Source: Octopus vulgaris (taxonomy: Eukaryota). From it: a stretch of DNA of 64,000 nt. Location: contig OX597816.1 of assembly GCA_951406725.2 (NCBI GenBank), forward strand, positions 113,522,001 through 113,586,000. The letters are read 5' to 3'. Positions within the stretch are counted from its first letter, which is position 1; each line of letters opens with the position of its first letter. Below are positions 1 through 64,000 of this stretch, one piece after another. Made by a program: the position numbers and the translations under genes. The notes beneath the pieces were generated by a model. The model saw nothing but the letters and a program-made list of their open reading frames with translations. It did not search any database and was not told the DNA's origin.

Positions 1-709
1 CAGCTGTGTTTGTATGTATGTTACTGTCTTTATCTTTGATTGCACTGTATATTTTTCTGCTCTTTCCTTCCATATCATGGACTGACTTAAAAAGGTTGTG
101 ACTATTATTGTTCTTGAAATCAACTTCTAATAGTTTTATTTTGTCATGTAGGTTTTTGTTCTTTTGTATTTTAGCTGCTGTTTAGACTGCTTTGTTCTGT
201 TCTTTGTAACGTTTGGCTTTGACAATATCGTCTGGGTTGTTCAACATTTCTGTTCTTGCATTTCGCTTTTGTTCACAGCATGTCTTTATTTCTAATAGTT
301 GGTCTGTCACTTGTTTTGGAGCTTTCAAGCTGGCGGGATTTCATCTGTTATTTTGTTTGTTGTTTCTTTCAAAGATGCATACACTTTGTATATGTGTGTG
401 TATATGCATATGTTATATATGCATGTTTAGATCAATATGTGTTTGTGTGTGTGTGTATATGTGTGTGAAAGTATATATATATATATATATATATATATGT
501 TTGTGTGCATCTATGTGCATCTCTGTCTGTCTTTTTCTATTTGTATGCATATGTATGTAGGTGTATGTTTTGCCATATGTGTGTAGTTGAGCATGCACAT
601 GAATGTTTGCGATTCTGTATTCACATGTGTCATGAGAAGTTCAGGTATGTGCATGTATATCTCTGTATATATCCTTATGTGTACAAACATATGTATGTGC
701 ATGCATATG

Positions 710-850
710 GGGTTGCTTAAGAAGTTCACTTTCTGGCCACATGGTTTCAGGTTTTGTTTCACCTTGCAGCAACTTGGCAAGTGTATTCTACTATAGACCT
801 AGGCCAACCAAAACCTTGTGAGTGGATTTGGCATTTGGAAGCTAAAAGAA
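710..850 (+). mobile_element. SINE family 1 5' fragment (tRNA-derived)
   Basis: Decayed match to the SINE at 43209 (ggcaagtgt..ctactatag..ccttgtgagtggatttgg). Confidence 0.75.
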
Positions 851-1092
851 AAAAAATTTATAAATATAAATTTAAAATTTTTAATTTAAATAATTTAAAT
901 TTTAAATTTTATATTTTATATATTTTGTATATTATATTAATTATGTTTAGTTTTATGTTTTGGTTTATGTTTTTTAATTGTTTGATTTGCCTAATAGTGG
1001 TTTTATCTCTGATTTAATTTATATTTATACTGTGAAATTGGATTTAATCCTAAATCTAATTTTTCCCTGTAAGTTTGGATTTACTCCCTAAT

Positions 1093-1124
<32 letters not shown>

Positions 1125-1342
1125 TATATATTGTCCAACCAGTTGCCATGATTGACCACTAACTCCAAAAAGATTTTATTCTCTCTCTGTTTATTTCCTT
1201 ATGTTTCTTTCTGTTGAAAAGCATAGACTCTAAACGTAAAAAACTTTCTCATCTTCTTGAGCATCAAAACTAATACACCTGCTTGTTGCTTATACACCTG
1301 TCTTCGTCTTTTGTTTTTCTGTAAATTTCAACTATATATATA

Positions 1343-1655
1343 TCTTAATATATAAAACTGAGAATGTGTGTCAGTCTGTGTGTCTGTCTGTCTGTGTGAA
1401 TCCCTAAACTCGAGAACTACACTACCAATTTCATTCAAATTTTACACATGCCTTACTTAGGGTACATGCAGTGTCATGGGCCAAAAATATTTTCAACTTC
1501 TTGCTTAATGCGAACCTGGAGCAATCTCTTATCTCTTACACCATTTCAGTATTATGTGTCAAAAGTGAAAGAACACCTCTATTGTAATGTGAGATACTTT
1601 CAGTTTAATAGTTTCACTATTAATACTGAAGCTATTAAAGCGAAACTATTATCTC
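1343..1655 (+). mobile_element. Possible Helitron-like non-autonomous 5' end
   Basis: Starts TCTTAATATATAAAA followed by (GTCT)n, a layout typical of Helitron/HINE 5' ends; no 3' CTAG hairpin identified. Confidence 0.35.
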
Positions 1656-1766
1656 ACATACATATACACACATATATTATGTGTATATATCACATATATA
1701 TGTATATATTTATATATATATATATTGATGTATATGTATAGATGTATATGTATATATATGCATGTA

Positions 1767-1806
<40 letters not shown>

Positions 1807-1832
1807 TAAATATATGTATGCATGTATATATG

Positions 1833-1879
<47 letters not shown>

Positions 1880-1904
1880 ACATATATATGTCTGTATATA
1901 TAGA

Positions 1905-3335
1905 GACAAAAATTGAGTGCATAAACATTGAAGAAGATGTAATGCTGGCTATAGATGAGGTTGACACAAACTCAGCTATTGGCCCTGATGGAGTTCCAGT
2001 GGTCCTTCTCAAATCATGCAAGCAAACCCCTGCAAAACCACTGCAGCTTCTCTTTCAGAGCTTCCTAGACAAACTGAAGGAAGGAATAATATGTCCTATC
2101 CATAAGGGAGGAAGCAGGGCAGATGCTAAAAATTATAGGCCTATCTCTGACTTCACACATCAGAAAAGTCATGGAATGAATAGTTCACAAGAAACTAATC
2201 GTGTTCCTTGAAGAAAATGACTTGCTGACTGACACCTAGCATGGATTTTGGCCAGGTAGAAGCTGACTAACACAGCTCCTGCAACACTATGACTGGGTGT
2301 TAAAACAGCTGCTGAATGACTCAAATGTGGATGTGATATATCTCTACTTTGCAAAAGCCTTTGACAAATTCGACCATGTCACAAACTGCATGATCTCTGC
2401 ATTGGTGGAAAACTTACAGAGTGGCTGCATAACTTTCTAAAAGATAGACATCAGGCAGTGGTGGCCAATGAAGCCACCACCAAAGAAACACAAATAGCAA
2501 GTGGTGTTCCACAAGGCACTGTCTTAGGGCCACTGCTCGTCATAGTAGCCCTCTCAGACATGCCCTCAGCTGCTCAGATAGCCACCCTTGCTAGCTATGC
2601 AGATGACACAACAGTCTCATAGATAATACAAAATCCTGGAAATATTGCACATCTACAATGGGAGTTGGATGCAATATACAGGTGGGCTGACGACAACAAC
2701 ATGCAATTTAATGCAGGAAAATTCCAGGTCCTACACTACCAGCACACAAAGCTAAATGATATGCAGTCAGGATACATGGCCAAGGAGGAATTGAAATCCC
2801 TGAATCAAAATAAGTGCATGACCTGGGCATTGACATGAACAATGATGCAGCTTTTCAAGTGCTTATTACCAATTTGATAATAAAATGCAGATGGCTGGCT
2901 GGTTGGATGCTCCGAAATTTCAAAACAAGAGAAAAGGAAACATCGATGATCCTTTGGAGGACATACATCCTCAGCTACTTGGACTACTGCTCCCAACTAT
3001 GGTCACCACACACTGTAAAATCCATGGTGGAACTTGAAGCAATCCAATGAAGCTACACTAGGAAAATCGTTTTGATGCAATGTATCAGCTACTGGGAAAG
3101 ACTGAAAGAATTAAAACTTTTCTCCCTAGAATGAAGGCGGGAAAGATATGCAGTGATATATATCTGGAAAATCCTAGAAGGCCTTGTACCAAACTTTGGC
3201 ATTGAAAGTTACTCAAACTGCTGAATGGGGTGCCACTGCATAATGCCAAATATCCCAGCATTGCCATCAAAATACGGGACCAGATACTGCAACAGCTTGG
3301 GCTTCAAAGGCCTACAGCTCGTCAATATTCTGGCA
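1905..3335 (+). mobile_element. CR1-type LINE ORF2 reverse transcriptase fossil (5' truncated, frameshifted)
   Basis: Motifs GPDGVP, NYRPIS, HGF..GRS, DVIYLYFAKAFD, SGVPQGTVLGPLL, YADD and LDYCSQLWSP across shifting frames. Confidence 0.92.
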
Positions 3336-3339
3336 CTTA

Positions 3340-3752
3340 TTCTATTGGCCTCTTTTGCCAAACCACTAAGTTATTGGAATGTAAACAAACCAGCATCTGT
3401 TGTCAAGTAGTGGGTGGGGACAAACATAAAAATTGCACACACTCACATATACACACATATATATATTCATATATGCACACACACACACACACACACACAT
3501 ATTCATGTATATATATATATATATATATATATAATGCATGTGTACACACATACACTCATATTTATATATATATATATACAGCATATATATGATGAGCTTC
3601 TTTCAGTTTCCATGTGCCAAATCCACTCATAAGGCTAGAGCTGATTGAAGGCTATAGGAGAACACACTTGCCCAGGATACCACACAGTGGGACTGATTGC
3701 AAGACTACATTGTTGGGAAGCAAGCTTCTTAACCACATCACCACATCCATGC
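3340..3752 (-). mobile_element. SINE family 1 with internal CA/TA microsatellite
   Basis: Reverse complement of the 43209 SINE (cttttcagtttcc..aaatccactca..acacttgccca..cttcttaacca). Confidence 0.85.
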
Positions 3753-4117
3753 TTATATTATGTATTAGTCAGAGTGAGGTCTTCTGAAGAAGAAGACTGG
3801 AGCAAACACAGCCAAAAGATAGTGAAAAGCAACAACCAAGTTGAAGAAATGATTCCAACTATTTAATACATAATATAAAAATTCTTCATCTCAGAAATAC
3901 AGAATTGTACGTATGCTTTTATATATATGTAACCATCCCTTTACGAGGTTAACTTGTCCTCTAAGCAACTTTAGTATATTTGTGTATATATATACATACA
4001 TATATATATATACATATATATATACATATGCATATATATATACATATGCATATATATATATATATATAAATATATATACACATACCTACATATATACATA
4101 TATATATATATATATAA

Positions 4118-4150
<33 letters not shown>

Positions 4151-4151
4151 G

Positions 4152-4198
<47 letters not shown>

Positions 4199-5145
4199 CT
4201 CTCCCACTGCAATTTTGGTTTAAAGTTTATGTGTGTGTCATGGCAAGGTAGAATTGAGATGTGAAGCAGCAAAAATTGTTATTCAGAAATTTTTGAAGTA
4301 TTTAGATACATCCTTTTGCATTTCATTTTTCAAATTTCACCAGAGCTAACTTTGTCATACATCCAACAAATGTTAATAAACAAAAGATACCAGTAATATA
4401 CTGATGCATGTTTTGCTCCTTCACATTGATGACCTTGTATCTGTGAAAAATCAGTGTAAGTTCTAATAATTAACAATTCCATAAAATTGCAATTCACTTC
4501 ATTTATTTTGGTCACAATATTTCAACAAGTTACATTGTATAAACAAAGTAGAGAATAAAACATTTTATGACTGAGGCTCTGCAATAAAATGCAGCATTGG
4601 TGACAGGGCATCAAAAATCCATTGTAGTTCTTGTAACTGAAGCAACAAAGCAACAGCAGTAAAAAAAAAATTAATATTAGAAAAACACTTGTTCTGAAAA
4701 TAGTAATTTACATAGACCAGGAGCTCTAATCTATTTTACAAATCCTCATTTGGAATATTTCATGTAGAAATATCTTTGCCTGGAGCATAGTGCAGAAAAG
4801 GTCTCACTAGAGCTTGTTTTGGTTTATATGGATTTATGATTAAGTGTGACAATACTGAATGGATATTGTCAAGTGGATGTCAAAAGTAAGAATTTGTACA
4901 TATTAAATGGAACCTTATCTGTTAAACCTATAAGTATATTGATGAAATAATAGTAAAAGGGGTGTTTAATTGAATCTATGACAGAATGATTATGTCCTTG
5001 GTTTGTTCCCATTCCATAGTATCTTGATAAAATTCAGTTTTCTACAGCTTCAGAGCAACTCAGAACTTGTTAGTGAAAATTGATAGTAAAATAAGCTGCA
5101 GAGAAGCTCCTTGGATGAATGAATTGTACATTAAGAATTATCTTA

Positions 5146-5208
<63 letters not shown>

Positions 5209-5568
5209 ACATGCATATATCTTTTAAATTTGTTTATGGGAAATGTTTTGAATATTCAAATAATGTTCCTATTCTATTATGTTGGCCACAGTCTAATGAT
5301 ACTGAGTGGTGAATCAGTTTTTCAGGGTTGCATTGAGATGTACTGATATATTTATAATAATAATAACCATAATCTTTGGATGGAATTTATTAACATTTAA
5401 TGCATCACTATACACATTTCCACAAACCACATGTCTCTTATGATCACAGTCCTTATTCCTGGGATGATTACAGTGCAGTCTGTAGTATACATTGATATCG
5501 GGTTGATCATCATCATGGATGCGTTAAATGTTTATAAATTCCATCCAAATATTATTATTATTATCATC

Positions 5569-5614
<46 letters not shown>

Positions 5615-6424
5615 GTATGTGATTATGTGTGTATGGAATACTCAGCCACTTACATGTTCAGTCAGGAACTGGTAATTCAGTTGGTTGCATAACTGAACTC
5701 TCATTGCTGAAGAATGGATACTCGCCACCATGTTTAATATTTGCAACATTTAATATGTCTTCTTGCTTCTTGAAGATATGTAAACACATTATTTAAAAAG
5801 CTATTTATTAACAATTATAATATACAAAATATTTATGTAATATCATAATAAATAATTATTGTAAATTTACTAGCACTTTTGTAAGTATTGGTGATTTGTA
5901 CCCATTAGAATTTTAAATAATGTGTATTTAATACAATATGTTCAAAAATTGGTTTCTTTTTCATTTCAAGAATTTAATTAAGTAAAATTTTAGAAGTTAC
6001 CTAATAATAAAAATGAAGCCAAAGATTTTTATGATTTCTACTTTAGTTTTCATCTTTTTTTTTTTTTCAATTAGTAATATTTAGTTTAAAAGTAAGATAA
6101 CATAATATCCTTTATTTAAAAACTTTTATTTCAGAAGATTCATGCTCCAAAGAGATAAAAATTAGAAATACATGCCCACTCAAATAGATTTTTATTTTTC
6201 ATATTGTGTATAGCTGTGGATGTGCAAGCTTTTGTATATAAATCATGTGTATTGGTGTAAAACATACCTAATAAATTCATACAATATATATAATGTATCT
6301 ATACAGATACGTAAGTATAAGTATTATATATGCAAAATATATATAAAATATGATATTATATAGATAATGCATGTTCAACAATTGCATACATATGTACACA
6401 TACATACATACATACATACATACA

Positions 6425-6455
<31 letters not shown>

Positions 6456-6458
6456 GTG

Positions 6459-6503
<45 letters not shown>

Positions 6504-8319
6504 ACATATATATACATACACACATACATACACTGTATAAATGTAGTAAATGTATGTTTTTGTGTGTGAGTGTGTTTGCATTTGTAAAAAACAAACAAAT
6601 TCTGAAAATATTTATTCAATTTGATTTTGAAGGTTTCAGAAGATATGTGCAGTCACAATAGCTACTCTGCATAAAGGACAATAAAATTATAGGTTGATGT
6701 CTAATTTATGGCATTGTTTCTCATCATTTCTTTTTATTTGTTTGTATATCATTTGTGCTATTCATCTAATAACTTTAAAAGAGAATTCTGACTTGAATAT
6801 TTTCTTCAGTAAAATTTGAGTAAAAGATTTCTTTCAAGAAGAAAATCAAATTTCAATATTTATTTCTAGGAAAGAGTGAAATTGAATTTTCATTTATAAC
6901 CATTCAGTTGATTTTTTTTTGTGTGTGAAAATTGATTGCTAATAGGGAAATGTATATCAACATCGACACCTTTATGCATATAGATGTGTTTAGGTGTTTG
7001 CATGCTCAATACTGAAGATTTGTATAGGTTAACATTAAATTAGAAAAGAAATATTACAGCTTTAGATGCAATACTAGATTTAGTCAATGAATTCTATATG
7101 TGGTTTATCACCATTTCTCTTTTCTTTCATTTGATTTTTCTTTTCATGTATATACATTCTATAAGAACACCTTTTGGTTTATGTTGTAATGAATTAAACA
7201 TGAAAACAAGGAAAAAAAAAGAACATCACAAAATCTCATGAAAAACTTGAATTGAGCAATATATTTGTATTTCCAAATATTTCCTAACCAGAACAATGTG
7301 ATATATTTGCAGAGAAACAATTGAAAAGTAAATATATATCTTAATATTTCACAGAAGCTACTTCTCTTTCAGATATTTAAAACTACATGTTATCTGAACA
7401 TTTCTAAAAATATAATCTAAAATGTGTTACACTGTCACATCCTTTCTTGGTTTATGTGTACTTCATATATATGCTTCTATGCCATTGCTTTTCATTTAAG
7501 CACCATTTATTCCTATTATATGTCTATTCCAGACATCTCTCTTGAATAATGTTACCAAACAATTTATCAGGATATTTCAGGGGTGATTATAACATTGGAT
7601 TGTTACTTATCTCCTGGAGTATAAGGAACCAAAGACAATGGCTGGCCTAATTGCTACAAAATAGCAGGCAAATCTTTGTCAGATTACACCCAATTGATTT
7701 TTCAAAAAAAGGAAGAACTGATTTGCTAATGTAGTCCTGGATTTACATAAAATATTGCAATTACTTTCTTTGGAATACTTCAACCTCCTTTTGCCACCAC
7801 CCTGTTTGGAGTCTGCTAATACCATTTTCCAAAGGTAACTTGCCAACGTAGAGAACAATAGCTCATTTTTCATCTGAGAACTGTTCCCAGTGGTATGAAA
7901 ACTTACTTTTAATTTCTCTAAATATGCTAGTCATACTTCTGCACGTGTTTGTCTCTCTTCATTGTCATATGTGCTTTTTGTCTGGTGCTAGTCTGTGTGT
8001 CTGTTACTAACCTGCTTATGCCATACTTTACTCACATGCTACTTACATCAGTTGGTTGCTTTGCCTTTACTGCATCACATCTCACACCAATGATCTTTCT
8101 ATTGCCATCTCACCATGACCCTTATTGAGTTACTTCCTCATTCTCATTTCAACCCTACTAACCCTACTTAAAATATTCACTTCTCTGTCACTTCCATTTA
8201 GAAACTTGTACTTACTGTTTGGTAGGAAAATGAGGAATATGGGGGCATGTATTGTAACAACATCTTGCTTACAACTTTTGGTGGATGATGCCTTTTCACC
8301 ACTCAGCTGAAAACTCTCC

Positions 8320-8553
8320 AACCCATGGGTCTGTTTTGGGTAGTTGTTGGTGGTGAAAGTTTTACAAGGTCAGAGTGCAAACCAAACCCAACCACTTTTA
8401 GTTGCCTTTTACAACATGCCAGTTCCTACACTAGAGCAATGTGAAATGAAGTGCTTTGCTCAAGAACAAAACTCGCTGTCCATTTCAGGACTTGAAGCCA
8501 CAGTTTGGTGATCACAAGTGCAACATCTTAACCACTAGGCTGCATGCCTTCAC
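8320..8553 (-). mobile_element. SINE family 3 copy
   Basis: Shares core gagcaatgtgaaatgaagtg..tgctcaagaac and the tRNA-like head with 22297-22548. Confidence 0.7.
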
Positions 8554-9489
8554 AATACTAATTCAGGATTGAACTTTAGATAAATAAATATAGGGCATGA
8601 TATGAAGTATTTAATGATTTCTGAAAATACTTTGTATGGTTAAAGAAATGACCAGTCTTCATGTTTATGTTAGGTTCCTAGATGAAAGTAATCTCTTACA
8701 TTTACTTTTACTTATTTACTTGTCTATTTTATTTTATTTTTATAATTTCAGTTAGTATTTTTTATAGTTTCATAATGTACAATATGAATGCTATGTGAGT
8801 AGAAAGCTTTTTAATTAATTTTTTTTTTATAAATGTTTAATTGAAAAGAAGTAAAGCAAAATTTTGATTCAGAGGGAATCACTCATGTGGCTTTCTAATG
8901 CCTGGTAGTAAATAAAGGATTAGAATACTTCAAGAGATTAAACAAATCATTAAGCTGTCTTTAAAAGGTTTCAAAGTGTTAAGTCCATCAAATGTCACAA
9001 AACAGGTTTAAGAAATGTTGACTTAACTAAGACCATTTTTTAGAACAAAATCCTCCTACAATTCCCGGTTAAGAGGTCATTTTTCCCAGTGGATCTCTTT
9101 ACTACCTGCAGAGGTTAGGGTATTCCTACCATAAGGTATATATGTTTCACATCTATGACAAAATTATGAATATAAATTTAAACTAAAAATGACTCAAAAA
9201 CCTTTTGCACACAGCCTATTTATCACAATTTCTCATGGAACTCTAGGGATCTAGTGAACCCCCATTAGAAAATTGACGAGTTAGAGCATCAGATAGAATA
9301 CCCTACCATATTTGATCTAGCTCTCTATGATCTGAGTTCAGGTCCTTTCAAGATCAACTTTGTTTTTCATCCTTTTGGAGTTGGATTTGCAAAATGCTAG
9401 ATGAGCTATCTTGTAGTATTGTGTGGATTTGTGCAATCTGGGTTCACATTCTACCTCATGTCATTAGAAAAATGGGTTCCTATTCTATC

Positions 9490-9745
9490 AGTTTCAGTTA
9501 CTGAACTGCTAAGTTACAAGGGTGTAAAGAAGCCAATACTGGTTGTTAAGTGGTGGGCATGACAAACACATTGACATGCATACACGTACATATTATATAC
9601 ATACATTTCTGTCTACCAGATTCACAAATGAGGCACTGGTCAGCTCAGGGCTAGCGTAGAAGACATTTACCCGAGGTGCCACATAATGGGACTGAACTTG
9701 AAACCATGCAGTTGTGAAGTGAATTTCTTAACCACAAAACCACAC
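9490..9745 (-). mobile_element. SINE family 1, decayed
   Basis: gacatttacccgaggtgcc..tgggactgaac..aaccatg matches the reverse complement of the family 1 head. Confidence 0.75.
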
Positions 9746-10209
9746 TGGCACCTTTGAACTTCCAAACCATGTAACCATAACTCCTGCCAGCATGGAAAAA
9801 CAGGTGTTAAATGATGATACACACACACACACACATGTATGCACACGCACACACACACACACACACACATACTCACATACACACGCACACACATACACAT
9901 ATGTGCACATGCACACACACACATTTTTTCCATAATATAATGTATGAATACATTGTTAAAGATTTTAAATGACTATAGAAATGACTATATTTATAAAAAA
10001 TATAAAAAATATAGTCAGTTTTTTCCCCAAAATTTTTTCAAGAACTATTGTAATTTAAAAATGTAAATTTTACAATTACTATTGTTTGAGAATAAATTCC
10101 AGACTTGCTACTAACTTTTACCTAATTACACACACACACTTACACATAGACATGCACATACACAGACATGTACACACACACAGACATATATTTATGTATA
10201 TATATAGGG

Positions 10210-10532
10210 TGAAGATACTCCCCCCCTTTTGGTCATGAATGACCAAGGGATTCCATCTAGAAAGTTACCCTCCAAGGCACAAGTCCAGGTAAAGTTGTTG
10301 ATGGAAGACCAGCAGTTGCCCATGCATACACACTACCAATGTTATCCAAGGGAAAGGCAAAGGCCGATACAGCTTGGCACCAGTGATGTTGCAACTCATT
10401 TCTACAACTGAGTGAAATGGAGCAACATGAAATAAAGAGTCTTGCTCAAGAACACAACACAAAGCCCAGTCCAGGAATCGAAGCCACTACTTCATGATTG
10501 TCAGGCTGATGCTCTAATCATTGAGCCGTGCC
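10210..10532 (-). mobile_element. SINE family 3 copy with a different tail
   Basis: Head ccaggaatcgaa (B box on minus strand) and core cttgctcaagaacacaa shared with the 22297 SINE. Confidence 0.75.
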
Positions 10533-11431
10533 ATATATTTCATTAATACTTCTATATACTGCTATTTTGATATTTAATATCTCGTAGCAGCTTAGTCAAT
10601 GGTAGTTGACATTCATGTTAACCAACAATAAAATGGGTAATGTGTCTAACATAAAAGTAAAATATTTCAGGTGAAATATGTGTGTGCATACATGCATGTA
10701 TGCATGTGTTTGCATGTATGCATGTGTGTATGTGTATGCGCACATATGACCTTGTTGGTTTTGACTTCCTGTTGGAAATGTTAGTTTATTTTAACTTGCT
10801 ATCACTTCCCTCACAGTGTTTTTATAAGAATATATTAAAAACTAAGTTATTTTGTTATTTTCATTACCCATTCTGTAAACATTCTATCTTTAAGTGTTGT
10901 GTTAAGGTCTTACAGACTTTTATGAGCCCAGATTTTGCAATCAACTGTTGCATATGAATTGTGGAACTACTTTCTGTCCCAAAGAATCCAAGTTCAGTGA
11001 TACTTAGATTTAAACTAGTTGGTACATATATAGTTTCTGCAATAGTGAGGCCTGTGGAACTGAAAGTGTATTCTGAATACAGACAGGATTTGAAGACTTT
11101 TCATCTGTAATACATAGATATCTTTTTTCTGCTGTTTCCTCACCCCACTTTTGTTATATGGGCAGCTGATTTTCATATAAATATATAGAAAGATAAATAG
11201 AGATACATGCGTGCCTCCCACACATGCATGCATATATTGAATAATGAATGTTAAAGTGATGATGATGATGTGTTTGTATGTGTGTATATGCATATATATA
11301 TATATATCTAATGTATATCTATCTGTCTATACATTGTGTGAATCTGTGTGTGTTATATGTATATATATATATATTTATATATACATACATATATACATAT
11401 ATAAATATATACATATTTATATACACATATT

Positions 11432-11469
<38 letters not shown>

Positions 11470-11529
11470 TTTATATATATATGTGTGTATATATATATGT
11501 GTGTGTGTATATATATATATATTGACCTT

Positions 11530-11990
11530 TCATTCTTGGTTTGACTACTCTCCGTGCAACATCTTTATTCCTCCCTGTGCCTGTCAAATTTTATGTCCCT
11601 GCCATAAGGCTTTATTTCCACACATGCCAGCTTAATTTAATTTGTCCTTAGTCAAAAGACACCTGATGTTATGTTCTGTTATTTGCATTTGTATTTGTGT
11701 AATATTTCTCTGTTTTTTTCCGTCCTTGTTTTCATATACATTCGCTGCTTTCTTCCAAGGAATCTAATGCTCTTAGCTTAGTTTTTCCTTGGGGCTGCCC
11801 AGATTAGAGCAATCTCAAGTATAACTAGCCAAAATTGCAAAGATAATCTGGAACTCGACTGAGGATAAAAAACTCTGAATGACCTATCCTTGTTTTCTTT
11901 GTATCATCTGTCTTGATGTTTTGTTGTCCCTTTTTTGTATCACCTAACTGTCTGGATGTTTTGCGTTCTTGTCCGATTTTTGTATTTTTA
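11530..11990 (+). mobile_element. Penelope-like element 3' non-coding fragment
   Basis: 11875-11990 is homologous to 52933-53060, which directly follows a GIY-YIG coding fragment. Confidence 0.6.
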
Positions 11991-12239
11991 TATATTTATA
12001 TATATATATATAGAGAGAGCGAGGGGCGGAGAGAAAAGAAAATTCTTGAATCAAAGATCAAGGAGACCAGAAATATGAAGTGAACTTAAGACAAAAACAA
12101 TTTAGAGCTAATATATTTTACAAATTTAATGTTTTAGCAAAGAACCTCTACTTAGCTCCTCAGAGTAACTGAGTGGTTAGGTTGTGCATATGTCTGTATG
12201 CATGTACACACTTAATTTTGGTGTGGTGTGGTTAGTTTT

Positions 12240-12310
<71 letters not shown>

Positions 12311-12499
12311 ATATATATATATTTATATATATATTACATATATGTTTCATATATATTACTTTGGAAATAAAGTCTAATGGCATTTCAAGATGGGAAATAA
12401 AAGCTTCTATGGTCTTAATTGATATATTTAATCAAGATAATATTTTCCCTCGTTATTGATAACATAATCTCTGTTATTTGGAAAATTACTGATGCTGCA

Positions 12500-13010
12500 G
12501 GCATAAAATCCTTCAGGTTTAGAAGTAAAGAAACACTCAATATCATTTCAAGTCTCTCTACAATTAATAAACTGTTTCCCCACTAAATAATGTTGCAGTT
12601 ATCTGAAAAGAGGATAATAAGATGGATTCAAGGTCAGAAGAGTAAGGAGGATGAAGCAAAACTTCCTTATTGTGCCATAAACCTTTTCCTCAGTGGCTGA
12701 AGCAATCTGTAATTTTGCATTATTTTGTAAGAGCAATATCTCTGTCTGACTGACCAATGATGAGTACTTTTCTGCAAATCTTTGTGCAGTGCTTCCAATT
12801 GATGAGAGTACTTCTCCACATTAATTGTTTCATTTTGGTTTATAACTTCAATACAGATGACACCCTTCAAATCACCAAACACAGAGCATTATTTTTTGAG
12901 ATGGATTCTTCTTTTTCATTTGATGCTAACGTTAGTTGTTCCTTTTAGTTATGATTGTAGAGAACCAACTTTTCATCAATTGTGATAATTTTGCAAAAAG
13001 TGGAGACTTT
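12500..13010 (-). mobile_element. Mariner transposase fragment, decayed
   Basis: Minus strand reads GVICIEVINQNETINVEKY..QL and VLLHPPYSSDL, homologous to the mariner DD34D domain. Confidence 0.75.
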
Positions 13011-13155
13011 CATATGATGAATATTTGAATGTAAATAAATAGATATTTATATTAATAAATCCAACTTACACAGAGTACAATATGGCTAGCTCTCCACATC
13101 TAATAGTTCCACCTTTGAACTTCTCTGCATTATGATCTGAGATGTAAGATCTTTT

Positions 13156-13280
13156 CTACCCTGATGATGGAGGCTTAATTTATCCAATGTTGATAGTTTC
13201 CATTATGGCTTCATATTGTGATGAACTATATCTACCAACATTATGATGGATCTCCAAGCCCCCAGAAACAGCTGTTAGAC
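13156..13280 (+). ncRNA. Type I hammerhead ribozyme motif, long stem II, eroded stem I
   Basis: CTGATGA(13161-67), stem TGGAGGCTT/AAGCCCCCA with inner helices ATCCA/TGGAT and ATGTTGATAG/CTACCAACAT, GAAA, palindrome CAGCTG, TT. Confidence 0.6.
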
Positions 13281-13634
13281 TTGTAACACCTTTATTCATC
13301 CCCTTTAATTTTCTCTGTCGTTTGTTACTCTGTGTAAGTTGGATCTATTAATATAAATATCTATATATTTATTCTTAGATATTCATTGTCTGAAAGACTT
13401 CACTTTTTGCTTTCTCTCATTTAGCATGTATACATATATACATATTTTGTATTTCATACCAAAACTGTTATATTTAATTCATCTAATTTATTTATCTGTA
13501 TAATTGCCTCCGTATCTGCTCAACTTGATCCCTCTTATAGTCGTTCTTTATCATGTGGAATTGATCCCCATGTAAAGACATCAAAGTCTAAATTTGAATC
13601 ATCTGAGCACTACTGTCTTCTATACTGAGAATCT

Positions 13635-13770
13635 CTGGAGTGGTTGGCATTAGGAAGGGCATCCAGCTGTAGAAAACCTTGCCGGATCAGAGTGGAGCCT
13701 GGTAAAGCCTTCTGGCTTGCCAGTCCTCAGTCAAACAGTCCAACCCATGTCAGTATGATAATGATGATGT
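13635..13770 (+). mobile_element. RTE-related 3' tail copy
   Basis: ggagtggttggc.ttaggaagggcatccagctgtagaaa..caacccatg..(gat)n, as at the end of the 21.5-25.3 kb RTE. Confidence 0.8.
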
Positions 13771-14185
13771 GTGCGTGTGTGTATACATATATATAATACA
13801 CACACACACATATATATGCATATATATATACATATATATATATATTTACATAAGTTTTATAAGTCATTGTTTACATAGATGTATTTGTATATGAAATGTT
13901 TTACCGTTCAGTGCTGGCTTTAAATTCTATTGAAAATCTGTAGCGATAAACTTAAAAGTAATTGAATTACATTGACAACACAAGAATAGGAAATAGTATC
14001 AATTTATTATTTTTAATATACTTTGCCATATATTATGACTGCAGAACAATATACCATTTCCCTAGCAGCAATTAATATGTAAATACTATTTGCCAGGAAT
14101 GTGCTTAATATGTAAATCACTACCCAGTAGTGTTACACCACTAAACTTAGTGGGTATTCAAGCAATGTGTTAATCTGTTGGATGT

Positions 14186-14230
14186 GATGCTGATGAAGGA
14201 GCAATAACTCCTGAAATATGCATATACACC
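14186..14230 (+). ncRNA. Minimal type I hammerhead ribozyme motif
   Basis: CTGATGA-AGGAG-caataa-CTCCT-GAAA-TATGCATA-TA; stem I only 3 of 4 bp (GATG/CACC). Confidence 0.5.
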
Positions 14231-15028
14231 TATTACCTATTTTTCTGTCTTTCACAACATTGTTTACATAGCTGTATGCATATACAAGATATTGTAACTT
14301 TCAGAGTTAGCTCTAAATTTTATAGACACTCTGTAGAGATAAACTTAGAAGTTTTATACAAAATTATGTATACTACAATGTATGTTAGAATATAAAGTAA
14401 TATATATATATGTGGGATTTTACCTACTAAATTTTACAAGCTAGAATAAAAGTTAGTCATAATTTCGTATAGTGACAGATTCTGGAGTAAAATGGAGCCA
14501 GGTGTTTTCTTATAACAGGAAAAAAGTATTTTAGCTCCTTTCAAGTAAATAGTTGACAAGTACAGCAATGGTCAGTATTTATCACTTTATCAAATTATTA
14601 TCTCTAAACACTAAATTTCATTTTTCTTCCTAATAATCTGTGTTTGAAGATAGAATTGTATTTTATAGTTGACATAGGAGTCTTTTGTGTTTGCTTCTTT
14701 GTTTCTGAATTTTGTATTTTGAATATACTTTTGTTTTGACTGTCACTATATCTATGGGTTTAGTTTTTTCTACAGCTTGCTGAAAATAGCACACTGCTTT
14801 GGATGTTCATTCTTGTTTATTGTGAAAGGACAGTCTGATCTGATGAAGGACTTATTCAAAATAATACATTTTGTACCTTTAATGGATAATAGTGATGATG
14901 CAATATGATAATTATATCTCACCAATGTACTACACCAGTAATAATGTATAGAAACAATTGTAGTGATTTGAAATAAAGAATGTCATTCAATTCATTTTCT
15001 TTTATTCATCTCTTTTCTTTTTTCTTTT

Positions 15029-15094
<66 letters not shown>

Positions 15095-15097
<3 letters not shown>

Positions 15098-16266
15098 GGC
15101 TGACCCAAAGAATGTATATACAATTTAATAGCTGATAACTCACCTAATTTTAATTTCATTTTATATGTAACACATTAGAAATTACAAAGCTTTTAACAAA
15201 GAAAATTTGTCTTTAAGTGTTACTCGAAGTTTGAAAATGCATTCAAAGTACAAAGATAGTTTAGGAGGGAGTTTTATACAGATTCACTTAATAAACTTAA
15301 CATCAATCGAATTGAAGATAAGATTGAAGTAGGACATGTTAAGAATGGCCACAAGAAATGTTCAATGAATCCTACAAAGCAACAAATTTTATCAGAAACA
15401 TACTGCCAGAGTTCAAGAAAACCTGTGTGGCAAGAGCATCATGAGATAGGAATTTCAAAATCAAGTGCTTTTATTATAAAAAGTACATTCCAAGAATAAT
15501 TTTGTTCTCAATGAGGATGATCCAGACCAAAGAGAGAAGTTTTGCAAATTATACTTTGTAAAATATGTAGAAGATGCACACTTTCCGTTGAAATTGTTTG
15601 GAGTGATGTGGCTAGTAAGAAGCTGAGAATCTACATATTATGGATGAACATAATGTTAATTTATCAGGATTTACTGTATAGTGCAGCTTGTCATCAAAAG
15701 GATTAAATGGACCATTCTTTTCTGATGGTACTGTGACTGGTCCCATTTACTTGAACTGGCTGTGATAATTTGTCATGCCTAGTTTTTAACAGTAATTTGA
15801 AGAGTGAAGTTGTATTTCCATCAGAACAGGGCACACCTACAGTATCATAGTAATGTAAGGGCCTTGTTGAGATTTTGCCAAATAGGTGGATTGATAAAAA
15901 GTTTCCATAGAATAACCTCCACATTCACTGAATCTCATACCACTAGATTTTGTTTATTTATGATGATACTTAAAAAATAATGTTTAGAATACAAAACTGG
16001 CTACAGTCAATGAACTGAGAGCAGCCATTGAATGAGAAAGAACAGAAATACTGAATGAAAGTTTCGTGATGTTTGTGATTCTATTGCTTTGTTTTATATG
16101 CAGTGCCTCAACCAGAATAGTTATCCATTTGAAAACAAGCATTCATAAAAAAAAAACAACTAAATTCTGCCTGTTGTTCCTATTAAATTTTGAAAATGAA
16201 ATGTATTTTAATAAACACTGATTTATAATCATTCAATGTGTGTATACATGCTTTTGAAACATCATA
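15095..16266 (+). mobile_element. Tc1/mariner-superfamily element, heavily decayed
   Basis: Remnant motifs LNEDDPDQREKF, IVWSD, GPFF, LPNRWI, PPHSLNLIPLDF, TVNELRAAI; imperfect TIRs (aaagaatgtatataca / tgtgtatacatgctttt). Confidence 0.7.
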
Positions 16267-16405
16267 TATACATATATATATATATAGTAGGTACTGCAAA
16301 TTTAGGGTGAATACTTGATAAGTGTAAGCACCTGGATACACCAGATAGTAGCAGAGGTGAGAGAGAATATATCAAATAAAATCAAAAACAGAACACAAAG
16401 GATAT

Positions 16406-16498
16406 TGCGGTACACGTGTTTCAAGCTTTATAAACAACCTGTTCTTACATCAGTGTATAATAGATATAAAAGATGGTTTAAAGCTCTCTTCAGCTGCA
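16406..16498 (-). ncRNA. Type I hammerhead ribozyme (left arm copy)
   Basis: Minus strand TGCAG-CTGAAGA-GAGCTTTA..TAAAGCTT-GAAA-CACGTG-TA-CCGCA; one stem I mismatch. Confidence 0.8.
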
Positions 16499-16892
16499 TA
16501 CATTGTTATTCCAAAGAGTTACATCACACCATAAAAAATATGGAAAGTACATGTAGTATTACCCATTATAATAGGTATATCATATCTCCTTGAGAAGGTG
16601 TATTTGTAAAATTTCGTAACTTTATAACTGTATAAGGGTTCATTGGATTTTGAAAATCTGTCCATACTGTATCACCAGTCAACATAGAGTCATTCTGTAA
16701 TTTTGCATTATTTTGGTGATACAGTATGGACAGATTTTCGAATTCCAATGGACCTTTATACAGTTATACAGTTACGAAATTTTACAAATACACTTTCTCA
16801 AGGAGATATGATATACCTATTATAATGGGTAATACTACATGTACTTTCCATATTTTTTATAGTGTGATGTAACTCTTTGGAATAACAATGTA

Positions 16893-16985
16893 TGCGGCTG
16901 AAGAGAGCTTTAAACCATCTTTTATATCTATTATATACTGATGTAAGAACAGGTTGTTTATAAAGCTTGAAACACGTGTACCGCA
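16893..16985 (+). ncRNA. Type I hammerhead ribozyme (right arm copy, intact core)
   Basis: TGCGG-CTGAAGA-GAGCTTTA..TAAAGCTT-GAAA-CACGTG-TA-CCGCA; predicted cleavage after GUA at 16980. Confidence 0.88.
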
Positions 16986-17265
16986 ATATCCTTTGTGTTC
17001 TGTTTTTGATTTTATTTGATATATATATATATATACACACATATATATATATACACATATACATACATATACATACATATATATATGCATATATATTTTG
17101 TCTGTAAAAAACATAAATCCAAAAGAAGAAGCAGACTCTGGGCCAACAGATTTTGGGATTTGATGATATGCCATAAAGCTAAACCCTTTATGGATGTGAA
17201 ACCTAACGTAATCCCATAGACCAGCTTTCCCCATTTTAATATGTATAAACACACACACACACATA

Positions 17266-19345
17266 CAGGCTGTGGTGAGTATATTGTTGTCTAAATTACA
17301 CAAAAATGAAAATAACACTGACATCTCATTTTAACATATATTTACCAAAATTATATAAAAGTATCTTGAAATATTAGGTTGTCAAATATGAAATTTGTAG
17401 AAAAGAAAAAAAAGTTTGTTAATGTTTTATAAATACAAGGAATAGTTTTATTCATCAAACTATGCACCCATATTGTCAATACACTTTTGCCATTTCAGCT
17501 GTAGCTTGTCCAACCTGGAATTGTAAAAGCCTGGCAATAAAAGCCTGGCAATAGAGCCAATAAAATTTTGGAAGTCCTGTTTTACAGCATCTTGGAATTA
17601 AATCTTTTTCCTATCAAAAAGTTATCCAAATTCTGGAAGAAGAGGTAGTCAGTAGGGGCAAGATCAGGTGAGTATGATGGATGATGGAGAACTTCCAACT
17701 CCAACTCCTGTAGTTTCGCCAATGTCATTTTTGCGATGTTTTGCAATAAAATAGGAGTGGATCTGTTGAGTAATTTAAGCTGGTTTTTTTGTTTTGTAAG
17801 TTTCTGTATCATTTGGTCCAGTTGGCTGCAGTATGCTTTGGCCATGATTGATGAGGCAGGTTTAATGAAATCATAATGGATCACGCCTGTGCCACACCAC
17901 CAAACACACACCATCAGCTTCTTTTGATGAAGTTTGCTTTTTGGACTGTTTTGGTAGCTCGTCTTTGTCCAACCATTGTACTGAACATTTACAGTTGTTG
18001 TACTAGATCCATTTCTTGTCACATGTTACAATTCGATTCTAAAATGATTCATTTTTGTGATGAGAAAGTAGCATAATGCAAGGTTCCAAACGTTGCTGTT
18101 TCTGATTTTTATTGAGTTCATGTGGAACCCACTTATCCAACTTTTTCACTTTACCGATTTGAACTAGGTGAGTCAATATTGTTTGCTTGCAAACACCAAA
18201 CAACAACGATAATTCACGGGGACTTTGAGATGGATCTGACTCAACAATGGCTTTCAGTTCGTCATTATCCACCTTTCTTTCTGGTCAACCGCATTGCTCT
18301 TTTGTGAGGTCAAAGTTACCAGAACGAAATTTTGCAAACCAATTTGATACTGTCTGCTGTGTAATAACATTAGAATGTAATACTCCATTTATATTCTGAG
18401 CTGTCTGTGATGCTGTATTTCCAAGAAAGAACTCTAAATGAAAATAACAAAAAATGATATATAAATACTTTATAAAGTACAAAATCAGTTAGAATAAAGA
18501 AACAGATGTGTCAGCTTTCTAACCAAAAGTAAAGATTGTCAAAATATAATAATGACACAAAATGAGCAGCTGTCAAAGTTTACCAAATTTCATACATGAT
18601 GACCTAATACTAAAGAGTAAATTCATTCAATAAAATTGCCATTGGCTTCAATCATGGCCTCCAGATGACTTTGGAATCTCCTGCTACTCTTCTGGATGGT
18701 CTCCTTGTTTAAGTTGGTGAATGCTGCCATAATCCTTGCCTTCAGTTCATCTCTGGTATTACAAGGAGTTTTGTTGATCTCTCACTTAACTGTGCCTCAC
18801 ACAAGGTGGGGTTGCAGTCTGGAGAGTTAAGTAGCAAGATGTTAGGGGTGATGTGATTGCAGAAATTGTCTGACAGCCATGACTGGGTTCTCCTGCTTGT
18901 GTAACATGGTGTAGAGTCCTGTTGCCAGACACAAAGTCTTCCAGCTGTGACCAAGGGCAGCACTACCTCCTGCTGGCACTTGATGTAGGCCTTTGTGTTG
19001 AGTTTGAAGCCGTGTGGGAAGATGAATGGAGGCATAACATCGTCATCACTACTGATCACTCCAAACACCATGATGTTGACTAGATGTTTGATTTTTATCA
19101 CTCTTGGTATATGTTTTGGGGACACAGTAAGATAACAGATGTTCTGTGTGTTCACCATCTGAATGCCAAGCAGTACAGCATGTTGTTTCCAAATTTCTGG
19201 CAGCATGAATTGCGCTATGGTGCTGTTTTTCTCATAGATCATGCCCAACTGACCTTACTATTCTGTGAAGTTGACAAAATCAAAAACAATGTGTATGTGT
19301 GAAATTAAAAATATAAAATGGTGACAATTTACCCACCACACCCTG
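17266..19345 (-). mobile_element. Tc1/maT-like DNA transposon (internally deleted), interrupted by a mariner
   Basis: TIRs caggctgtggtgagtatattgt (17266) and acaatttacccaccacaccctg (ending 19345); ORF 18742-19248 has MVFGVISSD..MPPFIF, WQQDS.P, NSPDCNP. Confidence 0.85.
17374..18607 (-). mobile_element. Full-length mariner element, ~1.23 kb, transposase pseudogene
   Basis: TIRs ttaggttgtcaaatatgaaatttg / caaatttcatacatgatgacctaa, TA on both sides, WVPHEL and YSPDLAPTDY motifs, frameshifts. Confidence 0.93.
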
Positions 19346-19364
19346 CATATATATATATATATAT

Positions 19365-20975
19365 GAATGAAAAATGGAGTTAACGCAGGTTTAAACAAGT
19401 ATTTTTACTTTCTACATATGTTTAAAAAATTCCACTGATACTTATTCAAAAGAATAAAAGGTATAAACAATGCAATCTTCTCTTCGGGAAAGTGAAAAAA
19501 CGAAACTTGTCAATACGACATTTTAGCAAAGAATGATGGATTCATATAGCGATAGACAGAACGCTATTAATATCGTTTAAAAAAAACGTTATATGATATA
19601 ACGTCATAAGTAGCTAACAGAAAGAGTAGGGATATTAATAGTGAATGTTAAATATAAAGGAAATTAAAGTCTAAACTATATATAATGATAGAGACTACTT
19701 ATATGCACTAAAAGTATGTTTCTGCCAATGCTTACATCTGTATGCTCGTTCTATAACCGTGTTTACTAGAGTATTTTTAGAAAAAAATAATGAAAAATAG
19801 CTCAGAATTGCAGAGAAGACAGAATTTCTTGCCTTTGTCATATGATATCGAAATTGAGAGGATCAACCATTCTAAATGAAATTGTTCATTGTGGTCTTTT
19901 AAATCCCAAATCAGTTTGCTGAGACCGGTACTATTCCGTTTATTTCTATCCCTAAATGTTGAGTAATGGATAGAAATTCTCTTAGATAACTCTAACGATG
20001 TGCTTCCAATGTAAAATCGTACTTTATTACGAGTACTGATTATACACTGGTATATAGAATTTTTAATCTTAGAGTTACTTGACATAAATTTAATTCTATT
20101 GGGATTGACTTCAGATACAATAACCTTGTTATTAATATTTCTAGAGGGTTGGATGGTAGTAGCTAAATTAATGTTAGTATTAGTAAATGTATTAATATTT
20201 AACAGTTTGTTATTATGAGAAGATATAATTTGCAAGAGATTTTTTGTGTTTGAAAAACCTATCCTAACCTTATGTGAATTAATTATAGAGTAATATCTAG
20301 AATTATTTGGAAAATTCCTAGCAATAGCTTGACGAAACAGCAGTGGGAGATTAGATTTAATTTGTCTCCCGTAAGGAATTATTAACCAAATATTTTTACC
20401 AGTATTCATAGCGTAATTACTTTTGAAGGTGTTATATTTACTTTTAGATCGGTAATAGGGGAATAAATAAGGGTTATCTGCCTTCATTCGCTTTGTATCG
20501 GTGCGTAAGTTATGTTTGTTATCAATAATTCTTTTACGACTAGAAATCTTATCTACATTATTGAATTTACAATTAGACTGAGCAGAATCAATGTAGAAAA
20601 TTTTTTCTGTATAACCTGCTTTGATTAAGGCAGAGTTATAGAATTCAGCGTTATTATTGAAAATATCAACATTAGCAGATAATTTAGATAATCTAAATGA
20701 AATATTCTTAACTAAATTCTTAGTAATTGCTCCAGGATGATTACTAAATTTGCTAATGTACTTAAGATTGGTCAACGGTTTATGATATGGGAAGTAAGAG
20801 TCACTGTGTAAATTAAGCGTAATATCTAAAAAGTTGGCCTTCGTCAGATCGTCATCAAAAACGATTTTTAAGCCCATTCTACTGAAAAAATTAACTAAAC
20901 TGTTCTTAACTTTTTGTACCTTTTGGTTGGAAACATTTTGGAGGTAAAGTAAACAATCATCACGATATATATATA
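19365..20975 (-). mobile_element. Penelope-like retroelement (Naiad-like), 5' truncated: RT C-terminal half plus GIY-YIG endonuclease
   Basis: 401 aa ORF with YRDD, NFLDITLNL, PYHKP, SNHP, SIYQC..FYIGST, STGLSK..W.LK and C-terminal CLLC. Confidence 0.9.
19407..19493 (-). ncRNA. Hammerhead-fold motif in the 3' UTR of a PLE, core variant or decayed
   Basis: ACTTTC-CCGAAGA-GAAGATT..long hairpin..AATTTTT-TAAA-CATATG-TA-GAAAGT; perfect 6 bp stem I, but U4C and G12U substitutions. Confidence 0.65.
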
Positions 20976-21060
20976 CATACACTTATCCTGTACATTTTCT
21001 TAAAATAACTCTTTGCTATAACCCTATAAATGACCTTTCATGTTGGTGATTGCACCCACC

Positions 21061-21134
21061 CTTTCCCACCCCACCACCAATATGGGAATATCTCTTTCCC
21101 ACCCCACCACCAATATGGGAATATCTCTTTCCCC
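21061..21134. repeat. 33 bp tandem duplication
   Basis: ctttcccaccccaccaccaatatgggaatatct repeated twice. Confidence 0.9.
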
Positions 21135-21479
21135 CCTCTCTCTCTCTCTTTCTTTCTCCCTTTCTCTTTCCCTCTCTCTCTCACCAGAAAACTTTCACTT
21201 ACTGGACATCCAGTTGCCCCTCCCCTTTCTCCTCTTCTATTGCTGCCCTCTCCTCTCTCTCCACCTGTCCTTAGACTAACTAAACTAGATAGTAGCCCAC
21301 TTACTTTCTTTTTCTTCTTTTTGCAGCATTAGTAACGCTTCTCCCACAAGGCTCATAGTGCTTATATTTACAGTGCCCCAAACACTTTCATATACAATGC
21401 TTCCTCACTACCCCCCCCCCAGTAGAGGTAACTACCTTAACAACTCTAACATGTCTGAATGACGGTAGATTAAAAGCAA

Positions 21480-24400
21480 GAACAACTATTATGACGCTTG
21501 TTACCAAACATTCATGGGATCCTTCTTTACAGGTACTGAATAACATCTCTCCTTCCTGTGTTACCTCCCATATCTCTTTCCCAGTTTTCAGAGTTAGCAC
21601 TCTAAATGTAGGCACATTGAAAGGTAGATCTAGCAAGATTGTAGAGATGCTTGAATGGAGACATGTTGATGGATGTTGTGTACAAGAGGTAAGATGGAGA
21701 GGAGCTTCAACCAGAGTCCTCACAGGTAAAGCACATAGGTATAAACTCTTCTGGGAAGGCAATAGTGATGGAATAGGAGGTGTGAGCATACTTCTTGCAG
21801 AGAAATGGGTGGATAAGGTTGTAGAGATTGTGAGGATGTGCAATAGAGTACGTAATCTCAGGCTAGTCTTGCAGTATGGTATAGCTACAATTATATCTGC
21901 CTATGCCCCACCAGCAGGCCTACTAAATGAACAGAAGGATCACTTTTATGATATTCTTCTGCAGGCTTCCTCAAAGACGAGTGATAATGGTCTCATCTTT
22001 GTGGCTGAAGATTTTAATGGGCATGTCAGACAGCAACCTGGTATCTTCCATGGTGTACATGGGGGCCATGGAGTTGGTACCAGAAATGAAGAGGGAACTA
22101 GGCTCCTGGAGTTCTGCAATGCAAATAACCTATTGATCTGCAACACAAAATTCAGGAAGCCAGCTAGCCACCTGATAACCTATCAATCAGCTTACTCTGC
22201 TAGTCAGATAGAGTTCATTCTCACCAGACAGCAGGATGCATGGTTACTCTTTAAATACAAAGACCCTCCCTGGTGAAGAATGTACCCTCCAACATAAAAA
22301 TGTGCCCTTTTAAAGCCTAGCCAGGCTCATGGGCCTGGTTTCCTGGTTTCTGTGGTGTATGTGTTCCCTAGCTGGATGGGATGCCAGTCCATCACAGCGT
22401 TACTCATTTTTGCCAGCTGAGTGGACTGAAGCAATGTGAAATGAAGTGTTTTGCTCAAGAACACAATGTGTCACCCGGTCCAGGAATCGAAACCACAATC
22501 TTACGATCATGGTGCTGACACCCTAACCACTAAGCCATGCACCTCTACACCCTCCAACATAGACTAGTTATTATTGACTTTAGACTCAAGGCCAGAAGGA
22601 TGCTAAAAACCAGACCAATCTGGAAAAGAAGGACTTGGAAGCTTAGGAACCCTTCACATGGTCAGAGATTTAGGGATATCTTTACCGAGAAATTTGATGA
22701 TAGGGAGGAGGAGCTTCAGTCCTGTGACATAGAAGGCAAGCTGGGAATTCCTGCGAAACAGCTTGCTGAGTGCCACAGACCAAATCTGTGGCTGGTGCAA
22801 AGTCCCTTCCAGACCTTGGGTAACATGATGGTGGAACAATACTGTAGACAGGGCTATTAGAGCAAAGAAATAGGCCTGGAAGAGTGAGGGTAGGAGGAGA
22901 ATGTATCAGATAGCCAAAAGGGAAGCTAAGACTCATGTATATATAGCCAAGGGAGTAGCAGAAAAGAAGAAGTTTGCCAATGTTCAGGGATGTGTGAACC
23001 AGAGAACTAAAGTATTTCAGATTGCAAGACAGTGTGTGAGAGAAAACCGTGATAGAAGAGAAATGTGTCCACATGGATGATGGTGCCCTAGCATTTAATG
23101 ATTCTGCAAAGAAAAAGGCTTGGAGAAGCCATTATGAAAGACTGCTGAATGTGGAGAATGAATGGGAGGAGGAGAGTCTGCCAAAGGTTGACCCAATTGA
23201 GGGACCAGCTACCCGAATCAACAGTACCCAGGTAGATAAAGCAATTAAGGATGTGAAGACAAGGAAAGCACTTGGCCCATCAGGAATCACTGCTGGGATG
23301 CTTAAAATATTGGACAGTGTGGGTTATGGTCTTGTCATCCACATTGTAAATCAGGTAGTTCATGATAGAGTCATTCCCAAAGACTAGTGTAGCAGTACCA
23401 TAGTCAACTGCTTTAGATAGAAATAACTACAAGGGTATCAAATTATTGGGTCAGGTGATGAAAGTTACAGGGAGGGTCATAGCCCAACTAATTATGAAGA
23501 AAGTTAACCTAGATGAGATGCAGTTTGGTTTTGTGCCAGGCAGAAGCACTACTGATGCTATATTTCTGGTGAGGCAACTGCAGGAGAAATACCTAGCCAA
23601 AGATAAACCTTTGTACTTGGCTTTTGTTGACTTGGAGAAAAGCTTTGACAGGGTTCCCTGATCCCTTATCTTGTGGTCAATGCAGAAACTGGAGACAGGT
23701 GAGTAAGATAAATGGTAAGAACTGTACAAGCTCTGTACAGGGACACTGTCAGTAAGGTGAGGGTTGACAATGAGTATAGTGAAGAATTCCGAGTAGAAGT
23801 AGGGGTTCACCAACGATCAGTCCTCAGCTTCCTCTTATTCATTATAGTCTGTCAGGCAATAACAGAGGAATTCAAGACAGGCTGTCCCCGGGAGCTCCTC
23901 CATGCTGATGACTTTGCACTAATAGCTGAGTCACTGCCAGAACTAGAGACGAAGTTTAGGGCGTGGAAGCAAGGTCTAGAATTGAAGGGCCTTAGGGTTA
24001 ACCTAGCCAAAACCAAAGTCTTAGTGAGTAGGAAGTCTGTCAAATCACAACCCACTTCAAGTACATGGCCCTGCTTGATCTGTAGAAAAGGCATGGGTAG
24101 AAACTCCATATGATGTACCTGGCGTGAGCTATGGACACATAAAAGGTGAAGCAATATCAAAGGAAAATAGTTTTTGAGTGTGGCAGATGCGCTGGTGCAA
24201 TAAACACTGAAGATGTACAGAAAGCAGTTTCCATCACATGCCAGTGGAGGAAACTAGAAGTAGTTAATAGCTCCTGCTACCTAGGCAACCAAGTCTGTAG
24301 TGGGGGTGGTTGCTCTGAGAGTGTAGTGACTAGAGTAAGAATAGCGTGGGCAAAGTTCAAGGAGCTCCTACCACTGCTGGCAACTAAGGGCCTCTTGCTC

Positions 24401-25260
24401 AGGGCGAAAGGCAGACTATATGATGTATGTGTGTGAACTGCCATGCTACACGGCAGTGAAGCATGGGCCATGAATGCTGAGGACATGCATAGGTTTGAAA
24501 GAAATGAAACTAGTATGATCCGCTGGATGTGTGATGTCAGTGTACATGCACAACAGAGTGTAAGTGCCCTGAAAGAAAAGTTGGGCATAAGAAGCATCAA
24601 ATGTGGTGTGCAAGAGAGGTGTCTGTGCTGGTATGGTCATGTGTTACATATGAATGCAGACAGCTGTGTGAGAAAGTGCCACTCCCTATCTGTAGAAGGA
24701 ACCTGTGGAAAAGCTAGACCCAAGAAGACATGGGATGAGGTGGTGAAGTATGACCTTTGAACATTAGGCCTCACAGAGGCAATGACAGAGACCAGGACTT
24801 TTGGAGATATGCTGTGATTGAGAAGACCTGGCAACTAAAGTGAGATCGCAGCCACACACATCCAGCCCTGTTTAGAATACTCCCGATGCATCAGATGATA
24901 TGATATGTTTGAGAAGACCTGTTGAGTCAAGTAAAACCAATATTGTAGCTGGGGCTGGTGCCCACTCACTGGCTCCCATGCTGATGAGACGTAAAAAGCA
25001 CCGTCTGAACGTGGTCAATGCTAGGTCTGTCTTACTGGCTCCGGTGCTGGTGATGCATAAAAAGTACCAATCGATCGTAACCAATGTCAGTACCCGCTAC
25101 TGGCCTCTGTGCTGGTGTCATATAAAAAGCACCATCTGAACATGATCATTGCTAGGCCTGCCTTACTGGCCCCTGTGCCAGTGGTACATAAAAAGCACCC
25201 ACTACACACTTGGAGTGGTTGGTGTTAGGAAGGGTATCCAGCTGTAGAAACTCTGCCAGA
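21480..25260 (+). mobile_element. RTE-clade LINE, near full length, decayed (APE endonuclease, RT, Cys-rich finger, 3' UTR)
   Basis: LNVGTL, VQE, SAYAP, DFNGH, NEEG.RLLEFC; QFGFVPGRSTTDAIF, FVDLEKSFDRVP, GVHQ.SVLS, HADD; WPCLICRKG..NSI; GKARPKKTW; stops and frameshifts. Confidence 0.93.
22297..22548 (-). mobile_element. SINE family 3 inserted into the RTE with a 13 bp target-site duplication
   Basis: TSD ACCCTCCAACATA at 22284-22296 and 22549-22561; A box TGGCTTAGTGG and B box GTTTCGATTCC on the minus strand. Confidence 0.92.
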
Positions 25261-27477
25261 TATATATATATGCACATACATACATGCATACAAACACACA
25301 CACACAACATAAATACATTTTCATATACATACACTCATGTGTGTGTGTGTATATAAAATCTTTTCAAAACATTTATATGCAGTTTCAGTGAAATCATAAT
25401 TTGTCATGTCTCTGTATATGAAAGCAGATACACAAGATTGATGCCCGTTGCTTTCTCCAATTAGGCATAAATCCTAGAATTTTTAGCAAGCTCTTAAATG
25501 AGAACAATGTTGTACAGGAATTTCTCAAGAATATTATTAGCTTTGAAGGTTAACTGAATGTAATTTCAACCTTGAATCATAACTGGATCTTAGACCGGGC
25601 ATGCATTTTTGTATACCAGTATATAATAGTTACCACACAGCCTCTTTATGTGTTCATGTGTATGATGCTGCAGCTGCATGCTTATGTGTGTGTAAAGAAA
25701 GAGAATTTGTTTGTATGTTTCATGTGTATCTAGTATGGCATTGTACAATCCAAGAAGAAATTATATAAAATAAGAAGAATCGTAAAAAAAAAAAAAAAAA
25801 GAAAATGAATTAAAATGCACAGAAACTTTCATTGCTTCACTGCCTTTTTGGACAAATATAACAATAATTAATGCTTAAAACCTAGCTTTTGGAATTTGGG
25901 AGGAATTAATATATTTTTTTCTTTTTTATTGCTCAACAATTGATACTCTTGTATTAAGAGTATAACAGGTTCATTGAGTTTGTACTTGTTTTAATTTTAT
26001 AATTGTTTCATTCCTCCCAAAACAAAATACTGCTATTTATAATATGACACCTAAACTTTTGACACCTAAATTTTTCAAATTTTTCCCATTTTCTGCCTTT
26101 CTCTTCTCCTACATCCATGGTATTATCTTATATTCCTTTCAGTGCTTTCTTTTTTTTTAGTATTTTTTTTTTATAAATTATCATGCCCGAGTTCTTATGT
26201 TGGATAGGAATTAATGTATAAAATAAGAAAGAGAGAAAGTAAGAGTGAAAGAGAGCAAGGGAAGAAAGAAAGAGACAGGGAACAAGTAAGAGAAAAAAAA
26301 TTAGAAAAAGAAGTCAAAAACTCCATTTAATGCTGGCTGCCTTGCAGCTTCTATAGTTATATGTAATGAGGCTTCACTTCTGTTGTAGAAGTGTAGAATT
26401 AGATAGAGACACTTGTCTCTTTCCATTTTTGAGGGGTTATAATCAGCAAAGGCCAGCTGATGGCAAAGTACAGTGTGACAAGCAACATTTAATTTACAAC
26501 AAAAGTGGTTACTCTTAAGGGTTAAGAATATAAATTGTATATATGGAGAAATATTCACAACTAATTGCAGCAGTATATTTTTTAGTTTCCATAATTTTTT
26601 TTTTTTTACACTTATTTCAATGTATATGAATTCTATGTTGATGTCTCTTTATTTGTATGTGAGTCTATACGTAAATTTTCACAGCTATCAATTTATATTT
26701 TATATGAAGTTGTATATGTGTTTGTGTATGTGTATATAATTATATGTATTTGCATGTATATATGTGTGTGTGTGTGTATGAATATATATATGCACATACA
26801 TAGATACACATATATGTATGTGTGTGTGTGTATACACATGCATTTATGCTTGTGTTGTGTGTATATATGTATCTATGTAATCTGTATATGTCTGAGTGCA
26901 TATATACATATCACCCATATATGTATGTGTATATATGCAATTTTAAAAATATTGCCTGTTCAAGTTCTGTATGCATATATAAAAGTAAAACGTCTATAAA
27001 ATAATAATAATGATGACAACGGCGATGAAGATGGCAACAACAACAACAGTAAAAACTAGAACAACAACAATAGTTTCTTTTGACTTAGTACACAGTTCAG
27101 TATTTTTGAGGAGGGATAAATTGGATGTGTAACATTCATGCCATTTCTATGAACACTAGTTGTATATAGGAAGTGAAATATCTTGCCATACATGAGATGC
27201 CTTCTCTGAAATTACAATAGATTCTTAACAACCAGATGTGATTTATCTCATTTTAAAAATACCAAAGTAAAATCACAAACTTTCTTCTAATACATTAAAG
27301 TAAGCAAAAAAGAAGGAAGTGTCAAAAAGGTTTGGGATAGTGAACTGGAAAGTCATCAGGACCTGTAAAGTGAAGTTTATATCTTGTGTCTTGAGTGCAT
27401 AAACTACACACGGTGATCTCTCATAAGAGTGACAAGAAATGAAAACTAACTAAATTACATATCTTGTATCTTCTATC

Positions 27478-27808
27478 ATTTACTTGTTACAGTCATTAGA
27501 TGGAGGCCATGCTGGGGCGCAACCTTGAAGGATCTAATCAAAGAGATCAACCCCAGTAATTTTCTTTAAAGTCTGGTACTTATTTTATCAGTTGCTTTTT
27601 GCTGAACTACAACATTATGAGAATGTAAACAAACCAGCCTCGGTTGTTAAGCAGTGGTGGGGGCAAACACAAGCACAAAGACACACACACATGCATGTAC
27701 GCACGCATGCACAACAGGTTTCTTTCAGATTCTGTCTATCATGCTGTCAGACTGAACTTAGAACCATGTGGTTGGAATGCAAACTTCTTACCAAACAGCT
27801 ATGCCTGA
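27478..27808 (-). mobile_element. SINE family 1
   Basis: Reverse complement of the family 1 tail and head, internally deleted. Confidence 0.75.
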
Positions 27809-28020
27809 GCAAATGTTTACTGGAATTACAGACAAGTTTTACTGTGATGATGTAATTCATACTGGGAGTGAATCTAAGAAATGTATGATAGCCAAGATAC
27901 GACTACAGTAAAAGTGAGGGAACTATTGCTATGTTGGGAAAGGATTTTCTTATGTTTTTCATTTTCTTTGGTTTATTTTTGAATTAATACCAGGCGTCCG
28001 AAAAATGTGAAGTGAAATAC

Positions 28021-28235
28021 TGGTTTCAAATTTTGGCACAAGGACAGCAATTTCAGGATTGGGAGTGAGTTGATTAAATGAACCCCAGTGTTCAACTGGT
28101 ACTTATTTTATCGATCCTGAAAAGATGAAAGATGAAGTTGACCTTGGCAGAATTTGAACTCAGAATGTAAAGGCAGATGAAATGCCACTAAGTATTTTGC
28201 CAAGCATCTTAATGATTCTGCCTGCTCACCATCTA
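28021..28235 (-). mobile_element. SINE family 2
   Basis: ggtttcaaattttggcacaagg..actggtacttattttatcga..gatgaaag..gaatttgaactcagaa. Confidence 0.85.
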
Positions 28236-28267
28236 ATGCAAAGTGAAATATTAACATCAAATATCTG

Positions 28268-28620
28268 CTGTGGCTGAGTGGTAAGAAATTAATTTTCCAA
28301 ACCTCATGATTACAGGTTCAGTCTCACTTGGGTAAGTTCTACTATAGCTTCAGGTTGGCCAAAGTATTGTCAGTGGATTTGGTTGATTGAAACTGAAAAA
28401 AGCCTGTCTCATATGTATGCATGTGTGTATTTGTATTTGTGTTAGTCTCCCAAGCCAGTTTTGGTTTGTTTATTATCCTGTAGCTTAGTGTTTGGGCAAA
28501 AAAGATCAACAGATTAAGCCTTAAGTTAAAAAAATAAATACTGGAGTTGTTTGACTAAATCTTTCAAGGTGGTGCCCTAGCATGGCTGCAGTCTAATGAC
28601 TAAAACAAGCAAGATAAAAA
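28268..28620 (+). mobile_element. SINE family 1, decayed
   Basis: tggctgagtggtaag..ggttcagtc..gtggatttgg..cagtctaatgac. Confidence 0.75.
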
Positions 28621-29409
28621 TAAATATGTATCTTGTATGGATATTGCTTATTTACCAGGGATGTTGGGCTGGGATAATTTACTTCAAGGGATAAATTGAA
28701 CATTTAAGGTATTGGTTGTGTACTGGGCAGAAAGTAACATTGTGAACAGATGGTAAGACAAATAGATGATAAATATTAGCTTTCAGTTGATAATACACCT
28801 ATCTACTATAAAAGTAGATAAAATAAATGACTTGGAAGGTAGTGGTAAAGCCATATTTGAAATCATTAGATCTTTCAGCTATGATGATACACGATTGAGA
28901 TATATGAAGAAATGTGGTATTATAAGCCTTTTAAATTAATGTTGACATTAAAAACAAAGGAAACATTAAAATGATGATGATGTTAATGATAATAAGAGTA
29001 TTTAGTGTAAGATCATACACTTCAACATGCTGTTACACAAAGCAGCTGCATGTAGTACTTAAAAAATGATTGAAAATTTCATTTAATTTTCAGTTAATGA
29101 TATAGACTAATTCAATCATCTCACCACATCTGTTCTGAGAATTGTCATGAAGAAATGTGAATTTAGTTATTTAGTAGATGTAAATTAGTTTGAAAGATTT
29201 AATTTCACATTTTAGAAAACGAGTAAATTTACAATCATTTGATTTATTGTAGCACAATTTGGATCTTTACTAATCAGGAATTTAATTAATTAATATGTAA
29301 CATGACATCTAAATGATTTTCAAATTGGAAGATAAAACTATTTTAATCTTTTAGCTATAATTGTTATGAGTAATGCTGTGAATAAATCTGAAGTAAGCAT
29401 AGTCTCTTT

Positions 29410-29624
29410 TATCTTTATCTTTTACGTGTTTCAGTTGTTGGACTGTGGTCATGCTGGGGCACCACCTGCAAGGATTTTAGTCAAATGAATCAACCTCAGT
29501 ACTTAATATTTCCAAACCTGGTGCTTATTTTATCCGTCTCTTGTGCTGAGAGCCACCAAGTTATGGAGACATAAACAAACCAACTCTGGTTGTCAAGAAG
29601 TGGTGGGATACAAATACAAACATG

Positions 29625-29659
<35 letters not shown>

Positions 29660-29850
29660 CTCTCTCTCTCTCTCTCTCTCTCATACTTATTTATATGTGA
29701 TGGGCTTCTTTCAGTTTCTGTCCACCAGATTCACTCACAAGGCTTTGGTTCACTTGAAGCTGTAGTGGAAGACACTTGCCCAAGCTGTCATGCAGTGGGA
29801 CTGAACCCAGAACCTTGTGATTGTGAAGCAAACTTCTTACTACACAGTCA
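29410..29850 (-). mobile_element. SINE family 1, near full length
   Basis: Continuous reverse-complement match to 43209-43594 with an internal CA/CT microsatellite. Confidence 0.85.
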
Positions 29851-30327
29851 TATTTGTTTGATAAAAAAATCTTTTTTTTTCTTATTGTTGAGATTTTATA
29901 TAAATGATAAATATTTCTATGTAAACAATTAAGAGAGAGTCAGAGAAAACTGGTGGCAGGCTGTGTCAGTAAAAATTATAGAAGGAACTTCATGAGTTGA
30001 GAAAAAGTGAAAAACACTTTTTCCCCTTTAAATGTTAAGTTGATTTTTTTTTTGTGCTGATACATAATTGTATTCAAATTTATGAACTATCACAGCATTT
30101 GGCATGTTTGTTGTACATCTGACCTGCTAAAAGAAGTTGCAAATGTGACTATTATGATAAAAGCTATTCACTGGTTAAAGCATGTTATAATATCTATTGG
30201 TTAAAACTACATCTATGTTAATAGAATAATTAATGTATTCTGCTGACTTAATTCTCGTTGCTTGAGATACATATAAAACATTCAGTAGAATTTGCTTTTA
30301 TATATGAACTGAGTTTTGTCTAAATGC

Positions 30328-30381
<54 letters not shown>

Positions 30382-31090
30382 GTTTCAAATTTTGGCACAG
30401 AGCCAACAGCTTTTGAAGGGAGTGGGAAGTCAATTACATCAACTCCAGTATTTGACTGGTACATATTTTATCGATATGCTGAAAGGATGAAAGGTAAAGT
30501 CAACCTTGGCAGAATTTGAACTCAGAACGTAAAGCCAGATGAAATGCCACTAAGTTATTTTGTCCACTGTACTAACAATTTTGCCAGCTCTCTGCCTTAA
30601 TAATAATAGTAATAATAATAATAATCCTTTCTACTATAGGCACAAGGTCTGAAATCTTGGGGGAAGAGATAGTCAAATCGACCTTGAAAGGATGAGAGGC
30701 AAAGTCAACGTAAGCAGAATTTGAACTCAGAATGTGAAGATGGATGAAATACTATTAAGCATTTCACTTAGCATGCTAATGAATAATAATAATAATAATA
30801 ATACTAATGGTTCCAAATTTTTGACACAGAGCCAGTAGTTTTTGAATGGAGTACTTGACCCCAGTACTTGACTGGCAAGTATTTTATCAACCCTGAGAGG
30901 GTGAAAGACTAAGTTGGTCTCAGCAAAATTTGAACCTAGAATGTAAAGGTGGGTGAAATACCACTAATCATCATCATCGTCATCGTCATCACCACCACCA
31001 CCACCATCACCATCATCATCATCATCATCATCATCATCATTATTACTGCTACTACTACTACTACTACTACTATTAATAATAATAATAATC
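30328..31090 (-). mobile_element. Tandem cluster of three family 2 SINEs separated by (AAT)n
   Basis: Units at about 30380, 30625 and 30808, each containing aatttgaac..agaa.gt.aa. Confidence 0.85.
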
Positions 31091-32139
31091 ATAGACAAAG
31101 GACATTTTCAAAGAGTAAATTCAACTGAATTTTATTGTTTCAGTTTCTCAGTCTTCCAGAATTTATCTTCTACTTACAAGGCTAGAAGAATGTTCTTAAA
31201 GTGATTATAAAACAATGAAAGTAAAGAATAGGTTATTAAAGTTTGTTATAACTATGAAAATTCATTTTATAGTTACATACACTATGTTACAGTAATAAAA
31301 CCAATAAGATTATAGATTTATTGATAGATATTGGGTATTTTATATCTATCTAAATGATGTTTAACAAAATAAAATAAATATAAAAAATATATAAGGAAAA
31401 TATTTTCAAAAGTACAATGTATTAAATTATCACTCTACTGTAAATCAGCTCTATCTTTCTTCCTGGTTCATTTAACAAATAAAACCATTCCCCTTCTTAA
31501 AGCTTAGTTAATAAGAATTATAAAACAAAATGTATGACTATCAAAATATATATACAAGACAGTTTACCTATATGGAAGGCAAGGATCTCTAACATTAAGG
31601 ACAAGCAAATTCAATCATGCCTGTACTTCAAAATATATGAGGGATGTTTTAAGACCTTCTACATTCCGTATGTGCATGTGGGAAGAATATGATAGAAGCA
31701 AATGTTCTCCTGCAACTGTAGTAGCAGCAGAATACTTATAGCTTCGTCTTTATAGTCAATAAACTTTAATAAAAATATCAGCAAATCTTATCAGGTGGTT
31801 TCATAAACTTCTTGAACAGCAAAAATAACACACACACACACACACCACATACAGCACACACACACACACGCACACACACACACACAATTACACATGCATA
31901 TGCATACATACACACACACATTCCCTCCACTTGCATACAAACAAACAAAATGATTAGATACAAAATGAAACACTTAAGTTAGAGTTTCGTAAAACTGTGA
32001 GTAGATATTCTCTATTCTCTACATTAATTTCCAGGAAACAATTAGATTGCTCTTAAAAATTGTTTATACATACTTTCTATTAATGAATTATGTCAGTAAA
32101 AGTAAGAAAGCTGAATTTTGTCAAATAAGCAAACAGATT

Positions 32140-32387
32140 TTACGGAGGTTGACTTTGCCTTCCATCTTTTTCGGGGCCAATGAAATAAGTACTAGCGAAA
32201 GTATAAGTGAAATGCTTAGCTGTAATTTCACCAGTCGCTACATTCTGAGTTCAAATTCCACCAAGGTTGACTTTGCTTTCATTCTTTTGGGGTTGATAAA
32301 ATAAGTACCAGAAATAAGCACTTGGTGGGATATAATCGATTAGCTTCCACCGACAAAATTTCAGGTTTTGTGACTATAGTAGAAAGG

Positions 32388-32452
<65 letters not shown>

Positions 32453-32976
32453 GGTGGCAAGCTGGCAGAATTGTTGGCATGCCTGGTGAAATGCTAAGTG
32501 GTATTTCACCCATTGCTACATTCTGAGTTCAAATTTCACTGAGGTCGACTTCGCCTTTCATCCTTTCAGGGTCGATTAAATAAGTACCAGTTACACACTG
32601 GAGTTGATGTAATTGACTTAATCCCTTCCCCCAAGCTGCTCTTGTGGCAAAAATTTGAAATAATAATAATAATAATTATTATTAAGGCAGTGATCAGACA
32701 GAATTGTTAGCACGCTGGATGGAATGCTTAGCGGTATTTCACCCATTGCTACATTCTAATTTCAAACTCTGCTGGGGGCGACTTTACCTTTCATCCTTTC
32801 AGGGTCAATAAATTAAGCACCAGTGAAATGCTGGGGTTGATGTAATTGACTGGTCCCCTGCCCCAAAATTTCAGGCCTTGTGCATATAGTAGAAAGGATT
32901 CTTCTTCTTCTTCTTCTTCTTCTTCTTCTTCTTCTTCTTCTTCTTCTTCTTCTTCTCCTTGTCGTCGTCGTCGTCG

Positions 32977-33013
<37 letters not shown>

Positions 33014-33480
33014 TTTTATTATCAAGACAGTGAGCTGGCAGAATGATAAGCACACTGGGGAAAATGCTTAGTGGCATTTCGTCTTTATGTTCTGAGTTCA
33101 AATTCCGCTAAGGTTGATTTTGTCTTTCATCCCTTCAGGGTTGATAAATTAAGTACCAGTTGCATACTGAGGTTGATCTAATCGACTGGCCCCTTTCCCC
33201 CAAATTTCAGGCCTTGTGCCTATAGTAGAAAGGATTATTATTATCATTGTTAACGATGACTAGCTAGCAGGATTGTTATAGGATTATAAAAATGCCTTGT
33301 GGTATTAGATCTCATATTTTATGTTCTAAGTTCAAATACTGCTGCAGTCAACTTTGCTTTTCTTCCTTTGGGGGGGGGGGGGGCTATAAAGTACAAGTAA
33401 ATTACTGTTATTTATGGGATAGACTTACACCTTCCCATGAAAATTTGTTGGCCTTGTACTTAAATCAGAAAACATTATTG
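32140..33480 (+). mobile_element. Tandem cluster of five or more family 2 SINE units separated by trinucleotide repeats
   Basis: Repeated gctggcagaat..aaatgcttag..ttctgagttcaaatt..tttcatcctttc.gggtcgataaattaagtacc. Confidence 0.9.
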
Positions 33481-33871
33481 CCATTACCATCATGTTTTTG
33501 GTAGTTTTATGTGAGTTTTACTTCACAACCAAATGCACCTTTTTGTTCCTGACTGTTGAATTGTGAATGTTCAATTGTGTTTGTATGCTACTCATGTTTT
33601 GCATTGCTATGGGATTTCGTTTGTTGTTTATGGTTTTATTTTAGTGTTTCATCTGTTGTGTGTGTGTGTGTGTGAGATGTAATTTGAGTGAGTTGCTAGT
33701 GTTTTAACATTGGTTATCAATTAAGTAAGGGTGTGCATTGTGCTATATTGTTTGGTGGTGATGCTGAACAGTATGCATTGTGTTGTTTTAGTGGGTGGTC
33801 ATTGTATAAGCTGTTTTTGTTCAGAGGATGTACTATTTAAGTTATGCTGTTGAACTGAAAGTATTTTACAT

Positions 33872-34148
33872 AGGCACAGGAGTGACTGTGGTAAGAAGCT
33901 TGCTTCCCAACCACATAATTCTGGGTTCAGTCCCATTGCATGGCTCCTTGGGCAAGTGTCATCTACTATAGTCTCAGGCCAACCAAAGCCTTGTGAGTGG
34001 ATTTGGTAGATGGAAACTGAAAGAAGCCTGTTGTATATATGTGTGTGTGTGTTGATATCTGGAGTTGGTGTCTTTATGTCCCTGTAACTTAGCAGTTCAG
34101 CAAAAGAGACTGGTAGAATATGTACCAGGCTTAAAAAATAAAAAAAGT
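33872..34148 (+). mobile_element. SINE family 1, interrupted by a PLE fragment; tail resumes at ~34940-35015
   Basis: ggcacaggagtgactgtggtaag..gggttcagtccca; tail cagcatggccacagtctaatgactgaaaca follows the insert. Confidence 0.85.
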
Positions 34149-34190
34149 ATTTACATTCGACAGATATTTGTCCTCATCTTGTTTGTTGTT

Positions 34191-34235
34191 AACACAACGT
34201 TTCAGCTGATATACCCTCCAGTCTTCTTCAGGTGT
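34191..34235 (-). ncRNA. Minimal type I hammerhead ribozyme
   Basis: ACAC-CTGAAGA-AG(A)CTG-gagggtatat-CAGCT-GAAA-CG-TT-GTGT; palindromic AACGTT stem III. Confidence 0.78.
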
Positions 34236-34318
34236 GTTGGGGAAATTTCTAACCTGGGTTCTCATTCCTAAGGTATTTTACGATGTTATTATTATTATTA
34301 TTGTTGTTGTTAGTGTTC

Positions 34319-34390
34319 AGGTCACTGCTGGGAATCGAACTCAATCTTTGAGCTAGTAGCCTGCGCTCTTAACCGCTACACCATATGCCC
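34319..34390 (-). promoter_or_regulatory. tRNA-derived Pol III A/B box segment inside the PLE 3' region
   Basis: GGGCATA-TGGTGTAGCGG-TTAAGAGCG..GAGTTCGATTCC; the acceptor stem does not close, so not a functional tRNA. Confidence 0.65.
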
Positions 34391-35149
34391 GTGGGCAATT
34401 ATGGAGTGAATTTTAGGGCTTATAAATCTAATATTTTTCTATCCTTCCTTAATACCGGTTCCCATATGCTGCTCGTATCTGCACTCGGTCTGCTTAGGAG
34501 GTTGTTGTGTCCTAGCATATGTGCTGCTGCTTTTAGTTTTTGTATTTTTCAGTGGTGTTTTCTGTCTATTATTTTAGCTTCATCCCACAGGGGGAGGTGG
34601 TCTCCATTTTTCCATACCTGATCAGCTATACCCGATTTATCAATATCTCCTCATGTCACAGCTTTGTGATGTTTGTCTACCCTTATTTTGAGGGGTGGCA
34701 TGGTTCACCTTTGTATAACCTACCACAGCTGCATGGGATGGAGTACACGCAGTCTTTGGTCATATTCTCATCTATTGGTGGTTTTACTCGAAGGCGATAT
34801 TTGCAAAGTGTTGTATTACTCTTGAATACTGTCCTGATGTCATATGGGTCGTATATCTTTTGTATCTTTTCAGAGAGGCCTTTCACATAGGGTAGACAGA
34901 CTGTCTACCCTATGTAGGCGATTCATTCAACTAAAGTAGTCGATTCATTCATCTAAAATTCTTCAAGGCTGTGCCCCAGCATGGCCACAGTCTAATGACT
35001 GAAACAAATAAAAGAATTGCGCATCATGTTCTGAGTTCTGTAAGGATTTTATTTTTGTTTTTCCATTATACCTGAAATTATTGTATTGTGGTGTCTTTAC
35101 ATTCAACTCCCATATCCTACTTCTTTTCATTTCAAAATAGAATGCAAAT

Positions 35150-35585
35150 AATTGCAGACATGATTGTGCGATGAAGAAATTTGCTTCCCTACCACAGAGT
35201 TGGTCCCACTGCATTGCAACTTGTGCAAGCATCTTTTGCTATAGTCATGGGCTAGCCAAAGTCTTGTGAGATGATTTGGTAGATAGAAACTGAAAGAAGC
35301 CTAAAGTATATATATGTGTGTGTGTGTGTGAGTGCACACAGGCGTGTGTCTCCTTGCCATGATATCACATGATAGTTGTAAATGAGTGTTACATGTGATG
35401 TCATTTGTTACCAATCTTCAGTGAAAACATGTCTGGCCATAGAGAAATGGTACCTTGCTTAGGAACAGATGAGGATTGGTGGCAGGAAGAACATCTACAC
35501 ATAGAAAATCTGCTTCAACAAATTCCTTCTGACCCATAAAAATATGGAAATGTTGACGTTAAAATGATGATGATGATGAGGAGGA
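35150..35585 (+). mobile_element. SINE with a family 1-like head and an RTE-like tail ending in (GAT)n
   Basis: gtcttgtgag..gatttggtaga..gaaactgaaagaagcc, then ggcaggaagaacatc..gacgttaaaatgatgatg; related minus-strand tail at 58090-58320. Confidence 0.6.
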
Positions 35586-35944
35586 GGAGGATGACAATGA
35601 TGATGTTGAGAACTTGAGCATACTGAGTTACTTGTTGGCTAAATGAATGTCCACAAGTAGCATTGAAGAAATAACCGCCAATGTATTGATCAGCTGTGTC
35701 TCAATAAACCATAGCAAGTTATCTTAAAGGAAATATGATTTCATTGAAGCACATTTGCAAACAGAGTAACTGTGTTTTGTGTTTCTAAAACAGATGATTT
35801 CCTTAAATTCATGAAAGATGTTTTGATACTTGTTCAAGTATTGTTACCTGTCAAAATTAAACTGCAATTTATTATTTATTAGATTAAACATTGAAAATAA
35901 GATATGATAGCAATGTTTTATTTGAAAATTATTTAATTTTCTCC

Positions 35945-36062
35945 AGGATTATAATTACTTGTTTTGAGATTATTTCAATTTGCTTCAAGTTTATTTTAAT
36001 ATGTTTTAAGTTTAGTTTAATTTGCTTCAAGCTCATTTTAATTTGCTTTGAAATTATTTTAA
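35945..36062. repeat. Degenerate 21 bp minisatellite, ~5.5 units
   Basis: Unit approximately attttaatttgcttcaagttt. Confidence 0.75.
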
Positions 36063-39000
36063 CAAGTATTTGAGAAGGGCTAGTTCATGTCATTATAAGT
36101 TCTCACCTTTCATTTCCCAATAGTTTTCATTGATGCCAAAGCTACTGTGTCCCCCTTCATGATAGCTGTATAAAGATTGAAGTGCCATTAACTGTATGTT
36201 GTATACATCAGCTCACCATAGAACATTTTCTTTCAGAGACATCTGTTACATATGTAGCATCTATACTTTTTCAAATGCAGATGAACTGCATGACATATCC
36301 ACATCAGTGGTGCCATACTCTTTGTCACATGTATATACTTCTTTGGGAGTCTAAGAATTGCTTGCTGAATTATAACTTACTGAGCAAGCATTCCTGCTTG
36401 TGGTCTCTTTTTTTTTTTATAAAATAGTTGATTGTGTAATGATTATGTCAATTAACTATTAATTTCCAGTGTTGGAATCCACACTAGTAGTCAGAAATAT
36501 TCTCTCCATGAGATATTGTACTTAGAGAAGTAGCACACATCCTATTCATTTTGCAATATTGTCCCTCATATATTATTTTCATAGTACATTTTACGAATAC
36601 AATGGCTGTTTTTAATAAATACTCTTTCCTCATCTTCAACATTTCAACTATGATGACATCTCTTTTGTTTACGTTTCATTGACCCAAATATCAAATTAAT
36701 TTAGAGAAATGATTTATTTATTTATATATTTATATCTAATTAATTCAAAATAGAGTAATGATTATTTTATTTATATCCTATTAAGATGGCTCATTGGTAA
36801 ATTATTTGATTAGCAATATAATAGCTGCTTCTAGTCTCAGAAGGCATTTGTCACTCAACTGAACTTTATATAAAGCCTTAAAATATATCAGTATAACATA
36901 CCTCGTTTCTAAGCTATATGATTCATAAATCTAGTATCATGTTTTGAAAACATTTTTGCATCCTAGCCTAAATTTCCTACCTTCTGATTGTAGTTTTACA
37001 ACTGTGTAGAAGCCTAACCAAGAGATTTCAGCAAGATTTTCACCTGATGCCTAAAATACAATTTTCCATGTGTTCAACCTCTTATTTGCAAATCTCTGTC
37101 CAGAAAGATTTGGTAAAACAAGTAGTACCACGCCTTTTCAGACTAAATAATAATATGCAATTTCAATTAATTGATATAGCTACAGATTTTTAGCTAAATT
37201 CAGATTTTATGTTAAAAGAAGTCACATGTTCAGATACGAATATGAATAAGTTACTCTAATTGATTGTAGTCTCATTACTAAATTTATGAAGAAGGACTTG
37301 TCAGCCTTGAACTTCGACATTCTTTTTACTGATGGATTACTTAGCTATATAAATATTTATGTAAATTTTGTGAATTTAAATGTTTTATTCAGCATGTGTA
37401 TTGTTGCTAAATATTGTTTATGGATTGTTGTTTTATACTAATTAACATTAAAAAAAAATGATACTTTATAATACAAAAATATGATGCGATAGAATTTATA
37501 GAAATTTTAAGACATCAGCAGTAGATTACAAGTTGTTCTTTAGCAAATTTAGTTACAGTCCACACTATTAGTTTGTTAAAAAGGCAAAACAATCTTGATA
37601 GGGAGAACAAATTAAAAAATAATTGGTGAGAGGGATTCATTATTTCTGTGGAACAAAGATATTACACCTCTTGATATTGATGCATCTTCTTTCCTGATCC
37701 AATATTTATACTTTCAGTGGATAAGAAATTATCAATATTGAACATAGAATGTTGATGTTGCTATCTGGTTCAGTTGGTGTAACTATTATTTCAGGAAGAA
37801 TTTATCAATAAACCCTAAGGTGTTATCATTAGAAAGAGACAGAAAAGCTGGTATCAAATTTCTTAAGTAACAGCTTGAATTAATTTAGCACTTTTTTGTT
37901 TAGTTGTATTTCTTTAAGTTTCCTTTGTTGAAAAGTCTGATCTTGATTATTTTTATGGCATTATGTTTCTTTGATGCTAAGTCTAATGATTAGATTAAAT
38001 ATGTTGAATTTCTTTCTTCCCAATAATTAGACACTCATGCAAATTATCTTTTTCTGCATACAAAGTAGATATCAAAATAGATATGAAAGAAATAAAAACA
38101 TCTACATTTTAAATGTGATGCAATCAATAAAGGTATGAACATATTTCACCTTCATCTTCTAAACAATATATTTGAAAACTTGTGGTTGAATTGTTTCTTT
38201 CTGATGCATTTGGTTGCTGTAAGTACCACAGTTATAAGTGTCAATCTGAAATATATTTATGCTTGATTTTTTTATATTTTTAAACAAGTTATCACAGAAA
38301 ACCTTCTGTAATTCTGAAGCCCAGCAGTTTACTACTTATTTGTTTGCCAAGCATTAAAAACTTGGGTAGGTTGTTGTTATCTAAATTCAAGAATTTGCAA
38401 TCCTAACAAATTAAGTTGATGGTTTTAATTGTAACAATATGTAATGGAATTGAATCATAAAGATAAAGTTACTCTAAATCTTGAAAGATTCTGAAATGAA
38501 TGACAAATTGCTTTGTTTGAATAAGTATGTAAATCTTACAAAGGCATTTTGCTGACATAAATAAATAAATTCTAGTGTTACATAATTTTTGAGGAAGCAG
38601 GTATTTTTGAAATTTTGTATCAGCATTGTGCTGTTATCAGTCTTACATTTCTCTGTAGAATCTAGAATACATTTGATATTATTCCTCTGTATATAAAAAG
38701 TATTTCATTAAAAGATCACACAAGTTTGATTGAAATCTGAAGATAATACTAAATCACAGATGTAGAAATGGATTTTCGATCATAACAATAGGTATGCCAA
38801 TATTTTATGACCAATGAAAATCAAATGTGTTTTAGGGACATTTATTTAATTTTAGAATGTTCAACAGAAAATAGAAAACAACATAATTGTTGTTCATTTT
38901 AAAATAATATAAATACTTTTTTTTGTTTCTTTTAAACATAAAAATGTAATTTTTAAAGATTGTATAATAACAAATTATTAAGGAAGAATTTCAGAGAGTG

Positions 39001-40249
39001 TGATTAGTTGTTTCAATGCGAAAATATAGAAGAATTGCACATTTAACTAAACTACTTTTAGATATGCTTAAAGTTCCTTACAAATAACCAACAGTATGTT
39101 TCATTTTTATCTTATACAAATTCATGTTTTATGAATATTTCTCAAGATTAAGTAGTTAATGTACTGATAATTTTAACTGGATACATTTCTAGTTCTCATT
39201 TATCTATTATCTGAATCTTTATTCTTTTACTTTAACAATCAATGTTATGTTTAATAAAAATAAATTGATAAGAGCTATATCATTGGGAAATCTTCTAAAA
39301 ATATTACCTATTTATATATATTATTGGTTTAAGTGTTGAAAAATGAGTTGTATAACTCATAAAATATTTCATAAAACATATTATGGCATGTTATTTTTTT
39401 TTGTTACTGTATTCTTTATTAACAGTTCTTCTGTTAGTTTTATGGATTCTCTTCTTATCAAATAGTTTATAACACAAATGAAAAATTTTGTATTACAACT
39501 TATTTATAAACTTCTAGCTTTGGCATTTTATATATGCATTCAATGTTTGCATATTTGCATATTTTTGTTGAGAACATGAAGTTGATAATATAAAAGTAAA
39601 TACTCAAATATAGACAAAAGATCTGATACTTTTGATTTTGTCTAGCTTTACCTATATAGCAGTAATTCAGACGGATATTCATTATTTATTTCTTCTAAAA
39701 GACAGATTAAAAAATATCTTTGCTGAAGCTACCTAGTGGGCTATTAAAAGAATGTTTGTCTATAGAAGTAAATATCAAAATATCTGTTGAATATTAGCAC
39801 TAGTGAATTTTCTCTTAAATAAATATTTATCATGAAATAAATACTTAGAAACATTTATAGAAGTATTCCACTGATAACTATTAGCAATGAGGAAATATGA
39901 AATGAGAGGAAATGGTAGAAAAGAATTATTTATTTTGTTTTGGATTGATTATCTTTTTACATTTTATTGATTATTGTTAGCTAATTATCTCTTATTTTAT
40001 AATCTACAGTGAATTTCATTAATATAAACTATTTTGTTTATGTGTGTGTGTCTTCTTCTGAGATATATATCTAGGCATATATGAATATGTGCATGTATAC
40101 ATACATCTATACATGCATATATGTATATAAATGCATAGTGTCACGTACTTGTGTGCACATGTATTCATTTATTAATACATATATACACGTTATGAATAAT
40201 TATCTATCTATCTTTACATGTAGATATAGATAGCTAGTTCAGTTACATA

Positions 40250-40293
40250 GATAATGTGTATATATATATATATATAGATATATATATATATAT

Positions 40294-40336
<43 letters not shown>

Positions 40337-40482
40337 TGTTTGCACATACATACACACCCATACACATTGAATACGAATCTATAAATTATAAATAATTATC
40401 TGTTTATCTATCTACCTACCTGCCTGCCTGCCAGCCTGCCTACCTGTCTGCCTACCTATCTACCTGTCTGCCTGCTCACCTG

Positions 40483-40516
<34 letters not shown>

Positions 40517-40575
40517 CATCCATCCATCTGTCAGTAGACAGATAGACAGATAGATAGATAGATAGATAGATAGAT
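40250..40575. repeat. Compound (TA)/(GATA)/(CCTG)/(TATC) microsatellite block
   Basis: Directly visible. Confidence 0.9.
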
Positions 40576-40906
40576 TAGTGGATAATTATTATATACTGGC
40601 TGCATGTTTCTGAGCTGGGAAATGAATGGAATGCCTGTTGTGTGTCTTTTTATGGCTACCCGCTCCTAAAAAATGGGAAATAGGCCTGGGAATATACATA
40701 TATGTATATATATATATATATATATAAAATGTTTCTGGACACTAACACTGGAAGGATAGCCATGTCCTCGACATGACAAAAGGGATCCCAGAAAACCCAC
40801 ATCTCTGCATGTGGTTAGGAAGCAAGCTTCTTACCACACAGCCACTCCCATGCCTATATATATATGTGTGTGTATATATATATATGTGTGTGTATATATA
40901 TATATA

Positions 40907-41068
40907 TAAGTAGCTTGCTTATAAACTGCATGGTTCTGGGTTCTGTCCCACTGCATGGCACCATAGCCTCAGGCTGACCAAAGCCATGTGAGTGGATTTG
41001 GTAGACGGAAACTGAAAGAAGTCCATCGTATATATGTGTATATATATATATGTATATATATCTATATC

Positions 41069-41101
<33 letters not shown>

Positions 41102-41327
41102 ATGTGTGTGTGTGTATCTGTTTGTGTGTCTGTGTTTGTACCCCCTCCCAACATCGCTTGATAACCGATGCTGGTGTGTTTACATCCCCATAACTTGGCA
41201 GTTCAGCAAAATAGACCGATAGAGTAAGTACTATGCTTACAAAGAAAAAGCCCTGGGGTCAATTAGCTCGACTAAAGGCGGTGCTCCAGTATGGCCACTG
41301 TCAAATGACTGAAACAAGTAAAAGAGT
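40907..41327 (+). mobile_element. SINE family 1
   Basis: High similarity to 43209-43594. Confidence 0.9.
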
Positions 41328-41391
41328 ATATATATATATTTATTAATTTGTGTTGTAAGATTCCTGATGTAAAATCATGCATTTTAAACAG

Positions 41392-41802
41392 ATATTGTTG
41401 CATTTTGGGATGGTCATTTAAAAAAGTTTTTTGCCAAATAAACACATACACTATATATTTGTTCTTCACTTGTTTATTACTGTTCTTATTTTAACTCATG
41501 TCCATTGTCTAGAAATCTTTCATCATACATCCGTGAGCTCTTCAGCAGCACTCTCCATCCTCATGTGTGTGTCCCTGCTCACCTTAGTTCTTTCTTTTCT
41601 TCTATATATAGAAGAATAGAATGGATTAGGCAGAGCAGGAGCACACATGAAGATGGGGTGTTGCTGAAGAGGTCACAGACATATAACAAAAGATTTCTGG
41701 ACAATGGACCTGAGTTAAAATAAGAACAGTAATAAATGAGTGAAGAACAAATATATAGTGCATGTGTTTAAAAAAAATGACCATCCCAAAATACAACAAT
41801 AT
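41392..41802. repeat. Diverged fold-back inverted repeat (~200 bp arms) centred on tctatatataga
   Basis: atattgttg.attttgggatggtca... mirrored by ...tgaccatcccaaaatacaacaatat; third arm copy at 43053-43206. Confidence 0.9.
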
Positions 41803-41918
41803 ATATAAGTATATATATATATATTACGGAATTAATGTTATTTTGCAGTTAAAGCTTTTGGCTGTTATTTCTAGTAGGTGAATGGCCTATTATGGCCGTT
41901 CCTTGATTGTGATGATAT

Positions 41919-41952
<34 letters not shown>

Positions 41953-42720
41953 GGTGAAGCACGATCTTTGAACTTTACGCCTCGCTGAGGAAATCACTAG
42001 TGACTGAGACTTTTGGAAATATGTTGTGTGTGAGAAGACCCGGCAAGCCAAATGAGACCATAATCTCGTGGTCTATGCCAGGGGCATAACCAGCCCACTT
42101 ATGCGTACTTTTTCCTTCTTTGGATACTAAAACTCTGCTTGTGAAGACCTGTTGAGGCAAGTGAAATCAAAATCAAAATCAAATTTGATGACTGGCGTCC
42201 ATGCTAGCGGGGTGCAAAGAGCACCATACGAGTGTGATCATTGACAAGGCGGCCAACCGGCTTCTGTGTCAGTGGCACTTAAAAGGCACCATTCGAGTGT
42301 GTTCGTTACCAGCATTGCCTTACTGGCACTCGAGCCCCGTGCTAGTCGGGTGTTAAGAGCACCATCCGGGCGTGATCGTTGCCAGAGTGGGTATCTGGCC
42401 TCCATGCCGGTGGCTTGTAAAAGACACCATCTGAGAATGACTGTTACCAGAATCGCTTTACTGGCACCTGTGCCGGTGGCATGTGTAAAAGATTTGAGCG
42501 AGGTTGTTGCCAGTACCACCTGACTGGCCCCATGCTGGTGGCATGTAAAAGCACCCACTACACTCTCAGAGTGGTTGGTGTTAGGAAGGGCATCCAGCTG
42601 TAGAAACTCTGCCAGATCAAGATTGAAGCCTGGTGCAGCCATCTGTTTGCCAGCCCTTAGTCAAATCGTCCAACCCATGCTAGCATGGAAAGCGGACGTT
42701 AAGCGACGATGATCATGAGG
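41953..42720 (+). mobile_element. 5'-truncated RTE copy: ORF end, minisatellite 3' UTR and tail
   Basis: 41953-42055 aligns with 24741-24845; aaaagcacc repeat units; standard tail. Confidence 0.85.
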
Positions 42721-42794
42721 ATGACATACATATACATATATATATGTGTGTGTGTATATATATGTATATATATGTGTGTGTATATATATCTTTA

Positions 42795-42840
<46 letters not shown>

Positions 42841-43208
42841 TGGCAGAAGAGGTCGTCCCCTTCACTTAGAGGTTCGGCAAAAAGAGACCGATAGAATAAG
42901 TACTGGGCTTACAAAGAATAAGTCCCGGGGTTGATTTGCTCGACTAAAGGTGGTGCTCCAGCATGGCCGCAGTCAAATGACTGAAACAAGTAAAAGAGTA
43001 AAAGAGTAAAGAGCGATGTATATATATATATATATATATTGTTGTATTTATATATATTGTTGTATTTTGGGATGGTCATTTTTTTTTTTTGCCAGATAAA
43101 GACATGCACTATATATTTGTTCTTCACTCATTTATTACTGTTCTTATTTTAACTCAGATCCATTGTCCAGAAATCTTTTGTTATATGCCTGTGACCTCTT
43201 CAGCAATA

Positions 43209-43594
43209 GGCGCAGGAGTGGCTGTGTGGTAAGTAGCTTGCTAACCAACCACATGATTCCGGGTTCAGTCCCACTGCGTGGCATCTTGGGCAAGTGTCTT
43301 CTGTTATAGCCCCGGGCCGACCAATGCCTTGTGAGTGGATTTGGTAGACGGAAACTGAAAGAAGCCTGTCGTATATATGTATATATATATGTGTGTGTGT
43401 TTGTGTGTCTGTGTTTGTCCCCCTAGCATTGTCAACCGATGCTGGTGTGTTTGTGTCCCCGTCACTTAGCGGTTCGGCAAAAAGAGTAAGTACTGGGCTT
43501 ATAAAGAATAAGTCCTGGGGTCGATTTGCTCGACTAAAGGCAGTGCTCCAGCATGGCCGCAGTCAAATGACTGAAACAAGTAAAAGAGTAAAGA
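43209..43594 (+). mobile_element. SINE family 1, full-length and well preserved
   Basis: A box TGGCTGTGTGG, B box GGTTCAGTCCC, internal TA/TG repeat, tail ..atgactgaaacaagtaaaagag; many CpGs retained. Confidence 0.92.
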
Positions 43595-43611
43595 GAGATG
43601 TATATATATTC

Positions 43612-43800
43612 TTTTATTCTTTTATTTGTTTCAGTCATTTGACTGTGGCCATGCTGGAGCACTGCCTTTAGGACTTATTCTTTCTCAGCCTTGTACTTAA
43701 TCTATCAGTCTCTTTTGCCGAACCGCTAAGTTACGCGGACTTAAACACACCAACATCGGTTGTCAAGCGATGTGGGGGGGGGGGGAAACACAGACACACA
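43612..43800 (-). mobile_element. SINE family 1 3' half, inverted relative to its neighbour
   Basis: Reverse complement of 43410-43590. Confidence 0.88.
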
Positions 43801-44274
43801 AATATATACATATATATATATATAAATATAATGCATGTGTTACTTTTGACTGATTTCTCAGCTTTGTTAGTGTATCATAAATATATCTTGTAGGTTTTGT
43901 ACTTGCAATTTAAATTGTGATTTCAAAAGCTTTCTTTTATCCTTTCAGTATCCCATAAATAAAATACAGTCAAGTACTGGGTTTGATAGTACTGACTAAC
44001 ATCCCAAAATTACTGATTTCATGCCAGAGACAATTATTATTCTGCATACTAACAAGAACATTTCATTCTTCTACATGCTCACATGCATGCCCACCACCCC
44101 ACCATGCATATTATTCATTTGTGCTAATTCAGCGAGTGGTAAAATGATTCATGTATATTGGATCCTATGTTGACAGAAGAAATGGTACCAGTTAAATTTC
44201 TTTTTCTGTTTACTTCTCTTCATTTTAACAGATACAACAGTTATAGCTAAAAAGACTTGTTAGTCTGTCTTCTG

Positions 44275-44650
44275 ATTCTGCAGACAAAATGGAAAAGGTG
44301 TTGCCCTGAAGGATGGTGAGGGAGACATACTTAAACAGCCACTCTGATTCATGGGGCTTGCTCTTGTGGATAGCCATCTCTACTCTGATAGCAGTGAGCA
44401 GGAATGTCATCTGGAGGCCAAGAATGCAGGAGTTTTCCATTGCCTTAGGCTCAACCAGAAATCTATCAGAAATCTGCTAATACTTTCACACTTAGTCTTT
44501 CTTTGCTTGACAAGCAGCAAAGCCTGGGTTGCCAACCAAACACACCAGGTTGACATTGGAGAGGTTGTCACAGCATGTGGCATCCTAGATGAGGGACCTT
44601 CCACTACAGGACTTCTCACAGCAGGCAGCTGCTTTAGGCAAGCATGACTG
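44275..44650 (-). mobile_element. Restriction-like endonuclease domain fossil of a CRE-like non-LTR retrotransposon
   Basis: Reads GRSLI*DATCCDNL..GFAA..KY..FLVEPKAMENS..WLFKYVSLTILQGNTFSIL, resembling the WDAT..P.A.ET.G..IQRGNA RLE pattern. Confidence 0.65.
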
Positions 44651-45385
44651 GGGGAATAAACCTTGTCTGACATATAGACATTATGCATAAATTCATATTT
44701 GAACAGAAATAAAACAAAGGAACAAACAGAAAATTCACACACAGGACAGGACATTGTTAATTCCTCATCAGTTATCATTCAAAAACATCCTTACAATTTC
44801 ACACCTTTAATGATATCTGTCTATCTACCTACCTGCCTCCCTGCCTGCCTGCCTAATGATGATGGATTCTCATGTCATGAACAACGAATAAGGGTTCAAT
44901 AAAATAAAGTGGTAATCATGTTCTATGGACACGAATGTGTCACTTGTGGCCTGCTGCTGTCTTCCAAACCTTGTAGTAAAATAGAACACATTGAGGACTA
45001 AGTTAGCTTGAATGGTTGTGGACCATTTACTATGTATTTTCTTGAGTGGATGGCAAGGCCTGCTTTGCTCTGAGCCACAAACCCACAATGAAAGGTAAGA
45101 TTTTCATTTAGAGGAGCAGTGTTTTGCCAGCATGCCTTCATGCTTGCACAAAATTGGTCCTGATCTTGGAATTGACTAAGCTTCAAATCTTTGAATTGAG
45201 GAAAAGCAGGACTGCATTTTGACGTTTTGTTGCATGGTTGGTGACTAAACTGGCAACCCTACTGAGCTTGCTGGTGAGGAGAGTGATCGTTAGACATCTT
45301 ATGGGACGAAAAATCAAACCTATTAAAGGGCAGAGGAACTAATGAGTGGGCAAGTCATCCAACAATTTGTGTACATATACTCTCA

Positions 45386-45893
45386 CTCTTTTACTTATTT
45401 CAGTCATTTGACTGCAGCCATGCTGGAGCACTGCCTTTAGTTGAGCAAATCAACCCCCAGGACTTATACTTTGTAAACCTAGTACTTATTCTATCGGGCT
45501 CTTTTCCTAAACCGCTAAGTTACGGGGATGTAAATACACCACTATCGGTTGTCAAGCAATGTTGGGGGCGGGAGGGACAAACACAGACACACAAACATAC
45601 ACATACACATACACATGCACATATATATTGGCATGTAAAAAGCACCATCCAATCGTGGCCGTTTGCCAGCCTCGTCTGGCACCTGTGCCGGTGGCATGTA
45701 AAAAGCACCCACTACACTCACGGAGTGGTTGGCGTTAGGAAGGGCATCCAGTCGTAGAAACATTGCCAGATCAGACTGGGCCTGGTGCAGCCTTCTGGCT
45801 TCCTAGACTCCAGCTGAACCGTCCAACCCATGCTAGCATGGAAAGCAGACGCTAAACGATGAAGCTACTTACCACACAGCCACTCCTGTGCCT
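45386..45893. mobile_element. Minus-strand family 1 SINE with a plus-strand RTE tail (45629-45862) inserted at its microsatellite
   Basis: SINE tail 45386-45600, RTE tail, then SINE head gctacttaccacacagccactcctgtgcc. Confidence 0.8.
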
Positions 45894-46193
45894 GTATATA
45901 TTGTTTTTATATCCTATTAATATGCTTAAATTTCATATTTTTTACATATTTTTATATATTTATATACATGTATGAGACAGATGGGGTTACCTAATTAGGG
46001 AAAATTCTGATATAAAACCAGATTTGTGGTTGCTGATATTCCCCTTAGTTGGTATGCACTATCAGCATCTACTTACTCATAGGGCAGTGTGGGATCTGTA
46101 GCTTTTGAGCAACTAGACTAGAAGAAGGCTACTCTGATCAATTTAGCATCTGACACATGGCACACCATGTGATTGGGCGTTTTACGTGAAATT

Positions 46194-46789
46194 ACATACA
46201 TACATGCACATGAAAGCAAGTGCACATACACACATACACATACACTCACATGCATGCACACAACATCATTGTCATAATCCTTGTTATTGTTGGCATCATT
46301 ATTATATTTATATACTTTTTTATCCATACCTGCATGTGTTGGATGCGTCTTGATGCATTTCATCCAATTTATAGAATATACTAAGTGCCTTTTATCATGC
46401 CACCCACCCTAGAAAGGCTGTTTGTGACAAGATTAAAGAGTCTTCACTACTCTGTATCCTTCATAGACAGATCACCTGTGATGCAGTTTAAATTTCTCTT
46501 CCTCTCTCTCTCTCTCTCTCTCTCTCTTTATCTCTCTCTCTTCCTCTTTATATATATATATGGCACGTAAAAAGCACCAACTGATCATGACTGTTGACAG
46601 CCTCCCCTGGCACCTGTACCAGTGGCACGTAAAAAGCACCCATTACACTCACGGAGTGGTTGGCGTTAGGAAAGGCATCCAGCTGTAGAAACACTGCCAG
46701 ATCAGACTGGAGCCTGGTGCAGCCTCCTGGCTTCTCAGACCCCAGTCAAACCATCCAACCCATGCTAGCATGGAAAACGGACATTAAAC

Positions 46790-46858
<69 letters not shown>

Positions 46859-47398
46859 TGCTCTCTCTATATATATATGTGTGTGTATATAGTGTCCACA
46901 GTACTGTGGACACTTTAGTCATGCCAGAGACAGCCTTTCAAGGGTTGGTGGCATGATAATATGTGTGTGTGTGTGTGTGTGTGTGTGTTCTGAGGACCTG
47001 GCAGTATAGAGTGATTATACAACTGTCTTTGTAAAAATTACTGCATAGTATACTGGTATATGCTGGTAAAACATATTATATTATGTAATTTCTGTTATAA
47101 CAAAAAAAAATTTTTTAACTGAATCTCTTCTCATTTTTTATTCTGAACTTAGACATATATATTTATTGAAAAATAATAAGCATAAAACGGGTGCTTGTTA
47201 TATTTTCCTATTATTTGATTCATATTCTGCACTGTAGTCTATCCTGAGTTTGGTGCCCACATTGTGCTACACTTTGTCTATGGGAGTGGAGTGTGGAGCT
47301 CACTATTGAGCTCAATTTTGGTTGTGATGCACTTTAATGTGGTCCTTTTCTTTCCTTCTTTCTTTCCTTATTTCTTTCTTTCTTTCTTTCTATGCTAC
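46194..47398 (+). repeat. Local direct duplication, copy 1 (~1.2 kb)
   Basis: Collinear and highly similar to 50497-51678, including the embedded RTE tail. Confidence 0.95.
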
Positions 47399-50300
47399 AG
47401 GAAAATACACACACACACACATATATATATACACACACACATGTGTATGTATGTATATATATATTTATATATATGTATATATATGTATATATACATGTAT
47501 AATTATGTATATATATATGTATATAGCAGAGTGTGATTGTAGATGTTAAATGGACCAGTTACTTTTAATGAATTTATTTCTTAGTATTTGCGGAGGATTT
47601 GTTCTTACTACTCATTCATAACTTTTTCTCAAATATCTCTGCCATATGGAATATGAAAATCACTGCTCTGCTATTCTTTCTAAGTCTAATGTTGGTCAGT
47701 TAGGATATTGTGGACCTTGCATTCTCGTCTCTCATCCCTCACATGACGTCTTAATCCATTCCTATTTTAGGTCCTTTTGTTCATGTGCCCATTCAAAATA
47801 CAATATAAACTTAACCAGGAGTAAAAGCTTAGGCAATTGTTTTGTTATAGCTGTATGGCTGGGAAACCAGAGTGCTTTCTTCTAATCCACCTCTCTTTTA
47901 CTTAGAAGTTTGTGTCTTGGTGTTCCTGGGTTTATGATCCTGCTTTTCCTTCTTTAGCCTTCTTTGTAGAAAATAACAAGCTGAAACTTTGATTCTCATC
48001 ACAATGATGCTGAAGTATTCATATTTCTAGGCATTATCAAGAATGTTCAGGTTTTAGTAAAGAATGACTTGTAGATATGATTTCACACACACGCACACAC
48101 ACACACATGCATGTGTGTGTATAGTGTATATATATATATATCATTATCATCATCATAAAATGTCTGTTGTTCATGCTGACATGATTTGGACAGTTTGACC
48201 AGAGCTGGCAACATCGATTTGATGGAGGGAGTGAACTTATATGAACACAAACATTTGATCATGATAAACAAGGTATCTGTGTGGCTGCTCATCAAGAGTC
48301 CATAATATATATATATACATATACCCACATACATGTGTATAAGTGTATAAGTATATATATATATGTATACACACACACATGTATATATATGCATACACAC
48401 ACACACACATACACATATAATATGTATATATACATAATCCTGCTCTCTTCTATTCACTCTCTTCTCTACATTGCCATTACACTGTTTGGTTGTATGAATA
48501 GCAGAAAGATGGAGTTTTTTACTATTGCTGTAACAAGACTACCTCTCTAGTGCTGATGTCTTGATAAAATGCATCCTGTGCATGCTGTATAGTGGTCAAC
48601 ATTAGAGTGAAATCAAACCATAGAAACCATCCCCAAAATAGTTCTCTGACATGTCTATGAGAGAAGTAACTCAAAATGATTTCCATTTATTGTGTTTACA
48701 ATAAGCAATTGAAGAATTTATTAATTTAAAACAATCTTTTAGCTTCTTTTTATACATTGTATTATATGCAAACTTATAAATAATAATACTTGTATAGTTA
48801 TACTAATTTTAAGCTTAACATATTTGGAAGAAATTTCTTTCTTTACCACTCAACTCAAAGTAACTGTATCTTCAATTTGAAATAATTATTAGTTATTTTT
48901 TTAAAAAGAATCAAAGTTGTTCATTTCTCATAACATTGTGTTATGTAATCAGCATTCTTCACAAAAGTATTACAGAAGTATATTCATCGCAGTTAGGCAG
49001 GAAGCATTTTAAACAATAGTTTTTCTTTTTCATCAGAGTACAATATTAGATTCTATTGTCTTAGTCATGTTCGAATTGTTAGTGTGGCAGCTCATTTGAT
49101 TGTATTTATATGATGATTGAATGTTTGTTAAATCTATCTTGTCATGTGTTCTAACTCATTTGAAACTGTGTCTGATATATAAGACTTACGAGAATTCCAT
49201 CAAGATGACCAGCAGCTTCAAAGGACATATTTAATTTTGGAAATCTATGAGAAGGTATATGGGGGCTGAGATAATATTTTATAGATATGGAATAAAAATA
49301 AATGCATGCTGTTGTCTGTTAATAATACTTCCCACTATAGCATCACTTACTATTGTTATTTCCATTTCAATATGCACATTCTTTTGTGAGATGACTTTTA
49401 TGTTCTTTTTCTGAGTATTACATATATACATGTGTGGCTGCATATCTATATAAATATATATGTGTATATATGTATGTGTATGCATATATGTATATATATT
49501 TATATATATGTATATATATGTGTGTGTGTGTATATATATATATATCAATTCTCCCCTAATGATTACAATGACAGTTTTCCTATTATTGCTAATATTGGTG
49601 TTGTAGTTGTCTTGTTTTTGTTGCTGTTGTTGTTGTTGTTGTTGTTATTATTATTATTATTATTAGTAGTAGTAGTAGAATTTTTTATGTAATTTTTATG
49701 CAGCAAGTAACAATGTGTAGGTGATTATTTTGCATTCATTGTATTCTAGGATTAATCATAAAACAATAGTAAATGCTTTGTTTCTAATAATCAGCAGTAG
49801 TAAGATGTTGCAGTTAATATTTTTCTTTCTGTCCATACTTCAATATCTCATCATTGCTTTTGAACAATGGAAATGTATATTTTTTTAAATATCCCTTTAG
49901 ATGTCAACTGCTTAGCTATAGTTAGGTTTCTTTTTTCTATTATTATTTTTGTTTTAGTTCTTTTCTTTTTTTTTGCTCATTATGTATAAGAATTGTAATT
50001 TTGAATATTTGCATACATCATTTAATTTACTTTTGAGTAATGTCATCTGATGTATATGAAAGAAGAAAAATGCTTGAAATGAATAATTTGTTTAATATGT
50101 TTCAAATTATTTACAAAGTAATTAATACAACTTAATTAAAATAAGCCATATCAGATCCAGAATGAGATCATGCTATCATAGCAAAGGATTTTATATCTAT
50201 AATTTGATATTATCTTTTCCACAAAACATTCCATGAAACACAAACTCTTTGACAATTAACTTTTAACTATGTTGTTCTTTTAAATCTAACTCATTCTTTC

Positions 50301-50496
50301 ATAATCATCTACGATAGTAATGCAGTTGTGAATGGTCCACTACTAAAAGCCAAATATGTTGAAATGTTTTAAAATAATAGTTCAGTATCAAAGAAAATTG
50401 CTTATAAATGGTTAAAAATTATTATTTCAAAACTCAATGTTCAAGAAAGGATTAAAAACTGAATGCAAATTGGCTGGGACATGAAAGATAAATTAT

Positions 50497-50831
50497 ATAC
50501 ATACATACACATGTAAGCAAGTGCACATACACACATACACATACACATACACTCACATGCATGCACACAACATCATTGTCATAATCCTTGTTATTGTTGG
50601 CATCATTATTATATTTATATACTTTTTTTCTCCATACCTGCATGTGTTGGATGCGTCTTGATGCATTTCATCCAATTTGTAGCATATACTAAGTGCCTTT
50701 TATCATGCCACCCACCTTGGAAAGGCTAAAGAGTTTTCACTACTCTGTATCCTTCATAGACAGATCACCTGTGATGCAGTTTAAATTTTTCTTCCTCTCT
50801 CTCTCTCTTTATCTCTCTCTCTTTTTCTTTA

Positions 50832-50874
<43 letters not shown>

Positions 50875-51678
50875 TAAAAAGCACCAACTGATCATGACTG
50901 CTGGCAGCTTCCCCTGCCACCTGTGCCGGTGGCACATAAAAAGCACCCACTACACTCACGGAGTGGTTGGTGTTAGGAAGGGCATCCAGCCATAGAAACA
51001 TTGCCAGATCAGACTGGAGCCTGGTGCAGCCTCCTGGCTTCCCAGACCCCAGTTGAACCATCCAACCCGTGCTAGCACGGAAAACGGACATTAAACGATG
51101 ATGATGATATATATATATATATATATATATCATGCTCTCTCTCTATATATATGTGTGTGTATGTGTATATAGTGTGCACAGTACTGTGGACACTTTAGTC
51201 ATGCAAGAGACAGCCTTTCAAGGGTTGGTGGCATGATAATGTGTGTGTGTGTGTGTGTGTTCTGAGGACCTGGAAGTATAGAGTGATTATACAACTGTCT
51301 TTGTAAAAATTACTGCATAGTATACTAGTATATGCTGGTAAAACATATTATATTATGTAATTTCTGTTATAACAAAAAAAAAATTTTTAACTGAATCTCT
51401 TCTCATTTTTTATTCTGAACTCGGACATATATATTTATTGAAAAATAATAAACATAAAACAGGTGCTTGTTATATTTTCCTATTATTTGATTCATATTCT
51501 GCACTGTAGTCTATCCTGAGTTTGGTGCCCACATTATGCTACACTGGGTATGGGAGAAAAGTGTGTGGAGCTCACTACTGAGCTCAATTTTGGTTGAGTT
51601 GCACTTTAATGTGCTCCCTTTCTTCTTTCTTTCTTTATTTTTTTCTTTCTTTCTTTCTTTCTCTTTCTTTCTATGCTA
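50497..51678 (+). repeat. Local direct duplication, copy 2
   Basis: See copy 1; both end at ttctttctatgctac. Confidence 0.95.
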
Positions 51679-52289
51679 CTTTGAAATAATCCTTATTATT
51701 ACACACACACACACACACACACACATGAATATATATACATGAAGTACATTATTTTTAAGAGTACAGCTTGAAGTGGATGATGCTATAGATAGCATGTAGA
51801 TTATTGGGTAAAAAAACCTTTTGCATGGAAAAAAGTCGAAGGTTATACATTGGATTCACATCCACATCTCTGTAAAGCTTTATTCTTATCCAAGGCATTT
51901 TTTTTTTTGCACAATATTCTACACGATATTATCTATGGCTTTATCTACTTCGAGTTAAATTTAAAACATAATTTACTTCATATCTCATAATTTAAATTCT
52001 TATAATGTATGCATCTTACAATTCTTCCTTGTAAGAAAAAAGCTTCTAAAATATATAAAGAAAATTTAAAGTGTCACTTTGGTATAATGTTTAGAACATC
52101 AGCCATTTTTACAGAAGATATAGGTTTGAGTCCCAGATGCAGCCTTCAACTTTTTTTCCACTCAAAATGTTTTTAACTCAGTACTCTACACATCATTATT
52201 TATAAATTATCTACTTCAAGTTCCTTCATTAAAAATAATTTACTTCAAACCTATCAAAGTTTCTAAATTCTTATAATGTAAATACACAA

Positions 52290-53312
52290 GCATGGCTGTG
52301 TGCTAAGCAGCTTGCTTCCTAAGTACATGGTTCCAGGTTCAGTCTTACCGCCTAGCACCTTGAACAAGTGTCTTCTACTATAGCCTTGAACCAACCAAAA
52401 TATTGTGAGGGGGATTTGGTACACGGAAACTGAAAGAAGCCCATTGTGTATATATATATATATATGCTCTCTTCCCCTGAACCTACCCTGCCATCTCCTG
52501 CCTTCTGTTCCCCTCACCTACCACCCCACCATCCTACCTCTCCAATGCACCATTCTCCGAGCCTTCCGGCGACTCCAGTCCAACACCTCCACCTTGCACA
52601 CCTTCTCTAACCGACCCCTCCGCTCCTTCAAACGAGCCCATAACCTATGAGACCTCTTGGTCCATAGCTTCTTCCCTAACCCAACCTCCCAACTCAGCTC
52701 GTTGCTCTGCTCTCACCCATGCTGTTGCACTTGCCCTTACCTCTCTAACACCACTCTCCTCACTGGCACCCATCATTGACCCTATCACATCACCGTCTCC
52801 TTCACTTGCACTTCTACCAATATCATCTACTGCATCTCCTGCTCTCTCTGCCCTTCTCTATACATCGGGCAAACGGGCTACCACTTGGCTGACTGGTTCA
52901 CGGAACACCTCCGAGACATCTGATCTGGTTCTTGACTGAGGATAGAAAGCTTTGAATGACCCGTCCTTGTTTTTTTGCATCGTCTATCTGGATGTTTTGT
53001 TGTCCCTTTTTGTATTACCTTTTTGTCTGGATGTTTTGCGTTCTTGTCCCATTTTGTATTTTATATATATATATATATACACATGTGCATCTGTATATGC
53101 CTTTGTGTTTGTGTTTGTCCCCACCATTGCTTAACAACCAGTGTCAGTGTGTTTGTGTCCCTGTTACTTAGTAAGGCAAAAGAGGCCGATAGAATAAGTA
53201 CCAAGCTTTGCAAAAAAAAAAGTACTGGGGTCAATTCATTAAAAAAAAAATATATTGAAGGTGTTACCCTAGTATGGCTGCAGTCTAATGACTGAAATAA
53301 GTAAGAGATAAA
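52290..53312 (+). mobile_element. Family 1 SINE split at its (TA)n by a PLE fragment
   Basis: Head 52290-52450, tail 53100-53312. Confidence 0.8.
52465..53062 (+). mobile_element. Penelope-like element GIY-YIG fragment (Neptune-like, C-rich strand)
   Basis: PLTYHP..F.RAHNL.D.LV..CCTCPY; 52801-52920 reads FTCTSTNIIYCISCSLCPSLYIGQTGYHLADWFTEHLRDI. Confidence 0.9.
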
Positions 53313-53399
53313 AGAAGATACTCCCATTAATATATACACTTATATATTAATCTTTTTGGTTCCAGAGCAGTGGCAGTGCCTTTGGCTGACTCAGGCCAA

Positions 53400-54280
53400 C
53401 CTAGATCTCTAAGATTAATGCCAGTTAATGTTCTCCTTAAACCATTGCAAAATCAACACATGTGGGAAAAACATGAGCTGGGAAGGAATTTCAGAGAGCC
53501 GATATTCTTAGAAGAAAGGACTGGTTGTAGGGATTAGTGTAGGAACTGGAGTCTTGGAGACAACAAGGATAAGGTGAAAAAAATAGGTTAGGAGTGGAGG
53601 TGATGTGTGCTCAGGCAGATCCTAGGGGCAAAAGGCCATTACAGTAGCAATAGAAGAAGCAGAGAGAGAAGATAATGCCATCTATGGACTGGAGGCTGGG
53701 ACATGTCTTTGAGTCACTTTATGTCAATTAACTAATTGACTCAGTGGCTGAGTGGCTTTTTTTTGGATACAATCTAGATTTCTGTACATCGCTATTGCTA
53801 TCACTGTAGCAGTAGCAGCAGCAAAAGCAGCAGCATTCCAGATTTCAGAGCCATACTCCATTTGGATATCTAGGTTCTGTAGAATATGAATAATCATTGG
53901 AACACTGAAGTATCTGCTGGCTCTGAAGGAAAGAACCAGTCATTGGAATGCAGTCCTATCTATTTTATGAATGTGCTTTCACCAGGAAAGATCCTTGGCA
54001 AGGCCTGACATTTGGAGTAATTCTGAGGGCTCCAGTTGTGTGCTACACATGATTAAGGGTTGTCTGTTGCAATGATGTCTTTTTGATATGAGTGGTATTT
54101 GTGTTTTCTTGTTGAAAGAAAAAAGATTGGCATATCCCTATTGAAGGATATTTTTGATGTTTCTGTTAATAGAGTCAGTGCAGGTTCAGTGTGTGGTGTC
54201 TAGGTTATGAGTGGATGATGGATACCGGAGGAAGGTTATGGAAGAATGAATAGAAGATAGCATCTGCTGCATAAGAGTGG
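53400..54280 (-). mobile_element. Decayed LINE RT C-terminal region (CR1/L2/Jockey group)
   Basis: Minus strand remnants KKTQ, DLSW.KHI, QMEYGSEIWNAA and SLCFFYCYCNG. Confidence 0.65.
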
Positions 54281-54286
54281 GGTTTA

Positions 54287-54475
54287 TTGGATGTGATGGC
54301 AAGTAAGTGTCGAAAAAGTCATCACAGTGTGAGAGATATCACTCATGTTGTCAGTAGGAATTCAAAAATGTCTGCAATACACTACCAACCCATGCAACAT
54401 GACATTGTTGCCAAGATGGTTTATAATGCTATATGCAAAAAGCACACAAGAACCATAGGATATCTCCACCTTTAA
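54287..54475 (+). mobile_element. Fragment of an RLE-type non-LTR element (R4/Dong-like knuckle and RHD region)
   Basis: KCR....V.DITHVVS...KMS..HY.PMQHDIVAKMVY resembles a decayed CCHC followed by RHD.VAK. Confidence 0.5.
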
Positions 54476-57400
54476 AAATGTATATATCTATATAGTTGTA
54501 TATTTTTATATGTATATTTTTAATGTATAGATTACTCTATATATTTTTATACATTTATATATTTTCAATGTGTTTGATGTACTGAATATACTTTTGGAGA
54601 AATTCATGCATATTGGGTCTAGGGCTAAATAAATATAAATGTATATGTGAATTTGATTTGCCTAAATTTGAGTCTTACTTCTATATTATTCTAACATCTT
54701 GGGTTTAAATATCTGGAGTACTTCAAAGTGAAGTTTATGCATTGGAGAAAATCTTTTTCCTTATAATCATATGTATGTACATATGTATATATACACATAT
54801 ATAAAATGGAACAGGTATTTTATGCTTTATATAATGTACATATTTCAGTATGCTGATTGTGATTAATACTAAAGCTGGTTGGACTATTGTGCAATACAAC
54901 TGACTTATTTCCTCAGCATTATCAGCAAAAATACAGTATAAAGAAAATAGTAAGTCCTTATATACACCAGTATGCAAATTAAGTGCCATCTGGTAATTAT
55001 AGCAAAATAGAAAGTGAAGGAAGTACACACATTATTTTCCAACCTGAGACTAAAATTCTTTACATCACTAGCAGAATATATTCATAATGTAGTTGACAGT
55101 AAGGTTGAACATGCAGTGACACAGTATACCAATTTTAAAAGCTAGAATGCACATAAGACAAATTAATATAAATATAATATATATATTATTTACATATCTA
55201 TGTAAATGTACATATACCTCAAGATATATATGTATGTGTGTGTGTGTGCATATGCACACATATGCATGTAAGTATAAATATGTATATATAACCATATGTG
55301 CACACACACACACATCTCCATATATTGCTTTTTTAGTGTTGCTAATAATAATTACAAAATTTTAATGGACATCTGTGAAAATGTATCTTTTTCTAGAATA
55401 CTACAAACTGAATTTTGATTTTGCTAAATCAATTCTTGATTTATATATGGAAATATTTTCATTCTTTATTAAATGCCCATCTCTCTTTTTCTCCATTCTC
55501 TAAGTTTCAATATGATTGCTTGCCTTTTTCTATTGATTAGTTATTTTCTTTTCAACATTGTGATTCTTATATTTTAGTTCCTGGAAAAACTATTTCTAAA
55601 TTTGTCTTGTTTTAATCTCATGATCTCCATATCTCATGCCATACATACATTCTCCTCATACAAATTTAATTTTTTTTTTCTTATATGAGATAAATTCTTA
55701 AAAACAGGAGAACATTTATTGTAGGTTATGGTAATATATGATTTTTCAAAGTTTGATTTTCTTTTATAAAACTCACTACTATTGTTGACTTTTACTATTT
55801 ATATAATATATAAACAGAGTAACTGTTTATTTTTTATCCAGAAGCCTCATGATAGAGTCTTCATAAATCATGCCTGGAGTTGTCATTATAACTATTAAAG
55901 ATCAATCTCAGTTTCCCACTCCTGCATATCTTGAGAATGCTCTTGTTTGCTCCTTTTGAGCATAATTTTCATTAACACTAATGAACTTCCTTCACGTTAT
56001 AATTTTAGTTGATTAAAACTTATTTTTGTTTCACCAAATTAATTATGGTAGCCTGAACTTAACTATATGTTAAAATGCAGAAGGCACCCATGGGACATTT
56101 TTTCAGTATACATACATTATATAATATATACATTGTATCATATGTATACACTCTTTAATATATAACATTAAATCACATTAACCTTTTTAATCTTATTAAT
56201 ATGGGGAAAATAATTTTTTTATTATTGTAAGAATGTATATTTCACAGAATTTTAGAATAATGTGACAACACTGTTGTCATTTAAACCACAACACTATAAT
56301 TCTGTACAATCAGATCTTTACAACTGGAAGTACTGCTACAACTGCCTAGCATGTTGTGATGAGTCGGAGACGACAATATATATCTATAACCTTTATGTTG
56401 ATGAATAATTCATGTGAAAGTAAATTCATAAATATTGCATATTTTATCAACCTGATCAATTTAATATAGATTAATCAATAAAGATTATAAAATATACCCT
56501 GATCAAAACCATAATGGTATTGAATAGATCCTATAAAACTTATTTTTAATGATTTATTTGAAAGAGAATTCATTTTGTGAATAGGAATGAAATTGGAACA
56601 ACTACTTTCAACATTCTGCAAAAAGAAAATTTTTTTACATTAAAAAGAACTAATATATTACAATGTTGTAATTTGTTACAGATTATTCTGTTATGAGTTA
56701 TAATTATTTTGTTTTTGTTTCTTTACCATTAAAGAGTTTCTACCTCACGTTTGGATTGTTTTAACTAATAGTATAACAGAAACTATGTGATAAAATTTTT
56801 ACTAGCTTAAAAGTTTTTCTTTTAATAATTTTACATTTGTTTTCCTATACTACTGTTGATTATATATTTTTGCTACCTTGAATTTACATATTAACAGTCA
56901 GAAGTAGTTTAATCATCATTTAGCTTCCCGCATCTAATATTTTTAGTTAAGCTAGTAAATAAAATAATATAGGCTGGCCAGTATTACAAGTAATGAAGTA
57001 ATATCTGAATGCAGGACTTTTTGGCCAATAGTCTGGACATTTTAAAATTACAATTTAAAATTGAATGTAAATAAATGTTTCAATTGATCCTGGTTCTTTA
57101 CACAAACATTAGTATTTCTTTATACTCCTTTTATTATTTCATTTCTAAAAGGTGACTCACTGAACTGTATCTCAATGATTTTTTTTAATTATAAGTAATG
57201 TTGTTTATGGGCTATAGCTATATTTTTACATACTTAAGTACTCACACATGTTTTTCTTTGCAGCTTTAACTAAAAGTTTTGTATAACTGCATTTCTTCAG
57301 TCTTCTTTTTAATTAGAAAAAAAAAATATATTTGGAATCTATCTTTGTTAAAACTATCACATACCTATTTCCTTTGGATTATTTATTTCTAATGGAATTA

Positions 57401-57967
57401 CGTGTCAGAAATGTTTCCGATGTTCTTCCTTCTTCATATAGATTAAATTCTTTTGATTAAAATCAGCATTACGTAAGTCTTCATAGGAAAACGGACAATC
57501 TTTTTATTAATGGTATCTCAATGGTCTGTTCCAAATATATTATATAATATCATATAATATATTTATGCCAAACTGAATATTTCCAGAATGGAAATGCTAC
57601 CTGTTTAAGTTCTAAGAGTATTATATACATTAATACATTTTTATCCACAATCATTGGCTATTTTCAGTATGGCATCTCAGTCGAATGGATTTCAATTGCT
57701 TGTATGTCCTTGATCTTTTTTAAGCGATCAAGGATTTTGAACAATAGACACTATAGAATGAAATGTAATACAAACTGTTACTTCTTTAGCAGATATGAAC
57801 AGCACCTTTTAGATTTTTAGCAACCTCAGGCTGTATTTGAAATAGAATGTATAGAAATGTGTGACTAGTTTAAATTGAAGCAAACAAAGATCTACACTCT
57901 CTTGTAAGTCCTTATTGAACTTTTATTTAGGTGAATATACAAAAATAACAGAGGAAAGAGAACCATA

Positions 57968-57970
57968 AAG

Positions 57971-58034
<64 letters not shown>
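57968..58034. repeat. (GATA)n microsatellite
   Basis: Directly visible. Confidence 0.95.
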
Positions 58035-58035
<1 letters not shown>

Positions 58036-58442
58036 CAGAAAGAGAGAGATGGAGAGGCATAGAATGACAGAGTCTGAGAATAATTCAAATCATCATTGTC
58101 ATGGTCATTTAATGTCTTTTCGATGCTTCATGAGTTGGATGGAATTTGTTGAGGCAGATTTCTTGTAAACCGTTGCCCCTTCCCATTGTCAACCTTCACC
58201 TATTTCCAAGTAAGGTAATATTTCCCATGGTCAAATATGTTTTCCATACAAGACTAGAAATGAGTAACATTGTTTGTATGACGATGATGTTCATTTACAA
58301 ACATCGAGTGATGTCAATAAAGGAGTATACACAAACACACAAATATATGCAAACACACACACCCATGAACACACACATATACATATACGTGTATATATAT
58401 ATAAACAAATGCACACATGTATACATATATATACATGTATAC

Positions 58443-58475
<33 letters not shown>

Positions 58476-58597
58476 TACATGCGTGTTTTCCATCTGTGCA
58501 CTCAATAAATATTTTTCTGTTTGTCTGTACATTCATTGTACGTTTGTTTGTGCATTTACTATACATTTTTCACTTATTATTATATATATATATATGT

Positions 58598-58974
58598 ATC
58601 ATCATCATCATCATTTAACGTCCATTGTCCAAGCTGGCATGAGTTGGACTTTTTGACTGGGATGGCATGCTAGAAGGCTGCGCCAGGATCCAGTCTTACT
58701 TGGCATGGTTTTCTACTGCTGGATGCCCTTCCTAATGCCAACCTCTCTAAGAGTGTAATGGATGCTTTTACATTGCACTGGCATGGCTGCCATTTGTGTG
58801 ACACCATTATCTGTCATGACTACAATTTTGCTTAACTTGATGGATCTTTTTCTCAAGCATGACATAATGCCAAAAGCCTTGTTGATTGCCTTTGTGAGGC
58901 CCAACACTCAACAGTAACTTGGCCACTTTGCCTCTATGAGGCTCAACACATAAAAGGAACTCAGCCACCTCACC

Positions 58975-59010
<36 letters not shown>

Positions 59011-59250
59011 GTTTAACATCCACTTTCCATGCTAGCATGGGTTGGATGGTTCAACCGGGGTCTGGTAAGACAGGAGGCTGCATCAGAATCCAGTCTGATC
59101 TGTCAGTGTTTCTACAGCTGGATGCCCTCTCTAACACCAACCACTCCGTGAGTGTAGTGGGTGCTTTTTACATGCCACTGGCACAGGGGCCAGATAAGGC
59201 TGGCAATGTCCATGATTAGTTGGTGCTTTTTATGTGCCACTGGCATGGAT
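58598..59250 (-). mobile_element. Two RTE-related 3' tail copies in tandem
   Basis: (cat)n..tttaac..catgg..ctggatgccct..accactcc..ggtgctttt at 58598-58790 and 58976-59250. Confidence 0.8.
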
Positions 59251-59424
59251 ACCACCAAAAAAGGAAGGAAAGAATACAAGCACAAACATAAAGAAGGAAG
59301 GGGAGAAAAAGGAAAAGGAAAAATGAAATAACTAAAACCGGAACCCCTAAACCACCAAACAAAAAACAGAAAACTCAAATATGGAGGCTCCAGTGGAATC
59401 CGAAACCTTACTGAAGAGAAGAAA

Positions 59425-60775
59425 TTTGGAGTGAACTCCAAATTTGCTGTGGCAGGGACTGTCTAACACAGCTCTTACACCACATTGAGGATATACTTAA
59501 AGCCTTGGGAACAGGTTCAAACTCTGATGTCATATATCTTGACTTCAGTAAAGCGTTTGACAGGGTTGACCATAATATCTTACTTTCAAAATTGGCAAAT
59601 GTTGGAATCTGTGGAAAACTTCTACACTGCAATGAGTATTTCCTGGCGAATAGAACACAACATGTTGTGGCTGATGGAGTCCACTCAAGCCCAGCAAAAG
59701 TCACCAGTGGTGTCCCACAGAGAACTGTCTTGGGCGCGTTCCTCTTTATAATCTACATAAATGACCTTTCCAGCGTCGTAAATCACTGCAAACTGAAAAT
59801 ATTTGCTAATGACACTAAGCTCCAGCAAATCATCAATGAAGAAGACCGAACTCAACTCCAGTCTGATCTATATGTGGTGAGTCAATGGGCAAACAAAAAC
59901 AAAATGCAACTAAACGAGGGAAAATTTGAGCTGATGCATTTTGGAAGAAAGACTATACTAAAAGAGCCATACTCTCTTCCTTCAGGGGAACCTCTCACAG
60001 CATCTAATAATATCAGAGACCTAGGAGTAATTGTTGATAACAATCTCAGTTGGAGTGCCCACATCAACAATAAGGTTGATATAGCTCGTAGGATGAGCTC
60101 CTGGATCTTAAGAACCTTCCAGTCCAGAGAAAAGGTGTCATCATTTCTCCTCCTTTGTACAGCCACACCTTGAACACTGCTGTCCCTTGTGGTCTCCCCA
60201 TACCAAAAGAAACATCTTGAAAATTGAATTACCCCAGGGGGCACTCACTAAAAGAATTAAGGGCATGACTGATCTCGATTACTGGGACCACATTAAAGCC
60301 TTGAAACTACTCTTTCCAGCACCGCCACGAGCAGTACATCATTTGCACGATGTGGAGAATATACTGCCAGTATTGCCCAAATGACCTGAACATTAGCTTC
60401 AAGGTTCATCCAAGGCTGAGACTATGATCAATATGTCCCCTGCACAATTCAGTATCACAACATATAGGTACTCTGTGACACAATTTCTTTTCCTCAACAG
60501 GCCTTGCCCTGTTTAACATTGTCCCAAAACTGATCAAAAAGGAAAAGGATCCCATCACCTTTAAATGGAGTCTAGACAAATTTCTTCAAGGAATACCAGA
60601 CAAGCTACCCATACCTGGATACAACTCACTCAACAAGAACTCATTACTTCAATGGACCATGATACCACAAAACTTGACTTAAAAAGGATTTAAGTAATCC
60701 TATCAGGTGGTGCTATTAAGTTACACATGGCTTGGACCAATCTTTGGTCGAAGCATATCTAAGTATCATCTAAGT
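59425..60775 (+). mobile_element. CR1-type LINE RT fossil with intact 3' end
   Basis: DVIYLDFSKAFDRVDH, SGVPQRTVLG, FANDTKL, IRDLGVIVD.NLSW, WSPH; ends in repeated atctaagt. Confidence 0.93.
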
Positions 60776-60783
60776 TTTATATA

Positions 60784-60821
<38 letters not shown>

Positions 60822-61005
60822 TATACATATTCATATATAAATATTATTATTACATTATTATATGATCGAATGCCATGCATCCTTTTCCAAGTAAGTTTTA
60901 TGCATATATATATATATATTATTTATGAATATATATATACATATATGTATATATATATATATATATACATATATGAATATATATATGAATATATATATAT
61001 ATATA

Positions 61006-61048
<43 letters not shown>

Positions 61049-61323
61049 TGGTTTCTATTTTTAGCAAGTTAATGTAGTAAAATAATTCAATATTCCTAAA
61101 TTAATGTATAGATATATTTCAGATAATTTCACAATCAATATTTTGGTATAAGTTATGATATGCTTTAGATAAGTTGTTAAGTAGTCTGAGTCAGCATAGT
61201 CATGTTTAGCCAACTGAAAGTTGGCTTAGCAGCTATCATACATTTGTAGAGATGTCTAATTCTAATTTGTAGTCCTGAAAGTCACTGAGGAGTTTGTTGG
61301 AGAAGATTTTACTGTTTGCATCA

Positions 61324-61582
61324 TGGAAGGTGTTTATAAGCCATTTAAAAACACACAAAAACTATTACATTTACTTCAACATTTAAATTTAATTTGTCAA
61401 AATATTTTCATTGCTTTGAAACCACGACCTGTTCACTGACAAAATTCTGTGCTGCACAGAATTTTGTCAGTGAACAGGTCACAGTTTCAAAGCGATGAAA
61501 ATATTTTGACAAATTAAATTTAAATGTTGAAGTGAATCTATTGGTCTTTGTGTGTTTTTAAATGGCTTATAAACACCTTCCA
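61324..61582. repeat. Fold-back palindrome, 129 bp arms with a 1 nt centre at 61453
   Basis: tggaaggtgtttataagcc...ttctgtgc-t-gcacagaa...ggcttataaacaccttcca. Confidence 0.96.
61463..61513 (+). ncRNA. Candidate variant hammerhead (G3-C8 core); mirror copy 61393-61443 on the minus strand
   Basis: TTTGTCA-GTGAACA-G-GTCAC..GCGAT-GAAA-ATAT-TT-TGACAAA. Confidence 0.55.
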
Positions 61583-61942
61583 CGCTGTAATTGTTTTTGT
61601 GTCAGCACACGATCTCAGATCAGGTTACTTGCTATGCCTGTTCATCTCTGTAATTTTACTGTTTCATAGATGAAAACAATAAACTATGCTGAAGCATTTT
61701 TTGTTGACTGGAGAAAAACTCCTAAATTGACTAAAGCCTTACAAACTTGTCAGTTGATTTTAAAGAATCATTGAAATTCTGAACTACTATCATGAATAAG
61801 CTAGACTTTGTAAAATAATACAACCTAAAGTAGAGATTGCATTATGCTTTGGACATAGAACAGTGTCATTGAGTTTCATAGTAGGAAGAGTAGAAGTGTG
61901 TTTTGAGCCTCTTGTTATGAGAGTGTATTTTACCCATTATTT

Positions 61943-62140
61943 GTTTCAAATTTTTGTACAAGAGTAACAGTTTTGGGAGAAGGGATAAGTTGATTACATC
62001 GACCTCAGTGTTCAACTGGTACTTATTTTATTGACCCTAAAAGGATGAAATGTTAAGTTGACCTTGGTGGAATTTGAACACAAAACACATAGACAGATGA
62101 AATGTTGCTAAGCATTTTACCTGGTGTGCTAACAATTCTG
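61943..62140 (-). mobile_element. SINE family 2
   Basis: Same pattern as 28021-28235. Confidence 0.82.
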
Positions 62141-62449
62141 AAAAATATTATTGAAAAATATATATAACCAAAGGTTATATTTGCAAACATTACTTTTATA
62201 CATACATGTGTACGTATTTATTTATGAAAAGTGATTGCACATAGGCAAACATAGTATGCTAAGTAAATAGTAAGGAGAGACAGCTTTACATGTTTTTGTC
62301 CAAATTCCATTCATGAATTCTGCTTTGCTTCATTTATGAGTTAGTAGCAAAAATACCAATGATATAGTGGTATAAAGTTAGTTATACCTCTTCTCCAGAG
62401 AAATAATAAGCTTCTATTTATGAAAATAAATTGTAGATAGATTCTTTGA

Positions 62450-62636
62450 TTTGTTTCAGTCATTTGACTGTGGCCAAACTGGAGCACTGCCTTTAATCAA
62501 ACAAATCGACCCCCAGACTTATTCTTTGTAAGCCTAGTACTTATTCTATTGGTTGCTTTTGCCAAATCGCTAAGTTACAGGGACGTAAATACACCAGCAT
62601 TGGTTGTGAAGTGATGGTCGGGAGACTAACACAGAT

Positions 62637-62667
<31 letters not shown>

Positions 62668-62750
62668 TGATGAGCTTCTTTCAGTTTCCATCTACCAAAT
62701 CCACTCACAAGGTTTTGGTCGGCCCGAGGCTATACTAAAAGACATTTGCC
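62450..62750 (-). mobile_element. SINE family 1, 5' truncated
   Basis: Reverse-complement match to 43290-43580. Confidence 0.85.
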
Positions 62751-64000
62751 AGTCATTTTGTTTATATTTTAAATCTTATCACAATAATATCATTTTTTCC
62801 TGCATATTAGCATAATGACTTTCCCTAGACACAACAAAATTGTTTTCCCTGTATATGATTATTATTTTTATTTAGTTCAGTACTAAAAAGGATAAATGGT
62901 CTCTGTTTATCCTACTATACTAATTTGAGTGACTTGTAACAGTTGTCCATTTGTAATCATTATTTTGTAATTGATGACAAAAAATCATTAATCTCAGTTC
63001 TGATCATTGTACATGTGGTTTATAATTATGAAGAAAGCTTTTTATTTTCATTTACCATTTAGAGAACATATATGGGGTCTGCTTATATTAAACAGTCAAA
63101 TTATTATAGTAAAAATATCTGTAAAGTATTTTCTCCAATATCCAAATTTGTAAAGCTTGTTACCCATTCATATTCATAAAAGTAGATAGAAAACAGTAAA
63201 AATAACTACAGAAAAGAAGCTAGAGATGTCTAAGTATAACATTTCTATAATCCTATACGTATTTTATATACATTTTACTATAAACTAATCCCAACATAAG
63301 TGCTAATCTGAAGTAAAGAATATTTCCTGAGAAAAGTGCATTTTATTTTCAAAAATAGTTTTGATAAATAGCATCTTTTTTCAAAGATAATAATAAAATA
63401 TCTTAGCTTTATTTGAGCTGATCTGATTGTTTTTATTGTTCTCAGTATTATTGATTGCTTTTACTCTATACCTTTTTGATATCTTTATATATTATGATCA
63501 ATAATAATAATTGTTGAAATCAATATATATATCAATTGATTTCACAGATTCATATCTTGAAGCATATCTTGTTAGTTATACTAAACAATAAAATGTTTAT
63601 AAATGTAGTGTATTTGAATGATTTGTAACTTAATCTAAAATTATTATTATTTTAATAATTTTTTGTTGTGAGATTTGGCTCACAAATTTTGGAGATTTTC
63701 TAGCATGTTATATATTCTTTGGTCTTTACTGAGAAGAATATATTACACATTTCAATTAACAGTTCATTTTTTCACTTAAAAAGAACATGGGATTTTTCAT
63801 AGTTTCTCAGATTGAATGTACTAAGAATGCTTCACTCTGGAGTTTTAGGGTGGAATGTTTCAAACATTTTGTCCAAATGTCCAAGCATTCTAATAATTAC
63901 AAATATCAATTATGATATGGCTGGATTTCACAAAATCTACAAAGATCTTAACATTTATCAAGCTGCCTGTTTTCTGACTATTTTTCAAAAATAGATTTAA

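Follow-up and report, generated by a model that had tools for sequence, protein, structure and literature searches.

The inverted repeat at 16367-17024 of the window (the whole 64-kb stretch of DNA analysed here) is likely what remains of a single event in which an endonuclease-bearing Penelope-like element (PLE) inserted into a (TA)n microsatellite. It would consist of two head-to-head copies of the element's end, joined by 25 bp of filler, and the hammerhead ribozymes that these copies carry are predicted to be off. Membership of the PLEs is likely when judged from structure rather than from a defining protein: head-to-head inverted 5'-truncated copies, a tail at one end and a microsatellite target are all present. 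With a hammerhead near the 3' end as well, these traits uphold the Penelope-like origin that the preliminary description of this DNA had proposed. In EN+ PLEs, the end repeat adjoins a frame for a PLE reverse transcriptase plus a GIY-YIG endonuclease. No such frame linked to the family was found, the arms contain no long open frame, and metagenome scans with two patterns returned no matches (0 and 0).

Architecture and borders of the fold-back

In an inverted-repeat comparison, the two arms (311 nt each) aligned without gaps, with nine mismatches and 36 nt between them, and this pair was the longest inverted repeat listed for the 64-kb window. The 658-bp fold-back reported in the preliminary description, with 311-bp arms, nine mismatches, no gaps and a 36-bp spacer, was thus recovered as such. 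The divergence of the arms is 2.9%, which supports the young origin claimed earlier and suggests a fairly recent event. As to extent and flanks, the (TA)n tract on the right was found where it had been described, but (TA)n also adjoins the insertion on the left, and the insertion itself extends beyond the left arm to about 16287, spanning approximately 740 bases (Table 1). Within the tail of the left copy, 16298-16366 is firm; some contigs align to 16292, and 16287-16291 is assigned from the TA border. The spacer is made up of 13 bp of family sequence and 23-25 bp of filler. A target-site duplication is unreadable inside (TA)n at this insertion, the same difficulty that has been noted for PLEs (PMC8557442).

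Table 1. Features of the insertion and of the likely filler donor (window coordinates)
Feature	Position	Strand	Basis or remark
Likely filler donor	12703..12727	+	Inside decayed mariner transposase (minus strand), ~4 kb away
Left (TA)n tract	16262..16286	.	Sequence; likely half of target microsatellite
One-sided 3' 'tail' of left copy	16287..16366	-	Bridging contigs and TA-rich loose ends
Left arm, element 3' end, short terminus at 16367	16367..16677	-	Arm comparison and contig loose ends
Left type I hammerhead	16406..16498	-	Stem I broken at 16495 (CpG context)
Family sequence (13 bp), left copy only; left copy 5' end at 16690	16678..16690	-	Contigs
Junction filler, likely copied from host DNA	16691..16715	+	Match to 12703-12727
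Right arm, 5'-truncated copy, stops at short terminus	16714..17024	+	Arm comparison and contigs
Right type I hammerhead	16893..16985	+	5-bp stem I, 8-bp stem II, 48-nt loop II, palindromic 2-bp stem III
Right (TA)/(CA) microsatellite	17019..17097	.	Sequence; likely other half of target

The G+C content of the window varies between 24 and 45% (2-kb steps), and dispersed repeats are plentiful. Together with an Octopus sinensis protein as the sole homologue of a nearby frame (see below), these features make an octopus the likely host. A second fold-back is located at 61316-61590 (137-bp arms, 12 mismatches, 1-nt spacer); it is MITE-like and without a hammerhead by our descriptor. Short-spaced inverted pairs of abundant dispersed repeats, 75-80% alike, occur at 41392-41802 and 43372-43830 and are possible hairpins. 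Two LINE remnants were observed as well. In one, at 21359-24760 (+), reverse transcriptase-like pieces come after a frame that resembles an endonuclease (Exo_endo_phos_2 below cut-off); the other, at 59415-60173 (+), has an RVT_1 frame.

PLE inverted structures are known to trouble short-read assemblies (PMC8557442), and a single copy folded back during library preparation or assembly would give a palindrome of this kind. Such an artefact is extremely unlikely here, however, in agreement with the earlier assessment. The arms differ at nine positions, the termini are different on the two sides, and the unique flanks are not inverted. Moreover, at six of the nine mismatches (including a stem I pair of the hammerhead) the majority in the DNA sequencing runs described below equals the right arm, which keeps the family letter while the left arm departs from it; two are in CpG context, and the other three mismatches have no listed row.

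The filler is identical to its likely donor at 24 of 25 positions, and the next best match in the window reaches 18. The best of 300 shuffled windows gave 21 of 25, and none of the 65 25-mers taken from the arm matched elsewhere at that level. The last two letters of the filler (TG) are common to the start of the right arm. We infer that 16691-16715 is templated filler at an end-joined junction; for LINE-1, end-joined inversion junctions and templated insertions have been described (PMC11702581). The mariner around the donor was recognized by Pfam as Transposase_1 (E=2.3e-8, 12562-12999 read with X at stops). Since the donor is itself a transposon, a close sibling of it elsewhere could be the true donor. 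Decayed mariner pieces were detected at 12560-13000 (-) and 17582-18025 (-), both matching Pfam Transposase_1 and weakly similar to each other. No listed contig bridges 16691-16713, and the depth of the 16690-16705 bin is about that of 16690 alone, so that the junction was not recovered in independent DNA from these contigs; lack of cover is in itself no proof either way.

Other copies of the family and the origin of the inversion

Contigs of four of the 24 listed public runs (X1, X2, X6 and X15) were aligned to 16290-16750, that is, to 461 bases that take in the left flank, the left arm and the spacer as well as the first 37 bp of the right arm. X1, X2 and X6 are DNA runs of three coded organisms; none of the listed runs is on record as RNA, and X15 is only guessed to be RNA. 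With a fraction of 0.48 of the sampled words in the best run, the runs may come from species different from that of the window, and letters that seem shared could belong to a subfamily. The numbers of aligned contigs were 1264 (X1), 1127 (X2), 662 (X6) and 145 (X15). The contigs of X15, together with an empty read-end table, are uninformative on expression or cleavage. In X1 the summed depth was up to 2.3e5, compared to 24-62 for single listed contigs; this depth is not a copy number. These values indicate that the family is very abundant.

The segment 16298-16366 belongs to the family, as shown by contigs that bridge 16292-16435. Among the loose ends listed (24 of 275), TA-rich ones were found before 16367 in 12, 24 and 8 contigs (X1, X2 and X6, respectively) and before 16298 in 11, 15, 7 and 1 contigs (X1, X2, X6 and X15). 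The family thus has two (TA)n-joined 3' termini, at 16367 and 16298, in all three DNA-type runs; the right arm uses the short terminus and the left copy the long one. At 16406 and 16543, the two arms agree with each other while 88-100% of the depth has a different letter. Letters common to both arms would fit one source copy.

In a single PLE insertion, the element protein would have cut both strands within one (TA)n tract, whose two parts are now at 16262-16286 and 17019-17097. Reverse transcription primed by one DNA end would have begun at the long start and produced a copy with the tail, from 16287/16298 to 16690; the other end would have primed at the short start, producing a copy from 17024 back to 16714. 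Both copies would have stopped early and would then have been end-joined via a short stretch templated nearby, with 2-nt microhomology. Studied in purified form, a PLE protein cut as well as extended the two DNA strands, and the distance between its two start sites for reverse transcription defines the tail (PMC11167929). An adjoining inverted 5'-truncated copy, a one-sided tail of 30-40 bp and a bias for (TA)n were reported for PLEs, and Penelope-13_HM has an inverted copy with hammerheads on both strands (PMC8557442). Head-to-head is the commonest inverted form of PLEs, and host DNA can be captured between pLTRs (PMC3846280).

An alternative to priming from two DNA ends is that one cDNA folded back on itself, which gives the same product. 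Self-priming with fold-back was proposed for rotifer PLEs (PMC3846280); on its own, however, it leaves unexplained why the right arm stops at a terminus used family-wide. Models for how the inverted ends of PLEs arise compete, with self-priming (PMC3846280) on one side and two-strand cutting with two start sites (PMC11167929) on the other, and an abundant family of this kind could decide between them by junction counts. The locus described here is a clean case: its short and long termini, the shared diagnostic letters and the traceable filler fit a double-primed, end-joined insertion. A single copy changes little, being a known by-product of Penelope-like integration.

In all four runs, contigs align to 16690 and then continue with shared letters that are not those of the window (4, 11, 7 and 2 contigs in X1, X2, X6 and X15). 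From these shared other letters behind 16690, other copies extend further 5'. Opposite-strand joints were found elsewhere at 16350/16499, 16386/16421, 16620/16690 and 16363/16690, each in a single contig, and joints at a likeness under 95 need caution. Some contigs (X1, X2 and X15) align within 16640-16690 and diverge left of 16640/16642, as if a second family or subfamily shared this segment.

Two of the four joints share position 16690, a coincidence not expected under random truncation. This raises the question of whether the mobile unit could be a short non-autonomous RNA, derived from a PLE and about 400 nt long, that begins at 16690, at a start site within the pseudo-LTR, and yields fold-backs when copied from both cut strands. 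Such an RNA would be a single-arm form of the retrozyme-like unit in the preliminary description. The fold-back locus itself and these two joints share the 16690 end. In addition, the sense strand at 16690, read with the letters of the loose ends, resembles by eye the initiator-like TCACT of a rotifer pLTR (PMC3846280). The arms, being without coding trace, fit such an RNA, and non-autonomous PLE derivatives are known (PMC8557442; bioRxiv 10.64898/2026.07.22.740005). Nevertheless, we consider this origin unlikely. The copies that run past 16690 in four of four runs count against a fixed 5' end, alignment to the examined stretch must stop at 16690 and may pile joints there, each joint at 16690 comes from one contig, and there is no head-to-tail tandem at the locus. 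A fuller version is improbable too. In it, the family would move as a short non-coding hammerhead RNA that always begins at 16690 and has two sites for 3' priming; one complex would copy it from the two cut strands simultaneously, and end-joining with locally templated filler would close the gap. If an RNA with a fixed end at 16690 were indeed at work, the many copies would document in vivo how the inverted ends and tails of PLEs arise, and the genome would be seeded with long hairpins feeding A-to-I editing or small-RNA pathways. The A>G / T>C variant counts of X15 (11/9) are no higher than those of the DNA runs (14/10, 11/8 and 15/11) and are uninformative on A-to-I editing.

Hammerhead motifs and their predicted activity

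As stated in the preliminary description, each arm carries an outward-pointing type I hammerhead motif, and its anatomy was recovered. The right copy is complete, with CUGANGA, GAAA, UH and stems I-III. Stem I is formed by TGCGG (16893-97) and CCGCA (16981-85), the core by CTGAAGA (16898-904) and GAAA (16969-72), and stem II by GAGCTTTA (16905-12) and TAAAGCTT (16961-68), with G.U as its first pair. The palindrome ACACGTGT occupies 16972-79, and the cut is predicted after A16980, which is 39-44 nt before the short terminus and places the type I hammerhead near the 3' end. Apart from a G>A at 16495, which breaks the second pair of stem I, the left copy matches the right one; the pairing letter is present at 16495 in 95-98% of the contig depth.

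A search of the window for hammerheads, as recommended in the preliminary description, succeeded with the descriptor and failed with Rfam. The descriptor gave one intact match in the window, compared to one match across 200 shuffled windows (both strands). At the gathering score, Rfam returned no matches in the 64 kb; to E=10 around the element, it returned 20 matches, none of them a hammerhead and most of them microsatellite-driven miRNA models.

Variation among the aligned contigs was unevenly distributed along the ribozyme. Among the 40 of 75 variant rows listed, no variant place falls within the core, stem II and stem III (35 nt). Loop II, with its 48 nt, has eight (Fisher p=0.01), and there are 31 in the 348 nt that lie outside the core and stems of the ribozyme (p=0.045). 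A core and stems II and III without listed variants would fit selection on the ribozyme in the source copies, which is not the same as covariation. At 16406, the fifth pair of stem I, the listed variants, which are unphased, include a one-sided change (U.G vs U-A). Extra helices predicted in loop II received no support, as none of the variants listed for this loop is accompanied by a listed change in its partner. X6 and X15 each have one contig that departs from the arm at 16454 with an identical 255-letter loose end, perhaps another insertion in loop II of one copy.

The predicted folding energy of the whole fold-back is -510 kcal/mol, and those of the ribozymes are -20.0 (right) and -13.8 kcal/mol (left). 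For the right copy as a monomer, the predicted pair probabilities are 0.007 for stem III and 0.036 for stem I, so that it would need a same-sense partner. The duplex of ACACGUGU is predicted at -10.3 kcal/mol, and together with the stem III value this agrees with the need for a dimer put forward earlier. No same-sense hammerhead partner was found in the 64 kb, which hold one motif per strand. We propose that the hammerhead is the normal 3'-end ribozyme of the family, predicted to be dimer-dependent for stem III. In published experiments, PLE minimal hammerheads showed no activity as monomers and weak activity as dimers (PMC4209133), and the PLE hammerhead of anole required protein and was dispensable for insertion in vitro (PMC11167929).

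On the plus strand, arm-arm pairing at the right core is predicted to reach 0.99998 before stem II can close, an equilibrium prediction like all folding figures given here. Transcripts initiated within the fold-back would escape the hairpin. On either strand, transcription reaches the antisense arm first (the order on the minus strand follows by symmetry). The preliminary description had suggested that transcripts could switch between self-cleavage and a double-stranded RNA hairpin. This is unlikely because the hairpin is predicted to form first, the left stem I is broken and a same-sense partner is missing from the window. In the fold-back setting, neither ribozyme is predicted to be active. 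Given that a 311-bp hairpin would form first in read-through RNA, the fold-back is most likely a fossil without activity, which at most supplies double-stranded RNA passively.

These predictions also bear on whether the 658-bp structure is itself a mobile unit. A fixed fold-back family of the MITE or retrozyme kind, mobile as an intact hairpin and with an RNA that switches between cleavage and duplex, would account for the long near-perfect arms, the TA on both sides, and the core and stem II that are unchanged in both arms. It is nonetheless very unlikely. The tail is present on one side only, the filler matches a locus 4 kb away, and other copies continue past 16690 or invert elsewhere; in addition, the duplex would be in place as soon as the right core emerges, and the left stem I is broken. 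The earlier view of a 658-bp, retrozyme-like unit is not supported, on account of these other copies and of the missing head-to-tail tandem at this locus. A MITE or fold-back DNA transposon was rejected on the one-sided tail, the other inversion points and the locus-matched filler, as against symmetric terminal inverted repeats and one inner structure common to all copies.

Comparison with known systems

For PLEs, the literature already contains head-to-head truncated copies, one-sided tails and (TA)n targets, as well as pairs of hammerheads on opposite strands (PMC8557442; PMC4209133; PMC3846280). Novelty of the arrangement is not supported: in Schistosoma mansoni, dual motifs on opposite strands, 100-700 bp apart and like the pair in the fold-back, were reported in 2014 (PMC4209133). 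In the literature on octopus Penelope hammerheads, we found no description of this family, which may already be catalogued in Repbase or Dfam. The metazoan PLE hammerheads of the minimal type with a palindromic stem III resemble those found here in their stem II of 7-8 bp, stem I of 4-5 bp, short palindromic stem III and dependence on dimers (PMC4209133). In contrast to them, the pair at 10.1-11.1 is G.U and not G-C (8-bp register), and loop II is long.

Among PLE clades, Hydra-clade members such as Penelope-13_HM and Hydra-1_Obim share the insertion into (TA)n and a hammerhead near the 3' end that is followed by a U-rich stretch (PMC8557442 S1, S2). Some rows of the hammerhead table also have the core ctgaagag + tgaa and a stem III of acac/gtgt (PMC8557442 S2). 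A canonical 3'-end hammerhead and a (TA)n target, compared by eye with the same table, are not unique to the Hydra clade, which is also characterized by protein motifs (RWK, DKT, no CCHH, CxC linker). Loop II, with 48 nt, is outside the range of 3-10 nt given in the Hydra-clade table, and Hydra-1_Obim was rejected as parent since its hammerhead has other stems. None of six element motifs occurs in the available text of the PMC8557442 supplement, where one strand was compared and line breaks may hide matches. The Naiad clade was rejected too, having no canonical hammerhead, whereas core and three stems are complete here; with Naiad_Ovul and Naiad_Omin, as far as their sequences are available, only the 11-mer CTGAAGAGAGC at the frame start is held in common, which we take as chance.

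The window contains a PLE remnant with a C-terminal endonuclease at 19345-20982 (-), including 19777-20982, that resembles Hydra-1_Obim by eye and has no Pfam match. Its frame has one homologue, the misnamed Octopus sinensis 'myb-like protein I' (58% identity), and none of 3424 candidates was a longer homologue of it. The segment 19777-20982 was rejected as parent of the fold-back, with a DNA score of 28 compared to 38 +/- 7 for shuffles and no protein match to the arm.

Metazoan non-LTR retrozymes are like the element in being non-coding, about 300-400 bp long and PLE-related, with a type I hammerhead (PMC7229834; bioRxiv 10.64898/2026.07.22.740005). They form head-to-tail same-sense tandems that release monomers and circles (PMC7229834; bioRxiv 10.64898/2026.07.22.740005), whereas the opposite-sense pair described here cannot do so. 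Retrozyme identity was rejected for this locus, with one motif per strand and no same-sense tandem in the 64 kb.

A close likeness is to the insertions of EN+ PLEs, which have head-to-head copies of the 3' end, a one-sided tail, a microsatellite target and a hammerhead in the end repeat (PMC8557442; PMC3846280). In contrast to these, both copies are cut to 311-404 bp with no coding frame left, the tail of 69-80 bp exceeds the published range of 30-40 bp, and a 25-bp filler from nearby DNA sits at the inversion. Overall, little sets the insertion apart from the known PLE pattern beyond its longer tail, its long loop II and the traceable filler.
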